A stretch of 64,000 nucleotides of DNA from contig CAVYQE010000001.1 in the NCBI GenBank assembly GCA_963770565.1, positions 768,001 to 832,000 of the forward strand, read 5' to 3'. Below the pieces are notes generated by a model. It searched no databases and had not been told where the DNA came from. It worked only from the letters and a program-made list of their open reading frames with translations. The stretch's first letter is position 1, and each line of letters starts with the position of its first letter. Source of the DNA: an uncultured Actinomycetota bacterium. Lineage in GTDB: Bacteria > Actinomycetota > Actinomycetes > JAFAQI01. Positions 1-64,000 of the stretch are shown one piece after another. The translations under genes and the position numbers were made by a program.

Positions 1-105
1 CCGCTGAAGGAGCTCGGCGTCGCCGAGGTCTTCACTCCAGGGACTCCGACCACCGCGATCGTGGAGTGGGTCACCAGCCACGTGACGGCCAGCAGCGGCA
101 CCTGA
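1..105 (+). CDS. 3' end of cobalamin-binding domain protein (methylmalonyl-CoA mutase C-terminal-like), partial
   Basis: Frame 1 reads PLKELGVAEVFTPGTPTTAIVEWV...TGA; GVxxVFTPGTP is typical of the B12-binding domain C-terminus. Confidence 0.75.
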   Translation, partial: PLKELGVAEVFTPGTPTTAIVEWVTSHVTASSGT

Positions 106-202
106 CGGAGGGTGTCAGCAGCAAGTCAGCCGGCCGATACGGTGTCAACGCCGACCGGCCATGACGGGTCGCCGGCGCATGCGGCGATGAGGAGCTAACG
201 CG

Positions 203-1393
203 GTGGACCTGTTCGAATGGCAGGCCAAGGAGCTGTTTGCCAAGTACGGCGTACCGACGACCAAGCAGGTCGTGGTGACGTCCGCGGACCAGGTGCGGGC
301 GGCCGCCGAACATCTCGGCGGTGGTCCGGTGATGGTCAAGGCGCAGGTGAAGACCGGCGGGCGCGGCAAGGCCGGTGGGGTGAAGTTCGCGCCGACCACC
401 GATGACGCCGTCGAGAAGGCCGAGGCCATCTTCGGGATGGACATCAAGGGTCACACCGTGCGGACGGTCTTGATCTCCGAGGCGGCCGACATCGGCACCG
501 AGTACTACTTCTCGTTCCTGCTCGACCGCGGCAACCGCAGCTATCTCGCGATGTGCTCGGCGGAAGGCGGGATGGAGATCGAGGAGCTCGCGGTCGAGCG
601 GCCGGACGCGCTGGCGCGAGTGCCGGTCGACCCGGTGGCCGGCGTCGACTCGGCGAAGGCGATGGAGATCGCCACTGCGGGCAACATTCCGGAGGCGGTG
701 CGGGACCAGGCGGCGGCGGTGATCGAGTCGCTCTGGCAGGTCTTCGTCGGCGAGGAGGCCACCCTGGTCGAGGTCAACCCGCTGGTGCGCACTCCGGACG
801 ACCAGATCCTCGCTCTCGACGGCAAGGTGACCCTCGACGACAACGCTGGCTTCCGCCATGCCGAGGTGCACGACGGCTATCGCGATATCTCGGCCACCGA
901 CCCGCTCGAGGTGCGGGCCAAGGAGCTCAACCTCAACTACGTGAAGCTCGACGGCGAGGTCGGCATCATCGGCAACGGGGCCGGGCTGGTCATGTCGACC
1001 CTCGACGTCGTTGCGTACGCCGGCGAGGCTTTCGGCGGCGTACGACCGGCCAACTTCCTCGACATCGGCGGCGGTGCGTCGGCCGAGGTGATGGCCAACG
1101 GGCTCGACGTGATCCTGTCAGATCCGTCGGTGCGAGCCGTGCTGGTCAACGTGTTCGGCGGGATCACTTCTTGCGACGCGGTCGCCAACGGCATCGTGCA
1201 GGCACTGTCGTTGCTCGAGAACCGGGGCGAGCGGGTCGACAAGCCCCTCGTCGTTCGCCTCGACGGCAACAACGCCGACGAAGGCCGCCGGATCCTCACC
1301 GACGCGGCCCATTCGCTGGTCGAGCAGGTCGACACGATGGACGGCGCCGCGCAACGGGTCGCGCAACTCGCGCACGGCGGAGAGGCGGCCTGA
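203..1393 (+). CDS. sucC: Succinyl-CoA ligase subunit beta
   Basis: [49 protein letters not shown]. Confidence 0.98.
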
Positions 1394-2262
1394 TGGCGAT
1401 CTGGCTCACGAAGGACAGCCGGGTGATCGTGCAGGGCATCACCGGCTCCGAGGGCACCAAGCACACCCGCCGGATGGTCGCGTCGGGGACCAACGTGGTC
1501 GGCGGCGTCAACGCGCGCAAGGCCGGCTCCGACGTCGACGGGATCCCGGTCTTCGCCAGCGTGGTCGAGGCGATGGCGGAGACCGGCGCCGATGTGTCGG
1601 TCGGCTTCGTGCCGCCGCCGTTCGCCCGCGACGCCGCGCTCGAGGCGATCGACGCCGAGATTCCTTTGCTCGTGGTCATCACCGAGGGAGTGCCGGTCCA
1701 GGACACCGCGTACTTCTTTGCCTATGCCCGGGAGCGGGGTACGACGCGGATCGTCGGGCCCAACTGCCCCGGCCTGATCTCTCCCGGCCAGTCCAACGCC
1801 GGCATCATCCCGGCCGACATCAGCGGGCCGGGGCGGATCGGGCTGGTGTCGAAGTCCGGCACGCTGACCTACCAGATGATGTACGAGCTGCGCGACGTCG
1901 GCTTCTCGACCGCGGTCGGCATCGGCGGCGACCCGGTCATCGGGACCACCCACATCGACTGCCTTGCGGCCTTCCAAGCCGATCCGGACACTGACGCCAT
2001 CGTCATGATCGGCGAGATCGGCGGTGACGCTGAGGAGCGGGCCGCGGAGTTCATTCAGGCCAATGTCACCAAGCCGGTCGTCGGCTACGTCGCCGGCTTC
2101 ACCGCGCCGGAGGGCAAGACGATGGGGCACGCCGGCGCGATCGTGTCGGGCTCGTCGGGAACCGCGGCGGCCAAGGCCGAGGCGCTGCAGGCGGTCGGCG
2201 TACAGGTCGGGAAGACCCCGAGCGAGACCGCGCGCCTGATGGCCGAGATCGTCCGCAGCTAG
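1393..2262 (+). CDS. sucD: Succinyl-CoA ligase subunit alpha
   Basis: ATG overlaps sucC stop; [26 protein letters not shown] phospho-His motif. Confidence 0.98.
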
Positions 2263-2273
2263 AACCACACTCG

Positions 2274-2311
2274 TGGCCCATCGGTGGCGCCATAGCCCCA
2301 CGCATGGGCCA
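2274..2311. terminator. Stem-loop after sucD (possible terminator)
   Basis: TGGCCCAT (2274-2281) / ATGGGCCA (2304-2311) arms with inner GTGG/CCAC pairing; no U-tract. Confidence 0.4.
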
Positions 2312-2382
2312 TTCGTGTTGTTATGTACGACCTGCGGCGTGTAACACCAGCCTCAGCCGTACTCTCCTGTCACCATCGCGGG

Positions 2383-3639
2383 GTGACCGACATCGCCGAT
2401 GGCAAGCTGCGGGTGGCCCGGCGCCCGGCGCAGGCGGTCGCCATCGCGGTTGCCCGCCCGACGGCCGCGCCGACCCGGGCGGAGGCGGCCGGGTCGGTCT
2501 GGGTCAGGGGCGCGTTCGCGGCCGCCTGGTCAGCCGCTTTGGGCCTCGGGCTGCTGCTGGTCGTCTCGTTGATCCTGCTCACGACCGACTCCCGCGCTAC
2601 CGCGAGCGCGGGCGATGCGGCCCGGCTCGCGACGCAACTGTGGTTGGTGGCGCATCGCTCGCCGCTTCAGGTGCCCGGCGGGGTGCTGAGCATGCCGCCG
2701 CTCGCGCTGACCCTTGCCCTCGGCCTGATCGTGGCGCGGGCAAGCGCGATCGTCGCGCGGGCGAGCCGCTGCGCGGATGTGCGCGCGCTCGGCCCGGTCG
2801 TGATCTCGGTGGCGCTTCCGTACGCCGTGATCGCCGCCGTCCTGGCCGGGGTGGTGCGAACCGGCACGCTGCGCCCGTCGCCCGGTGCGGCCTTCGTGTG
2901 CGCCGCGCTGGTCAGCGGACTGTTTGCGTCCCTGGGCGCGACCCGCGGCGCTGGGCTCGGTCGCGAGGCCTGGCAGTCCGTCCCGCTCCGGCTGCAGGTG
3001 CCGCTGCAAGCGGCCGGAACGGCGGCGATCCTGCTGCTCGCGGCGGCGTCACTGCTCACGGTCGGCTCGATCCTCGCCCACCTGCACCGGTTCACCTCGG
3101 TCGTCAATGGATACGCCGGGGCGCCGGGCGAAATCTCGATGCTGCTCCTCTCGTTGGCATTGGTGCCGAACGCCGCGATCTTCGGGCTCGGGTATCTCAC
3201 CGGGCCAGGCTTCGCGGTCGGCACGGGCACCGCGGTCGCGATCGGTAGCTCGCACGTCGCGGCCGTGCCGGCCCTCCCGCTGCTGACCGCGGTACCGGCC
3301 GGGCGCGCGCCGTGGCCGGTGTTGGCCTGGTGTGTGCTGGCCGTCGTCGTCGCCGGCATTGCTGCCGGGCGCCGGATCACCCGGTCCTCGACGCTCGACC
3401 TCACCGGCCGGCTGCAGAGCGTGGTGGTCGCCGCTGCTGCGCTGGGTGTCGTCGCGGCAGTCGTCACCGGCTTCGCCGGCGGGCCGGCCGGCCCGGGCCG
3501 GCTGCGCGCGTTCGGCCCGTCGCCCTGGCAGGTCGGTCTCGCCGTCGCCGGCGAGACCGCGGTCGTCGCTGCTCTTGCCGTGCTGGCCGCGGCGCTGATC
3601 TCGTCGCGAGCCGGGTTCAAACGCGAGAAGTCGGGCTAG
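2383..3639 (+). CDS. DUF6350/PerM-like polytopic membrane protein
   Basis: WLVAH, PLALT, YLTGPGFAVGTG, ALPLL motifs; typical position between sucD and purN; start uncertain (2323 or 2383). Confidence 0.8.
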   Translation: MTDIADGKLRVARRPAQAVAIAVARPTAAPTRAEAAGSVWVRGAFAAAWSAALGLGLLLVVSLILLTTDSRATASAGDAARLATQLWLVAHRSPLQVPGGVLSMPPLALTLALGLIVARASAIVARASRCADVRALGPVVISVALPYAVIAAVLAGVVRTGTLRPSPGAAFVCAALVSGLFASLGATRGAGLGREAWQSVPLRLQVPLQAAGTAAILLLAAASLLTVGSILAHLHRFTSVVNGYAGAPGEISMLLLSLALVPNAAIFGLGYLTGPGFAVGTGTAVAIGSSHVAAVPALPLLTAVPAGRAPWPVLAWCVLAVVVAGIAAGRRITRSSTLDLTGRLQSVVVAAAALGVVAAVVTGFAGGPAGPGRLRAFGPSPWQVGLAVAGETAVVAALAVLAAALISSRAGFKREKSG

Positions 3640-4184
3640 GCCTGAATCACGATCGTGCCGCAGATCTTGTCGGCAAAGGTCTGCCGCTTGGGGTCCCACA
3701 GCGGCCAGAGGTAGCCGATGTCGCAGACCAGGCCGTCGAGGAAGTGGGCGATCTGGCGCACGAAGGACATGCCCGGGCCGACCACCTGGCCATCGATCTC
3801 ACGAACCAGCCGGATCCCGATCTGTGACTTGCCGATCGTCTGGCCGGTCCGACCCTGGCGGAACACCACGTTCCAGATGCTGACGGCGATTATCGCGAGA
3901 TAAGCCAGAACTGCGAGAACCTCGCCGATCCCATGACCGATTGCCAGCCCGATGAACACCAGGATCACTCCCGGTACGCCGATGACAAGCCCGTCGATCA
4001 ACGTCGCCCCGACCCGCTGGAGCCAGGACGCATAGGGCCGGGCCGGCGGCGGATACGGCGACTGCCCGTAATAGGGCGCCGGAGGACCCGACGGCTGCCC
4101 GAAGGACGATGAGTACGGTTGCGGCGCGCCGTACTCCGGGTTGCCGAACTGCGGAGGTTGGACCGGCTCCTCGGGGGTCGTCAC
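3636..4184 (-). CDS. RDD family membrane protein with Pro-rich N-terminus
   Basis: ASWLQRVGATLID, TGQTIGK, WPLWDPKRQTFADKI; GTG start at 4184. Confidence 0.9.
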   Translation of the reverse strand: MTTPEEPVQPPQFGNPEYGAPQPYSSSFGQPSGPPAPYYGQSPYPPPARPYASWLQRVGATLIDGLVIGVPGVILVFIGLAIGHGIGEVLAVLAYLAIIAVSIWNVVFRQGRTGQTIGKSQIGIRLVREIDGQVVGPGMSFVRQIAHFLDGLVCDIGYLWPLWDPKRQTFADKICGTIVIQA

Positions 4185-4189
4185 GCCGC

Positions 4190-4732
4190 TCAGACCTTGA
4201 TGACGACGGTGTTGAGGATCTTGTCGGCGAAGGTCTGCCGTTTGTCGTCCCACAGCGGCCAGAACCAGCCGATGAAGCAGGCGAGCGAGTCGAGGAAGTG
4301 GCAGATGTAGCGCAGAATGCCCATCCCGCCGCCGAGCAGCTGTCCGTCCTGCGCGCGGATCAGCCGAAGCCCCGCGACGCGCTTGCCGGGGGACTGGCCG
4401 GTCGCACCGTTCATGTACCCGATCGCGAGCCCGATGACCAGCGCGACGACGTCGTAGACACCCCGGCTCCCGGTCACGAGGCCGAGGATCACCGACGGGA
4501 CCAAGACGATCACGAAGTCGACCAAGAACCCGCCGACGCGCTGGATCCAGGTGGCGAGCGGCGGTCCGGCGTAGGCGGGCTGCTGGTAGTCCGACCCGGC
4601 GTACGCAGGAGGCGCCGGCGGGTAGCCCGGAGGCGGCGGCGCGCCGTACTGCGGCGGCGCGCTGTAGTCGGGTGGAGGCGGTGGCGGAGTGCCCTCGGGG
4701 GGTGGCTGACCCGGGTCGTCCGGTGTGGTCAT
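4190..4732 (-). CDS. RDD family membrane protein with Pro-rich N-terminus
   Basis: ATWIQRVGGFLVD, TGQSPGK, WPLWDDKRQTFADKI. Confidence 0.9.
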   Translation of the reverse strand: MTTPDDPGQPPPEGTPPPPPPDYSAPPQYGAPPPPGYPPAPPAYAGSDYQQPAYAGPPLATWIQRVGGFLVDFVIVLVPSVILGLVTGSRGVYDVVALVIGLAIGYMNGATGQSPGKRVAGLRLIRAQDGQLLGGGMGILRYICHFLDSLACFIGWFWPLWDDKRQTFADKILNTVVIKV

Positions 4733-4834
4733 CGTGGTGCCCTTCCGGTAGGTGCTGCGAACAGCCTCAGTGCGGACAATAGGTGGCTTCGGCGCTCCCA
4801 GCCGGTATTGGCGCCGCGATCATCAAGGCGCCGA

Positions 4835-5338
4835 TCAGCCGGTTGATGCGTGGAAAGTCGCGATGCCGCTGGCGAGCCCGATGATCGTCAGCACGATGAA
4901 CACCACCGACAACACGATCCCGGCCGTCGCCAGGCCGTCGCCACCCTGCCCGGTCTGCTTGATCTGCGACTTGGCGATCAGGCCGAACACCAGCCCGAGC
5001 GGGGTGCAGAGGAAGGCGCAGATCAGCGAGGCGATCGCGAAGCCGTTCGTGCCGACGGACATTGGGTAGCCGCCGCCGTAGGGCGGTTGACCGTACTGGC
5101 CCTGGCCGTAGGGCGGTTGCCCGTAGGGCGGTTGCCCGTACGGCGGTTGCCCGTATTGGGGCTGTCCGTACGGCGGCATACCCGGCTGCTGCGGCTGACC
5201 GTACGGCGGCGGCGCGCTCGGCTGGCTGCCGTAGGGCGGTGGCGGCGGTGGCGGTGGTGGCGGTGGTGGTGGCGGTGGTGGCGGCGGCGCAGCGTCGGGC
5301 GGCGGGCCGGGCGTGGTCGGGTCGTCCGGTGTGCTCAC
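4835..5338 (-). CDS. DUF4190 membrane protein with poly-Pro/PPYGQ N-terminus
   Basis: [10 protein letters not shown]...[25 protein letters not shown]; GTG start at 5338. Confidence 0.88.
5066..5287 (-). repeat. Coding low-complexity repeat: 18 consecutive Pro codons plus ~15-nt PPYGQ tandem units
   Basis: (NGG)n run at 5234-5287 and repeated ccgtagggcggttg-like units at 5076-5170. Confidence 0.9.
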
Positions 5339-5352
5339 ACGGGCTCCAGTCG

Positions 5353-5793
5353 CTAGAAGGAGATGATGCCGAAGCGGACGAGTTGCCAGACCTCCGACGC
5401 GATCAGCACCGCGGCGATGACCACCCAGCGGGTCCGCCGCGACTGCTGCCACCACCCTGGCGGCCGCACTGCGCCCAGCATCGGCCAGGCCGCGAGCAGG
5501 CCGACCGCGAGCGGGGATGCACCTAGAGCGCCGCTCACGTCGCCGTGCCCGAGGCGGACCGCGGCGGTCGTGCCGCCGCAGAACGGGCACGGCAGCCCGG
5601 TCAGCTCGCGGAACAGGCACAGCGTGGCGGGCCGGTGCGGGATGTGCAGCGCAGCGACCAGCACCGCCACGAGGACAACCGCGGCGTACCGCTTGGCGAC
5701 CGTGGCCGGCGTGACCCTGGCTCGACCCTGCGGCGGATACACCGGGTGGGCAGCGCACTCGTGGCGCGGCAGCGCGACGGTGTCGGCGGTCAC
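5353..5793 (-). CDS. DUF2752 membrane protein
   Basis: [19 protein letters not shown]...HGD signature. Confidence 0.88.
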
Positions 5794-5887
5794 GCGGGCA
5801 GCATGCCAGATCGCGGCGCGGGACGGGCGGTATCCTCGCCGTAGTTTCCCAGCCCGTCACACCCGCTGAAGCACACGGGGAGTCATC

Positions 5888-6493
5888 CTGTCCGCGCGGC
5901 TCGTCGTGCTCGTGTCCGGTGCCGGCACCAATCTCGCTGCACTGCTCGAGGCGACCGAGGATCCGGGGTACGGCGCCACCGTTGTTGCGGTCGGTGCAGA
6001 TCGCGACGGCATTGAAGGGCTGGCTCGCGCGGACCGCGCCGGAGTGCCGACTTTCGTCCTGCGGGTGCCGGACTTCGTCGATCGCGAGGCATGGGACCGG
6101 GCGTTCACGGACGAGGTCGCGAAGCACGAACCCGACCTGGTCGTGTCGGCCGGGTTCATGAAGCTCCTGGGCGCAGAGTTCCTGGCCGGCTTCGGCGGGC
6201 GCTTCGTCAACACCCATCCGTCACTGCTGCCCTCGTTTCCCGGCATGCACGGGGTGCGAGATGCGCTGGACCATGGCGCCAAGGTCACCGGGTGCACGCT
6301 GTTCATGGTCGACGGCGGTGTCGACACCGGCCCGATCGTCGCGCAGCGCAGCGTCGAGGTCGCCGACGATGACGACGAGGCCAGCCTGCACGAGCGGATC
6401 AAGGCTGCGGAGCGAGCGATGCTGGTCGAGACGATCGGACGGATGGCCCGCGAGGGCTGGCAGGTCAGCGACAGGAAGGTCACGATCGGATGA
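5888..6493 (+). CDS. purN: Phosphoribosylglycinamide formyltransferase
   Basis: [29 protein letters not shown]; start probably CTG 5888 (ORF track gives GTG 5906). Confidence 0.96.
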
Positions 6494-8043
6494 GCAGGCG
6501 ACCTATCAGGCGGGCGCTCGTCAGCGTCTACGACAAGACCGGGCTGGTCGAGCTCGGCCGGTCACTTGCCGAGGCCGACGTCGAGATCGTGTCCACCGGC
6601 TCGACCGCGGCCCGGTTGCGCGACGAGGGCATCCCGGTGATCCCGGTCGAGGAGCTGACCGGCTTCCCAGAGTGCCTGGAAGGCCGGGTCAAGACCCTGC
6701 ACCCGAAGGTGCACGCCGGGATCCTGGCCGACCTGCGCAAGCCTGACCACGCCGCGCAGCTCGCCGACCTTGGCATCGCGGCCTTCGACCTGGTCGTGGT
6801 CAACCTCTATCCGTTCCGCGACACGGTGGCCTCCGGCGCCTCGCCGGACGAATGCGTCGAGCAGATCGACATCGGCGGCCCGTCGATGGTGCGAGGCGCG
6901 GCCAAGAACCATCCCTCGGTCGCGGTGGTGGTCGACCCGTCGGCGTACCCCGCGGTCGTCGAGGCGCTCGCCGCCGGTGGCTTCACGTTGGCGGAGCGGC
7001 AGCGGCTGGCCGCGCAGGCCTTCGCGCACACCGCGTCGTACGACGTCGCGGTCGCCTCGTGGATGGGCAACGTGCTGGCGCCGGCCGAGGGCGACAGCGG
7101 GTTCCCGCGGTGGGCCGGCGCGACCTGGGAGCGCGCCGCGGTCCTGCGGTACGGCGAGAACCCGCACCAGCGAGCCGCGCTCTACCGGCACTGGCGCGGC
7201 GGGCTCGCGGCCGCCGAGCAGCTGCACGGCCCGGACCTGTCGTACAACAACTACACCGACACCGACGCGGCCCGGCGGGCGGCTTACGACTTCGACGAGC
7301 CCTGCGTGGCGATCATCAAGCACGCCAACCCGTGCGGCATCGCGGTCGGTGCCGACGTCGCCGAGGCACACCGGCTGGCGCATGCCTGCGACCCGCTCTC
7401 GGCGTACGGCGGCGTGATCGCGGCCAACCGGCCGGTGACGAAGGAGCTGGCGGAGCAGCTGGCCGGGGTGCTGACCGAGGTGATCTGCGCCCCGGACTTC
7501 GACGGCGACGCGCTCGAGATCTTCCGGGCCAAGGCCAAGCTGCGGGTGCTGCGCTGCCCAGCCGATGCCCATCCGGATCCGGTCGAGTTCACCGCGATCA
7601 GCGGCGGCCTTCTGATGCAGACCGTGGACCGCCTCGACGCGCCCGGTGACGACCCGTCGGCGTGGACGCTGCAGGCCGGGGAGGCCGCCGACCCGGAGAC
7701 GCTCGCCGACCTTGGGTTCGCGTGGCGCGCCTGCCGGGCGGTGAAGTCGAACGCGATCGTGCTGGCGTCGGCCGGCGCAACGGTCGGCGTGGGGATGGGC
7801 CAGGTCAACCGGGTCGACTCCGCCCGGCTGGCGGTGTCACGAGCCGGCGACCGCGCGAAGGGCTCGGTGGCGGCGAGTGATGCCTTCTTCCCGTTCCCGG
7901 ACGGGTTGCAGGTCCTCATCGACGGCGGCGTCCGGGCCGTGGTCGAGCCGGGCGGTTCGGTGCGTGACGATCTGGCGATCGAGGCGGCCGAGGCGGCCGG
8001 CGTCACGCTGTATTTCACCGGTGTCCGACACTTCTTCCACTAG
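6490..8043 (+). CDS. purH: Bifunctional AICAR transformylase/IMP cyclohydrolase
   Basis: [51 protein letters not shown]. Confidence 0.98.
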
Positions 8044-8074
8044 TGGCGATGCGCGCAGGGATGGTGGTGATCGG

Positions 8075-8938
8075 ATGACCGCCCGGATGCTGCCCGGTGG
8101 ACCGGTGGCCGATGCCGTCCTGGCCGCGCTCGCGCCGCGGATCGGCGCCCTCGTGGCGGCCGGGCACACGCCCGGCCTTGGCACGATCCTGGTCGGCGAC
8201 GACTCGGCGAGTGCCGGCTACATCCGGGTCAAGCAGGAGAAGGCCGCCGAGCTCGGCCTTCGCTCGCCGCACGTGCACCTTCCGCAGGACGCCACCCAGG
8301 CCGACCTGTTCGCGGCGATCCGGGACTTCAACGCCGACGACACGGTGGATGCGATGCTCGTGCAGCACCCGACCCCGCCGCAGATCGACTTCGATGCGGC
8401 CCTGATGGAGATGGACCCGGACAAGGACGTCGACGGGTTGCATCCGACGAACATGGGCCGGCTCGCGCTCGGGATGCCGGGCCCGGTGCCGTGCACGCCG
8501 GCCGGGATCGAGGCCTTGCTGGCGCACTACGAGATCCCGGTGTCGGGCCGCTCGGTCTGCATCCTCGGTCGCGGTACGACGCTCGGCCGGCCGCTCTCGC
8601 TCCTGCTGACCCAGAAGCGCCCGACCGCCAACGCGGCCGTCACGGTCGTCCACACCGGTGTCCCGAACTGGCCGGACTACACCCGCGCCGCGGAGATCGT
8701 GATCGCCGCCGCGGGCGTACCCGGCATCCTGCAGCCCGAGCACATCACGTCCGGGTCGGTCGTGATCGGGGGCGGCGTCCGTTACGAGGGCCGGCGGCTG
8801 CTCCCCGACGTCGACGAGTCGTGCGAAGCCGTCGCGGGCGCGATCACACCGCGGGTCGGCGGGGTGGGGCCGACCACGGTCGCGATGCTCTTCCGCAACT
8901 GCATCGAAGCCGCCGAGTCCCGCGCCGCGACCGACTAA
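8075..8938 (+). CDS. folD: Methylene-THF dehydrogenase/cyclohydrolase
   Basis: YxxxK, KDVDGLHP, PCTP, TPRVGGVGPTT. Confidence 0.93.
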   Translation: MTARMLPGGPVADAVLAALAPRIGALVAAGHTPGLGTILVGDDSASAGYIRVKQEKAAELGLRSPHVHLPQDATQADLFAAIRDFNADDTVDAMLVQHPTPPQIDFDAALMEMDPDKDVDGLHPTNMGRLALGMPGPVPCTPAGIEALLAHYEIPVSGRSVCILGRGTTLGRPLSLLLTQKRPTANAAVTVVHTGVPNWPDYTRAAEIVIAAAGVPGILQPEHITSGSVVIGGGVRYEGRRLLPDVDESCEAVAGAITPRVGGVGPTTVAMLFRNCIEAAESRAATD

Positions 8939-9588
8939 TTGACAGGTGGGCGGCGGAGGACCTGCCGGACCACCTCGGGTCGCAGCGCGACCGAATTGAT
9001 CGGCGCCTTCAGGTAGCGGATGATCTGCTTGCCGTCGGTGCCGTACGGCGTGATCTTGGAGTCGCGTGGCACCAGGTTGGACAGCCCGAGGAAGCCCTGC
9101 ACCAGGAAGATCGCGATCGTGGCCGGCTCGAGCGCCGAGGCAAATACCGTGATGGCAAGGGCGGCGATCAGCAGGTTGGTGGCCGGCCCTGCCGCGGTGC
9201 TCAACACGCCGTGTCGACGAGTTGTCGGTCGAGTGCAGTAGGTCACGCCGTGTGAGGGCCACAGGTGGACCTCCAACCGCCCGACTACCAGGATCGTCGG
9301 TCCGGACCCGATCTGAATCTTCACCACCCGCCGTCCGCAGAGCACCGCCGCAAGGGCGTGACCGAACTCGTGCACCCAGATGCCGCCGATCAGCGCGCCA
9401 GCCGCGATCGCCATCTCGAGCACCGCGTGGCTCGGGCTGCCCCCGGTCGTGGGATGAGAAGCGGGGAACGGGACCGTGGTGAGGATGAAGGCCCAGCCCA
9501 TCACCGTGATCAGGGGCGCGAGCGCCTCAAGCGCGGACGGGTGTTTCTGCGAGCCGGACACACAGTGTCCTTCGGCCGTTTCGACCAA
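8935..9588 (-). CDS. Site-2 protease (M50) family membrane metalloprotease
   Basis: HEFGH, AAGPATNL, NLVP...TDG motifs; start uncertain. Confidence 0.8.
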   Translation of the reverse strand: MVETAEGHCVSGSQKHPSALEALAPLITVMGWAFILTTVPFPASHPTTGGSPSHAVLEMAIAAGALIGGIWVHEFGHALAAVLCGRRVVKIQIGSGPTILVVGRLEVHLWPSHGVTYCTRPTTRRHGVLSTAAGPATNLLIAALAITVFASALEPATIAIFLVQGFLGLSNLVPRDSKITPYGTDGKQIIRYLKAPINSVALRPEVVRQVLRRPPVN

Positions 9589-9659
9589 CTTGTGAACCGT
9601 AACGCCAAGTGCGATGCCCGCAGCGGTTCTCGAACCGGGGTCACTAGAATCGGCGCGGG

Positions 9660-10073
9660 ATGAACGATCTGTCGCCGCGACTGGATCCGGTCGAGCTCGC
9701 CGTCGTCCGCTTGCCGGCCGGCTGGCAGCCCCCGCCGATCGTGGCTGGGCAGTTCACCGCAGTCGTGTCCAGCGATCTCGAGGTCACCGTCGTCTGCGAC
9801 AAGGCGCTGCTCGACGACCCGGCTTGGGCGGGCGACGCCGTCGAGGTGGACATCGGCTGGCAGCGGATCACCTTCCCGGGTCCGCTGCCGTGGGAGCAGG
9901 TCGGCTTCCTCGCCGACGTCGCGGGTCGACTGGCTGGCGCGCAGATCCCGTTCACCTCGATCTCCGGCTTCACCACGGACCACGTCCTGGTCCGCGCGGC
10001 GCAGGCCGATCTCGCGGTCGGGGTGCTCTCCGGCGAGCAGCCGCCACCGCAACGGCCCGGCACCAATCCGTGA
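9660..10073 (+). CDS. ACT-domain protein (CASTOR/ACT_7-like)
   Basis: EVTVVC, GPLPWEQVGFLA, ISGFTTDHVLV; TAGAAT -10 upstream. Confidence 0.78.
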   Translation: MNDLSPRLDPVELAVVRLPAGWQPPPIVAGQFTAVVSSDLEVTVVCDKALLDDPAWAGDAVEVDIGWQRITFPGPLPWEQVGFLADVAGRLAGAQIPFTSISGFTTDHVLVRAAQADLAVGVLSGEQPPPQRPGTNP

Positions 10074-10384
10074 GCGCAGCGGAGCCCCCACAGCCGACCG
10101 GCCCACTGCGAAAGCCGCGACGCCGCTTCGACCCGCTCGCGCTCGTCGCGCTCACGGTTGCGGTAGGAGTGCTGATTGCGGCGGTACACCACCCGCGGAC
10201 CGGGATGTTCGTCGTCTGCGGCGGGCTGGGCGCGGGCGCCCTGCTTCGGCTGGTTCTGAGCCCACACCACGCCGGTCTGCTGGTCGTCCGGAGGCGGCGG
10301 CTCGACGTGGTCGTCCTGCTCGGGCTCGCGCTCGCCCTCGGCGTGCTCGCCGCGGTCACCCCGTTCCCAGCGGGGCGGGGATAG
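10070..10384 (+). CDS. DUF3017 membrane protein
   Basis: LRLVLS...AGLLVVRRRRLD; usual neighbour of folD. Confidence 0.8.
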   Translation: MSAAEPPQPTGPLRKPRRRFDPLALVALTVAVGVLIAAVHHPRTGMFVVCGGLGAGALLRLVLSPHHAGLLVVRRRRLDVVVLLGLALALGVLAAVTPFPAGRG

Positions 10385-10460
10385 CCGACCGCCACGACCG
10401 CGCTGGACTAATCTGCGTCGCGGGGGCGAGGCCACCACCACATCAATCGCAGGAGACTGA

Positions 10461-11567
10461 ATGACCACCCACAAGGTGACTCTGATTCCCGGTGACGGGA
10501 CCGGCCCCGAACTCACCGAGGCGACCCGCCGGGTGCTCGAGGCCGCCGCAGCGACGGCCGGGGCGTCGTTCGAGTGGGACCAGCAAGAGGCCGGCATCGA
10601 CATCATGGAGATCGCCGGCACGCCGCTGCCCGAAGCGACGATCGACTCGGTCCGGCGTACCGGTCTGGCCATCAAGGGCCCGATCACCACGCCGATCGGC
10701 ACCGGCTTCCGCTCGGTCAACGTCGCCCTGCGCTACGAGCTCGACCTGTACGCCTGCGTCCGCCCGTGCAAGACCTACGCCGGCATGCGCACCCGGTTCG
10801 AGCACGTCGACGTCGTGATCGTCCGCGAGAACACCGAGGACCTCTACGCCGGGATCGAGTACGAAGCCGGCACCCCGGTCGCCGAACAGGTCATCGACTA
10901 CCTCAACGGCTTGCAGGACAAGCAGATCCGGTCCGGCTCGGGCATCTCGATCAAGCCGATGAGCGAGTTCGGGTCGGAGCGAATCATCCGCTACGCGTTC
11001 GAGTACGCCCGTAACAACGGTCGCAAGCGGGTCCACTGCGTGACCAAGTCCAACATCATGAAATACACCGACGGCCTGTTCCTCGCCGTCTTCCGCGAGA
11101 TCGCGAAGGAATACCCCGACATCGAGCCGTGGGAAAACCTCGTCGACGCGACCTGCATGGGTCTGATCCAGCGCCCGGAGGAGTGGGACGTGCTGGTGCT
11201 GCCGAACCTCTACGGCGACATCCTGTCCGACCTCACCGCCGGCATGGTCGGCGGTTTGGGCGTCGCGCCGGGCGGCAACATCGGGACGAAGGCGGCCGTG
11301 TTCGAGGCCACCCACGGCTCGGCGCCAAAGTACAAAGGCCTGAACAAGGTGAATCCGACCGCGATGATCCTCTCCGGCGAGATGATGCTTCGGCATGTCG
11401 GCGAGATCAAGGCGGCCGACAACCTCGAACGCGCGGTCTCCGAAGTGATCGCCGAAGGCACGAGCGTCACCTACGACCTCAAGCCGCGACGTGACGACCC
11501 GACCGCGGTGGGCACGAGCCAGTACGCCGACGCGATCATCGCCAAGCTCGAGGGGATGACCTCCTAG
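10461..11567 (+). CDS. icd: Isocitrate/isopropylmalate dehydrogenase family protein, probable isocitrate dehydrogenase
   Basis: IPGDGTGPE, KGPITTP, RSVNVALR, RENTEDLY, NLYGDILSD, EATHGSAPK; coupled to mdh. Confidence 0.85.
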   Translation: MTTHKVTLIPGDGTGPELTEATRRVLEAAAATAGASFEWDQQEAGIDIMEIAGTPLPEATIDSVRRTGLAIKGPITTPIGTGFRSVNVALRYELDLYACVRPCKTYAGMRTRFEHVDVVIVRENTEDLYAGIEYEAGTPVAEQVIDYLNGLQDKQIRSGSGISIKPMSEFGSERIIRYAFEYARNNGRKRVHCVTKSNIMKYTDGLFLAVFREIAKEYPDIEPWENLVDATCMGLIQRPEEWDVLVLPNLYGDILSDLTAGMVGGLGVAPGGNIGTKAAVFEATHGSAPKYKGLNKVNPTAMILSGEMMLRHVGEIKAADNLERAVSEVIAEGTSVTYDLKPRRDDPTAVGTSQYADAIIAKLEGMTS

Positions 11568-12520
11568 TGGCTGCACAGAAGGTGACCGTCGTCGGGTCCG
11601 GCTTCTACGGCTCGACGACCGCGCAACGACTCGCTGAGTACGACGTGTTCGACACGGTGTTCCTCACCGACATCATCGAGGGCAAGCCCGAGGGTCTCGC
11701 CCTCGACATGAACCAGTCGCGCCCGATCGAAGGATTCGAGACCAAGGTGGTCGGCGTGACGACCGGGCTCGACGGCTCCGGCTACGAGGTCACGGCCGGC
11801 TCCGACATCGTGGTCATCACTGCCGGGCTGCCTCGCAAGCCGGGGATGAGCCGGATGGACCTGATCGAGACCAACGCGAAGATCGTCCGCCAGGTCGCCG
11901 AGCAGGTCGCCCGGCACTCGCCGAACGCGGTGCTGATCGTGGTGTCCAACCCGCTCGACGAGATGACCGCGCTCGCTGCCAACGTCACCGGCTTCGACAA
12001 GAGCCGAGTGATCGGACAGGCCGGCATGCTCGACACCGCTCGCTTCACCAACTTCGTCGCGGAGCAGGTCGGCGTACCGGTCGGATCGGTGCGGACGCTG
12101 ACGCTGGGCTCGCACGGCGACACGATGGTCCCGGTGCCGAGCGCCTGCACGGTCGACGGCAAGCCGCTGACCGACCTGCTTGACGCCGCAACGATCGAGG
12201 ACCTGGTGACCCGCACCCGCAACGGAGGCGCCGAGGTGGTCGCGCTGTTGAAGACCGGCTCGGCCTACTACGCGCCATCGGCGGCCGCGGCCCGGATGGC
12301 GAAGGCGGTCGCGGAGGACAGCGGAGCCGTCATGCCGGTCTGCACCTGGGTGGACGGCGAGTACGGGATCAGCGGGGTCTTCCTCGGGGTCGAGGCCGAG
12401 CTCGGCGCGGGTGGCATCCGCCGGGTGGTCGAGCGCGACCTCAGCGACAGCGAGCTCGCCGGGCTGAAGGAGGCGGCCGAGGCCGTGCGCAGCAAACAAG
12501 CCGACGTCGCCGATCTCTAA
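11567..12520 (+). CDS. mdh: Malate dehydrogenase (LDH-like)
   Basis: TAGLPRKPGMSRMDL, VSNPLD, LDTARF, LGSHGD, RTRNGGAEVV. Confidence 0.95.
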   Translation: MAAQKVTVVGSGFYGSTTAQRLAEYDVFDTVFLTDIIEGKPEGLALDMNQSRPIEGFETKVVGVTTGLDGSGYEVTAGSDIVVITAGLPRKPGMSRMDLIETNAKIVRQVAEQVARHSPNAVLIVVSNPLDEMTALAANVTGFDKSRVIGQAGMLDTARFTNFVAEQVGVPVGSVRTLTLGSHGDTMVPVPSACTVDGKPLTDLLDAATIEDLVTRTRNGGAEVVALLKTGSAYYAPSAAAARMAKAVAEDSGAVMPVCTWVDGEYGISGVFLGVEAELGAGGIRRVVERDLSDSELAGLKEAAEAVRSKQADVADL

Positions 12521-12532
12521 GTACGAGGCGAC

Positions 12533-13825
12533 GTGATCTGGCTCAGCGTCGTCGTCGTATTGGTCCTCGTCCTCATCGAGGCGATCTTCGCGGCGAGTGA
12601 GATGGCCTTAGTGTCGCTGCGTGAGGGCCAGATCAACGCGCTCGCCGAGCAGGGCCGTCGCGGCCAGCGGGTCGCGGCCCTGATCTCGAATCCCAACCGC
12701 TTCCTGTCGGCGGTGCAGATCGGCGTGACGACGACCGCGCTGCTGTCCAGTGCGTTCGGAGCCGTGACGCTGTCGCATTCGATGGGTCGGGCGCTGCGCA
12801 GCCTGGGGATGTCCCGCCGCCCGTCGGAGGTCCTGGGCTTCCTGGTCGTCACGCTGGTCATCGCCTATGTGACGCTGGTCGTCGGAGAGCTCGCTCCCAA
12901 GCGGATCGCCTTGCAGCGGGCGCAGTCGACTGCCGGAGTGGTCGCACCGACCCTCGACTGGTTCGCCGGCGCGATGCGGCCGGTCATCTGGCTGCTGTCG
13001 GTCTCCACCGACCTCGTCGTACGAGCCTTGGGCGGCGACCCGTCCATCGGTCGGACCTCGATCAGCCACACCGAGCTGCGCGACCTCGTAACCGGGCACG
13101 AGGCGCTCAGCCGGGACGAACGCAAGCTGATCGACGACGTCTTCGAGGCGGGCGAGCGTCAGGTCCGCGAGATCATGGTGCCGCGCACCGAGGTCGAGTT
13201 CTTCGACGCCACCTGGCTGTTGAGCCGCGCGATGCGAGCAGCGCACGAGTCGCCGCACAGCCGGTTCCCGGTGGTGCGGGGCTCGCACGACGACGTGATC
13301 GGCTTTATTCACGTCCGCGACCTGTTCCGGCCGGAGGCCGGGCAGCGACGGGGGCTGAAGGTCGGCGACCTAGCCCGCGTGGTCGCGATGGTGCCCGCGA
13401 CCAAGCAGGTGCTGTCGACGATGTCGGAGATGCGCCGCAACGGCGACCATCTCGCCGTTGTCGTCGACGAGTACGGCGGCACCGCCGGCATCGTCACGCT
13501 GGAGGACCTGATCGAGGAGCTGGTCGGCGACATCCGCGACGAGTACGACGTCGCCGACGACGAGGCCAAGCAGCTGCGGGGCGGCGACATGGAGGTCGAC
13601 GGGTTGCTCAACCTGGACGACTTCGCCGAGGCGACCGGCGCCGAGCTGCCCGATGGGCCCTATGAGACGGTTGCGGGCGCGATGATGGCCACCCTCGGCC
13701 GGCTGCCGCGTGGCGGCGACGCCGTCGAGCTGGACGGGATCAGGCTCAAAGTGGCGAAAATGGATGGTCGGCGGATCGCCAGGGTCCGGGTGACCTTGCT
13801 CGCCGACGACGACAGCTCACGCTGA
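12533..13825 (+). CDS. Hemolysin/CNNM family (DUF21-CBS-CorC) transporter
   Basis: [43 protein letters not shown]. Confidence 0.93.
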
Positions 13826-13847
13826 CCCGCACGAGGAAGATGGAGCC

Positions 13848-14852
13848 ATGCCTGCCGACCGTCCGCGCGTACTGTCCGGCATCCAGCCGACGGCCGACTC
13901 GTTTCACCTCGGCAACTACCTGGGCGCCATCCGCCAGTGGGTGGCGCTTCAGGACAGCCACGAGGCCTTCTACTGTGTCGTCGACCTGCATGCGATCACC
14001 ATCGAGCACGACCCGGCGCTGTTGCGGGAACGCACCCGGGTCGCGGCCGCGCAGCTGCTGGCCTCCGGGCTCGATCCCGACCGTTGCGCGCTGTTCGCAC
14101 AGAGTCACGTGCCGGCTCATGCCGAGCTGACCTGGGTGCTGAGCTGCATCACCGGGTTCGGCGAGGCGAGCCGGATGACGCAGTTCAAGGACAAGTCGGC
14201 CAAGCAGGCGACCACGTCGGTCGGGCTGTTCACGTACCCGATCCTGCAGGCCGCGGACATCCTGCTCTACCAGGCCGTGCAGGTGCCGGTCGGTGAGGAT
14301 CAGCGGCAGCATCTCGAGCTGACCCGTGACCTCGCGCAGCGCTTCAACGCCCGCTTCGGCGAGACCTTCGTGGTGCCGGAGCCCTACATCGTCAAGGAGA
14401 CCGCGAAGATCCTCGACCTCGCCGACCCGACCGCCAAGATGAGCAAGTCGAGCGAGTCGCAGGTCGGCGTCGTCGACATCCTCGACGAGCCGGACGTCAT
14501 CGTGCGCAAGATCAAGCGTGCCGTGACCGACACCGGCACCGAGATCCGCTTCGACGACGAGAAGCCTGGTGTCAGCAACCTGCTGACGATTGCGTCGACG
14601 TTGACCGGACGCAGCATCGCTTCGCTCGAGTCGGACTACGAAGGCAAGGGCTATGGCGTACTCAAGACCGACGTCGCCGACCTCGTCATCGAGTTCGCGA
14701 CGCCGTTGCGGGAGCGCACCGCCGCATGGCTGGCGGACGGCGATCGGCTCGCGGCGGTGCTCGCGGACGGTGCGGCAAAGGCTCGGGCGGTTGCGGACAA
14801 GACCCTCGCCGCGGCCTACGACGCGGTGGGTTTCCTGCCGGCCGGGCCGTGA
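13848..14852 (+). CDS. trpS: Tryptophan--tRNA ligase
   Basis: [35 protein letters not shown]. Confidence 0.98.
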
Positions 14853-15430
14853 CCGCGGAAGCGACCCGCGACATCGGTGTCGCGATCGGGATCCCGGAGC
14901 CGTACGGCGGCGAGCTGCAGGGCTGGCGGGAACGCCTCGGCGACCCGAACGCGAACCGGATCGTTCCGCACGTGACGCTGCTGCCACCGACCGCGGTCGC
15001 GACCGAGCTGCTCCCGACGATCGAGGAGCACCTGCGGCTGGTCGCGACCCAGTTCCGCCAGTTCTCGATCCGGTTGCGCGGATCGGCGACCTTCCTGCCG
15101 GTGTCGTCGGTGGTTTTCGTGCCGCTCGTGCAGGGAATCGCCGAGTGCGAGCAGTTGGAGGAGAAGGTGCGCACGGGCCCGTTGCTTCGGGAGGTTGGCT
15201 ACGCCTACCACCCGCACGTCACGGTGGCGCATGACCTGCCCGACGAGGCGCTCTACAACGCGTGGACGGCGATGTCGGCGTACGACGCGTCGTTCCAGGT
15301 GTTCGGCTTCACGTTGTTCGAGCAGGGGCCGGACGAGGTCTGGCGCCCGCAGCGTGACTTCACCTTCGGCGGCGGCGGCCTGCCCGGTCCGTCGGCGGAG
15401 CCGTCCGCGCGGCACAACGAGGGCTGGTGA
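14849..15430 (+). CDS. 2H phosphoesterase (2'-5' RNA ligase family)
   Basis: Two HxT motifs (PHVTL, PHVTV); GTG overlaps trpS stop. Confidence 0.88.
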
Positions 15431-16290
15431 GGATCGCCGACCTGCGGACCCGCGCCGACCAGGTGCAGCGTCGGCATCGTTGGCTGGCGTTTCCCTATGC
15501 AGTGGTCAAGAAGTTCGGCGAGGACTCCTCGAGCCATCTCGCCGTCGTCATCACCTACTACGCGTTCTTCTCGATCTTCCCGTTGCTGCTCGCGCTGGCC
15601 TCCATCCTCGGCTTTGTGCTGCACGGCAACCCGGCCTGGCAGAAGTCGATCGAGGACTCCGCGCTACACCACTTCCCACTGATCTCCGGCCCGATCCCCG
15701 AGCACGGCAGCGTCCTGATCGTCGTGGTCGGCTTCGTGCTCGCCGTCTACAGCGGGCTCGGCGTCGCGAAGGCGGCGCAGCAGGCGTGGGACGTCGTGTA
15801 CGGCGTGCCGCGGGCCGAGCGGCCGGGGTTCGTCGCGAACAACCTGCGGGCGCTGCGGCTCGTAGTGGTCGGCGGGGCCGGGTTGATCGCCACTACGGTC
15901 GTGTCGACCGCGGTCGCGAGTGGAGCCGCGATCGGCCTGCACGTAGGCGTCGGGCTCACGGTGCTGAGCATGGTCGTCACGCTGGTGCTCAACACGGTGC
16001 TGTTCGCGGTGGTCTTCCGCTGGCTGACCAGCCGCGAGGTGTCGTTCCGGGATGTGCTGCCCGGCGCCGCGCTGTCCGCGGTGGCCATCGGCGTCCTGCA
16101 GGCGCTCGCGTCGGCGTTCATCGCACACAAGCTGAAGGACACCAAGGCGGCGTACGGGTCGTTCGGCACCGTGATCGTGGTGCTGTCGTGGTTCTCCCTG
16201 CAGTCGCAGGTGTTGCTGGCCTCCGCGCAGGTCAACGTGGTCAAGCAGGACCGGCTATGGCCCCGCTCGATGAAAGGACCTGCAGCCTAG
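15427..16290 (+). CDS. YihY/BrkB family membrane protein
   Basis: TYYAFFSIFPLLL, YGSFGTVIVVLSW. Confidence 0.9.
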   Translation: MRIADLRTRADQVQRRHRWLAFPYAVVKKFGEDSSSHLAVVITYYAFFSIFPLLLALASILGFVLHGNPAWQKSIEDSALHHFPLISGPIPEHGSVLIVVVGFVLAVYSGLGVAKAAQQAWDVVYGVPRAERPGFVANNLRALRLVVVGGAGLIATTVVSTAVASGAAIGLHVGVGLTVLSMVVTLVLNTVLFAVVFRWLTSREVSFRDVLPGAALSAVAIGVLQALASAFIAHKLKDTKAAYGSFGTVIVVLSWFSLQSQVLLASAQVNVVKQDRLWPRSMKGPAA

Positions 16291-16305
16291 AGCGGCCGAG
16301 GTCTG

Positions 16306-16509
16306 TTAGGAGACCGCGCGGACCTTGTCCGCTTGCGGGCCCTTTTGCCCCTCGGTGACCTCGAACTCGACCCGCTGGCCTTCTTCGAGGGACTTGTAAC
16401 CGTCCATCTCGATTGCGCTGTAGTGAACGAACACGTCACTACCGCCGTCCACGGCGATGAACCCGTAGCCCTTTTCGCCGTTGAACCACTTGACGCTGCC
16501 TTGTGCCAC
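16306..16509 (-). CDS. cspA: Cold-shock protein
   Basis: [31 protein letters not shown]; GTG start 16509. Confidence 0.96.
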
Positions 16510-16653
16510 AACTACCCCAGGTTGCTCGATCCCGCCCCGCCTCCTTGGCGACGCGCTACCCGCTCCAGGAGCGGATTGGCGAGGACAATACACGCCCGGG
16601 GCGGGTTGCGGGAGGGGTCTGGCCCACCAAGATCGTTCGGCGCGATTTAGGCG

Positions 16654-17814
16654 TCAGATCGGGGGGAGCTTCAACCGCGGGCGGTATCGGCGGTAGCGCC
16701 GCCGGCGGCGCCGCGCGACGACCATCGCCACTGCCGCGAGCACCAGGATCGCACCGATCGCGATCTCGACCGTGCGCATCGAGATCCCGATCGCGTGACC
16801 GCCGGACTTCGCCTGCACCGAGTGCTCGCCGCTTCCCACCGGAGTCACCGACGAGACCTGCTTGGCCTTCCCGGGCGCCAGCGGGTCGACCAGGGTGCCG
16901 ATCGGGTCGACCGAGCCGTTCGCCTTGAATCCCCAGTTCAGCAGGTCGGCGGCCATCGGCCACCAGATCGGGTATGCGTGCATCAAGGCGACGAGGATGG
17001 TCTGGCCGTGCCGGGTGGCCGCGCCGACGTACGTCGCCTGCGCGGCGACGGTGTAGCCGTTCTTGCCGCCGATGTCCCCGCGGTACGTCGTCAGCAGGTT
17101 GTTGTGGCTCTGGATCTGGAAGTGCTTGTGGTGCGGCGCTGGCATCGTGCTGTGGGCGAGGGAGAGGTAGTAGCGGAACGCCGGGATCTTGAAGTCGGCC
17201 CGGGCAATCAGCGCCAAGTCGTACGCCGAGGTCGTCTCACCGACGCCGTCGAGTCCGCTGGGCGTGTCGGCGTTGGTGTCGTCGGCCTGCAGGTGGCGGG
17301 CCTCGACGTTCATCTCGCCGACCGTCTTCTTGATCCCGCCATTGGCCTGGGCGAGCGCGTCGGCCGCGTCGTTCGCGCTCATCTCGAGCATGCAGGTGAA
17401 CAGCGTCTTGATCGGATAGTTCATCCCCGGCACCAGGCCGGCTCTGGTGCCGTCGACCCTCGCGTCCCGGTCCGTCACCTGGAACTCCGACTGCGGGTCG
17501 AGCTTGGGAAGCAGGGTCAGGGCGGTCAGCGTCTTCAGCGTGCTCGCCGGCAGGAACTTCCCGTGCGGGTCCTTCGCGGCCAGGATCTGTCCAGTGGTCA
17601 GGTTGGCGACCAGCCACGACGATGCGGGCAGGCTGGCTGGCGGCGGCAGCGCCGGCGCACCGGCCAGCGGGCGCTCGATGACGCCGGTGGAGCCCAGCAA
17701 GGGCCCACCGATGGGCTGGGCCGACCCGTTCTTGGGCGCGGCGACGGCGCCCACTTCGCCGGCTGCGACGGTGAGCAGACCCGCAGCGACTGCCGCGATC
17801 AGTCGGGCGTGCAT
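16654..17814 (-). CDS. D-alanyl-D-alanine carboxypeptidase (S11), membrane anchored
   Basis: PASTLK (SxxK), SAN, KNG triad; signal peptide and C-terminal TM. Confidence 0.92.
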   Translation of the reverse strand: MHARLIAAVAAGLLTVAAGEVGAVAAPKNGSAQPIGGPLLGSTGVIERPLAGAPALPPPASLPASSWLVANLTTGQILAAKDPHGKFLPASTLKTLTALTLLPKLDPQSEFQVTDRDARVDGTRAGLVPGMNYPIKTLFTCMLEMSANDAADALAQANGGIKKTVGEMNVEARHLQADDTNADTPSGLDGVGETTSAYDLALIARADFKIPAFRYYLSLAHSTMPAPHHKHFQIQSHNNLLTTYRGDIGGKNGYTVAAQATYVGAATRHGQTILVALMHAYPIWWPMAADLLNWGFKANGSVDPIGTLVDPLAPGKAKQVSSVTPVGSGEHSVQAKSGGHAIGISMRTVEIAIGAILVLAAVAMVVARRRRRRYRRYRPRLKLPPI

Positions 17815-17898
17815 CACGGGTACGCTACCCGCCCCGCGCAAGCCCCGGAACCGGCGGCGGTTGGCGCGACCCTCGGTCGGTGTGGTGTCGTACCTCCC

Positions 17899-19047
17899 GT
17901 GGAGATCGCATTTACCTCTTCGCCGAGGTCGAGCCTGGGCGTCGAATGGGAGCTTGAGCTCATCGACACCGAGTCCCGCGAGCTGGCCAGTGCGGCGTCC
18001 GACATTCTCGGGGAGATCGCGGGTCCGGGGGGCGCCGAGCATCCGAAGGCCAAGCACGAGCTGCTCGAGTCGTGCATCGAGGTGATCACCGGGGTCTGCG
18101 GAACCGTCGACGAGGCGGTCGAGGACCTGCGCGGCACGGTGGCCGAGGTTGCCGCTGCGGCGTCCACGCGCGGGCTCGGGCTGATGTGCTCCGGCACGCA
18201 TCCGACCAGCGACTGGGCGACCCAGCAGATCAGCCCCAACCCGCGCTACGCGAAGCTGGTCGAGGACATGCAGTGGCTGGCCCGCCGGATGCAGATCTTC
18301 GGCGTACACGTCCACGTCGGAGTCCGGTCGCCGGAGAAGGCGATCCCGATCGTCAACGCGCTGACGGCGTACATCCCGCACTTCCTGGCTCTTTCGGCGT
18401 CCTCGCCGTACTGGGTGGGCACCGACACCGGGCTGGCATCGGCCCGGAGCAAGGTGTTCGAGGGACTGCCCACCGCGGGCATTCCGTACCAGCTTTCCGG
18501 GTGGAACGACTTCGAGCACTACATGGCGACGCTGATCTCGGCGCACACGATCAACTCGGTGCGCGAGGTGTGGTGGGACGTGCGGCCGCACCCGCAGTTC
18601 GGCACGGTCGAGCTGCGGATCTGTGACGGCCTGCCGACCCTGTACGAGATCTCCTGGGCCGCTGCGATGTCGCAATGCCTGGTCGAGATGTTCAACGGGC
18701 AGCTCGATCGCGGCTACACCCTGCCGGTGCCGAAGGGCTGGACGATTCGGGAGAACAAATGGCGGGCGGCCAGGTACGGCATCGACACCGACCTGATCGT
18801 GGACAACGACGGGCGGACCGAGCCGTTGCGCGACCTCATCGCCGAGCTGGTCGACGACCTCGCGCCGATTGCCGAGCGACTGGAGTGCCGGGAGGAGTTG
18901 TTCCGCGCGAAGCGGATCCTCGAGGTAGGCCCCAGCTATCTGCGGCAGCGCCGGGCCGCGCAGGCCGCCGGTGGTGACCTCAGCGCCGTGGTCGACGCGC
19001 TGATGAAGGAGATGCGCGACAACCTGCCAGCGGGAATCAGCGAATGA
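17899..19047 (+). CDS. Glutamate--cysteine ligase / carboxylate-amine ligase (YbdK, GCS2)
   Basis: LGVEWEL, FGVHVHVG, ALSASSP, WWDVRPHPQFGTVELRICD, ENKWRAARYG. Confidence 0.93.
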   Translation: MEIAFTSSPRSSLGVEWELELIDTESRELASAASDILGEIAGPGGAEHPKAKHELLESCIEVITGVCGTVDEAVEDLRGTVAEVAAAASTRGLGLMCSGTHPTSDWATQQISPNPRYAKLVEDMQWLARRMQIFGVHVHVGVRSPEKAIPIVNALTAYIPHFLALSASSPYWVGTDTGLASARSKVFEGLPTAGIPYQLSGWNDFEHYMATLISAHTINSVREVWWDVRPHPQFGTVELRICDGLPTLYEISWAAAMSQCLVEMFNGQLDRGYTLPVPKGWTIRENKWRAARYGIDTDLIVDNDGRTEPLRDLIAELVDDLAPIAERLECREELFRAKRILEVGPSYLRQRRAAQAAGGDLSAVVDALMKEMRDNLPAGISE

Positions 19048-20219
19048 GCGTTGCAGAATTCCTGGCCGACAACGGTCAGCGGCTGGTCGAGGTGCGCCGC
19101 GACCTGCACGCGCATCCCGAGCTGAGCCGCGAGGAGCGGCGTACGACGGACCTGCTGGCCGACGCGCTGTCGCATGTCGGGCTCGCACCCCGGATCCTGC
19201 CGTCCGGCACCGGCCTGCTGTGCGACATCGGACCGGAGCCGCCGACCGTCGCCTTCCGAGCCGACCTCGATGCGCTGCCGATCCCGGACTCGAAGGACGT
19301 CAGCTACCGGTCCAAGGTCGACGGCGTCACCCACGCCTGCGGCCACGACGTGCACGCGACGGTCGTGCTGGGCACCGGGCTGGCGCTGGCCCGGATCGCC
19401 GCGCGCGGCGAGCTGCACCGCGGCGTGCGGCTGGTCTTCCAGCCGGCCGAGGAGGTGGTGCCGGGCGGCGCGCTCGACGTGATCGCCGCGGGCGGCCTTG
19501 ACGGGATACAGCGGATCTACGCCGTCCACTGCGATCCCGGCGTCGATGTCGGGCAGGTCGGCCTCCGGACCGGACCGATTACGGCGGCGAGCGATCACAT
19601 CGAGGTGCGGCTGACCGGGCCCGGCGGGCACACCGCCCGCCCGCACCTGACCGCGGATCTGGTGACGGCGCTCGGCGCCGTGGTGACCGGAGTTCCCGCG
19701 CTGCTGGCCCGGCGGGTGGATCCGCGGGCCGGGCTCGCGCTGGTCTGGGGCCGGGTCAGCGCGGGCACGGTGTCCAACGTGATTCCGCGCAGCGGCCGTG
19801 CGGACGGCACGGTGCGCACGCTGTCGCGCGAGCTCTGGGAGACGCTGCCGCCGATCGTCGAGGACGCGATCCACGCGGTTGCGGCGCCGTTCGGAGTCGG
19901 GGTCGAGCTGGTCTACACCCGCGGGGTGCCGCCGGTCGTCAATGACGCAGCCAGCATCGTGTCGCTCGATGCCGCGGTCCGCGCCTCGGTCGAGGGCGGT
20001 CAGGTGTGTGACAGCGCGCAGAGCCTGGGCGGCGAGGACTTCGCCTGGTATCTCGACCGGGTGCCGGGCGCGCTGGCCAGGCTCGGGGTGCGGTCACCGG
20101 GCAGCAAGGTCGTGATGGACCTTCACCAGTCGAGCTTCGACGTCGACGAGCGCTGCATCTCGGTGGGTGTTCAGCTGCTGACCGGGGTGGCGCTCGGCGC
20201 CGGTTGGGGCACCGACTGA
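19044..20219 (+). CDS. M20D amidohydrolase
   Basis: HAHPELS, RADLDAL, HACGHD, FQPAEE, GEDF, LHQSSF. Confidence 0.93.
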   Translation: MSVAEFLADNGQRLVEVRRDLHAHPELSREERRTTDLLADALSHVGLAPRILPSGTGLLCDIGPEPPTVAFRADLDALPIPDSKDVSYRSKVDGVTHACGHDVHATVVLGTGLALARIAARGELHRGVRLVFQPAEEVVPGGALDVIAAGGLDGIQRIYAVHCDPGVDVGQVGLRTGPITAASDHIEVRLTGPGGHTARPHLTADLVTALGAVVTGVPALLARRVDPRAGLALVWGRVSAGTVSNVIPRSGRADGTVRTLSRELWETLPPIVEDAIHAVAAPFGVGVELVYTRGVPPVVNDAASIVSLDAAVRASVEGGQVCDSAQSLGGEDFAWYLDRVPGALARLGVRSPGSKVVMDLHQSSFDVDERCISVGVQLLTGVALGAGWGTD

Positions 20220-20223
20220 CGGC

Positions 20224-20619
20224 TCAGGAGTACTTGTGGCCGGCCAGGATGATCCAGCCGCCCGGATGCGTACCGGTGGCGTGGTGCGTGTAGTGGATGA
20301 CCGGATGTCCCGGGTCCGGCTCGAACTGGCCGTGGATCTCGACGACGTCGCCGGGCTCGACCGGCACCCTGGGCGCCAAGGTCAGGTTGTGGTCGATCTC
20401 GACCAGGTGGCCGAGGACGCGGATGTCGAAGTCCTCGTGCGGTCCCTCGGGTCCGTTCGAGTCGGGGAGTACCGCGGTCACCGTCCCGCGAACCGTCACC
20501 TCTCCCGCCGTCGCTGCGGTCAGGTCGTGGACGAAGCCGGCGTTGTCGACGTGCGCCTGCCCGCACCCGGCCAACCCCGCGGCCAGTGCCACGATCACTA
20601 AGCCGGCGCGGGCCCGCAT
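20224..20619 (-). CDS. DUF3465-like OB-fold lipoprotein
   Basis: Lipobox LAGC; HEDF, HNLTLAPR, VIHYTH, HPGGW. Confidence 0.75.
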   Translation of the reverse strand: MRARAGLVIVALAAGLAGCGQAHVDNAGFVHDLTAATAGEVTVRGTVTAVLPDSNGPEGPHEDFDIRVLGHLVEIDHNLTLAPRVPVEPGDVVEIHGQFEPDPGHPVIHYTHHATGTHPGGWIILAGHKYS

Positions 20620-21072
20620 TCAGGGACCGACGGTCCGGCATGGCCTGGCCCTCAGCTCCGCGACGTAGTCGTCGGGGGCGCCGGCGACCTCGGCCGCATC
20701 GGCCATCACGCCGAGGTAGCGCGCCGACGGCAGGCCGCCCTCGTAGCCGTCGAGCACGTAGAGCCAGGAGAGCAGCAGTCCGTCCAGGGTGTGCACCCGC
20801 ACCCGGATCTTGTTGTAGAGGCCCGTAGTGGCGAACTCGATCTCGTCGAGAATCGACTCGTCGTGCCCCGTGACGTCGTAGATCATGACGAAGACCCGGT
20901 TGCCGGGATCCTCGACGACGGTGGCCAGCGACCCTTCCCAGCCGAGATCCTCACCGCCGAAGGTCAGCCGCCAGCCTTCCAGCCAGCCGGTGCCTTGCGA
21001 GGGTGAGTGTGGGCAACGCTCGCGCATCTGCTGCGGATCGAGATTGGATCCGTACGCCGCGTAGAAGGCCAC
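20620..21072 (-). CDS. Gamma-glutamylcyclotransferase family protein
   Basis: YAAYGSNL, RCPHSP, YEGGLPSARYLG; divergent from lpdA. Confidence 0.9.
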   Translation of the reverse strand: MAFYAAYGSNLDPQQMRERCPHSPSQGTGWLEGWRLTFGGEDLGWEGSLATVVEDPGNRVFVMIYDVTGHDESILDEIEFATTGLYNKIRVRVHTLDGLLLSWLYVLDGYEGGLPSARYLGVMADAAEVAGAPDDYVAELRARPCRTVGP

Positions 21073-21121
21073 GCCGCGAAGCGTAGTGAGCCGCTCTTGC
21101 CGGCAGGCAACAATGTCCCCT

Positions 21122-22516
21122 GTGACACGAATCGCGATCCTTGGTGGTGGGCCCGGTGGCTACGAGGCGGCGCTCGTTGCCGCGCAGCTCGGCGCTGACG
21201 TCGTGATCGTCGAGCGGGACGGGGTAGGCGGGGCATGTGTGCTCGCCGACTGCGTGCCGTCGAAGACGCTGATCGCGACGAGCGAGACGATCACTGGTTT
21301 CGCCGGCAGCGAGGCGCTCGGTGTGCGCCTGCGCAGCGGCGGCCGGGTGTCCGACCAGGTCTCGGTGGACGCGGTCGCGGTCAACAACCGGGTGAGGGCG
21401 CTCGCCAATGCGCAGTCGGTGGACATTGCGACCCGGCTCGGCGGTGAGGGCGTCGAGGTGATCACGGGGAGCGGGCGGTTCCGCAACCCACGTCAGATCG
21501 TCGTCACCTCCGGTGTCGAGGAGCGGGTCGTGGACACCGACGTGGTGCTGGTCGCAACCGGCGCGTCGCCACGGGTGTTGCGCGACGCGCCGCCGGACGG
21601 GGAGCGAATCCTGAACTGGCAGCAGATGTACGACCTGCCCGCACTGCCCGAGCACCTCGTCGTCGTCGGGTCCGGGGTCACCGGGGCCGAGTTCGCCAGC
21701 GCATACCTGGCGCTCGGCAGCGATGTCACGCTTGTGTCGAGCCGTGACCGGGTCATGCCGAGCGAGGACGCCGATGCGGCGCTGCTGATCGAGGAGGTGT
21801 TCACCCGGCGCGGCATGAACATCGTGCGCCAGGCCCGCGCTGCGGGCGTCGTACGAACGGCTACCGGCGTCGAAGTGGAGCTCGTCGATGGCCGCCGGGT
21901 GCAGGGCTCGCACTGTCTCGTCGCGGTGGGCTCGGTGCCCAACACCGCCGAGCTCGGGCTCGACCTCGCGGGTGTCGCGACCGATGCGGCCGGGCACGTC
22001 CTGGTGGACCGGGTCTCGCGGACGTCGACCCCGGGCATCTATGCGGCCGGCGACTGCACCGGCCTGCTGCTGCTCGCCTCGGTCGCGGCGATGCAGGGGC
22101 GGACCGCGATGTGGCATGCGCTGGGCGATGCGGTGGCGCCGCTGCGCCTGGCGACCGTGTCGGCGAACGTGTTCACCGACCCCGAGATCGCCACGGTCGG
22201 CCTGGTCTCGGTCGAGTCAGCCGCCGAGCGCGGCGGTGTGCGGGAGCTGAAGTTGGCGCTGGCCACCAATGCGCGGGCGAAGATGCAGGGCATCGAGGAC
22301 GGCTTCGTCAAGCTCTACTGCCGGCCGGGAACGGGCGCGGTGCTCGGCGGCGTCGTCGTCGCCCCGCGAGCCAGCGAGCTGATCCTTCCCGTGTCACTCG
22401 CGGTTCAGCACGGTCTCACCGTCGATCAGCTGTCGCACACGTTCACGATCTACCCGTCGATCAGCGGCAGCATCACCGAGGCCGCCCGCCTGCTCCACCT
22501 CGCGTCCTCCGACTAA
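21122..22516 (+). CDS. lpdA: NAD(P)H-quinone dehydrogenase (LpdA-type flavoprotein)
   Basis: GGGPGG, GGACVLADCVPSK, GSGVTGAEFA, YAAGDC, C-terminal YPSISG lacking His-Glu pair. Confidence 0.9.
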   Translation: MTRIAILGGGPGGYEAALVAAQLGADVVIVERDGVGGACVLADCVPSKTLIATSETITGFAGSEALGVRLRSGGRVSDQVSVDAVAVNNRVRALANAQSVDIATRLGGEGVEVITGSGRFRNPRQIVVTSGVEERVVDTDVVLVATGASPRVLRDAPPDGERILNWQQMYDLPALPEHLVVVGSGVTGAEFASAYLALGSDVTLVSSRDRVMPSEDADAALLIEEVFTRRGMNIVRQARAAGVVRTATGVEVELVDGRRVQGSHCLVAVGSVPNTAELGLDLAGVATDAAGHVLVDRVSRTSTPGIYAAGDCTGLLLLASVAAMQGRTAMWHALGDAVAPLRLATVSANVFTDPEIATVGLVSVESAAERGGVRELKLALATNARAKMQGIEDGFVKLYCRPGTGAVLGGVVVAPRASELILPVSLAVQHGLTVDQLSHTFTIYPSISGSITEAARLLHLASSD

Positions 22517-22529
22517 CCCCCGCCACGAA

Positions 22530-22961
22530 TCAACCAGACTCGGTCAAGCGCCGAATGGCACGGGTTGCAGCCTGTCGGACCCTCGGCAGGGGATCGTCTT
22601 GCAAGACGATGAGGAGCTCCAGCGCAACATCGAGGCGGTGCCTCGCAACGACCTTGGCGGCCATTTCTCGGGCCCGCCAAGCGTCGTCCGTAAGCGCATC
22701 GAGTACGGCTGATCTCGCTGAGTCGTTCCAATTCCACAGCAGTCCACGCAGCGCCCAGACTCGAAGCCAGTAGTCAGGCCCTGGTTCGCCGCTGGTGACC
22801 GCCCACTTCGCCGGCGGACCGCCTAAGCCGTAGACGATGCTGGGAGGGACGTTTTGGCCGGACAACAGGCGAATGCATGCGTCCACAACGACGTCCGGGC
22901 CATATTGAAGGCACAGAGCCTCGACACTGCGACGAGGGCCTGGCCACGTCGTTGAGCCCAT
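22530..22961 (-). CDS. HEAT-repeat-containing protein
   Basis: RVWALRGLLWNW, LTDDAWRAREMAAKVV, DPLPRVRQAA. Confidence 0.75.
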   Translation of the reverse strand: MGSTTWPGPRRSVEALCLQYGPDVVVDACIRLLSGQNVPPSIVYGLGGPPAKWAVTSGEPGPDYWLRVWALRGLLWNWNDSARSAVLDALTDDAWRAREMAAKVVARHRLDVALELLIVLQDDPLPRVRQAATRAIRRLTESG

Positions 22962-22991
22962 CGCCCCATTCTGCGACAAGACTAGCTTTCG

Positions 22992-23612
22992 TCATTGTTT
23001 GATGCGGAGGCTGCGGAGCATGCGCAAGACGTCGGTGCGGTCTTGGGGTGTCGCGGCTGGGCCGAGGCATGCGGTCAGGTCGAACCTCTCACCCGGGTAT
23101 CCCTGAGCGTCCTGCCGGACTGAGGCGTCCACCTCGGTGTCGGCGCCGGTCGCGCACCGTGACGTGGCCGGGCCGGTCCACACCTTCGCCGGCCGGCGGT
23201 CGATGGTCGTTGGCTTGCCGGGCAGTGTGCTCAGTGCCGGTCCAGCGGTTCCCGGGAACTCGGCATGGCTCCACAGCGCGATCACACCGTCAGTCGGAGT
23301 GCGCCAGTCAGCCGGGAACCAGTTCTGGGTGGTGCACACCGTCTGCGCGCGGCCGCTCGCGCAGGGACCGGTGAATCGGATGCTGCTGACGAACCGCGAT
23401 GGGAAGTAGACCGTGGCGGCGGTCCCTCGGTATGCCGTGGTGTACCAGCGCGCGGGCACTTGGACGGACGCCAGGCCATTCAGGGAAAGCGTGGTCCACG
23501 GACCCTCACTGATCGCCGCATCGCCCTGATTCGATGAGTCAGAGGCCTGCGTGCACCCGGACCCAAACACGACCAACGCCAGCGCCAGCGCAGACGCCCA
23601 GACGCGACTCAC
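22992..23612 (-). CDS. Hypothetical lipoprotein
   Basis: Hydrophobic N-terminus ending GSGC; Cys pairs; TAGCGT -10 just upstream. Confidence 0.6.
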   Translation of the reverse strand: MSRVWASALALALVVFGSGCTQASDSSNQGDAAISEGPWTTLSLNGLASVQVPARWYTTAYRGTAATVYFPSRFVSSIRFTGPCASGRAQTVCTTQNWFPADWRTPTDGVIALWSHAEFPGTAGPALSTLPGKPTTIDRRPAKVWTGPATSRCATGADTEVDASVRQDAQGYPGERFDLTACLGPAATPQDRTDVLRMLRSLRIKQ

Positions 23613-23762
23613 AATGAAGAGACGCTATCCCCGCGAGTTCGGTTCCGCCGCCGTGAGCAGAGGCGCTGCAGCACACCTCGGGCGTTCTTGATGGCCAGGA
23701 GCGTTGGAACAGCGGGAAACTCGGGGCGAATTCGGCTTGGTGGGCGGTGTCAGGATGGTGGC

Positions 23763-24536
23763 GTGTCTGATCGTGCGCTGAGCTTTGGTGCGGTGGCGGA
23801 AGCGTATGAACGGTTCCGACCGGCGTACCCGGAGGAGCTCTTCGACGCGGTCATGACCTACGCGGGTCAGCCGATTCGGTGTGCGTTGGAGATCGGTGCT
23901 GGCACCGGCAAGGCAACTCGGCTCTTTGCTCAACACGGGGTTGCGGTTACCGCGACCGAGCCTGATGCGGCGATGCTTGCCGAACTGCGCACGCACGTTC
24001 CGGCAACGGTCAAGACTGTCCAGGCCGCGTTCGAAGACCTGCCGCTCAACGAGACCTACGAGCTGGTCTACGCCGCTGCCGCGCTTCATTGGACTGATCC
24101 CGTGGACCGGTGGTCGCGGATCGCTGCGTTGTTGGAGCCGGGCGGGGTGTTTGCCTCGTTCGGCGGACCGGTTCATCTCGCCGATCCAGAGGTGGAGGAG
24201 GCCGTGCGTACGGCCCGGGCACCGTTCCTGGACAGCGACGAGGTCGCATCCCCGGACGACACACCTGCAGAGGATCCGATGCAGTGGCCGGGCTCGGAGC
24301 TGCAACGCTCAGCGTTGTTCACCGACGTCGAGCAGTCCTTCATCGAGCGACGCTTGACCATGAGTGCCGGCGACTACGTCGGTCACCTCTCAACCATCTC
24401 GGCCTACCTCCAACTGCCGACCTTGGAGCAGGACCAGGTCTATCGCCGGATCGAGCAGGTTCTCCCTGACAACGTCGAGGTCGTCGCCGACATCACGGTC
24501 CATCTCGCGCGCCGCTGTCAGCCGCTCAGATGCTGA
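23763..24536 (+). CDS. Class I SAM-dependent methyltransferase
   Basis: SFGAVAEAYERFRPAYP, LEIGAGTGKAT, AALHW. Confidence 0.9.
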   Translation: MSDRALSFGAVAEAYERFRPAYPEELFDAVMTYAGQPIRCALEIGAGTGKATRLFAQHGVAVTATEPDAAMLAELRTHVPATVKTVQAAFEDLPLNETYELVYAAAALHWTDPVDRWSRIAALLEPGGVFASFGGPVHLADPEVEEAVRTARAPFLDSDEVASPDDTPAEDPMQWPGSELQRSALFTDVEQSFIERRLTMSAGDYVGHLSTISAYLQLPTLEQDQVYRRIEQVLPDNVEVVADITVHLARRCQPLRC

Positions 24537-25432
24537 CCGAGGAACGCAAGCGCCGGCATCGCCTGACTCCCGAAGAACGCATCGTTGTGGAGCCCGGGCG
24601 GGAAGAGCACCTGCGATCCGGCGGGGAGATGTTGCTTGAGCACCTCGACGTAGGGGTGGAACGGATCGTCCCGTCCTGACGCGATGCGAACGGGTATCCC
24701 GCGCAGCGCCGACGCGTGCGTGATGACGTCGTGCGCCGCGAAGTCGGTCGCGCTGGTGAAGGCGTCCGGGTTGGCGTTCTGCGAGTCGGCGTAGGTCGTC
24801 CAGACCGCCGGGCTGATCGGCGCCACGGCGGCGACCATGGCGGGGCGCTCCTCCGCGAGCAGCAGGGCGCCGTACCCACCCATCGACTCACCCGTCAGCC
24901 CGAGCTTGCGGTGGACGCCGACGCCTAATCCGAGCCGGTGGCATCGCGGCAGGAACTCGGTGAGGAGCATGCGCATCGGGTCATCACCCGGATGGGCGTG
25001 CCAGTAGCCGTTCCCTCCGTCGACCGCCGCGATCGCCATCGCCGGCAACGACCGGCCGTTGAGTGTCGCCGCCAGCAAATGCACCGGCTGCACCGGCCCG
25101 ATCGGGTACGCGTGCGTACCGGCGAAACCGTGCAGCGCCAGCACGAGTGGGAGGCGGTCCCCCGAGCGGTAGCCAGGGGGATAGCTGATCGTCCATCCGA
25201 CCGTGGTCCCGCGGGCGGCCGAGTAGAACGTGCCGCTGACTGCAGAGCCCGGCGGGCGATAAGCCACATCGGGCTGATCAACCTTGGTACGGCCCAACAG
25301 CTCGTCCAGCCGGACCTTGCCCGGTACGGCACCACGCTCGACGAGCTCGTACCCGCCACCCATTGCGCCCAGCAGCGCTACCCCAATGCCGCCGATGACG
25401 ACCTTGCGCCGCCCCACGCGCCGGTCAGCCAC
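24518..25432 (-). CDS. Exported alpha/beta hydrolase (esterase family)
   Basis: RR-containing signal, LALHG, GESMGG nucleophile, GRDDPF, GLHN. Confidence 0.85.
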   Translation of the reverse strand: MADRRVGRRKVVIGGIGVALLGAMGGGYELVERGAVPGKVRLDELLGRTKVDQPDVAYRPPGSAVSGTFYSAARGTTVGWTISYPPGYRSGDRLPLVLALHGFAGTHAYPIGPVQPVHLLAATLNGRSLPAMAIAAVDGGNGYWHAHPGDDPMRMLLTEFLPRCHRLGLGVGVHRKLGLTGESMGGYGALLLAEERPAMVAAVAPISPAVWTTYADSQNANPDAFTSATDFAAHDVITHASALRGIPVRIASGRDDPFHPYVEVLKQHLPAGSQVLFPPGLHNDAFFGSQAMPALAFLGQHLSG

Positions 25433-25452
25433 CTCCGGACGCTATCCCGCTC

Positions 25453-27198
25453 CTAGGTCGGTTCGACGATTCGGCAGAGCGTTTCACCGGGGCTGACCAC
25501 GTTGCCGATCGTGGCGGTGAGATCAGCAACCGTCCCGGACCGATGCGCGTTGATGGGCTGCTCCATCTTCATCGCTTCGAGGACGACGATCAGGTCCCCG
25601 GCTTCGACCATTGCGCCGTCCTCGACTGCGACCTTGACGATCGTGCCCTGCATCGGCGCGGTGAGGGCATCTCCGTCGGCGGTGGCCTTCGAGGAGCTCG
25701 CGCGATGCGACGGCGGCTTGCCGCGGTGGGCGGTGCCGCCGACGCCAAGCCCTTCCGGCAGCGTGACCTCGAACCGCCGGCCGCCGACCTCGACCGTGAC
25801 CTGGTCCCGTCCGGCAACCGCCGCCGAGCCGCCCGGGGGAGCGACGTAAGGCTCGACCGACCCGGTCCACTCGGTCTCGATCCATCGGGTGTGGACCGAG
25901 AACGGCTCGCTGGTGAACGCGGGATCGGCCAGCACCGCACGGTGGAAAGCGATGATCGTCGGCATCCCACCGACGTCGAACTCGTCGAGTGCTCGCCTCG
26001 ATCGCGCGATGGCCTCCGCGCGGTTCGCACCGGTCACGACCAGCTTCGCCAGCAACGAGTCGAACGCGGCCGGAACGGTGTCACCGACGACGTAGCCGGC
26101 ATCGACCCGTACGCCGGGACCCGACGGGGGCTGCCAGGCCGTGATTGTTCCGGGCGCAGGAAGGAACCCTCGACCGGCGTCCTCGGCGTTGATCCGGAAC
26201 TCGATCGAGTGGCCCCGGGGGATCGGGTCGGTCGCGGCGATGTGCTGGCCGTCGGCAATCGCGAACTGTGCGAGCACCAGGTCGACGCCACTGGTCTGCT
26301 CAGTGACCGGGTGCTCGACCTGCAACCGGGTGTTGACCTCGAGGAAGGAGATCGTGCCGTCCTGCGCAACCAGGAACTCGCAGGTGCCGGCACCGACGTA
26401 GCCGGCCGCAGCGGCGATCGCCTTGCTCGCGGCGTACAGCTGGCCGCGCTGGTCGTCGGTGAGGAACGGCGCCGGTGCTTCCTCGACCACCTTCTGGTGG
26501 CGCCGTTGCAGCGAACAGTCCCGGGTGCCGACCACGACGACCTGACCGTGCTGGTCGGCGAGCAGCTGGGTTTCGACGTGGCGCGGTTTGTCGAGGTAGC
26601 GCTCGACGAAACACTCGCCACGGCCGAACGCCGCGATCGCCTCGCGGACCGCGCTGTCGAACAGCTCGGGGATTTCCTCGCGGGTGCGCGCCACCTTCAG
26701 TCCGCGCCCGCCTCCACCGAAGGCCGCCTTCACCGCGACCGGCAACCCATGCGCGTCGACGAAGGCGAGCACCTCGTCGACCCCGGCAACCGGGTTGGGC
26801 GTGCCCGGGGTCAGTGGCGCACCGACGTCCGCGGCGATGTGTCGGGCCTTGACCTTGTCGCCGAGCGCGTCGATCGCGGCCGGCGGCGGTCCGATCCAGG
26901 TCAGGCCGGCATCGATAACCGCGGCCGCAAACGCCGCGTTCTCGGACAGGAAGCCGTACCCGGGGTGGATCGCATCCGCGCCTGATCGCTTGGCGATGTC
27001 GAGCACCTTGGCGATGTCGAGGTAGGTCTCGCCCGGCGTGCTGCCGCCGAGCGCGTAGGCCTCGTCGGCCAGTCGTACATGCTGCGCGTCGAGGTCCGCA
27101 TCGGCGTAGATCGCCACGCTCGTCAGCCCGGCGTCGCGACAAGCCCGGGCCACCCGTACCGCGATCTCGGCGCGGTTGGCGATCAGGACCTTCTGCAT
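25453..27198 (-). CDS. accA: Acyl-CoA carboxylase alpha subunit (biotin carboxylase + BCCP)
   Basis: [45 protein letters not shown]. Confidence 0.96.
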
Positions 27199-27240
27199 CC
27201 CCAGACTCTATTGATTGACGGCGCGTGGCATGCTCCCCGC

Positions 27241-28410
27241 GTGAACGAGATGCCCTTCTCCAACTTCCAGAACGAGATCTATCTCAACGGCACAGTCGGC
27301 ATCGTTCCGGACTTTCCGGTCGAGTCGGCCGCGTTGGAGGCGGCCGCGAAGGAGCGGTTCGCCCCAGAGGCCTTCGGCTACGTCGCGGGCAGCGCCGGAT
27401 CGGAGACGACCGCCCGGGCCAACCGGGCCGCGTTCGACCGCTGGCGGATCGTGCCGAGGTTCCTGCGCGACGTCTCCGTCCGCGACCTCTCGACGTCGGT
27501 GCTCGGCACCGCGATGCCGGCGCCGGTCGCGCTGGCACCGGTGGGAGTGCAGGGGATCGTGCATCCCGACGCCGAGATTGCTGTCGCCAAGGCGGCGGCG
27601 AGCCTGCACCTGCCGATGGCGCTGTCAACCGTGTCGTCGTACCGGATGGAAGACGTCGCCGCCGCGGGTGGTGACTCGCCGCGCTGGTTCCAGCTGTACT
27701 GGCCGAAGGATCGCGATGTCGGCGCATCGCTGCTCGCCCGGGCTAAGGCGGCCGGCTTCTCCGCGTTGCTGCTCACCCTGGACACCTTCACCCTGGCCTG
27801 GCGGCCGCGGGACCTTGCCCATGCCTTCCTGCCGTTCTTGCAGGGTCTCGGGCTGGCGAACTACGAGAGCGACCCGGCCTTCCTCGCCGGACTGGAGAAG
27901 TCGCCGCGGGAGGACCCGACCGCGTCGATCCTGCACTGGCAATCGATGTTCGGCGATCCGAGCAACACCTGGTCGGACCTGGCCTGGGTCCGTGAGCACT
28001 GGGACGGCCCGATCGCGCTGAAGGGCGTGCTGCACCCGGACGATGCGCGGCGCGGGATCGATGCCGGCGTCGAGGGGATCCTGGTCTCCAACCACGGCGG
28101 CCGGCAGATCGACGGCGAGATCGCCGCATTCGAGGCATTGCCGGACATCGTCTCGGCGGTGGCCGGTCGAGCCGATGTGCTGCTGGACTCCGGCGTGCGG
28201 ACCGGCTCGGACGTCCTGAAGGCGGTCGCGCTGGGCGCGTCGGCGGTCCTGATCGGCCGCCCGTACATCTACGGGCTCGGTCTTGGCGGCGAGGCCGGCG
28301 TGCGGCACGTGCTGCGCAGCCTGCTCGCCGAGCTCGAGTTGACGATGGCGCTGGCGGGCTGCGCGTCGCTCTCAGATGTCGGGCCGGAGCTACTGACCCG
28401 TATACCGTGA
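27241..28410 (+). CDS. FMN-dependent alpha-hydroxy acid oxidase (lactate 2-monooxygenase-like)
   Basis: LAPVG, WFQLYWP, LKG, SNHGGRQ, DSGVR, GRPY. Confidence 0.9.
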   Translation: MNEMPFSNFQNEIYLNGTVGIVPDFPVESAALEAAAKERFAPEAFGYVAGSAGSETTARANRAAFDRWRIVPRFLRDVSVRDLSTSVLGTAMPAPVALAPVGVQGIVHPDAEIAVAKAAASLHLPMALSTVSSYRMEDVAAAGGDSPRWFQLYWPKDRDVGASLLARAKAAGFSALLLTLDTFTLAWRPRDLAHAFLPFLQGLGLANYESDPAFLAGLEKSPREDPTASILHWQSMFGDPSNTWSDLAWVREHWDGPIALKGVLHPDDARRGIDAGVEGILVSNHGGRQIDGEIAAFEALPDIVSAVAGRADVLLDSGVRTGSDVLKAVALGASAVLIGRPYIYGLGLGGEAGVRHVLRSLLAELELTMALAGCASLSDVGPELLTRIP

Positions 28411-28414
28411 TCGC

Positions 28415-29275
28415 GTGGCGGACTCACCAGCAGGCTTGGCGGGGCTGCGTTTTCGGCGCCTGCACGAGGGCACCCGGGTCCGTTCCGCCGCTGGCATGCC
28501 GGTGCTGGACCGGCTCTACGACATCTGGGAACGCCGGGACGTCTTGCGCATGCTCACCGAGCGCGGGCTGCGGCAGAAGTACGCCGGCTCGGTGCTCGGC
28601 TACGCGTGGTCGCTGCTCGAACCTGCCCTGCTGATCGCGACGTACTTCCTGCTTCTCAAGATCTTCCACAAGAGCTATCCGATGTACCCGCTGTTCATCG
28701 CCTCGACGATCCTGCCCTGGCAGTGGTTCGCCTCGACCGTGACCTCCTCGACCACGACCCTCCGGCAGAACTCGCGGCTGATCACCTCGATCGCGCTGCC
28801 CCGCGAGATCTATCCGCTCGCCGATGTGCTGGTCAAGACGATCGAGTTCGCGTTGAGCCTGCCGATCATCCTGATCGTCGCGTTGATCTACGGCGTCCGA
28901 CCCTCCGGCTTCGTCTATGCACTTCCGCTGGTGCTGGTGCTCGAGCTGATGATCTGTGTCGGCATGGCGATGCTGGTCTCGGCGCTCAACACCGTGCTGC
29001 GCGACGTGCAGCGCGGGATCGGCATCTTCATCCGGATGATGTTCTACCTGGTCCCGGCGTTGTATCCGTTGCAGCGGTTGACCGGCTCGATGCGCCGACT
29101 GGACTCCTACAACCCGATGGTCGGCATCCTCGAGGTGAACCGTGCGGTGTGGCTGCCCGGCTACTGGACCAGCTGGCGCCCGGTGTACTTCTCCGTGATC
29201 GGCGCGTTCGTGATCCTGATCCTCGGTTTCACGGTGTTCAGCCGGGTCGAGCGGCTCGTCCTCAAGGAGCTGTGA
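28415..29275 (+). CDS. ABC-2 polysaccharide/teichoic acid export permease (Wzm/TagG-like)
   Basis: YAGSVLGYAWSLLEP, LPREIYP, RDV, YNPM. Confidence 0.92.
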   Translation: MADSPAGLAGLRFRRLHEGTRVRSAAGMPVLDRLYDIWERRDVLRMLTERGLRQKYAGSVLGYAWSLLEPALLIATYFLLLKIFHKSYPMYPLFIASTILPWQWFASTVTSSTTTLRQNSRLITSIALPREIYPLADVLVKTIEFALSLPIILIVALIYGVRPSGFVYALPLVLVLELMICVGMAMLVSALNTVLRDVQRGIGIFIRMMFYLVPALYPLQRLTGSMRRLDSYNPMVGILEVNRAVWLPGYWTSWRPVYFSVIGAFVILILGFTVFSRVERLVLKEL

Positions 29276-29278
29276 GGC

Positions 29279-30013
29279 GTGGGCGATGCCATTGCGGTCC
29301 ACGATCTGGGGATCAAGTTCGCGCTCAACCGGCGGCGCCGGCTCGAGCTGAAGAACCTGTTCATCGAGGGGCTTTCGGCAACCGGCACCGAATACTGGGC
29401 GCTGCGGCACGTGTCGTTCACGGTGGCCAAGGGCGAGTCGGTCGGGGTCATCGGGCGCAACGGCTGCGGCAAGAGCACGCTGTTGCGGCTCGTGGCCGGC
29501 GTCATGCTCCCGGACGAGGGTGTGATCGAGGTCAACGGCGGCGTTGGCGCGATGATCGAGTTGTCCGCAGGTTTCGTCGGCGACCTCACGGCCCGCGAGA
29601 ACGTGTACCTGATCTCGTCGCTGCACGGCTTCAGCCGCGAGCAGACCGATGAACGATTCGACGAGATCATGCGGTGGGCCGGTGTCGCGAGGTTCGTCGA
29701 TACGCCGGTCATGCACTTCTCGAGCGGCATGAAGGCGCGGCTGGCCTTCTCGATCGTGACCCGGATGGAAGAACCGATCCTGCTCGTCGACGAGGTCCTC
29801 GCCGTCGGCGACAAGGCGTTCCGTCGCAAGTGCGGGATCGTGATCGACCGGATGCTCGGCGAGGGGCGAACCATGCTGCTCGTCTCGCACAACGAGAACG
29901 ACCTGCGCCGCTGGTGCAGTCGCGGCATCTACCTCCGCCGCGATCAGCCGCTCGTCACCGGGCCGATCGAGGACATCCTCGAGATGTATCTCGACGAAGA
30001 CGACAACACGTGA
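29279..30013 (+). CDS. ABC exporter ATP-binding subunit (Wzt/TagH-like)
   Basis: GRNGCGKSTL, FSSGMKARLAF, LVDEVLAVGD, VSH. Confidence 0.94.
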   Translation: MGDAIAVHDLGIKFALNRRRRLELKNLFIEGLSATGTEYWALRHVSFTVAKGESVGVIGRNGCGKSTLLRLVAGVMLPDEGVIEVNGGVGAMIELSAGFVGDLTARENVYLISSLHGFSREQTDERFDEIMRWAGVARFVDTPVMHFSSGMKARLAFSIVTRMEEPILLVDEVLAVGDKAFRRKCGIVIDRMLGEGRTMLLVSHNENDLRRWCSRGIYLRRDQPLVTGPIEDILEMYLDEDDNT

Positions 30014-30792
30014 GCTCGCCCCGACCAACGCTCAGCGAGCTACGCGTCGTGGCCCAGCCCGAATCGACGGTCCGGCGGGCCAGCGGCGAGCACTGGACCG
30101 GCGGGCTCTACATGCGGCACCTGTCGATCCGGGCGACGCGACTCCTGATCCCGACCCGGGTATCGGCGAATGCCTTGACCTGGCTGATGCTCGCGACCGG
30201 CATCGCGGCGGCCGTGGTGCTCACCGTGCCGCACCTGTGGGCGGCGGTGGTGACGCTCGCGCTGATCCAGTTCCAGGCCTTGCTGGACTGCATGGACGGC
30301 GAGCTCGCCCGCTGGCGGCAGCGCACCGGTCCGATCGGGATCTACGTCGACCGGCTCGGCCACTACGTCACCGACGGCTGCCTCGCCGTCGCGGTGGGCG
30401 TGCACGCCGACGGCGGGCTCGGCTCGATCGACGGCTGGACCATCGTGGGTCTTGCGGCCGGGTTCCTGATCCTGTTGACCAAGGCTGAGACCGATCTCGT
30501 CCACGTCGCGCGGGCGCAAAGCGGACGAGAGCGGATCCCCGACACGGTGGCGACCGCGACGTCGCACCAGACGGCCGTGCGCAGCCTGCGCTCGCTGGCC
30601 AAGCTGGTGCCGTTCAACCGCGTGCTGCTGGCGATCGAGATGTCGGTGCTCGTGCTGGTGGCCGCGGTCGTCGACGCCGTCCGTGGCGATCTCGGCGGCA
30701 TGCGAGTGCTCGACATCGCCTTGCTGGTCATTGCCGGGGTGGTCGCGGCCGGGCATTTGCTCGCCACGGTGACCTCGGATCGGTTGCGATGA
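30010..30792 (+). CDS. CDP-alcohol phosphatidyltransferase family protein
   Basis: SANALT, DCMDGELARW...GIYVD motif. Confidence 0.9.
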   Translation: MSSPRPTLSELRVVAQPESTVRRASGEHWTGGLYMRHLSIRATRLLIPTRVSANALTWLMLATGIAAAVVLTVPHLWAAVVTLALIQFQALLDCMDGELARWRQRTGPIGIYVDRLGHYVTDGCLAVAVGVHADGGLGSIDGWTIVGLAAGFLILLTKAETDLVHVARAQSGRERIPDTVATATSHQTAVRSLRSLAKLVPFNRVLLAIEMSVLVLVAAVVDAVRGDLGGMRVLDIALLVIAGVVAAGHLLATVTSDRLR

Positions 30793-31649
30793 CCTGGATC
30801 GGTTGCGTCATCCTCAGCCAGGGCAACCGGCCGGCGGAGTTGGCGAGGGCCCTGGACTCGGTGCTGACGCAGACCGGCGTGGCGGTCGAGTGCGTGGTGG
30901 TCGGCAACGGGTGGACGCCGACCGGCCTGCCGGTCGGCGTCGGGTCGGTGCCCTTGGTCGAGAACGTCGGAATCCCGTCCGGGCGCAATATCGGCGCCGC
31001 CAACGTCCGCGGTGACGTGTTGCTGTTCCTCGACGACGACGCCGTGCTGGTGGGGACCGATCTGCTCAACCGGGCGGTCGCGCAGTTCGACGCCGATCCC
31101 AGCCTCGGCGTGCTGCAGCCGCGTGCGGTCGAGCCCACTGGGCTCCCGACCGCCCGCCGGCACGTCCCGCGGGTCGGCGGGCGGCACCCCGACACGTCCG
31201 GCGACGTCGCGTGGTTCTGGGAAGGTGCGTCGCTGATCCGTCGTACCGCGTTCGAGGCTTGTGGTGGTTGGCCGGGGAAGTTCTTCTACGGCCATGAAGG
31301 GATCGAGGTGGCCTGGCGCGTCGTCGACGCGGGCTACCGGATCCGGTACGACGCGCAGCTCGAGGTGCTCAACCCGGACGCTGAGCCCTTCCGCGGCACC
31401 CACGGTCCGTACCGGAACGCGCGTAACCGGGTGTGGGTGGCCCGGCGCAATCTGCCGGTGCCGCTCCTGTTCGGCTACCTGCTGGTGTGGGGCATCGCCA
31501 CCTTCGCCCGGGTGCGCAGCGCCTCCGCATTGCGGCAAACTGTGCGCGGATTCATCGACGGAGTCCGGCGACCGGCCGGCAAGCGGCGACCGATCCGGTG
31601 GCGGACCGCGTGGCGTCTCACCTGGTTGGGGCGCCCCCCGGTGGTTTAG
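30789..31649 (+). CDS. Glycosyltransferase family 2
   Basis: VVVGNG, ENVGIPSGRN, FLDDDA, FFYGHE, RNRVW. Confidence 0.92.
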   Translation: MTWIGCVILSQGNRPAELARALDSVLTQTGVAVECVVVGNGWTPTGLPVGVGSVPLVENVGIPSGRNIGAANVRGDVLLFLDDDAVLVGTDLLNRAVAQFDADPSLGVLQPRAVEPTGLPTARRHVPRVGGRHPDTSGDVAWFWEGASLIRRTAFEACGGWPGKFFYGHEGIEVAWRVVDAGYRIRYDAQLEVLNPDAEPFRGTHGPYRNARNRVWVARRNLPVPLLFGYLLVWGIATFARVRSASALRQTVRGFIDGVRRPAGKRRPIRWRTAWRLTWLGRPPVV

Positions 31650-31695
31650 CCAACCTCGCTCGGGCGTTCCGCGAGGACGGTAGGCTGCGCGCGAA

Positions 31696-33195
31696 ATGGC
31701 ACCGAACAATCAGCGACTGCGGACAGTGGGGGTCGTCCTCGCTGGAGGTGTGGGCGCCCGCGTCGGTCTGTTGATCCCGAAGCAGCTGCTGAAGATCGCC
31801 GGCAAACCGATCATTGAGCACACCTTGACCGCCTTCGAGGCGGCGCCCGACATCGACGAGATCCTGGTGATGATGACGCCCGGGTACGTCGACGACGTCA
31901 AGGCGATCGTGTCCGCGCGCGGGTTTCAGAAGGTGTCTGCGGTGTTGGAGGGCGGGGTCACCCGCAACGACTCGACCAAGCTCGCCCTCGACTGGCTCGG
32001 CGAGCAGGAATGCAACGTGCTCTTCCACGACGCGGTCCGGCCGCTGGTCGACCACCGGATCGTGCGCGAATGCGTGCAGGCGCTCGACCAGTTCGATGCC
32101 GTGGACGTCGCGATTCCTTCGGCCGACACCATCGTCGTCGTCGATGGCGGCGTGATCACCGCGATCCCCAACCGCAGCCGGCTGCGTCGCGGCCAGACCC
32201 CGCAAGGCTTCAGGCTTTCGACGATCCGCCGGGCCTACGAGTTGGCGTGGGAGGACCCCGACTTCGCATCGACCGACGACTGCAGCGTGGTGCTGAAATA
32301 CCTGCCCGAGGTCGCGATCCACGTGGTCGAGGGCTCGGAGCACAACCTGAAGGTCACCGATCCGGTCGATCTGTTCATCGCGGACAAGTTGTTCCAGCTG
32401 AGCTCGTCCACGGTCGAGCGGCTGTCCAGCGCAGCCGACTATGCCGAGCGTTTGGACGGCCGGGTGGCGGTGATTTTCGGCGGCAGCTACGGCATTGGCG
32501 CCGAGATCGCGTCGTTGCTCGGCGAGTACGGCGCGAACGTCTTCTCCTTCAGTCGGACCACCACCAACACCCATGTCGAGGATCCGCGTGACGTTGCGGC
32601 GGCGCTCGCTCAGGTGCACGCCGAGGCCGGCCGGATCGACTACATCGTGGTGACCGCGGGGATCCTGACCACCGGATCACTGGCGACCACCGACGACAAG
32701 ACGGTCGCGGAAATGATCGGTGTGAACTACATCGCACCGGTGCAGGTCGCCAGGCTCGGGATCGGCTACCTCGAGGAGACCAAGGGTCAGCTGTTGCTTT
32801 TCACGTCGAGCAGCTACACCCGTGGTCGGGCGAACTACAGCCTGTATTCGTCGAGCAAGGCAGCCGTGGTGAACCTCACGCAGGCGCTCGCCGACGAGTG
32901 GCTCGACGTGGGCGTCCGGGTCAACATCATCAATCCGGAACGCACGTCGACCCCGATGCGGACGAAGGCGTTCGGCAACGAGCCGGCCAGCAAGTTGCTC
33001 GAAGCGAGCGAGGTGGCGCAGACGTCGGTGGACGTTCTCGTCTCTGACGTTACGGGGCAGGTGGTGGACGTCCGGCTGGCAATCCCGATCGTGGCGGATC
33101 CGGCCGTCGGTGCGGCCGAGGCGGTCGCGGCGCAGGTCGAGCTGCAGGAGGCAGCCGCGGAAGCCGAGGCGGCGCGGGAGCACCGCTCGCCGTGA
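31696..33195 (+). CDS. Bifunctional IspD/TarI-type cytidylyltransferase + SDR reductase (Bcs1-like CDP-ribitol synthase)
   Basis: LAGGVGARVG..PKQ, HDAVRP, QTPQGF, TDD, NLKVT; then GGSYGIG and YSSSK. Confidence 0.9.
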   Translation: MAPNNQRLRTVGVVLAGGVGARVGLLIPKQLLKIAGKPIIEHTLTAFEAAPDIDEILVMMTPGYVDDVKAIVSARGFQKVSAVLEGGVTRNDSTKLALDWLGEQECNVLFHDAVRPLVDHRIVRECVQALDQFDAVDVAIPSADTIVVVDGGVITAIPNRSRLRRGQTPQGFRLSTIRRAYELAWEDPDFASTDDCSVVLKYLPEVAIHVVEGSEHNLKVTDPVDLFIADKLFQLSSSTVERLSSAADYAERLDGRVAVIFGGSYGIGAEIASLLGEYGANVFSFSRTTTNTHVEDPRDVAAALAQVHAEAGRIDYIVVTAGILTTGSLATTDDKTVAEMIGVNYIAPVQVARLGIGYLEETKGQLLLFTSSSYTRGRANYSLYSSSKAAVVNLTQALADEWLDVGVRVNIINPERTSTPMRTKAFGNEPASKLLEASEVAQTSVDVLVSDVTGQVVDVRLAIPIVADPAVGAAEAVAAQVELQEAAAEAEAAREHRSP

Positions 33196-34979
33196 CCGAG
33201 CCGGCCGAATCCGTCGGCGGCAGTGGCGCCGGACCGACCGCGCGCGCGCGCCTCATCGGCCTTTCCGGGCTCGCCTGTTATGTCTTCCTGCCGGTGGCCG
33301 GCGTATTCGGCTGGGCGATCGCCGTGGTCGTCGCGCTAGTGGTGAGTCAAGCGATCGACCTGCTCGTCGTGGCGAACCAGGAGTTGCGCGCCGGGCTGGC
33401 GCGGGCGCAGTTCGGCATCGCAAGCCGGACGCTCGCCCGCGAGCTTTCGGTCGTGATCCTGCTGTTGAGCGCCACCTGGGCGACCCGCGACAACGTGCGG
33501 GCGGCAGTTCTCCTTGTGCTGTCGGTCGCCGGCCTGCGGCTGGTCTACCACCTGCTGCTCGTACTGATCCGCCGGCGCGCAGTGCTGCCGGTAGAGGTGC
33601 TGAACGTCGATCTGTCCGGGATCAACGGGCCCCCGCCGTTGCCGGAGGTGATGCAGCGCCGAAGCTCCGAAAGGCTCCACGGTGTTTCGGCGCTCGCCCT
33701 CGTGGGCGCCGCTGTCGCCGTGGTCGCGAACCGGCCGGTCGTGCTGTACGTGGTGGTCGGCCCGGTCGTGGCGCTCGAGCTGGGCGGCGTGTTCGTGGCA
33801 ATCGGCTGGCTGATCCGCTCCCGCGGGGCGCTGATCCGGCAGTCCTACCTCGACGCGGTCCATCAACGCGTCGGCGATCTGCGTTCGCAGGTGATGTTGT
33901 TTCACAGCGGAACGGACGACTCGACGTACCAGGTCGACATGTGGTTGCCGGTCGTCGAGCGGCTCGATCGGCCCGCGCTCGTCGTTCTGCGCGAGCGACC
34001 GTGCTTCGCCGAGCTTGCGCCGACAACGCTGCCCGTCCTCTGCATCCCCGACGCGGTCGACTTCATGGGTTTCTCGCTTCCGGACGTGCGGGTCGCGTTG
34101 TACACGGCGAACGTCGGCAAGACCATCCACATGTTGCGCGAGCCCGGGGTTCGGCACGTCTTCGTCGGGCACGGCGACAGTGACAAGGCCGCGTCGTTCA
34201 ACCCGTTCAGCCGGGTCTATTCGGAGATCTGGGTGGCCGGCGCAGGCGGCCGCGACCGCTATCGGCGGGCCGCGGTCGGGGTTCGGGACGACGACGTCGT
34301 CGAGGTCGGCCGGCCCCAGCTCGAGGGCATCCGAGTCGCCGCCGATCCGATCGGTGACCGGGCGATGACCGTGCTGTATGCGCCGACCTGGGAAGGCTGG
34401 ACTGCCGATCCGGCGCACACCTCGCTGGTTCGGACCGGCCCCGCGTTGGTCGAGCGCCTGGTCGGATTCGCCGACGTCCAGGTGATCTACAAGCCGCACC
34501 CGCTCACCGGCTCGGTCGGCCCGGCGGCGGCCGCCGCCGACGCGGCCATCCGCTCGATCATCGCCCGGGCCGGTGGCGGTCATCTCACCGTCGTGGGCCC
34601 GGCGCCGACGCTGTACGAGTGCTTCAACGACGCCGATCTGCTGATCGCGGACATCTCGAGCGTCCTCAGCGACTTCATCGCGAGCCAGAAGCCGTACGTC
34701 GTCCCGAACCTCACCGGGCTGAGCGAGGAGGCCTTCCGGGCCAAGTTCCCGAGCGCCGGGACGGCCTACCTGCTCGACCCGGCCGCAGAGCGGCTCGGCG
34801 CGATCCTCGACCTGGTGCGTGACACCGATCCGCTCGCCGCCGACCGCAGGGCGCTCCGGCAGTACCTGCTCGGGCCGGCCGAGCCGGACGCGATGACCAG
34901 GTTCGCCGCCGCGGTCGACTCGGCCTACGACCACGCGGTGTCGATGTCGCCGGTCCGGATCGCGGCCGGCCGGGAGTAG
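33192..34979 (+). CDS. Membrane-anchored CDP-polyol:polymer phosphotransferase (TagF/TagB-like)
   Basis: N-terminal TMs; GHGDSDK, VGRPQ, LYAPTW, YKPHP, DISS. Confidence 0.8.
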   Translation: MTEPAESVGGSGAGPTARARLIGLSGLACYVFLPVAGVFGWAIAVVVALVVSQAIDLLVVANQELRAGLARAQFGIASRTLARELSVVILLLSATWATRDNVRAAVLLVLSVAGLRLVYHLLLVLIRRRAVLPVEVLNVDLSGINGPPPLPEVMQRRSSERLHGVSALALVGAAVAVVANRPVVLYVVVGPVVALELGGVFVAIGWLIRSRGALIRQSYLDAVHQRVGDLRSQVMLFHSGTDDSTYQVDMWLPVVERLDRPALVVLRERPCFAELAPTTLPVLCIPDAVDFMGFSLPDVRVALYTANVGKTIHMLREPGVRHVFVGHGDSDKAASFNPFSRVYSEIWVAGAGGRDRYRRAAVGVRDDDVVEVGRPQLEGIRVAADPIGDRAMTVLYAPTWEGWTADPAHTSLVRTGPALVERLVGFADVQVIYKPHPLTGSVGPAAAAADAAIRSIIARAGGGHLTVVGPAPTLYECFNDADLLIADISSVLSDFIASQKPYVVPNLTGLSEEAFRAKFPSAGTAYLLDPAAERLGAILDLVRDTDPLAADRRALRQYLLGPAEPDAMTRFAAAVDSAYDHAVSMSPVRIAAGRE

Positions 34980-34991
34980 TAGGCGTCGGCG

Positions 34992-35171
34992 TCAGACCTT
35001 CGTCCGGGTCCCCTTGACCCGGCCGCTGGCCACCCATCTCGACAGTGGCCGGCGCAGTGACTGATCGGCTTCGCGAGGCCGTTCCGCGGCCCGGGCGGCC
35101 AGCACCGCCACGATCGCGGCGAGCTCCTCGTCGGTGGGAGTGCCGCCGTGCACGATCCGCACTTCGGTCAC
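34992..35171 (-). CDS. Acyl-CoA carboxylase epsilon subunit
   Basis: [21 protein letters not shown]...W; GTG overlaps pccB stop. Confidence 0.85.
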
Positions 35172-36754
35172 AGCGGGATGTTGCCGTGCTTCTTCGGCGG
35201 CAGCGACTCGCGCTTCGTGCGGAGCAACCGCAACGCGCGAATCACCTCGGCCCGGGTGGCCGAGGGCTTGATCACCGCGTCGACGTATCCGCGCTCGGCC
35301 GCAATGTAGGGGTTGGCGAAGTGGTCCTCGTAGTCCGTGACCAGCTCGGCACGCTTGGACTCGGCATCGGGCTCGTCGGCCAGCGAGCGGCGATGCAAGA
35401 TGTTGACCGCGCCCTGCGCGCCCATCACTGCGATCTCTGCGGTCGGCCAGGCAAGGTTGACGTCGGCGCGTAGGTGCTTGGAGCCCATGACGTCGTACGC
35501 GCCGCCGTAGGCCTTGCGGGTGATGACGGTCACCTTCGGCACGGTCGCCTCGGCGTACGCGTACAGCAGCTTTGCGCCGCGCCGGATGATGCCGTTCCAT
35601 TCCTGCTCGGTGCCGGGCAGGAAGCCGGGTACGTCGACAAAGGTCAGAACCGGCACGTTGAACGCGTCGCAGGTCCGCACGAACCGGGCCGCCTTCTCCG
35701 ACGAGTCGATGTCGAGGGTGCCGGCGAAGTGCATGGGCTGGTTGGCCACGATGCCCACCGAGTGCCCGTCGATCCGCGCGAAGCCGCAGACGATGTTGGT
35801 CGCGAAGAGCGCGTGTGACTGGAGGAACTCGCCGTCGTCGACCACGTGCTCGATCACGGTGGTCATGTCGTACGGCTGGTTGGACGAGTCCGGGATGACG
35901 GTGTCGAGGAACTGATCGGGCTGCAGTGCGTCGAGGTCCTCCTCGTCGTACGACGGTGGCTCCTCGAGGTTGTTGCTCGGAAGGAAGGCCAGCAACGCCC
36001 GGGTGAGCTCGAGCGCCTCGGGCTCGTCGGCCGACATGAAGTGCGCAACGCCCGACTTGGTGTTGTGCGTGCGCGCGCCGCCGAGCTCCTCCATCGTGAC
36101 GTCCTCGCCGGTGACGGTCTTGATGACGTCCGGGCCGGTGATGAACATGTGCGAGGTCTGGTCGACCATGATCGTGAAGTCGGTGATCGCCGGCGAGTAG
36201 ACCGCGCCGCCCGCGCACGGACCCATCACCAGTGAGATCTGCGGCACGACGCCCGAGGCCATGACGTTGCGATAGAAGATCTCGGCGTAGAGTCCGAGCG
36301 CGACCACGCCTTCCTGGATCCGCGCCCCGCCGGAGTCGTTGATCCCGATCACCGGGCAACCGGTCTTCATCGCCAGGTCCATGACCTTGCAGATCTTCTC
36401 GCCGAGGACCTCGCCGAGTGAGCCGCCGAAGACGGTGAAGTCCTGGCTGAACACGCAGACCGCGCGGCCGTGCACCGTGCCGTGGCCGGTGACGACGCCG
36501 TCGCCGTACGGCCGGGTCGACTGCATGTCGAAGTCGTACGCCCGGTGCCGGGCGAGCGCGTCGAGCTCGACGAACGATCCCGGATCGAGCAGGGCCGCGA
36601 TCCGCTCGCGTGCGGTCATCTTGCCCTTGGCGTGCTGCTTGTCGATCGCGCGCTGCGAGCCGGCATGCACGGCTTCGTCAGTACGACGCTCGAGCTCGGC
36701 GATCCGGCCGGCGGTGGTGTGCGGGACAGGCGTCTCGTCCGGTGGGGCGCTCAT
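35168..36754 (-). CDS. pccB: Acyl-CoA (propionyl-CoA) carboxylase beta subunit
   Basis: [44 protein letters not shown]. Confidence 0.95.
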
Positions 36755-36774
36755 GACGCCGTAGCGTACGGCTG

Positions 36775-37587
36775 ATGTCCTCGCCCTGGAGTGACCTGGA
36801 CCGCGCGCCGCTGTCGGCGGCGCGCCTGCGCCACTCACTCGCCGGCGGTCCGGTCTGGCGAGAGATCCAGGTCCGTACGACGACCGAGTCGACGAACGCC
36901 GAGGTCGCCGAAGCGGCTCGAGCGGGCGCCGCGGAGGGCCTGGTCGTGATCGCCGAACACCAGAGCGCCGGCCGCGGCCGGATGGATCGCACCTGGTCGG
37001 CAGCGCCCCGGTCCGCGGTGTTGATGTCGGCGTTGCTGCGCCCGACCGTCGGGGTGTCGTCGTGGCCGCTGCTGCCGTTGCTGACCGGGCTGGCCGTTGT
37101 CGAGGCGCTCGACGCCGTCGCGGGTGTTACCGCCGCCCTGAAGTGGCCCAACGACGTGCTGATCGACGGCCGGAAGGTCGCCGGGATCCTGGTCGAACGG
37201 GTAGAGGAGGCGGTCGTGGTCGGCGTCGGGCTCAATGTCTCGACCCGCGCTGACGAACTGCCGGTCGAGACCGCCACGAGCCTCGCGCTCGCCGGCGGGT
37301 CGATCGACCGCGAGATTCTCACCCGCGAGGTGTTGCGCGGGCTGGCCCGCCGCTATCTCGGCTGGCTCGAGCGCGACGGCGCGCCCGGGTCGGTCATCCC
37401 GGCATATCGGGAGCGGTGCGAGACGATTGGCCTCCAGATCGAACTGCTGCTTCCTGGAGGGGACGTCGTGCGAGGCACCGCCACCGAGATCGACGACAGT
37501 GGGCGACTGGTCCTGCGCGACGAGGCGACCGGGACGGATCGCGCCTGGCTGGTCGGCGATGTCACCCATGTCCGAAAGGTGAGCTGA
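36775..37587 (+). CDS. birA: Biotin--protein ligase
   Basis: [33 protein letters not shown]. Confidence 0.95.
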
Positions 37588-37591
37588 CCTC

Positions 37592-38092
37592 ATGCCGTTC
37601 CCGGAGAGCATCCTCGACAACGGTGAGCAGGTGGTGCGCAACCTGCGCCCGCACTGGCGTCGGGTCGTGCTTCCGATCGTGGTGCTACTGGTCGTGATCG
37701 GTCTCGCGTCGTACGGGTGGTTCGCGTTGCCGTCAGGCAGCGCCCGCGGGCCGCTTCGCGACGTGATCCTGGCGGCTGCGCTGGTCATCATCGTGTGGTG
37801 GACGGTGCGTCCGTTGCTGACCTGGGTCACCACCCGGTACGTCATCACCAATCGGCGGGTGCTGATGCGAAACGGGGTCTTCTCGCGCACCGGCCGCGAC
37901 GTGCCGCTCACCCGGGTCAACGACGTGTCGTTCTCGCGCACGGTGGTCGAGCGGCTGATCGGCTCCGGCACGCTAACGATCGAGTCGGCCGGCGACCGAG
38001 GCCAGGTCCTCTTGCACGACGTGCCACACGTCGAGTCAGTCCAGCGCGACATCTACCGTCTCGTAGAAGACGAGGCACAACGACTGCGTTAA
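37592..38092 (+). CDS. Bacterial PH-domain membrane protein
   Basis: RPHW, TRYVITNRR, DVPLTRVNDVSF, GTLTIESAG. Confidence 0.9.
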   Translation: MPFPESILDNGEQVVRNLRPHWRRVVLPIVVLLVVIGLASYGWFALPSGSARGPLRDVILAAALVIIVWWTVRPLLTWVTTRYVITNRRVLMRNGVFSRTGRDVPLTRVNDVSFSRTVVERLIGSGTLTIESAGDRGQVLLHDVPHVESVQRDIYRLVEDEAQRLR

Positions 38093-38189
38093 CCCAGCGA
38101 GCCGTCAATACAACCACTCAGTTAGCGCACAGCGATCCGCTCATAACCGGCTACAGCACACGTCTGTGGAAGCGGCCGCGCGGGTGAGA

Positions 38190-38216
38190 GCAACCTTTGA
38201 GGGCATAACCGGCGTC
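38190..38216 (+). promoter_or_regulatory. Putative ECF (SigE-type) autoregulatory promoter
   Basis: GCAACC-N17-CGTC just upstream of the sigma gene. Confidence 0.5.
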
Positions 38217-38247
38217 ATAGTTGGTAGAGGCGTCGTGGAGGGGTTCT

Positions 38248-38790
38248 ATGCGGGTTGCGAGGAACGCGGCGGTGGAGGACTTCCGTGCCTACGCTGTCGC
38301 CCGTTCAGCGACGCTTCATCGCGCTGCGCTGCTATTGAGCGGTGACCGTGGACATGCGGAAGATCTCGTTCAGACGACGCTGATCAAGGTCTATGTGAAC
38401 TGGCGTCGCGTCGTGAAGGCGGGGAACGCCGATGCGTATGTCAATCGAGTGCTCGTCAACACGCATTTGTCATCACTGCGCAAGCGACGGTTGCGTGAGC
38501 TGCTCAGCGACTCGGTGCCCGAACCGGCACCGGTCGATCCGCGCTATCCGGTCGAAGCGTTGGAAGCGGTGTGGGCTGCCCTGGCCGGACTTCCGCCGCG
38601 CCAGCGGGCAGCGGTCGTGCTTCGTCACTACCAGGGGTTCAGTGAATCCGAGACCGCAGAGATCCTGAACACCTCAGTCGGGAACGTCAAGAGCCTGACC
38701 AGTCGGGGTCTCGCTGGGCTGCGACGCTGCCTCAGCCAGTCCGGTGGGGACGCAGTCGTCGCGGCCGTGCCAACCATGAGAGGGATCTGA
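38248..38790 (+). CDS. SigE-family ECF sigma factor
   Basis: AEDLVQTTL, WRRV, LPPRQRAAVVLRH, SESETAEIL, GNVKSLTSRGL. Confidence 0.93.
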   Translation: MRVARNAAVEDFRAYAVARSATLHRAALLLSGDRGHAEDLVQTTLIKVYVNWRRVVKAGNADAYVNRVLVNTHLSSLRKRRLRELLSDSVPEPAPVDPRYPVEALEAVWAALAGLPPRQRAAVVLRHYQGFSESETAEILNTSVGNVKSLTSRGLAGLRRCLSQSGGDAVVAAVPTMRGI

Positions 38791-39398
38791 TGACCGAGCA
38801 GTTGGACGACGTCCATGAGCTGTTTCAACGGATGACAGTCGGGTACACGCCGGTGCTTGACCTTGACTACGTGACGCGGGCGGCGGAGCACAAGCGGGCC
38901 CGGGTGCTCGCGAAGGCGGGCGGGGCGGTAGCAATCGTGCTCGTCGCATCTGCCGCGTTCGTCGGCGTCAGCGTGACGCACCACCGGGCCGCCCCCGCGC
39001 CCGCGTCGCTCGGAGACCAGTCGTTGGTTACCCCGAGAGCGCTGGCCGGTACTCCGGTCCAAACAACGTCAGTTGTGATTGACCCTCGTTTGTGGACCTA
39101 CGGCCCCCCGTCCGCAAACACGGCTACCCCGGCAACGACCGCGGTGCGGGATTTCGATCAATACACAGGTAGGGACGCGATTCCTGCTGGTACAAGCGTG
39201 ACGATCGGACTTCTGACCGGCAAGACCCTCGATGGCGGGGTAACGCAAGCAACCCTTGTCTATGGCTACTCGGATTACGAACCTAAATGCCCCGATTTTG
39301 GGCCTGGTGGACCAAGCGATGCCAAGGGGTGCACCGGCTGGACATTCCTGGACGCAAACACGGGTAAGCAGATTCTCAGTACTTGGACTCTCAACTGA
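38790..39398 (+). CDS. Single-TM protein, putative anti-sigma factor
   Basis: ATG overlaps sigma stop; short cytoplasmic N-terminus, one TM, extracellular domain with Cys pair. Confidence 0.65.
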   Translation: MTEQLDDVHELFQRMTVGYTPVLDLDYVTRAAEHKRARVLAKAGGAVAIVLVASAAFVGVSVTHHRAAPAPASLGDQSLVTPRALAGTPVQTTSVVIDPRLWTYGPPSANTATPATTAVRDFDQYTGRDAIPAGTSVTIGLLTGKTLDGGVTQATLVYGYSDYEPKCPDFGPGGPSDAKGCTGWTFLDANTGKQILSTWTLN

Positions 39399-39508
39399 CG
39401 GCGAGCCCCGTTCGCTGACAGTCAGAAGCGCCTCGCAAACCGACCGGAGGTGCTGTTCGGGCGCAACGGTGGACTGATAGTCGGGTCGACTGCGACAGGA
39501 TGGTCGCC

Positions 39509-39871
39509 ATGGCGACAGCTTGGCGCTCGTGCGTGATCATGACGCAGGACGTTGCACGCATGGCCGCTTTCTGGAGGCTGGCCTCAGGCCTCAGGCCAGC
39601 CTTTGAAGGCGACGACGAGGTGGTCTTGACCTCTGACGGGACCCCCGGTCGGCACCCCGGAATTGTCATCATGGCGGGTCAGCCGTCAAGTGACGGTGCC
39701 GTCCACATTGACATCAATTCAGACGACATGCTGGCAGATCTCAGTCGGTTACTGCGCGAGGGAGCAACACTCGTCGCAGATCATGGCGAGGACTGGAAGA
39801 TGCTTCACGACCCGGACGGCAATCCCTTCTGTCTCCGAGGGCCCGCGAAACCTGTGGCGGAGCCGCACTGA
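39509..39871 (+). CDS. VOC/glyoxalase-like protein
   Basis: MAAFW, VHIDI, GATLV, LHDPDGNPFC. Confidence 0.85.
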   Translation: MATAWRSCVIMTQDVARMAAFWRLASGLRPAFEGDDEVVLTSDGTPGRHPGIVIMAGQPSSDGAVHIDINSDDMLADLSRLLREGATLVADHGEDWKMLHDPDGNPFCLRGPAKPVAEPH

Positions 39872-39991
39872 GGTTTCGATCCAGGACATGTGGTCGAGGC
39901 GTCGGTCCGTCCCGTAGGCAGGATCCTTGCCGGGCGGTAGTCGTGCGGTCATGCGCCAAACGGCAGGCGAGAACGGTGAGATGATTTCGCT

Positions 39992-40258
39992 GTGACGGCT
40001 AGCGACCTCCCCGGCTTGGACCCCACCTTGCCCGCACCCAGGCGTCCAGTTATTTGGCGCGTTCTCATGTTGTGCTGGGTGGCGGTAGGTGTCGCGGCCG
40101 CGATCGTGGTGGCGCTGGCGGTTCACGGCGTGATCGGCGCAAAGACGGGCGCAGCTATCGTCACCGCGGTGTATCTCGCGTTCGGCGCCATCGCTTTGAG
40201 CCGAGCATGGATGGCCCGCCGCGTCGACATCGAAGTCGACGCACGCGGCCAGCAGTAG
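39992..40258 (+). CDS. Small two-TM hypothetical protein
   Basis: 88 aa with two hydrophobic segments; fills gap between spacers. Confidence 0.55.
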   Translation: MTASDLPGLDPTLPAPRRPVIWRVLMLCWVAVGVAAAIVVALAVHGVIGAKTGAAIVTAVYLAFGAIALSRAWMARRVDIEVDARGQQ

Positions 40259-40277
40259 CCGAACATACGTGATGCTC

Positions 40278-40562
40278 TCACTCGTCTCCGATGTAGCCCG
40301 TCGCCGGATCGATCATGCCGAGAAAGCCGCGGATGGCGTCGCGGTGCTCCTCCGTAGACGGGTTTGGTGGGCCGCTACTCCCAAAGCCGTAGCCCTCGTT
40401 AGGCCCGCTCAACCATTCGTACGCCCATCCGCCGTCGGCGGCCTGACGAACGGCGAAGTCTTCACCATCGACCTCCAGCGTCAGCAACACGGGGCCGGGG
40501 TGCCCTTCGTCGCCGTCGTACAAGGCGGGGACCGGAGTCCAGTCCCCGTTCCCAGTGCTCAT
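40278..40562 (-). CDS. Small acidic hypothetical protein
   Basis: LEVDGEDFAV...YEWLSGPNEGYGF...IRGFLGMIDPATGYI resembles an uncharacterised actinobacterial family. Confidence 0.7.
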   Translation of the reverse strand: MSTGNGDWTPVPALYDGDEGHPGPVLLTLEVDGEDFAVRQAADGGWAYEWLSGPNEGYGFGSSGPPNPSTEEHRDAIRGFLGMIDPATGYIGDE

Positions 40563-40593
40563 AACGCGAGGCTATTGGGATGTCCGGTTGAAA

Positions 40594-40627
40594 GTGCCGA
40601 TATCTGGCCCGTCACGATGGTCGGCAC
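40594..40627. repeat. Intergenic bulged hairpin repeat, copy 1
   Basis: GTGCCGATATC-TGGCCCGTC-ACGATGGTCGGCAC. Confidence 0.8.
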
Positions 40628-40686
40628 AGTGCCGCATCCCTGCCGCTCGGGCGCACAAGTGCGGCTGATCTGGGATCCTGGCTTGC

Positions 40687-41160
40687 ATGTCGCAGTCAGT
40701 TGTGGCCGAAGTTAAGAGCGTGCTCGCCTTTGGTGAGGGTGTGCCCGGCAGCGCCGCTCTGGACGGCTACGCACCAGCCAACCGCGAACATTTCGGATTC
40801 CGAGCCCAGGTCTTCATTGGACAGCAAGGCGACGATCGCTCGGACAGTTTCGACATCACGGTGTGCTCGCCCTCTTGGTTCGCAGAGGGCGTCTCGCAGC
40901 AGGGCCTGGGGCGGTTCAACCGTCTGTTACGTGCGCTGCCTGAGGGGGTGCTTCCGGGCGCGGGCATCTGGTTCATGCGTCAGTGGGAGCGTTCTGAGTT
41001 CGAGACCGCTCTGAATGCCGTCTGCGACGCTGCGAGCGGGGGGCCAGACTGGGGAAGCGTCGCGTCGCGCATCGGCAGGTTGATCCCATGGGAGTTCGAC
41101 TACAAGTTCGACGCTCATGTCGACAGCCGGTACGGGGAGCCGTTTCCCGTTATCCAATAA
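40687..41160 (+). CDS. Immunity protein Imm8-like
   Basis: F..QVFIG...SDSFDITVCSPSW...GPDWGSVASRIGRLIPWEFDY. Confidence 0.75.
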   Translation: MSQSVVAEVKSVLAFGEGVPGSAALDGYAPANREHFGFRAQVFIGQQGDDRSDSFDITVCSPSWFAEGVSQQGLGRFNRLLRALPEGVLPGAGIWFMRQWERSEFETALNAVCDAASGGPDWGSVASRIGRLIPWEFDYKFDAHVDSRYGEPFPVIQ

Positions 41161-41232
41161 TGCCGTTCTTCAACGGGCTTACCCGGCGCTATCGTGCGGT
41201 CGTTCGGGTCGCCGTCGAGGGAGAATGTGCTC

Positions 41233-41652
41233 GTGGGAGAGGGTGCACGGGAGCTCTGGCTACGCGACGAGGTCTCACGCCTCGCAGCGTTGATCGAAGC
41301 GCCGCCACGGGAACTTGTGAGTTTCGACTCACGGGTCGACATGGGCGCGCCCTACGTCTGGGTCGAGCCAGGCGGGCCCTACCACTGGATCGTCAAGGAG
41401 CGTGGACAGACGCTTGAGCACCGCACGACACAGGATGTTGACGACATCCTGTTCTGGTCATTCGAGGCGACGACTGGCTCGATGGCCTCGCAATGGGCGG
41501 CTCGGCATCCAGATGAGCAACACGACTTCCGAGTCGGGATGTGGGCCAAGCAACAGGAACTTCTGATGCGGCTCGACCCGCGCTGGGTGAACCGGTGGCG
41601 CGACCGGCTGATCGTGAGGTCCCGGACGCCGAGGCGTTGCCCCCCAGTCTGA
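41233..41652 (+). CDS. Immunity protein Imm63-like
   Basis: LAALIEAP, YHWIVKERG..LEHRTTQDVDDILFW, DFR...KQQELL..LDPRW. Confidence 0.78.
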   Translation: MGEGARELWLRDEVSRLAALIEAPPRELVSFDSRVDMGAPYVWVEPGGPYHWIVKERGQTLEHRTTQDVDDILFWSFEATTGSMASQWAARHPDEQHDFRVGMWAKQQELLMRLDPRWVNRWRDRLIVRSRTPRRCPPV

Positions 41653-41730
41653 CTTCCCGGCACGCTGCAGAAGAGGCTTCGTTCTCGCCCGTTTCACCAG
41701 CCCTGGTTTGAGCCGTTGCACCGGGAGTCG

Positions 41731-42157
41731 TCAAGCGGGCGCTTGATCGAACACGCTGAGCCCTCCCCGAGGGCCGAGTTCAAGGGTCGCGCTTCGCACC
41801 TTGTAGGAGTGACCGCAGGAGTCACCGGTTGAGCGTTGGTAGTACCGCACTCGAGCTGCTGAGGCGAGGAGCACGCGTCCGCGCGCGTTAGCGATCTTGA
41901 CCGAGACATCGGTGACATGGTCGAACTTCGCCCCTTGAACACTGACCTGGGATCCTTGAAACGTGGAGCATCGCTGGTCTGCGCAAACCGTGATCGTCTT
42001 CGCGGTCGGGTGTGCGCCGAAGTATTGAGACGCGAGGACGAGGACGCCGGACTGTAATGGCTCCGTCGGTGAGCATTCACCGCTGTAGGCGCAGCTAGAA
42101 AGCGCGCCCACCGCAAGGATCGCCGCGAGTCGAATAATGATTCAGCAACCTACTCAC
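41731..42157 (-). pseudogene. Lipoprotein gene with apparent +1 frameshift in signal peptide
   Basis: ORF 41731-42111 has lipobox LSSC; deleting one A near 42142 joins GTG 42157 to give MSRLLIIIRLAAILAVGALSSC. Confidence 0.5.
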
Positions 42158-42408
42158 CTGGTTGTGCGCCCCGGTTGACCTTCGGCGATCGTGATCAAAT
42201 CGTTCTGGGTGTGGACCACCTATACGTGTCTTGCGGTCGGCAGCCCCTGTGATCGTCGCGGTGTGGCCGCCCGTGCGCGAAGTGCCGTTCCTCGACGCAC
42301 ATTCCCGGCGTTCCCGACATCCGATAAGGCCACGGGAGCTTCGTGGCGTAGCGGGTCTCGTGAGCCTGATTCGCTGCGGGGCCGGCGGGTGTGATTTAGA
42401 TTCTCGCC

Positions 42409-43602
42409 ATGGGCCAGTTCGGGTTGAGGTCGTTACGTGTAGCGGGCTCGGTCACGGTTATGGCCGTGGTCGCGATGATGGCGGCCCCGATCGCGGCTGG
42501 CGCGGCGGGGAGCGCGCCGCACCTGAGGAAGGTCGCGGTGTTCCGGCTGGGTAAGGACCCGGACGCGATCGGGTTCACGCCCAACAGCAAGTCCGCCTAC
42601 ATCACCAATAGCGGCTCGGGCACGGTTACTGCGGTCCACACCGGCGCGGTGTTGCGCCTCGCGACGGTCAAGACGGGAAGCGACCCGGACGCAATCGTAA
42701 TGAGCCCGAATGGGAAGACCGCGTACGCAGTGAACAGCGGGTCCGCGTCGGTGACGCCGATCTCCACCGCGACCGACAAGGCTCGCCGGCCGATTCGCGT
42801 GGGGAGCGGACCGTGCGCGATCGCGATCTCATCGCGCACGAAACGGGGTTATGTCACGAACTGCGGTTCCGGCACGGTCACACCGTTCAGCTTGGCCACG
42901 AACAAGCCGGGTCCGCCAATTGCGGTGGGGACCGGTCCTGACGCGATCGTGATCACGCCCAACGGCAAGACTGCGTACGTCGCGAACTTCATCGCGGGCA
43001 CGGTCAGCCCGGTCAACTTGCTGACGAACCTGGCAGGTCCACCGATCACGGTCGGCCATCAAGCGGTCACGATGGCGATCACCCCAAACGGTCGGCAGGT
43101 GTATGTCGCGAACTTCGAGTCGAACACGGTCACCCCGATCAACACCACCACGAACAAGGCAGGACCGGCGATCAAGGTCGGCCGCGGACCGGATGCTCTC
43201 GCGGTTGCGGATAATGGCAAGACGGTGCTCGTCGCGAACTACGGTTCGGGTTCGGTCACCGCGATCACGGTCAAGACCAACAAGATCCGCAAGACGATCA
43301 AAGTCGGCAAGAACCCCGAATCAATCGCACTCATGAGCCACACGACGTGGGCGTTGGTCGCCAACGAGGGGTCAGACACTCTCACCGAGTTCAATGCAGT
43401 GACCTTCGGCAAGACCCAGGAGCTGCGAGTCGGCAAGAACCCGAACGTGGCACGCACCACCCCCAACGGCCGCTACCTCTACGTCCTCGCCCAAGGCTCC
43501 CCTCCCTCTGCAGCGCACCTCACCCCCGCCCTCCACGCCCGCCGGCCATGCGACGCGGCCGTCGATACCTGCCCTGGAGAGGGTGAGGCCCTCAACCAGT
43601 AA
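42409..43602 (+). CDS. Secreted YncE/YVTN-type beta-propeller repeat protein
   Basis: Signal peptide and ~8 repeats of VGxxPxAIxxTPxGKxAYVxNxxSxTVTP. Confidence 0.9.
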   Translation: MGQFGLRSLRVAGSVTVMAVVAMMAAPIAAGAAGSAPHLRKVAVFRLGKDPDAIGFTPNSKSAYITNSGSGTVTAVHTGAVLRLATVKTGSDPDAIVMSPNGKTAYAVNSGSASVTPISTATDKARRPIRVGSGPCAIAISSRTKRGYVTNCGSGTVTPFSLATNKPGPPIAVGTGPDAIVITPNGKTAYVANFIAGTVSPVNLLTNLAGPPITVGHQAVTMAITPNGRQVYVANFESNTVTPINTTTNKAGPAIKVGRGPDALAVADNGKTVLVANYGSGSVTAITVKTNKIRKTIKVGKNPESIALMSHTTWALVANEGSDTLTEFNAVTFGKTQELRVGKNPNVARTTPNGRYLYVLAQGSPPSAAHLTPALHARRPCDAAVDTCPGEGEALNQ

Positions 43603-43672
43603 TGGCTCAACACGAGGAGGTGCCGCCGCGGCGACAACCCTCCGCGCACGAGCATGGAACGGCATAGGAGAG

Positions 43673-43704
43673 GTACCGATATCGTCCGCGACGATGGTCG
43701 GCAC
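43673..43704. repeat. Intergenic bulged hairpin repeat, copy 2
   Basis: GTACCGATATC-GTCCGCG-ACGATGGTCGGCAC, framed by GAACGGCA (43657) and TGCCGTAG (43719)/TGCCGTTC (43744). Confidence 0.8.
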
Positions 43705-43805
43705 TCAGCCGACAGAGGTGCCGTAGCGTCTGGCCACCAGGGGTGCCGTTCGCGGGCCATTCGAGAACGCCGCTCGATGGAAGCCAGGCGAAGTACGGTG
43801 GCAAG

Positions 43806-44057
43806 ATGCGGCTAGCCAGGTGGAGCGCTGCTGTCGTTGTCATCCTGGGCGCTGGGCTTGCGGGCGTGTTCACAGGTGCGTATGAGCAGATCTGTCTTCT
43901 GGACTCAGCGGACTACTGCTATACGACGCACGACTGGGTGTCGACCCAGACTCTGGCCGGAGCGGCGATTGGCATCGTCGCCGGTCTCCTCCTCGTGATC
44001 AGTTGGGTGTGCGGAGAGCGACTCATTCGACGACGACAACGACATCGCGTCGTGTAG
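43806..44057 (+). CDS. Small two-TM protein with Cys-x7-Cys loop
   Basis: TM-CLLDSADYC-TM-basic tail. Confidence 0.55.
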   Translation: MRLARWSAAVVVILGAGLAGVFTGAYEQICLLDSADYCYTTHDWVSTQTLAGAAIGIVAGLLLVISWVCGERLIRRRQRHRVV

Positions 44058-44084
44058 TGCCGTTAGCCGGCTGGGTGGAGGTCG

Positions 44085-45431
44085 TCAGCCGAGCACTCGC
44101 CGTGCCAGGTCGAGATGGAAGCGTACGGAGAGCAACAGGTCGTCAACGTGCACCCGTTCGTTGGCGTTGTGGGCGCCGGCCTCGATCACCTCGGTCGGTG
44201 TGGCCCGGAACGGGCTGAAGCCGTATGCCGCAGTGCCGGCCGCGGCGCGCAGGTAGTTGCTGTCCGTGAACCCGGTGCACAGCCGCGGGATGATGGTGGC
44301 CGAGTCATCGTCCGCCGCGAGGAAGGCGGCGATGGCTGCTGGCACGGGGCCGTCGAGTGGTGAGCTCGACGCCGGGGTGATCGGCTCGGGCCACCCGAGC
44401 TCGTAGGCGATGTCGTCGCCGAGCAGCGACCTGACATGCGCCTCGACGTTGTCCTGCGTCGTACCGGGAAGGATCCGGCAATCCACCTCGGCGGTGGCCC
44501 GCGCCGGCATGACGTTGCGTTGCTCGGATCCCCACAGCATGGTCGGCGCGAGCGTCGATCCCATCAGGGCCGGCAGGATGTGCACCAGGGTCGGATGGAG
44601 GGCGCCCGCCTCAGCCACCGCTCGGCCAAGGTCCGGCTCGTCGCGGCCGAGAACGGCACGCAGCAACGCTGTAAACACCGGCGTGGGAGCCGGATCGGGG
44701 AGACCATTGCCCAGTCTCACCAGCAGTCGAGCCAGCATCGGCACGGCGTTGTTGCCGAGCGTCGGCTGCGACGCGTGGCCCGCCTCGCCCGACGCCGTGA
44801 TCTGGAATGGCAGCGTGCCCTTCTCGCCGACGGCGTACATCACGACCTCGCGTCCATCGGCCAGGGGCAACCGTTCACCGCCGCCTTCATTGACACTGTG
44901 GGTCGGCCGGATGTCGGCCCGCTCCTTTAGCAGCCAGCGCATCCCGACGTCCGCGAAACCGTCCTCCTCGTCCGCCACTGCGATGAACCACAGGTCGCCG
45001 GTCGGTCGGAATCCGTTGCGCGCCAGTTCCGCCATCGCCACAGCCCGGGCCGCGACCTCGTTCTTCATGTCTACGGCGCCGCGACCCCACAGCCAGCCGG
45101 CATCGTCGACGATGGCCTCGAACGGCGGGTGAGTCCAGTCGCGCGGGTCGCACGGCACGACGTCCGTGTGGCCGACGAACGCCAGCGATTCCGCATCGGG
45201 GGACGCGCCCCGGATGCGTGCCACGAGATTGGCCCGGTCCGGGTCGCGGGCGACCAGTTCAACTTCGACACCGTTGCGGGCAAGGTAGTCCTGCAGGTAC
45301 GCCGCACACCGGGTTTCGTTGCCCAGCCCGGGCTCGCGGGCGTTGGTCGTGTCGAGCCGCATCAGGTCGCGGGCAACCTCGATCACCTCGTCATGAAGGC
45401 GCGAGAGGTCGAGCCCTGCCGGTCCCGTCAT
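44085..45431 (-). CDS. M20/M25/M40 family metallo-hydrolase
   Basis: GHTDVVP, GRGAVDMK, ADEE, NEGGG, GFTD, AHNANE. Confidence 0.93.
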   Translation of the reverse strand: MTGPAGLDLSRLHDEVIEVARDLMRLDTTNAREPGLGNETRCAAYLQDYLARNGVEVELVARDPDRANLVARIRGASPDAESLAFVGHTDVVPCDPRDWTHPPFEAIVDDAGWLWGRGAVDMKNEVAARAVAMAELARNGFRPTGDLWFIAVADEEDGFADVGMRWLLKERADIRPTHSVNEGGGERLPLADGREVVMYAVGEKGTLPFQITASGEAGHASQPTLGNNAVPMLARLLVRLGNGLPDPAPTPVFTALLRAVLGRDEPDLGRAVAEAGALHPTLVHILPALMGSTLAPTMLWGSEQRNVMPARATAEVDCRILPGTTQDNVEAHVRSLLGDDIAYELGWPEPITPASSSPLDGPVPAAIAAFLAADDDSATIIPRLCTGFTDSNYLRAAAGTAAYGFSPFRATPTEVIEAGAHNANERVHVDDLLLSVRFHLDLARRVLG

Positions 45432-45493
45432 ACGTCACTCCCAAGCCGGTTGAGCATCCAGGCACTGATGGGCAAGGCCCAACAGGACGAAAC

Positions 45494-46924
45494 CTAGGCG
45501 AATCGCGAGTTCGTTGGTGGCGGGGGGCAGGAATCGCGGCGGCCAGGCCGTTGATAGGCCGCCGGGCTCGTCGAATCGTCGGGGTCGTCGGGATCGTCGC
45601 CGGCCAGCCGATACGGGGCGACGATGCGGCTGCTTCCGGCGGGGGTGGTCCATTCCAGGTAGCCGTTGGGCAGGGTTCGGACGGTCCAGCCGGCGTGAGT
45701 CTTGCAGCGGTGGTGGCGTCGACATCGCGGACACACGTTCGTCTCGTCGGACGGTCCGCCGACATCGTGCGGCACGGTGTGCTCACCGTCACAACGCGAT
45801 GACGGAATCGAGCAGCCGGGGTAGTCGCAGTTGGGGCGAACCCCGAGCATGAAGTCGCGGAGCACCTTGTTGGGCCGGTAGCTTGCTCGCCCGATGGCGA
45901 TGAGGGCACCGGTGTCTTCGGCGGTGCAGAACCGCTGCCATTCGCCCTCGGCGGCCAGCTCCCGAAGGTGTTCGGCGGTGATCGGGCCGTAACCAGCCAG
46001 CTCGCCCGGATCGTTTCGCAAGCCCAGCAGCGTCTTGATCCCGCCGGTGACCTGCACCGTCACCCGCGCACGGGCGGAGGACGGAAGGTCGCGGTCGGTG
46101 ACCGCACCGGCGCACAGGTCGGCGAGGGCGTCCGCGCGGCGCTGATCCACGGTCCGGATCTGGTCGAGCCTCCCGCTCTTGACCTGCTGCCGGTCGCTGG
46201 CACCGTACTGGTCCGCGATCTCGGTGAGGCTGTTCATGACAACCTTTGCGTCCTCAGCGCGCAGCTCGGCGTACACCGCGGCCATCCCGTCCGGTAGTGG
46301 CCAGGACTCGATCCGGCGCCCACGGATCGCGCGTTGCCGCTTCGCTTCCGCAGCCGCGGTGTCGGCCTTGATCACTTCTCGGCGCAGCTTGCGCCGCCAG
46401 GCAGTCACATCCCGGTTGATCTCCCAGCTGTCGACCATCGCCTGGTCGACCTGCTCGACCTGCCACGGCTCGAGCCCCGCGGTTGCATCCACGACCGCGC
46501 GCGCCATCAGCCAGCTGATCCCGCCCCGCTCCAGCGCCGACCGCACCCCAGGCAGGTTGGAGAGCACGGTCCGCGCGGTGTGCAGGTCGGTCCCGGCGCT
46601 GTTCAAGGTCTGGCCCGTGATCAAGGCGATGATCTCGGGACCGAAGTCATCGGTGCCGAACGGACCAGCGACGGCGTGCTGCGGGCTCGCCGCGCCGGCG
46701 ACCGCTTCCGCACGCCGGAGCTGGGTCCACGCGAGGAGGCGGTCCCATACGCCGAGCACCCGCTCCCGATCCGCGTCCGACAGGATCTCTTCGCGCAGGT
46801 GGTCCAGCACGGACAGCATCCGTACGCCGGGCCGCTCGACCTCCAGCTTGTCGAGGAGCCTCGCCGGGCAGTTGGCCAGCAGCTCGTCGACCGCTGCGGC
46901 GCAGTCGTCGCGGAACTCGAACAC
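45494..46924 (-). CDS. DUF222/13E12-type HNH endonuclease
   Basis: QRRADALADL, GYGPI, CDYPGC, EH, NVCPRCRRHHRCKT, WTTPAG; likely GTG start inside LexA box. Confidence 0.92.
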   Translation of the reverse strand: MFEFRDDCAAAVDELLANCPARLLDKLEVERPGVRMLSVLDHLREEILSDADRERVLGVWDRLLAWTQLRRAEAVAGAASPQHAVAGPFGTDDFGPEIIALITGQTLNSAGTDLHTARTVLSNLPGVRSALERGGISWLMARAVVDATAGLEPWQVEQVDQAMVDSWEINRDVTAWRRKLRREVIKADTAAAEAKRQRAIRGRRIESWPLPDGMAAVYAELRAEDAKVVMNSLTEIADQYGASDRQQVKSGRLDQIRTVDQRRADALADLCAGAVTDRDLPSSARARVTVQVTGGIKTLLGLRNDPGELAGYGPITAEHLRELAAEGEWQRFCTAEDTGALIAIGRASYRPNKVLRDFMLGVRPNCDYPGCSIPSSRCDGEHTVPHDVGGPSDETNVCPRCRRHHRCKTHAGWTVRTLPNGYLEWTTPAGSSRIVAPYRLAGDDPDDPDDSTSPAAYQRPGRRDSCPPPPTNSRFA

Positions 46925-46932
46925 GTGTTCGA
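46917..46932. promoter_or_regulatory. LexA (SOS) box
   Basis: Perfect palindrome TCGAAC-ACGT-GTTCGA matching the actinobacterial consensus. Confidence 0.92.
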
Positions 46933-46953
46933 TCCTAAGCGCTCCCACCGACA
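46932..46953 (-). promoter_or_regulatory. PafBC / RecA-NDp promoter motif
   Basis: Minus strand TGTCGG-TGGGAGCGCT-TAGGAT = TGTCGG-N10-TANNNT. Confidence 0.85.
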
Positions 46954-47035
46954 GGAATCGAGGCTGACTCAGTCGCCTGTGTACAACCCCTCGCCGGACG
47001 CCAGTACGGACGCCGCGATCCCGGCCGGATGGCGC

Positions 47036-47749
47036 TCAGCGACCGCCGCGGATGGCGCGCAGGTGAAGGAACATCGGGATCCGGTGCCACGGCCGGGACG
47101 GGTCAGGGTCGGTCGGTTCCCGGATCCGGTCGATCAGCAGGCCGGCTTCAGCGAGCGCATCGACGTAGTCCGCGATCGGACGGTGCTCGCTGTGGAAGGT
47201 CATTGTCAGGCCGTCGCGGGTGCACCGGTCCGAGTACTGATGCCGGTCGTACCAGTCGTCGGTGATGACGAACGGCGAAGCGACGTCGTCGGCGTTGTCG
47301 AACCGTCCGACCGCGTTGACCGGGTGCACGATCGCCGCCACGAACACTCCACCGGAACGCAACACCCGGCCGGCCTCGGAGATGGCCTGCGCGTAGTCGT
47401 CGATGTCCTGCAACGACATGAACGCGATCGCGAGGTCGGCGGATCCGTCGCGCAACGGCAGCCGCGCGCCGTCCGCGATCAGCACGTGTCCGTGCGGGTC
47501 GGGATGGTCGGCGGCCGCGCGGGCGAGCTGTGCGGAGCCGTCGATCGCGACGACCCGATGTCCACGCGCGACGAGGTCCCGCGAGACCCGGCCCTCGCCG
47601 CAGCCGATGTCGACGGTCAACTCGCCTGGGGCGGGCAGCAGGTCGAACAACGCCTCGCGATGGAATCGCCAGTAGCTGTCGTGACCCGGAGCTCGCGCCC
47701 AGGCGATCCAGTCCGCCGCCTCTTGGTCCCATGCACCGCGAAGTGTCAC
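47036..47749 (-). CDS. Class I SAM-dependent methyltransferase
   Basis: WDQEAADWIAWAR, VDIGCGEGR, EAGRVL. Confidence 0.9.
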   Translation of the reverse strand: MTLRGAWDQEAADWIAWARAPGHDSYWRFHREALFDLLPAPGELTVDIGCGEGRVSRDLVARGHRVVAIDGSAQLARAAADHPDPHGHVLIADGARLPLRDGSADLAIAFMSLQDIDDYAQAISEAGRVLRSGGVFVAAIVHPVNAVGRFDNADDVASPFVITDDWYDRHQYSDRCTRDGLTMTFHSEHRPIADYVDALAEAGLLIDRIREPTDPDPSRPWHRIPMFLHLRAIRGGR

Positions 47750-47786
47750 GGACGCCAGTTTGCCGGTTGTCCGCTTTGATAGTTGC

Positions 47787-49487
47787 GTGCCACGGCAGAG
47801 GTCACTCCGGGACCGTGACGAGCGACGGATCGCGTTTGCGCTGATCGTGTCCTTCGCGGTGACCGTTGCGGTCGCCGTCGCCGCAGCGGCAACCCGGAGC
47901 GGATGGGGCACGGTCGTCGCGCTGTTCGCGAGCGTCGTCGCCGAGGTCATGATCGGCCGTCGCTCGTCGGCTCTGCTGGGTGCCCTCCGCTGGTCGAGCG
48001 CCGGCCCGCCCACGCGTACGGCGCTCCGGATGGTCGCCGTCCTGCTGTTGGCGGCTCGCTGCTTCGGGTCCTCGATCGTCATCGGCACCGCCATTGCGGC
48101 CGTCGTACTCATCACTGCCGCGATCGCGGCCGAGGCCTTGCGCTACCTGGTCGCCCGGATGCGACGGCTGCCGCTGGTCAGCCGCAACCTCGACCTGGGC
48201 GACTTCGCCGTACCCGACCTGCCACCAGCGATTGCGACCGATCCGTCCACGGCCGATGCGGCTGCCTCGGTCGTCGCGGCACTGGGCCTCGCGATCGCGA
48301 TGCACGTCACCACATCGAAGGGCGTCGCCGCGGCCGGTCTGGCACTTGCGGCCCTGATCGCCGCGCTGCCGGTGGTCGTGCTCGGCACCCACCTGCGAAC
48401 CCTGATCCGCGCGCAGCTGCGCAGCCGTCTCACGACCGCAGCAACCACCGCGATCGAGGCGCTGGCGCCCGAGGTCGCGCTGTATTTCGACGCGAGCGCC
48501 GAGGAGCTCTACCAGTTGCGGATGTGGTTGGCCCCGGTGGCACAACTCGGCCGGCGCGCGGTCGTCATCCTGCGCAGCTACGAGGTCTTCGACGCACTGA
48601 GCGATGTCACGCTTCCGGTGATCTGCAGCCCGTTCAACGGGACCATCGCGTCGCTGCCGTTGCCGCGCCGGGTCGTCACGCTGTTCCCCACTCACACCGG
48701 CAACAACCTGTCGATGCTGCGCCGGCCCGAAGTGCGGAGCGTGTTCGTCGGGCACGGTGACAGTGACAAGCCCGACAGCGTCAACCCGTTTGCGCGGGTG
48801 TACGACGAGGTGTGGGTGGCCGGCCCGCTCGGTCGCCGCCGGTACGCCCAGGCGAGGATCGGGGTGGCCGACCGGGCGATCGTCGAGATCGGCCGGCCGC
48901 AGGCCCAGGCGGCCTCGACCAGGCCGCCGCAGGAGCCCACCATCGTCTACGCGCCGACCTGGGAAGGCTGGGGCAACGACCCGCACCACAGCTCGCTGGC
49001 CCAGATCGGCGCGACCCTGATCGAGCGGCTGGTCGACCGCCCGGATGTGCGGATTCGCTATCGGCCACATCCGCTGACCGGGCAGCGCGACCCGGCCTTG
49101 CGCGCCGCGCACCAGCGGATCATCAGGATGGTCGGCCGGGTACCGGAGGACGAGCCGCTCGCGGTGACGCTCGCGGGTGCATCCGGGGTGATCGGCGATA
49201 TCTCGGCGGTCCTCAGCGAGTTCCTGCCGTACGACCGGCCGTACGCCGTCGTCGACACCAGAGGCCTGGGTTCGACCCGGTTCATCGAGCGATTCCCGAC
49301 CGCGGCCGGCGGGTTCGTGCTCGGCCCCGATCTCGATCGGCTGGACGCGTTCATCGGCGCCGCCCTCGGCGGGCCCGACCAGACGTCGACCGCCCGCGGG
49401 GACCTGATGGCCGACGCCCTCGGTGATCCGGCGACGTCGCAGGACCGGTTCGCCGACGCGGTCAGCCGGCTCCTCGCCGCCGAATAG
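47787..49487 (+). CDS. Second membrane-anchored CDP-polyol phosphotransferase (TagF-like)
   Basis: GHGDSDK, NPFARVY, IGRPQ, VYAPTWEGW, RPHPLTG; paralogous to 33192-34979. Confidence 0.8.
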   Translation: MPRQRSLRDRDERRIAFALIVSFAVTVAVAVAAAATRSGWGTVVALFASVVAEVMIGRRSSALLGALRWSSAGPPTRTALRMVAVLLLAARCFGSSIVIGTAIAAVVLITAAIAAEALRYLVARMRRLPLVSRNLDLGDFAVPDLPPAIATDPSTADAAASVVAALGLAIAMHVTTSKGVAAAGLALAALIAALPVVVLGTHLRTLIRAQLRSRLTTAATTAIEALAPEVALYFDASAEELYQLRMWLAPVAQLGRRAVVILRSYEVFDALSDVTLPVICSPFNGTIASLPLPRRVVTLFPTHTGNNLSMLRRPEVRSVFVGHGDSDKPDSVNPFARVYDEVWVAGPLGRRRYAQARIGVADRAIVEIGRPQAQAASTRPPQEPTIVYAPTWEGWGNDPHHSSLAQIGATLIERLVDRPDVRIRYRPHPLTGQRDPALRAAHQRIIRMVGRVPEDEPLAVTLAGASGVIGDISAVLSEFLPYDRPYAVVDTRGLGSTRFIERFPTAAGGFVLGPDLDRLDAFIGAALGGPDQTSTARGDLMADALGDPATSQDRFADAVSRLLAAE

Positions 49488-49497
49488 GCTTGCAGGC

Positions 49498-50412
49498 GTG
49501 AGCGACCTGCCGGCATCGATCAGCGTGCGCGAGGTCGGTCCGCGCGACGGGCTCCAGAACGAAGCACCCGTCTCCACGGCCGCCAAAGTCGAGCTGGTCG
49601 ACGCGCTGTCTGCCACCGGCGTGGGCCGGATCGAGGCGGTCAGCTTCGTGCACCCGCGGGCGATTCCGCAGATGGCCGATGCCGACGAGGTATGGCAGCG
49701 GATCGCGCGCAACGCCGATGTGCGGTACTCCGCGCTCGTGCCCAACCTGCGCGGCGCCCAGCGCGCCCTGGACGCCGGCTTTCGCGAGATCGAGGTCGTG
49801 GTGTCCGCCTCGGACACCCACAACCGGAAGAACATCAACCGTTCCACCGAGCAGTCGCTCGACGACATCGCCGAGCTGGTCGCGAACGCGCACGAGCGGG
49901 GGAGCACGGTGCAGGTCATCGTGTCGACCGCGTGGGGGTGCCCTTATGAGGGCGACGTACCGGTTGAGCGGGTGGTCGCGGTCGCGAGCCGCGCGGTGGC
50001 CGACGGCGCCGACAGCATCTCCTTCGGCGACACCACGGGGATGGCGACGCCCGGCCGGGTGACCAGGCTGATCGGTGAGTTTCGCTCGGCGAACCCGGAC
50101 ACCGCGATCAACGTGCACTTCCACAACACCCGCGGTGCGGGGCTGGCCAATGTCATGGCCGCGATGCAGGTGGGGGTCGCGGACTTCGACTCGAGCGTCG
50201 GCGGGCTCGGCGGCTGCCCTTACGCGCCGGGAGCTAGTGGCAACGTCGCAACCGAAGAGCTGGTCCACCTGGTCGAGGACATGGGGGTCGCCACCGGGAT
50301 CGATCTCGACGCGATGATCGAGGCGGCCGCGACGGCCGAGCGGATCGTCGGACGCACGTTGCCGAGCCAGGTGCTGCGCGCCGGCCCGAGGACCCGCACC
50401 ACCGCCGCGTGA
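49498..50412 (+). CDS. Hydroxymethylglutaryl-CoA lyase
   Basis: EVGPRDGLQNE, GDTTG, HFHNT, GGLGGCPYAPGASGN. Confidence 0.95.
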   Translation: MSDLPASISVREVGPRDGLQNEAPVSTAAKVELVDALSATGVGRIEAVSFVHPRAIPQMADADEVWQRIARNADVRYSALVPNLRGAQRALDAGFREIEVVVSASDTHNRKNINRSTEQSLDDIAELVANAHERGSTVQVIVSTAWGCPYEGDVPVERVVAVASRAVADGADSISFGDTTGMATPGRVTRLIGEFRSANPDTAINVHFHNTRGAGLANVMAAMQVGVADFDSSVGGLGGCPYAPGASGNVATEELVHLVEDMGVATGIDLDAMIEAAATAERIVGRTLPSQVLRAGPRTRTTAA

Positions 50413-51524
50413 ACACTGCACCCACCACGGTCGTGTTCGACCTTGGCAACGTCTTGCTCGACTGGGATCCGCGGTCGTTGTTCCGCACCCTCATCGACGA
50501 TCTCGACGAGCTCGACCACTTCCTGGCCGAGGTCTGCAACCGCGAGTGGCACGACGCCCAGGACCGCGGCCGGTCGACGGCCGACGCGACGGCCGAGCTG
50601 CAGCTGAAGTTTCCCGAGTACGCCGACCTGATCGGTGCCTACTACTCACGCTGGCCCGAGATGACGACCGGCGCCCTCCCAGCGACCGTCGACGTCCTGC
50701 GCGAGCTGCGGGACGCCGGGATCCGCCTGATCGGGCTCACGAACTGGCCGGCCGAAACTTTCACGCCGGCCCGCGGCCGCTTCGACTTCTTCTCCTGGTT
50801 CGAGGGCATCGTCGTGTCCGGCGAGGAAGGCGTGGCCAAGCCGGATGCGGAGATCTTCACCCGGCTACTCGACCGCTACGGCGTCGATCCCGCGACCGCG
50901 GTGTACGTCGACGACACCGCGGTGCACGTGGAGACCGCGCGTCGGCTCGGGATGACTGCGTTCGTTTTCACCGACGCGGTGACGCTGCGCCGGGACTTCG
51001 CCGCGGTCGGCCTGCCGGTGCGCTCGGACATCGACGTGCGGGCTGCGACGATCGAGGACCTCGGCGCGATCACCGAGATCTACAACCACTACGTCATGCA
51101 TTCGACTGCCACCTTCGACGTATCGGCGATGACCGCGGAGGAGCGGCGCGGCTGGTTCGACCACTACTCGAGCGAGGGGCCGTACCGGCTCCTGGTGGCC
51201 ACTCGGGCCGGAGTGGTCGTCGGCTACGCGGCGAGCAGCCGGTTCCGGCCGAAGCCGGCGTATGACCCGTCGGTCGAGGTGACGGTCTACCTGGCGCCGG
51301 ACGACCTGGGCCGCGGCGTCGGGTCGCTTCTCTACCAACAGCTGTTCGCCGAGCTGCGCACCCAGCCGCTGCACCGGGCCTACGCCGCGATCGCGCTGCC
51401 GAACCCGGCATCGATCCGGCTGCACCGGCGGTTCGCCTTCGACGAGGTCGGCACGCTTCACGAGGTCGGGCGCAAGCATGGCCGCTGGGTCGACGTGCTG
51501 TGGATGCAGCGCCGCATTCCCTAG
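50409..51524 (+). CDS. HAD-family hydrolase fused to Pat/YncA-type GNAT acetyltransferase
   Basis: FDLGNVL, LTN, KPD, VDD; then IYNHYV, ATFD, GRGVGS, NPASIRLH, VGRKHGRW. Confidence 0.85.
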   Translation: MNTAPTTVVFDLGNVLLDWDPRSLFRTLIDDLDELDHFLAEVCNREWHDAQDRGRSTADATAELQLKFPEYADLIGAYYSRWPEMTTGALPATVDVLRELRDAGIRLIGLTNWPAETFTPARGRFDFFSWFEGIVVSGEEGVAKPDAEIFTRLLDRYGVDPATAVYVDDTAVHVETARRLGMTAFVFTDAVTLRRDFAAVGLPVRSDIDVRAATIEDLGAITEIYNHYVMHSTATFDVSAMTAEERRGWFDHYSSEGPYRLLVATRAGVVVGYAASSRFRPKPAYDPSVEVTVYLAPDDLGRGVGSLLYQQLFAELRTQPLHRAYAAIALPNPASIRLHRRFAFDEVGTLHEVGRKHGRWVDVLWMQRRIP

Positions 51525-51543
51525 CGCCGGTAACCTCCGCTTC

Positions 51544-53070
51544 GTGAGTGACCACAACGACCTGAGCGAGCAGCGCGCCCGGATCGAGGCCGGCGGGCCG
51601 CAGAAGTACCACGAGGCGAACCGCGAGAAGGGCAAGATGTTCGCCCGCGAGCGGATTCACCTGCTCACCGACGACGGGTCCTTTGTCGAGGACGGGCTGT
51701 TCGCGAACGCACTGGCGGGTGACCTGCCGGCCGACGGGGTCGTGACCGGGATCGCTCGTGTGGACGGTCGCCCGGTCGCGGTGATGGCCAACGACTCGAC
51801 CGTGAAAGCCGGGTCGTGGGGCGCGCGCACGGTCGAAAAGATCGTGCGGATCATCGAGCAGGCCTACCACCTCGGGATCCCGATGGTGTGGCTGGTCGAC
51901 TCGGCCGGCGCCCGGATCACCGACCAGATCCAGATGTTCCCCGGCCGGCGCGGGGCGGGAAAGGTGTTCGAGACCCAGGTCCGCGCGAGCGGTTCGATCC
52001 CACAGGTGTGTGCGCTGTTCGGCCCGAGCGCCGCAGGCGGTGCCTACATCCCGGCCTTCTGCGATGTCGTCGTCATGGTCGAGGGCAACGCGTCGATGTA
52101 CCTCGGCTCCGCCCGGATGGTGGAGATGGTCACCGGTGAGGTCACCACGCTCGAGGAGATGGGCGGTGCACGCATGCACTGCACCGTCTCAGGAGTCGGT
52201 CACTTCCTCACGCCCGATGAGCCGACCGCGATCGAGACGGTGAAGCGCTACCTGTCCTACCTCCCGTCGAACTGGACCGAGTCGCCGCCGGTCGCGCCGG
52301 CGGCGCCGGCCGGCAGCGGTGACCTGCGCACGCTGATTCCGGCCGAAGACCGGCAGGCCTTCGACATGCGCCGCTACGTCAAGGCGATCGTCGACGCGGA
52401 CTCGCTGTTCGAGATCCACGCGCTGTGGGCGAAGGAGGTCATGGTCGGCTTCGCCCGGCTCGACGGCCAGCCGATCGGCGTGGTGGCCAACAACCCGATG
52501 TTCAAGGGCGGCGTGCTGTTCGTCGACTCGGCGGACAAGTGCGCGCGCTTCATCGACCTCTGCGACGCGTTCAACCTGCCGCTGCTGTTCCTGGCCGACG
52601 TACCGGGGTTCATGGTCGGTGCGGCGGTCGAGCGTGCCGGCATCATCCGGCACGGTGCGAAGATGATCAGCTCGGTCGCGGCCGCGTCCGTGCCGAAGAT
52701 CTCGGTCATCGTCCGCAAGGCATACGGAGCCGGTCTGTACGCGATGTGCGGCCCCGGTTTCTCGCCGGACGCCACCCTCGCGCTGCCGACCGCGATGATC
52801 GCGGTGATGGGTGCGGAGGCTGCGGTCAACGCGGTCTACTACAACCGGATCCAGGCCATCGAGGACGAGGACGAGCGCGCCGAGTTCGTCCGGTCCAAGC
52901 GCAACGAGTACGACGAGGACATCGACATCGTCCGGCTGGCGAGCGAGCTCGTCGTCGATGCGATCGTCGAGCCCGAGGACTTGCGCGCGGAACTGATCAA
53001 GCGGTTTGCGGCGTACCGGTCGAAGGACCGTGCATTTTCGCGCCGGCGGCATGGAGTCACGCCGGTCTGA
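51544..53070 (+). CDS. Acyl-CoA carboxylase beta subunit (methylcrotonyl-CoA carboxylase-like)
   Basis: GKMFARERI, DSAGARI, GPSAAGGAY, DVPGFMVG, RRHGVTPV. Confidence 0.9.
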   Translation: MSDHNDLSEQRARIEAGGPQKYHEANREKGKMFARERIHLLTDDGSFVEDGLFANALAGDLPADGVVTGIARVDGRPVAVMANDSTVKAGSWGARTVEKIVRIIEQAYHLGIPMVWLVDSAGARITDQIQMFPGRRGAGKVFETQVRASGSIPQVCALFGPSAAGGAYIPAFCDVVVMVEGNASMYLGSARMVEMVTGEVTTLEEMGGARMHCTVSGVGHFLTPDEPTAIETVKRYLSYLPSNWTESPPVAPAAPAGSGDLRTLIPAEDRQAFDMRRYVKAIVDADSLFEIHALWAKEVMVGFARLDGQPIGVVANNPMFKGGVLFVDSADKCARFIDLCDAFNLPLLFLADVPGFMVGAAVERAGIIRHGAKMISSVAAASVPKISVIVRKAYGAGLYAMCGPGFSPDATLALPTAMIAVMGAEAAVNAVYYNRIQAIEDEDERAEFVRSKRNEYDEDIDIVRLASELVVDAIVEPEDLRAELIKRFAAYRSKDRAFSRRRHGVTPV

Positions 53071-53071
53071 G

Positions 53072-53554
53072 CTAGACGAGTGCCTCCTGAGTGGCGGCGC
53101 CGGTCGGGTCGGGGTCGGCATCGAGGAAGACCCAGCGCCGGAATGACCAGAACCGCCAGACCGTGCCGAACGCGGTGCCGATGAGCGTCGAGGAGATGTT
53201 GTAGGCCAGCGGCGAGTGCAGGCCGAGGACGTACTCGCTGAAACCGACCGGGATCTCGGACAGCGCAAGCCCGATCACTGACAACCCGAGAAACAGCGGC
53301 AACTCCCGCCGCACCCCGGTCTGGTCCTTGTGCCGCCAGGTCCAGTGCCGGTTGGCGAAATAGGACAGGACGGCGGCGATCGCGGTCGCGAGGCCGAAGC
53401 TGGTCAGTGGCCCGAGGTTCAACCCGAAGTGGAAGCCATTGCTGAGGCCGACGGTGAGCGCGAAGGCGACCGCCCCGATGATGCCGAACTTGGCAATCTC
53501 GTGAATCAGGTGCTCAAAGGTGGTGTAGATGTGCCTCACCCGAGCAGCGACCAT
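53072..53554 (-). CDS. GtrA family flippase-like protein
   Basis: EIAKFGIIG, NRHWTW, RFWSFRRWVF. Confidence 0.92.
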   Translation of the reverse strand: MVAARVRHIYTTFEHLIHEIAKFGIIGAVAFALTVGLSNGFHFGLNLGPLTSFGLATAIAAVLSYFANRHWTWRHKDQTGVRRELPLFLGLSVIGLALSEIPVGFSEYVLGLHSPLAYNISSTLIGTAFGTVWRFWSFRRWVFLDADPDPTGAATQEALV

Positions 53555-53588
53555 CCTTAGACCCTAAACGCCGTGCGAAAATTGCTTC

Positions 53589-54737
53589 GTGGACCATCGG
53601 CTCAACGACGAGCACGAGGCACTTCGCAAGAGCGTCGAGGCGTTCGCTCGCGAGGTGGTCGCCCCGCAGGCTGCGGCGGCTGACCACAGCGGTGAGTTCC
53701 CGTACGACGTCATTCGCCAGATGGGCGAGCTGGGGTTGTTCGGGTTGCCGTTCCCGGAGGAGTACGGCGGGATGGGCGGGGACTTCCTGGCCCTATGCCT
53801 GGCGATCGAGGAGCTCGCCCGGGTCGATTCGAGCGTGGCGATCACGCTCGAGGCGGCGGTCGGACTCGGCTCGATGCCGGTCTACCGGTTCGGCGACGAG
53901 GCTCAGAAGCAGCAGTGGCTGCCGGCGCTGTGCCGCGGCGAAGCGCTTTCGGCGTTTGGCCTGACCGAGCCGGGCGGCGGTTCGGATGCCGGAAACCCGC
54001 GAACCAAGGCCGTGCTGGACGGCGGCGAGTGGGTGATCAACGGCACCAAGGCCTTCATCACCAACGCGGGCACCGACATCACCACGCTCGTGACCGTGCT
54101 CTGCCGGACCGGCGAGAACGCCGACGGGCGCCCGGAGCTGACCTCGATCATGGTTCCGGTGCCGCACGAGGGCTTCAGCGCCTCGAAGAAGTACGACAAG
54201 GTCGGCTGGCATGCCAGCGACACCCGCGAGCTCGCCTTCGTCGACTGCCGGGTGCCGGCCGAGAGCGTGCTCGGCGAGCGCGGCCGCGGCTACGCGCAGT
54301 TCCTCTCGACCCTCGACGAGGGGCGGATCGCGATCAGCGCGCTCGCGGTGGGTTTGGCTCAGGGCTGCGTGGATGAATCGGTGGCGTACGCCAAACAGCG
54401 GGAGGCGTTCGGCGCCCCGATCGGCTCGTACCAGGCGGTCGCGTTCCGGATCGCAGACATGGAGATGCGCGCGCATGTCGCCAGGTGCGCCTACCGTGAT
54501 GCGGTGTACCGGATGCTCGCCGGCCAGTCGTTCAAGCGCGAGGCGGCGATGGCCAAGCTCTATTCCTCGACGATCGCGGTCGACAACGCGCGCGACGCGA
54601 CCCAGGTGTTTGGCGGCTACGGGTTCATGAACGAGTTCCCGGTCGCGCGGCACTGGCGTGACTCGAAGGTGCTCGAGATCGGCGAGGGAACGTCCGAGAT
54701 CCAGCGGATGCTCATCGCCCGAGACCTCGGTCTGTAG
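53589..54737 (+). CDS. Acyl-CoA dehydrogenase
   Basis: GLTEPGGGSDA, NGTKAFITN, GRIAI, FGGYGF, IGEGTSEIQ. Confidence 0.95.
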   Translation: MDHRLNDEHEALRKSVEAFAREVVAPQAAAADHSGEFPYDVIRQMGELGLFGLPFPEEYGGMGGDFLALCLAIEELARVDSSVAITLEAAVGLGSMPVYRFGDEAQKQQWLPALCRGEALSAFGLTEPGGGSDAGNPRTKAVLDGGEWVINGTKAFITNAGTDITTLVTVLCRTGENADGRPELTSIMVPVPHEGFSASKKYDKVGWHASDTRELAFVDCRVPAESVLGERGRGYAQFLSTLDEGRIAISALAVGLAQGCVDESVAYAKQREAFGAPIGSYQAVAFRIADMEMRAHVARCAYRDAVYRMLAGQSFKREAAMAKLYSSTIAVDNARDATQVFGGYGFMNEFPVARHWRDSKVLEIGEGTSEIQRMLIARDLGL

Positions 54738-54749
54738 CGCGAGCCCGAG

Positions 54750-55853
54750 ATGAGTGACCGCGTGACCGGGATGCCGGTCGTCGGAATGGTGGGCGCCGGC
54801 CAGCTGGCCCGGATGACCCACCAGGCGGCGATCTCGCTCGGCCTGTCGCTGCGCGTGCTGGCCGACTCGCCCACCGACGGTGCGGCGCTGGTCACGCCCG
54901 ATGTCGAGATCGGCGGTCCGGCCGACTCAGCGGCGCTGCAGCGCTTTGCCAAGGGCTGCGACGTCGTGACCTTCGACCACGAGCTGGTGCCCCGGGAGCT
55001 GATCGAGGAGCTGGTCGCCGTGGGCGCGACCGTGCATCCGAGCGCCGACGCGCTTGTCTACTCGCAGGACAAGCGCGCGATGCGGACCAAGATCGCCGAG
55101 CTCGGACTTCCGGTGCCGCGATGGTCCGACGATCCGGAGGCGCTGCCGCGCCCATACGTCGCCAAGGCGGTCCGGGGTGGCTACGACGGCCGTGGCGTCT
55201 GGTTCCTCAACCCTGGTGACCCCCTGCCGACGGTGGACTTCATCGTCGAGGAGCGGGTGTCGATCGTCCACGAGCTCTCGATCCAGGTCGCCCGGACGCC
55301 GTCGGGCCGGGTCCGCTGCTGGCCGGTGGTCGAGACCGTTCAGCGCAACGGAATCTGCGTCGAGGTCGTCGCACCCGCACCAAGACTGAGTACGTCGTTC
55401 GCCGCCGAGGCGGACCGGATCGGCACCCGGATCGCCAATGAGCTCGGCGTGGTCGGCGTCATGGCGGTCGAGCTGTTCGAGGCGCCGAGCGGGCTGATGG
55501 TCAACGAGCTGGCCATGCGGCCGCACAACTCGGGGCACTGGTCGATCGAGGGCGCGACGACGAACCAGTTCGAGCAGCACCTGCGGGCGATCCTCGACTG
55601 GCCGCTCGGAGATGTCCGGCCGCGAGCCAGGGTCACGGTGATGGTCAACGTGATCGGCGGGCCGTCCACCAACCTCGCGGCGGCCCTGCCGGCCGCACTG
55701 GCTGCCGCTCCGAACGCGTCGATCCACCTCTACGGAAAGGCCGAGCGACCGGGTCGCAAGCTCGGGCACGTCACCGTGCTCGGGGATGATCTCGTCGAAG
55801 CGCGCAACACCGCGCGTCGCGCGGTCGCGATCCTGCAGGGAGATTCGCCATGA
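54750..55853 (+). CDS. purK: N5-CAIR synthetase
   Basis: [37 protein letters not shown]. Confidence 0.96.
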
Positions 55854-56362
55854 GCGCGGTGGTCGGCATCGTGATGGGTAGCGACTCGGACTGGACGACG
55901 ATGAAGCCGGCCGCCGACGTGCTCGCCGACTTCGGTGTCGAGACCGAGGTCCGCGTGGTGTCGGCGCACCGCACACCGGACGACATGCTCGCCTACGGGA
56001 AGTCCGCGGCAGACCGTGGCCTTCGCGTCATCATCGCCGGAGCCGGTGGTGCCGCGCACCTGCCGGGGATGCTGGCATCGACGACCGCGTTGCCGGTGAT
56101 CGGCGTACCGGTGCCGCTGGCCCACCTGGACGGCATGGACTCGCTGCTCTCGATCGTGCAGATGCCGGCCGGGGTCCCGGTCGCGACCGTGTCGATCGGC
56201 GGTGCGCGCAACGCCGGGCTGCTCGCGGTGCGGATCCTCGCGACCTCCGACGATGCATTGCGCGAGCAGATGCTCCGGTTCCAGGACGAGCTCAAGGAAA
56301 CCGCGCGGAGCAAGGACGCCGCGCTGCGGGCGCAGTTCGACAACGACGCGGGCACCGAGTGA
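55850..56362 (+). CDS. purE: N5-CAIR mutase
   Basis: [31 protein letters not shown]. Confidence 0.98.
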
Positions 56363-57591
56363 CCCACGCGAGCGCGTCGCCCGACGCCACCGAACTGGTG
56401 GCCTGGACCGTCGAGGTCGACGACCCGGGCGAGCTGCTGACCTGGCTGCCGGCTGGTGAGTCGTTCGCGTTCCTGCGCGGCGGCGACGGCATCGTCGGCT
56501 GGGGCGAGGCGGCCCGGCTGGCTACCGACTCCGCGACCGACGTCCAGGCGTTGCTCGGCGCGATCACGACCCGTGACGATGTCGGGGTCCCGGGCAGCGG
56601 CGCAGTTGCGATCGCATCGCTGGGCTTTGATCCGGACGTCGACGTTTCCGTCGTCGTCGTACCCAAGGTGGTGCTCGGCCGGCGCGAGGGCCGATCCTGG
56701 CTGACCCTCGTCACGCCGCCCGGTGCGGTCGAGGTGCCGGCCTTGCGGCGGCGCCCGGTCGCCGCGGCGAGTACGCCGCCCTCGTCGGTCACGGCGCAGC
56801 TGCCGAGCGAGCAGCAGTGGCACGACGTGATCGCCGATGCCGTGACCACTCTGCGGGCCGGGTCATTGCAGAAGGTGGTGCTCGCCCGCGCGATCGAGGT
56901 GACCGCCCAGGCCCCCCTCGACGGCCGGGCGATCGCGGCCCGGATGGCGAGCCGCTTCCCGTCCTGCTTCACATTCCTGTGCGACGGCCTGGTCGGTGCG
57001 TCACCGGAGCTGCTGATCCGCCGGCTCGGACGCCACGCGGAGTCGCTGGTGCTGGCCGGCACGATCCGGCGCGGCTCGTCTCCCGAGGAGGACGCGGCGC
57101 TCGAACACGAGCTGCTCACCTCGGCCAAGGACGCCGAGGAACACCGAATGGCGGCGGTGTCCGTCCGAGATGTCCTGGCCGCGGTGGCCGTGGACGTCGT
57201 GGCAGACGAGCGCCCGCAGCTGCTGCGGCTGGCCAACCTGAGCCACCTCGCCACTCACATCGACGCCTGGCTGCCTCAGCCGACTCCGAGCGCGCTCGCG
57301 TTGGCCGCGCTCCTGCACCCGTCTGCCGCCGTTGGCGGAACCCCGAGGGCGACCGCGCTGGAGATGATCAGCCGGCTCGAAGCCGCTCCGCGCGGCCGTT
57401 ACGCCGCCCCGATCGGCTGGGTCGATGCGAATGGTGACGGCGAGTTCGCGATCGCTCTACGGTGCGCCCAGCTGTCCGGCAACGTCGCGCGGTTGTGGGC
57501 CGGCGGTGGCATCGTCGCGGATTCTGACCCGGCCGCCGAGGTCGCGGAGACAACCGTGAAGTTCGACGCCGTACTGTCCGCCCTGACCTGA
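56359..57591 (+). CDS. menF: Isochorismate synthase
   Basis: [40 protein letters not shown]. Confidence 0.9.
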
Positions 57592-57694
57592 CCGGCAAGT
57601 CGCCTTCATGCCTTCGGCATCGCGCCTCACCGTCCGTGGGTTGTGTGCGGTCGGGGGTTCTGCAAGGGTCGGCCCCGATTGGAGGTCGATTCCT

Positions 57695-58345
57695 ATGAGG
57701 CGTCAGGCGAGGCAACGACCGCGGTGGCAGGTCCGAGCGGCGGTGGTGGTGGCCGGCATCGGAGTTGCCGCTGCAAGCAGTGCAATCGGGTACGCCGCGA
57801 ACACCGCCAGCGGCCAGATCCAGGCTTGCTACAACAACACGACCGGAGCGCTTCGAGTGGTGGGCTCGACGCCGTGCACTGCGTCGGAAACCGCGCTGGA
57901 CTGGGCCAAGGTCGGGCCGGCCGGGGTCAGCTCGCTCTACCACGGCTTCCATCGCGGCAAGGTCTCGATCCCGGGGACCCAGCACCCGGCGGCGATGGTG
58001 AAGACACCTCCGCTGGCTGCCGGTTCCTACGCGGTGACCGTGAGCGGCCACTACACCTTCCCTGGAAACGCGGAGGTCACCTGCTATCTCTCCCGATTCG
58101 CCCACGTCGGTATCCGCACGTTCAACCTCCCGCACCACGAAGAGGTCGTCGCGGACCCGAAGGTCGAGTGGTTGACGCAGACCGACTACGTGACGGGCAT
58201 CAAGGCAGGCCAACGGATCGCGTGGTATTGCCAGGCCGGCATTGATCCGATCGATCGGGCGCTTCCGCCGGCCGCCGGTCGGATCGGCTACGCGTCGATC
58301 GACGCGATCCCGGTGAGCACGATTCACTCCTCGATCAGCAACTGA
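57695..58345 (+). CDS. Secreted hypothetical protein
   Basis: GGAGG RBS, signal peptide, GQIQACY..GALRVV..C..ETALDW module. Confidence 0.7.
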   Translation: MRRQARQRPRWQVRAAVVVAGIGVAAASSAIGYAANTASGQIQACYNNTTGALRVVGSTPCTASETALDWAKVGPAGVSSLYHGFHRGKVSIPGTQHPAAMVKTPPLAAGSYAVTVSGHYTFPGNAEVTCYLSRFAHVGIRTFNLPHHEEVVADPKVEWLTQTDYVTGIKAGQRIAWYCQAGIDPIDRALPPAAGRIGYASIDAIPVSTIHSSISN

Positions 58346-58372
58346 GCTTCGGTCGCGGAGAGTCGCTCGATC

Positions 58373-59077
58373 TCAGACTGCGACCAGCAGGCATCGGGCC
58401 GCGGTGGCGACGGTGCGTCCGATGGCTCCCATCATCAGGTCCTCGACCGTCGCGATCTCGCGGCACTGCCAGAGAGCGAGCGCGGTGTCCCAGGCCGCGT
58501 CGCGCGCGGAGTTGATGCTCCAGTCCCCGATCAGATCGAGGACGACCTGAGTCCGGTGGTCGGCGGCGCGCACCTCGCCGGACTCGAACGACTGGCGCAC
58601 CGACTGCTCCGCGGCGTCGAGCAACGCGTCGACCTTCTGGTAGTCGGCGTGACAGTTCGGCTCGAACGGCGACGTCGCGAGATCGGTACACGTGCGCACA
58701 ACCGTGATCGGAAGGTCGTGGTTGATATGCGCGTTCATACCGGCCAACGCGTACTGGATGTCGAAGATCCCCGGGTGTGCCCGCCGCTCGATCAGCGGCT
58801 GCCAGGCGACCGGCACCTGGTCGAGCGGCCCGCTGCTCGCATCGACGGCGGCGAAGTACTGGTTGGCGAAGACCACGTCGAAATGCGCCATGAATGCGGC
58901 GTCGGCGAAGAAGCCGGCCGCGATGCGGTGGTCGACGTCGATGGTGACCTCGAGATACATCCGGTTGAAGCAGGCCACTCCGTCGGTGGCCGGCAACGCT
59001 GCCTCGATCGCCTGCATCCGCGTGATCGCGTCGGCGACGCTTGTCACCGGGCCGGATGGGATCACGGGTGACGCCAT
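58373..59077 (-). CDS. DUF5995-like protein
   Basis: DGVACFNRMYLEVT, FANQY, AGMNAHINHDL. Confidence 0.8.
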   Translation of the reverse strand: MASPVIPSGPVTSVADAITRMQAIEAALPATDGVACFNRMYLEVTIDVDHRIAAGFFADAAFMAHFDVVFANQYFAAVDASSGPLDQVPVAWQPLIERRAHPGIFDIQYALAGMNAHINHDLPITVVRTCTDLATSPFEPNCHADYQKVDALLDAAEQSVRQSFESGEVRAADHRTQVVLDLIGDWSINSARDAAWDTALALWQCREIATVEDLMMGAIGRTVATAARCLLVAV

Positions 59078-59114
59078 CACCGCACCGTACCGGGTGCCAC
59101 CTCTTGCCGGTCGG

Positions 59115-59474
59115 CTAGCGCTCGGCCGTCCAGCCGCCGTGACCGAAGGTCCGATGGACCCACTCGCGGAACGAGTTTCCTTCGCCGTACTCGGGGTTCG
59201 CGTCGTAGGCAGCGGTGCCCGACGGCTCCGGCAGGTTGGCGGCCGCCTCGTCGTCGAGGTCGCACTTGATGTACTCCGTGGTGATCTCGGCGATCTGATC
59301 GCGGTCGACGAACCTGCGGCCGTGCTTAGTCGTGACGATGACGCCGTCGAACAGGTCTTCGGACGGGATCTCGAGCACCTTGTCCAGGGTGCCGAACTGT
59401 TGGCCGGTCGAGGACAACACCGGTACGCCGAGGGGCACGCCTTCGTACGAGACTGGTTCTGCAGTATCGCTCAT
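59115..59474 (-). CDS. Small PRC-barrel-like hypothetical protein
   Basis: GVPVLSSTGQQFGTL, DLFDGVIV, RFVDRDQI. Confidence 0.65.
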   Translation of the reverse strand: MSDTAEPVSYEGVPLGVPVLSSTGQQFGTLDKVLEIPSEDLFDGVIVTTKHGRRFVDRDQIAEITTEYIKCDLDDEAAANLPEPSGTAAYDANPEYGEGNSFREWVHRTFGHGGWTAER

Positions 59475-59477
59475 CGG

Positions 59478-60176
59478 CTAACCGAGGTGGCTGCGCAGGA
59501 AGCTGACCGCGCGTTGCCAGGCGAGGTCGGCGTACTCCGCGTTGTAGGTGCCCATCTTGTCCAAGTGGTTGTGGAAGGCATGGCCGGCCGGATAGAAGAA
59601 GAACTCGACCTCGGTCCCGGATTCTTCGCGGATCTGGGCCTCCTGGGCACGCGCCGCGTCGGCCGGGTAGAACGCGTCCTGCTCGGCGTAGTGGCCCTGG
59701 ACCGCGGCGGTGATGCCGGCGTACTGGTCCGGGACCGCGGCTCCCACGCCGTAGAACGGGACGGCGGCACCGATTTTCTCGCCTTGCTGGGCGGCTAGCA
59801 GGAGCACGAACCCGCCGCCCATGCAGAAGCCGATCGCACCGATCCGGCTGGAGGTCACTGCCTCGTGGCCGAGCAGGAAGTCGACCGCCCCACCGAGGTC
59901 GCGAGCCGCCTGGTCGACCGGAAGCGCGGACATCATCTGGCCGGCCTCGTCGGCGTCGTGGGCGACCTTGCCGCCGAACAGGTCAGGCGCAAGGGCCACG
60001 AAGCCTTCCGCGGCCAGCCGGTCGGCGGCGCCGGCGATGTAGTCGTCGAGCCCCCACCACTCCTGGATGACGATGACGCCGGGACCGCGGCCGGACGGGG
60101 GAAGCGCGAGGTAGCCGTGTGCATGGCCGCCGTTGCTCGGGAATTCGACGTTCTGGTGCGGGGTCTGGTCTGCCAT
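59478..60176 (-). CDS. Dienelactone hydrolase family protein
   Basis: VIQEWWG, APDLF, GFCMGG, FYG, GHAF. Confidence 0.93.
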   Translation of the reverse strand: MADQTPHQNVEFPSNGGHAHGYLALPPSGRGPGVIVIQEWWGLDDYIAGAADRLAAEGFVALAPDLFGGKVAHDADEAGQMMSALPVDQAARDLGGAVDFLLGHEAVTSSRIGAIGFCMGGGFVLLLAAQQGEKIGAAVPFYGVGAAVPDQYAGITAAVQGHYAEQDAFYPADAARAQEAQIREESGTEVEFFFYPAGHAFHNHLDKMGTYNAEYADLAWQRAVSFLRSHLG

Positions 60177-60249
60177 GGGTCGGTCCTTCGCGTCGGCGGA
60201 GCATGCAGTCTTGCCTGTCTGTGACCTTACGTCGGAGGCACGTACCGGG

Positions 60250-61950
60250 CTACGTACTACCCGGAGTGATCGCGCGCAGCCGTGCGTGGAGCGCGGCATT
60301 GTCGGCACGGTCGGTGCGGACCTCGATCAGCCGCGACCCGTCGTACGTCGACAGCGCGCCGGCGAGCGCTGCGGGGGAGTCGACCAGTACGTGCGCGATG
60401 TCGAAGGCGGCCGCGAGCCGCTTGAGCGACATGCCATGCGGTGTGCCGAACAGCCGCTCGAACGCGGCCGGGTCGACCGCGATTCCCTGCGGTAGCAGCG
60501 AAAAGATCCCGCCCCCGTCATTGTTGATCACGACGTAGGTAACGTCGGGCCGCGAATCGGGGCCGGGCAGCAAGCCGTTGACGTCGTGCAGCAGCGACAG
60601 GTCGCCGCACAGCGCCACCGTCGGGCCGTCGCCGGTGCGCGCGATCGAGACCCCTTGTGCGGTCGAGACAAAGCCGTCGATCCCGCTGACCCCGCGATTA
60701 GCCAGGATGCGGAGACCGTCCCGCGGCCGCATCACCAGGTCGAGGTCGCGGATCGGCATCGAGGATGCGACGACGAGCGCGCCGCCGTCGGGCACCAGTG
60801 TCGCGACGTCGCGGGCCACCCGTGGCTCGGTCAGGAGGTCTGACTCGTCGAGGACCGCATCGATGGCCGCACCCACTCGGCCGGCGGCCGCCGACCAGGC
60901 ATCCGCCCACTCCGGGTCGGCCGGAGTGATCTCGAGGCCGGCGAGCGCCTCGACCGGGCAGTACACGACCGCTTCGGCGGTCCGGGTGACGTCCCAGTTG
61001 CCGCTGTCCGGCGACATGACGACATGGCGCACGGTCGCCAGCCAGTCGAGCAGGGCCCGGGACAGCCCGATTCGCCCCACCACCACGACCAGGTCGGGCC
61101 GATGGGCCGCAGCGAAGTGTTGGTCGCGCAGCACGCCGTCGGTCGCGCGCAGCGCCATCGGGCCGCTGCGCGCACCACTGTGCGGCTCGGCGAGCAGCGG
61201 CCAGCGGGCGCGTTCGGCGAACCCGGTGACGGCATCGGCGATATCCACGCCGCAGCCGCCCGCGACCACGACGCCACGCCGTACACCGTCGAGCAAGGCA
61301 GCCAGCTCGGGCGGCGCCCGGACCCCCCGATGGTCCGAAGCCGGCTCGACGGGCTCGATCCGCTCGTTGAGGTCGTAGGGGAATCCGATCCCGTCGTCGA
61401 CCGGGATCAGCGGCTCGCGCAGTGGCAGGTTCAGGTGCACTGGGCCGGCCGGCGTCGAGCCGGCGCCGAGGCAGTGGCTCACTGCGGTCGAGACCAGCGA
61501 CCGCCACTTGGTGACGCGGTCCGGGCCTGATGCGGGCACCTCCGCGTCGCGGGCCCAGCGCACCGCCCCGCCGTACAGCCCGGCTTGGTCGATGGTCTGG
61601 TTTGCGCCGATGCCGCGCAGCTCGGGCGGCCGGTCGGCGGTCAGGACCAGCAGCGGCACGCGGGCGAGGTCTGCTTCGAGTACCGCGCCGTGGAAGTACG
61701 ACGCCGCCGTACCCGACGTGCACAAGACCGGTACGACGCAGCCGCTCGCCTTCGCGATCCCCAGCGCGAGATAGGCGGCCGATCGCTCGTCGATCCGCAC
61801 GTGGACGGACACCCGGGGGTCTTCGAGCAGCGCGAGCGCGATCGGGGTCGAGCGTGAGCCGGGTGCGACGACCGCATGTCGGACGCCGAGCCGGGCGAGC
61901 TCGTCGACCAGGACGAGGGCGAACGCCCGGCCGGCGTTCTCAGCGGGCAC
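60250..61950 (-). CDS. menD: SEPHCHC synthase
   Basis: APGSRSTP, DERSA, CTSGTA, ADRPPEL, ANQTIDQ, NRGVSGIDG, GDLS, NNDGGGIF. Confidence 0.97.
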   Translation of the reverse strand: MPAENAGRAFALVLVDELARLGVRHAVVAPGSRSTPIALALLEDPRVSVHVRIDERSAAYLALGIAKASGCVVPVLCTSGTAASYFHGAVLEADLARVPLLVLTADRPPELRGIGANQTIDQAGLYGGAVRWARDAEVPASGPDRVTKWRSLVSTAVSHCLGAGSTPAGPVHLNLPLREPLIPVDDGIGFPYDLNERIEPVEPASDHRGVRAPPELAALLDGVRRGVVVAGGCGVDIADAVTGFAERARWPLLAEPHSGARSGPMALRATDGVLRDQHFAAAHRPDLVVVVGRIGLSRALLDWLATVRHVVMSPDSGNWDVTRTAEAVVYCPVEALAGLEITPADPEWADAWSAAAGRVGAAIDAVLDESDLLTEPRVARDVATLVPDGGALVVASSMPIRDLDLVMRPRDGLRILANRGVSGIDGFVSTAQGVSIARTGDGPTVALCGDLSLLHDVNGLLPGPDSRPDVTYVVINNDGGGIFSLLPQGIAVDPAAFERLFGTPHGMSLKRLAAAFDIAHVLVDSPAALAGALSTYDGSRLIEVRTDRADNAALHARLRAITPGST

Positions 61951-62884
61951 TGAGGACGGCCTCGGCGTCCGCGTAGCGGCGCGCCCACCAGGCGGAGACC
62001 GCGTCGTCGGCCTGCTTCGTGGCGACCAGATCCGGCTCGGGCGCGCTCAGCAGGACCGGCAGCGTGCCGTCGACCGGGACCAGCGACTGCGAGCAGACGT
62101 CGCCGTCGAGCAGTGCCACCGTGCCCAGCCCGCACGCGTACGGGAGCTCCGGCAACGCGCCGGCCAGGGCAAGACCGGCCGCGATGCCGACCGACGTCTC
62201 GACCGCACTCGAGACCACGACCGGCAGGCCGCACGACTCCGCGACCTCGAGACAGGCGCGCACTCCGCCGAGCGGCTGGACCTTCAACACGACGACGTCC
62301 GCGGCCTCGAGGCCGGCGATGTGGCGCGGATCGCCGGCGTTGCGAACCGATTCGTCGGCGGCCAGCCGCACGTCGACCTGCCGGCGCAGCTGCGCCATGT
62401 CGGCGAGCGACGCGACCGGCTGCTCGGCGTACTCCAGGGTGAACGGCGCCAGGGCCGAAAGCGCTTCAGCGGCTTCCGCGAGCGACCAGGCGCCGTTCGC
62501 GTCGACCCGAAGCTGACCGGACGGGCCGAGCGCATCGCGCACCGCCTCGACCCGGGCGATGTCGTCGGCGAGGGTCTGGCCGGGCTCGGCGACCTTCACC
62601 TTGGCGGTGGTGCAGCTCGATGCGGCCACCATCGCGTGCGCCTGCTCCGGCCCGACCGCCGGCACGGTGGTGTTGACCGGGATCCGGGTGCGCAACGGCG
62701 GGGGCCAGCCGTGGTTGGCGGCCTCCTGTGCGGCCGCCAGCCAGTTCGCCGCGACCTCGGCGTCGTAGTCCGGGAACGGCGAGAACTCGCCCCATCCCGC
62801 CGGTCCGCTCAGCAGCATTCCGCGGCGTCGCTCCTGGCCCCGGAACCGGGTCCGCATGGCGACGTCGAAGGTGTGCGCGATCAC
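61940..62884 (-). CDS. menC: o-Succinylbenzoate synthase
   Basis: GEFSPF, KVK, RVDANG, EQP, ADES, LKVQPLGG. Confidence 0.94.
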   Translation of the reverse strand: MIAHTFDVAMRTRFRGQERRRGMLLSGPAGWGEFSPFPDYDAEVAANWLAAAQEAANHGWPPPLRTRIPVNTTVPAVGPEQAHAMVAASSCTTAKVKVAEPGQTLADDIARVEAVRDALGPSGQLRVDANGAWSLAEAAEALSALAPFTLEYAEQPVASLADMAQLRRQVDVRLAADESVRNAGDPRHIAGLEAADVVVLKVQPLGGVRACLEVAESCGLPVVVSSAVETSVGIAAGLALAGALPELPYACGLGTVALLDGDVCSQSLVPVDGTLPVLLSAPEPDLVATKQADDAVSAWWARRYADAEAVLSAR

Positions 62885-63777
62885 GCCAGCAACAGCCCCG
62901 CGGCGAGCAGCACCGCGACCGCCAGCTCCAGCCGGCCGGTCCCGCCGAGCGCCGGGATCAACGCCCGTCCGACGCCGCCGCCGCGCACTGCCGTCACCGG
63001 TTCCCGGGCGAGCGGTACGGCGAACACCACCAGCAGCGGCCACGCCGAGCGCGCCGCGAGCGGCTCACCGACGACCGCGAGCAGGACCCCGACCGCGACC
63101 GCGCTCACGAACAGCTGGCGGGTCCTGGCCTCGCCGAGCCGGACTGCGAGCGTGCGCTTGCCCGCGATCGCGTCGGTCGGCACGTCACGCAAGTTGTTGA
63201 CGACGAGGATTGCGACCGCGAGCACCCCGGTGGCAACCGCGGCCACCCACGCGGTCGCGGGCAGCATCTCGTGCTGGACGTAGGACGAGCCGAGGGTGGC
63301 GATCAGCCCGAAGAAGACGAAGACGAACACCTCGCCGAGCCCGGCCGACGCGTAGGGCCGGGGCCCGCCGCTGTAGCCCAGCAGGGAGATGAACGCGCCG
63401 AGCCCGATCAGCAGGAGCCACCACGACACCATCGCGGCGAGCGCGAAGCCGGCCGCGGCCGCGACGGCCATGACGAGCCCGACCGCGACGAGCATCGCCC
63501 GCGGTGTGACCAGGCCGCTCGCGACCGCCCGTCGAGGGCCGGCGCGCTGCACGGTGTCGACGCCGCGGACGCCGTCGAAGTAGTCGTTCGCATAGTTCAC
63601 GGCGACCTGGATCGCGAGCGCGACCACGACGACCAGCCCGAACCGGCCCCAGACGATCCCGTCCGGGCGGGCGCCGGCCGCGGTGCCGACCAGGACCGGA
63701 GCGACCGAGGCCGGCAGGGTGCGCGGGCGGGCGGCCTCGAACCAGACCTTGAGCCCGGTCGGCTGCTCCTCGCCCAC
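62881..63777 (-). CDS. menA: 1,4-Dihydroxy-2-naphthoate polyprenyltransferase
   Basis: ARPRTLPAS, NYANDYFD, NNLRD...GKRTLAV. Confidence 0.95.
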   Translation of the reverse strand: MGEEQPTGLKVWFEAARPRTLPASVAPVLVGTAAGARPDGIVWGRFGLVVVVALAIQVAVNYANDYFDGVRGVDTVQRAGPRRAVASGLVTPRAMLVAVGLVMAVAAAAGFALAAMVSWWLLLIGLGAFISLLGYSGGPRPYASAGLGEVFVFVFFGLIATLGSSYVQHEMLPATAWVAAVATGVLAVAILVVNNLRDVPTDAIAGKRTLAVRLGEARTRQLFVSAVAVGVLLAVVGEPLAARSAWPLLVVFAVPLAREPVTAVRGGGVGRALIPALGGTGRLELAVAVLLAAGLLLA

Positions 63778-63821
63778 GCCGCGTCCTCTCCTCGATCGTG
63801 ACGACCTACCGTCATACAACG

Positions 63822-64000
63822 ATGCCAGCCGTACCCGCTCACCGCCTCGTCACCCTCGCGTTGCCGCCGGGCGAGGAGTTCGTCGCCGCGTTGGAGGCCG
63901 CCTGGGCGCGCGGCGATGCGGTGCTGCCGCTCGACCCCAACCTACCGACGGCGGCCGCCGATCGGCTGCTGGCGGCGATCCGGCCGGAACAGCCGATCGA
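63822..64000 (+). CDS. menE: Probable o-succinylbenzoate--CoA ligase, 5' part
   Basis: FVAALEAAWARGDAVLPLDPNLP; divergent from menA; truncated by window end. Confidence 0.65.
   Translation, partial: MPAVPAHRLVTLALPPGEEFVAALEAAWARGDAVLPLDPNLPTAAADRLLAAIRPEQPI

Follow-up and report, generated by a model that had tools for sequence, protein, structure and literature searches.

A small foreign-looking gene island in an actinobacterial genome seems to be an eroded gene-cassette array of a hitherto undescribed type

Downstream of birA and a bacterial PH-domain gene (bPH), the genome of an uncultured soil bacterium of the Actinomycetota carries a small block of foreign-looking genes (hereafter referred to as the island), apparently a degraded version of a gene-cassette array of a type not described before. 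Single genes appear to have been swapped at a 13-letter DNA word (the box), in contrast to the hairpin sites of integrons. The explanation towards which I lean, with some reserve, is that the block belongs, in degenerate form, to a family of gene-cassette arrays distinct from integrons, that it occupies a genus-specific hotspot, and that site-specific exchange at the box built it up. The analysis covers a window of 64,000 nucleotides (C1:768001-832000), the remainder of the genome, and related genomes, all of which are metagenome bins.

An earlier note on this DNA had described small, unrelated and AT-rich genes in an expanded, integrase-free interval, and most of this was borne out. Pfam identifies the ECF sigma factor, VOC, Imm8, Imm63 and beta-propeller genes, with five more lacking a family, and the median gene length is 146 aa in the island against 281 aa. 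G+C is 0.637, against 0.695 in the remaining window, and median GC3 is 0.73, against 0.86 for the genome (Mann-Whitney p 7.6e-5; the gene list used took the lipoprotein gene in a wrong frame). No Phage_integrase match was found within C1:768001-832000, and the shared spacer words that had been claimed are also present, as described below. In contrast, the spacers are not unusually long, as had been thought: the median gap is 101 nt, against 68.5 nt for the genome (rough gene calls, p 0.93).

The island carries orphan Imm8 and Imm63 genes together with a VOC enzyme and proteins that are secreted or membrane-bound, suggesting a reservoir of genes for defence or for a particular niche. Imm8 has no adjoining toxin gene, and its nearest relatives are at most 75% identical; neither Imm8 nor Imm63 was found in the other family genomes (0/35 for each). 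The beta-propeller gene contains 126-nt blade repeats. For the lipoprotein, the frame 41694-42116 was rejected; only 41731-42126 on the minus strand gives a lipobox, with translation probably starting at a non-canonical codon immediately 5' of it. The 202-aa membrane protein is probably the anti-sigma factor of the adjoining ECF sigma. This pair probably does not consist of cassettes, because it is not box-delimited, and may instead be an older resident; ECF genes are also found 3' of bPH in G002 (39% identity) and G004 (29%).

Features of the island and its flanks, in order along the window (^, proposed crossover point; PWM, position weight matrix score, with rank among genome spacers)
Feature	Position	Strand	Evidence and remarks
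birA	36775-37587	+	Conserved left flank; Pfam
bPH_2 (bacterial PH-domain gene)	37592-38092	+	Conserved left flank; Pfam
ECF sigma factor (SigE family)	38221-38790	+	Pfam; NCBIfam TIGR02983 172 bits, cut-off 141.6
202-aa single-pass membrane protein	38790-39398	+	No family; overlaps ECF sigma gene
Box S1 (ACCGGAGGTGCT^GTTCGG)	39443-39460	+	PWM 9.8-10.0, top 3.2%; left edge of VOC cassette
VOC/Glyoxalase_6 gene	39500-39871	+	Pfam
88-aa membrane protein	39992-40258	+	No family (Pfam, NCBIfam); hydrophobic stretches
Box S3 (AACATACGTGAT^GCTCTC)	40262-40279	+	PWM 9.5-10.6, top 2.3%; convergent 19-nt spacer
94-aa acidic protein	40278-40562	-	No family
E1 copy 1	40591-40657	+	Covariance-model match, 60.9 bits
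Imm8 immunity-protein gene	40687-41160	+	Pfam, 58 bits
Half-box S5 (TAA stop + TGCC^GTTCTTC)	41155-41172	+	PWM failed; TGCCGTT present
Imm63 immunity-protein gene	41194-41652	+	Pfam, 57 bits
Box S6, variant (AGAAGAGGCTTC^GTTCTC)	41669-41686	+	PWM 8.3, top 5.9%; convergent spacer
Lipoprotein gene	41731-42126	-	Lipobox ...AVGALSSC in translation; no Pfam family
Box S7 (GCGCGAAGTGCC^GTTCCT)	42275-42292	+	PWM 9.7-9.8, top 3.3%
YNCE/lactonase-type beta-propeller, secreted	42409-43602	+	Pfam, NCBIfam
E1 copy 2	43670-43735 (region 43666-43753)	+	Covariance-model match, 74.1 bits
104-aa membrane protein	43743-44057	+	No family; hydrophobic stretches
Half-box S9 (GTG TAG TGCC^GTTAGCC)	44050-44067	+	Exact TGCCGTT; PWM failed; left edge of M20 cassette
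M20 peptidase gene	44085-45431	-	Pfam; with 75 nt upstream, block 44085-45506
DUF222 gene	45494-46948	-	Right flank; Pfam
Box-like word (CCAGGCC^GTTGATA), weak	45540-45556	+	By eye, not PWM-scored; G003 homology resumes here
Methyltransferase	47036-48115	-	Right flank; Pfam
Glyphos_transf-like gene	47760-49487	+	Right flank; Pfam, synteny; abuts bPH in other genera

The left flank, birA and bPH, is kept at the DNA level in 38 of 41 relatives, and GtrA, purK and purE are present downstream of the island. In other genera bPH abuts the downstream gene (7/7 loci, gaps of 15-374 nt). In congeners this interval is expanded, with different cargo in each (5/5 genus genomes). Measured against this family, the expansion proposed in the earlier note is upheld. 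The interval after birA-bPH, up to the glycerophosphotransferase-like gene, is a genus-specific insertion hotspot.

The spacers of the island share an asymmetric, oriented word of 13-16 nt, CGnA(G/T)AGGTGCC^G(C/T)TC, present in 6-8 of the 10 spacers. The heptamer TGCCGTT occurs in 5/10 spacers, where 0.2 are expected; only 4 of 653 sets of ten genome spacers are equally extreme, the island itself among them, and the island is the sole cluster of this kind in the genome. Word and box were first spotted by inspection and tested afterwards, with a matrix (PWM) trained on 10 sites, all at other loci outside the island. Among 2,027 genome spacers, five of the ten from the island rank in the highest-scoring 5% by this matrix (binomial p 6e-5), and a sixth follows at 5.9%. 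All eight of the matches listed are on the plus strand, two of them in convergent spacers, and the island ties for the box-richest 8-kb window in the genome. The island boxes are nevertheless degenerate and weak: counting plain consensus matches across 11.7 kb yields 18 where 11.9 are expected, with 10 of 200 shuffles reaching 18, and over the whole window the count is not significant (8 against 6.4 expected). The box is missing from spacers S0 and S2, with a best PWM score of 4.2 in S0. The core of box S6, AGAGGCTTCGTTC, matches the box preceding VOC in G003. Half-box S5 is similar both to the right flank of box S7 and to the right end of the IS1111-like element described below.

Two spacers contain a longer element, E1, in the same orientation and 3,077 nt apart (pairwise spacer alignment z 9.5). 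The first copy opens with a box-like head, followed by a bulged hairpin of 14 bp and a GTGCCG repeat, and closes with a tail box at 40633-40650 (PWM 9.3-9.9). The second has a head box at 43666 (PWM 10.5-11.3) and a tail box at 43711 (PWM 7.8), and is followed by a further strong box at 43736-43753 (PWM 13.2-13.7).

Much cleaner arrays, in which the box is enriched and uniformly oriented, are found in relatives (sites with at most two mismatches, 200 shuffles each). Locus L020 of G003 has 11 sites, 11/11 on the plus strand, where 0.83 are expected; L072 of G022 has 16 (14 plus, 1.79 expected); and L080 of G085, from another family, has 11 (9 plus, 1.97 expected). None of the 200 shuffles reached these counts at any of the three. 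Across 36 family genomes the exact 13-mer is present at 60 places, compared with 13 for the reversed control, and no sequence conservation extends past the box. One array lies within an ICE-like region of contig C6, and in G006 the array cargo includes Imm33-like and ankyrin genes.

Homology between genomes breaks inside the box, with breakpoints taken from pairwise alignments and uncertain by a few bases. A block containing a 191-aa gene, 92% identical between G003 and G004, starts 6-7 nt past a box and ends exactly after ...AGTGCC, with unrelated neighbours on both sides, and another block, on contig C50 of G003, ends within a box. In the island, the block of homology to G003 that includes VOC starts at 39455, in box S1, and that of M20 begins at the TGCCGT of half-box S9. 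From the TGCC of box S7 rightwards, 36 nt are common to contig C14 of G004, the left side being unrelated, and a short element, E3, is common to other genomes only from GGTGCC/TGCC rightwards.

These observations suggest that the box is a recombination site. A unit would usually be one small gene, in either orientation, separated from the next by a box that points one way throughout an array. Cassettes would be exchanged by site-specific recombination with a crossover at about GGTGCC^GYTC, and a cassette would therefore end in ...AGGTGCC and begin with GYTC.

The box could instead be a protein-binding regulatory site, akin to a stoperator, at which a mobile-element repressor or silencer keeps foreign cargo quiet, and no recombination takes place. 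The asymmetric 13-mer, its location in short intergenic spaces and its single orientation per array all recall the L5 repressor sites (PMC9283540), and the array in the ICE-like region would also fit. However, stoperator orientation follows transcription (PMC9283540), whereas the L020 boxes point one way among six minus-strand and five plus-strand genes; boxes are also present in convergent spacers, and homology stops mid-box at at least six edges, which a regulatory site leaves unexplained. I regard it as distinctly unlikely.

Comparison with the closest relative, G003, bears on another possibility, namely an ordinary flexible islet produced by illegitimate recombination in a permissive hotspot, with segments replaced homologously via the conserved flanks, and with the shared words arising by chance or as a faint trace of descent shared with mobile-element cargo. 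Homology to G003 ends at 38149 and resumes at 45555, and the two genomes differ by the replacement of one block (38150-45555 versus 2.66 kb), not by single genes; a contig from run X7 joins 38105 to 45555, so the G003-type arrangement is independently seen. Box density in the other genus hotspots is only at background (0.24-0.39 per kb), the consensus count at this locus is marginal and spacer lengths are ordinary. Nonetheless, such an islet does not account for the PWM result with all matches on one strand, for the island being the only TGCCGTT cluster, for the VOC and M20 block edges coinciding with the word, or for the unmistakable arrays that the same box forms in relatives, and I consider it unlikely.

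In congeners, VOC and M20 turn up as isolated genes in settings unlike that of the island, and the homology begins at the box. The VOC copy in G003 is 85% identical, and lies between homologues of G000 C2:521152 and C2:523705, and the M20 single-gene block occupies a different locus in each of three congeners, with an empty site in G000 at C1:1479790-1479839. The earlier note's proposal that genes were added one at a time finds support in the box-edged VOC and M20 blocks and in the cleaner arrays, but not in the ECF pair or in spacers S0 and S2, which lack a box. No excised circles or variant joints within the island were seen in contigs, at ~3x depth. Under the preferred reading of exchange at the box, the island would have grown cassette by cassette from VOC to M20.

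The tail box of one E1 copy is interrupted by an IS1111-like element of 1,547 bp, the ends of which are similar to box halves. A partial box also lies to the left of each of two other copies of this element, and a second IS110-family gene begins beside a box at C6:185807. The boxes might thus be mere preferred targets, or end remnants, of IS110/IS1111 elements, spread or retained in accessory DNA, the intervening genes not being moved by recombination at the box. IS1111 members are reported to target attC sites (PMC3001079), and IS110 elements to use a bridge RNA in recognising targets that are short and asymmetric (PMC11208160). However, no IS110-family gene was found in five genomes that carry arrays (G006, G022, G015, G041 and G020), one of them 100% complete, and one box per gene, uniform orientation and box-bounded homology blocks of cassette length are left unexplained, making this explanation very improbable.

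Among the IS110-family genes and tyrosine recombinases checked, none could be linked to the arrays. Tyrosine recombinases do lie 0.6-2.4 kb from three arrays, but these are mutually dissimilar and none is conserved. The note had also likened the block to an integron-derived array (CALIN) with a non-canonical site; the short site and single-gene addition are partly supported, but the formal assignment is not. The island is not an integron, nor a CALIN in the defined sense, because IntI and attC were not found, its spacers do not fold, and its genes lie in mixed orientation. TIGR02249 reaches at most 77.9 bits in the genome, against a cut-off of 265, with matches that are Xer-type; RYYYAAC...GTTRRRY core pairs number 0 in both the island and the whole window; spacer folding z ranges from -1.2 to +1.5, save for one 27-nt spacer at -2.2; and Rfam gives no match. 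I therefore give almost no credence to a canonical remnant whose attC sites were overlooked by eye, even though the genes are small and unrelated and the cargo is typical of cassettes.

The box arrays nonetheless share several features with integrons and CALINs: mostly single unrelated genes, often without known function, separated by recombination sites that share one orientation, each cassette carrying two site halves at its ends, and IS1111-type elements inserted in the site, as reported for attC (PMC3001079). They differ in that the site is an asymmetric 13-16 nt word with no hairpin and no R/L boxes, without IntI or a conserved adjoining recombinase, with genes on both strands and Actinomycetota as hosts. 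The rAID-1 orphan-immunity arrays of Bacteroidales (10.1101/471110) are similar in their skewed G+C, their orphan immunity genes, and their intergenic repeats, which have been compared with those of integrons. However, each is described there as headed by a conserved XerD-family recombinase, and as confined to Bacteroidales; no such conserved gene was found at box arrays, and most box-array cargo has no immunity annotation. IS110/IS1111 bridge-RNA recombination (PMC11208160) likewise acts on a target that is short and asymmetric, with insertion in a specific orientation from a donor in circular form, and the IS1111-like element within a box, with ends resembling box halves, provides a further likeness. 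Such enzymes are known to mobilise nothing beyond their own element, whereas box cassettes lack a transposase or guide RNA, and several array-bearing genomes have no IS110-family gene that could be found. Finally, the stoperators of Cluster A mycobacteriophages, more than 20 asymmetric 13-mers in short intergenic spaces, likewise belong to an actinobacterial mobile genome (PMC9283540). Their orientation is said there to track transcription, and the sites are not homology breakpoints, whereas the orientation of the box is independent of transcription, and homology breakpoints fall at the box.

The source genome is a metagenome bin of 11 contigs (4.43 Mb, 94.9% complete), and the named relatives are MAGs from soil, given as Mycobacteriales or Frankiaceae bacterium. 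Every genome compared here is a metagenome bin, and three unpublished ones (G032, G040 and G064) enter tallies only. For the small-gene island at about 38093-44084, Pfam supports the gene list of the earlier note (see table), with no family assigned to five small ORFs. The island genes are about half the usual length, and the lower G+C that had been noticed by eye was confirmed (0.637, against 0.695), so that the island reads as compositionally foreign; its median GC3 is 0.73, that of the genome 0.86 (p 7.6e-5). The claim of unusually long spacers did not hold, with a median of 101 nt in the island against 68.5 nt in the genome (p 0.93). Searches of the 35 other family genomes found neither Imm8 nor Imm63, and the closest relatives of Imm8 are at most 75% identical. 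A scan of metagenome contigs returned no relative of Imm8 and, for the 202-aa anti-sigma candidate, a single 1-kb contig at 58% identity.

The interval that holds the island, between the PH-domain gene and the gene at 47760-49487, is a hotspot. In other genera of the family the homologue of the latter follows the PH-domain gene within 15–374 nt (7/7 loci), and differing cargo parts the two in 5/5 congeneric genomes, which bears out, within the family, the earlier view of an expanded interval. The flanks in the congener G003 are 90–97% identical to the window, with homology ending at 38149 and returning at 45555, and a contig from an independent rhizosphere run connects 38105 to 45555 via 2,664 other letters. 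No excision or variant joints were seen inside the island in the parts covered by runs X1 and X2 (same strain, short contigs, ~3x depth). Within the PH-domain gene of G003, 232 nt (window 37663-37894) are replaced by 100 unrelated nt (locus L016, 5033-5132), so this gene may be disrupted there. On the right flank, the longest ORFs of a methyltransferase (47036-48115, -) and of the 47760-49487 gene (+) overlap by ~355 nt; since the methyltransferases of relatives are 238–290 aa long, the one here probably starts near 47800. The DUF222 gene (45494-46948) has about a dozen paralogues in the source genome (at least 11 other places, 24–66% identity), and its last ~20 codons are unlike those of G003 because the homology break falls inside the ORF.

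Features of the island, of the hotspot and of related loci (positions are those of the window unless a contig or locus is named; G000 is the source genome)
Feature	Genome or locus	Position	Strand	Basis or detail
birA and bacterial PH-domain gene	G000	left flank		Pfam
ECF sigma factor, SigE family	G000			Pfam, NCBIfam
202-aa single-pass membrane protein	G000			overlaps ECF sigma gene
Glyoxalase_6/VOC enzyme	G000			Pfam
Imm8, Imm63	G000			Pfam
Lipoprotein	G000	41731-42126	-	lipobox LSSC; only frame that holds up
YNCE-type beta-propeller	G000			Pfam
M20 peptidase and DUF222 gene	G000	after beta-propeller	opposite	Pfam
VOC block	G000	39455-39873
M20 block	G000	44050-45506
Hotspot cargo	G000			9.7 kb (island studied here)
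Hotspot cargo	G001			DUF222, mycothiol transferase
Hotspot cargo	G002			ECF sigma gene, 432-aa gene
Hotspot cargo	G003			flavin monooxygenase, two small genes
Hotspot cargo	G004			GntR, fused ECF gene, hydrolase
Box array	G003, L020, contig C156		11/11 same (+)	7.7 kb; 11 sites, 0.83 expected, 0/200 shuffles
Box array	G022 (another genus), L072		14/16 same	16 sites, 1.79 expected, 0/200 shuffles
Box array	G085 (another family), L080		9/11 same	11 sites, 1.97 expected, 0/200 shuffles
E1 element	G000	40591-40657; 43670-43735	same orientation	~50 nt
E1 element, third copy	G000	C6:179659
IS110/IS1111-family element	G000	C6:179700-181246; C6:1763-3309; C2:464797-466343		1,547 bp; copies 99.8% identical
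E2 repeat	G000	C1:1297244-1297313; C2:226618-226702; C11:164217-164292		~7 more copies
E2 repeat	L039	161-235; 973-1050
E2 repeat	L017	11979-12058
Tandem 51-53-nt units	G015, G023	L075 1-140 (G015:C75); G015:C100; G023:C45		contig ends

The island is not an integron. attC sites are imperfect palindromes of 57–141 nt with RYYYAAC and GTTRRRY cores, and no such core pair occurs in the island or in the entire window. On single-strand folding the island spacers are no more structured than shuffles, and Rfam gave no match over 36000-46000 at E up to 1. The integron integrase model TIGR02249 reached at best 77.9 bits in the whole genome, against a cut-off of 265, the matches being Xer genes; within the window Phage_integrase and tyrosine recombinase matches number zero, in agreement with the earlier note. 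Lacking an IntI match, attC core pairs, folded spacers and an Rfam match, the reading as a canonical integron or CALIN is abandoned.

The sequence words that the spacers had been said to share are present. De novo word counting found TGCCGTT in 5 of the 10 island spacers (S0 to S9), where 0.2 are expected; 4 of 653 sets of 10 spacers in the genome are equally extreme, the island itself among them, and only in the island, genome-wide, do at least three such spacers fall within 6 kb. In another run of spacers of this genome the 7-mer GCGTGTA occurs in 5 of 10 (p ~6e-9), more extreme than TGCCGTT. The latter is the core of a motif of 13–16 nt, CGnA(G/T)AGGTGCCG(C/T)TC (hereafter referred to as the box), which was noticed by inspection ahead of testing. 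When 2,027 spacers were scored with a matrix trained on 10 instances outside the island (from the contig C6 region, G003 and G002), 5/10 island spacers came within the top 5% (p 6e-5) and one more at 5.9%; all eight matches listed for island spacers are on the + strand. S0 and S2 have no box by this matrix, and S5 and S9 have its right half only, with a stop codon before it. In intergenic matches per 8 kb, the island is level with C6:179699 as the richest place of the genome. A plain consensus count is marginal for the island (18 against 11.9 expected, reached by 10/200 shuffles) and not enriched for the whole window (8 against 6.4 expected), 4 of these 8 falling in the ~1 kb of island spacers. 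For this particular degenerate locus, an ordinary islet is a possible reading.

I also considered expression signals. Boxes S3 and S6 lie between convergent genes, a place in which a promoter would be pointless, and by eye there is no consistent -35 element, which led me to reject an ECF-type promoter. A Shine-Dalgarno sequence was likewise rejected, as by eye no start codon is correctly spaced after the box.

Relatives carry clean arrays of the box, counted at no more than two mismatches and with 200 shuffles per locus. The G003 array (L020) has one site in nearly each spacer, the sites of L072 fall between ~13 small genes of mixed orientation, and nine of those in L080 lie inside 3.6 kb. Across 36 family genomes there are 60 occurrences of the exact 13-mer and 13 of its reversed control; the 13-mer has same-strand clusters in G006, G015, G020, G023 and others, and is mostly at background in a 201-genome class sample. 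No conservation was found beyond the box, and the array genes are mostly without family, exceptions including Imm33-like, ankyrin and DUF2625 genes. pdif modules have 28-nt XerC/XerD sites with dyad symmetry, in alternating orientation around modules; this candidate was rejected, since the box is asymmetric, without conserved flank and in a single orientation. The size and placement of the box would suit a stoperator-like repressor site (PMC9283540), and no candidate for a cognate monomeric repressor was identified. Such a site should however track transcription, and the co-oriented sites of L020 lie among six minus-strand and five plus-strand genes, with S3 and S6 of the island convergent; nor should it be a homology breakpoint, which the box is.

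Some further loci carry the box. In G006 (L073 13169-15751, contig C200) the array that carries the Imm33-like, DUF2625 and ankyrin genes is immediately followed by a recA gene containing a LAGLIDADG intein. The other box cluster of the source genome (+ 177442-184151; - 172099, 173821, 185807 and 186169) lies in an ICE-like region, C6:160000-195394 (L023, L024), with intact and decayed TrwC relaxase genes, a coupling protein, a tyrosine integrase, IS630 and IS110 elements, and Imm1, SIR2-like and ECF sigma genes. Each tandem 51-53-nt unit at the contig ends listed in the table has a perfect box beside a CCGCCTTGGCGG hairpin, and these could represent array units in empty or minimal form.

By comparison between genomes, single genes are mobile. 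Three congeners have the M20 block, at three loci: in the island; in G001, between homologues of C1:1479790 and 1479839, where the source genome has an empty 49-nt gap; and in G003, flanked by homologues of C2:153035 and C2:142700. The G003 copy of the VOC block has homologues of C2:521152 and C2:523705 on either side. Beside the empty M20 site, the word TCGAAC-N4-GTTCG resembles the actinobacterial LexA box, and in G001 (L018 11895 onward) three CCCACGCATGGCCCATGGGTGG-type palindromic repeats follow the M20 gene. Pairwise alignments were used to place the breakpoints. The G003 array and G004:C14 have in common a 670-nt block (92% identity) that includes a 191-aa gene, with neighbours unrelated on both sides; in each genome its left edge falls 6–7 nt after a box, and there is a 52-nt indel, while at its right edge identity runs up to ...AAG(A/G)AGTGCC and no further. 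A block that recurs in G003:C50 terminates inside a box, the island VOC block begins at box S1 and the M20 block at TGCCGT, the S7 box region matches G004:C14 from TGCC rightwards only, and a 78-nt element common to G003 and contig C6 begins at GGTGCC. All these edges fit a putative crossover at about GGTGCC^GYTC, and since spacers are 50–150 nt long, six or more edges in a 6-nt core are unlike random breakage. Boxes do not adjoin the 78%-identical beta-propeller homologue of G004, and similarity to it is limited to the coding part. The proposed single-gene exchange at a short site is supported by the VOC and M20 blocks found elsewhere and by the edges at the box; its recombinase partner was not found.

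Pairwise Smith-Waterman comparison of all spacers gave S4-S8 as the sole strong pair (z 9.5), owing to the element E1. This reads GAGGTGCCGAT, a 14-bp bulged hairpin, a further GTGCCG and a tail, CAGAGGTGCCGT, formed by the box motif. A covariance model found 10 strong copies in 5/36 family genomes (three in the source genome, four in G003 and one each in G002, G005 and G017), with flanks and neighbours unrelated in every case; as the neighbours have no common protein family, E1 is not a gene-specific leader. A structured RNA was rejected on weak covariation, the three pairs that change on both sides being a count reached by 36/500 shuffles. A second repeat family, E2, is a ~75-nt imperfect palindrome, CGCTGATCTTCG...CGCGAAGATCA, with no copy in the island. 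In G003, a 931-bp unit made up of E1 and a lipoprotein gene stands between two direct E2 copies; it is missing from the homologous 24-nt gap in the source genome (C11:136052-136075). One E2 copy also adjoins the M20 block in G003.

The tail of the third E1 copy in the source genome is interrupted by the IS110/IS1111-family element, which has subterminal AACGGAGYGGGGCC inverted repeats and a ~400-nt non-coding 3' part, predicted as its likely guide-RNA region. Of its copies, this one of three lies in a full box, and the other two have partial left-flank matches. The borders (left ...GGTGAT^GCC, right ...GGGATGCC^GTTC) are box-like halves, making an IS110-family enzyme a candidate. That the box is a mere IS target, a reading for which PMC3001079 and PMC11208160 offer parallels, would leave one box per gene unexplained. 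No IS110-family genes were found in G006 (100% complete), G022, G015, G041 and G020. In G085, G006:C25 and G004:C14, arrays have a tyrosine recombinase gene at a distance of 0.6–2.4 kb; these genes are alike in catalytic motifs only. The G006 enzyme has decayed Xer-like homologues in the source genome (C2:462681-463587), and neither these nor a 90%-identical relative on G017:C53 adjoins a box array. The searches for IS110-family, tyrosine and serine recombinases yielded no consistent partner.

I offer, as an unlikely proposal, that relatives of Mycobacteriales among the soil Actinomycetota insert and excise single-gene circles at an asymmetric 13-nt core, GGTGCC^GYTC, through a DEDD recombinase of IS110/IS1111 type that is RNA-guided and acts in trans. 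The element of this enzyme would be bounded by the same half-sites, and the E1 hairpin element, with four GTGCCG repeats, would be an attI-like primary docking site. Such a capture system would parallel integrons and be mechanistically unrelated to them. Were the enzyme an IS110-family bridge recombinase, this would be the first natural case of one moving cargo besides itself.

If single-gene exchange at the box is true, abundant uncultured soil actinobacteria would own an independent solution to single-gene acquisition, at a site so short that every current annotation tool misses it. It would explain part of the flux of small ORFan and orphan-immunity genes in these genomes, the 13-mer would be a simple handle on a mobile gene pool in metagenomes, and enzymology would gain a well-defined problem, the recombinase that cuts at GGTGCC^GYTC.

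Integrons, the textbook example of acquiring genes one at a time, are known essentially from Gram-negative bacteria. A limited literature search found no integron-like cassette system in Actinobacteria, only general tyrosine recombinase work. With integrons and CALIN arrays, the island box shares single-gene units with co-oriented sites, but not attC. Together with integrons, the closest precedents are the rAID-1 arrays of Bacteroidales (10.1101/471110). Each of these is headed by a conserved XerD-family recombinase, whereas none is present in the window and the array-adjacent tyrosine recombinases of G085, G006 and G004 are unrelated beyond the catalytic motifs. The likeness lies in orphan immunity genes (here Imm8 and Imm63), skewed G+C (here in GC3) and repetitive intergenic sequence, which here is the box.
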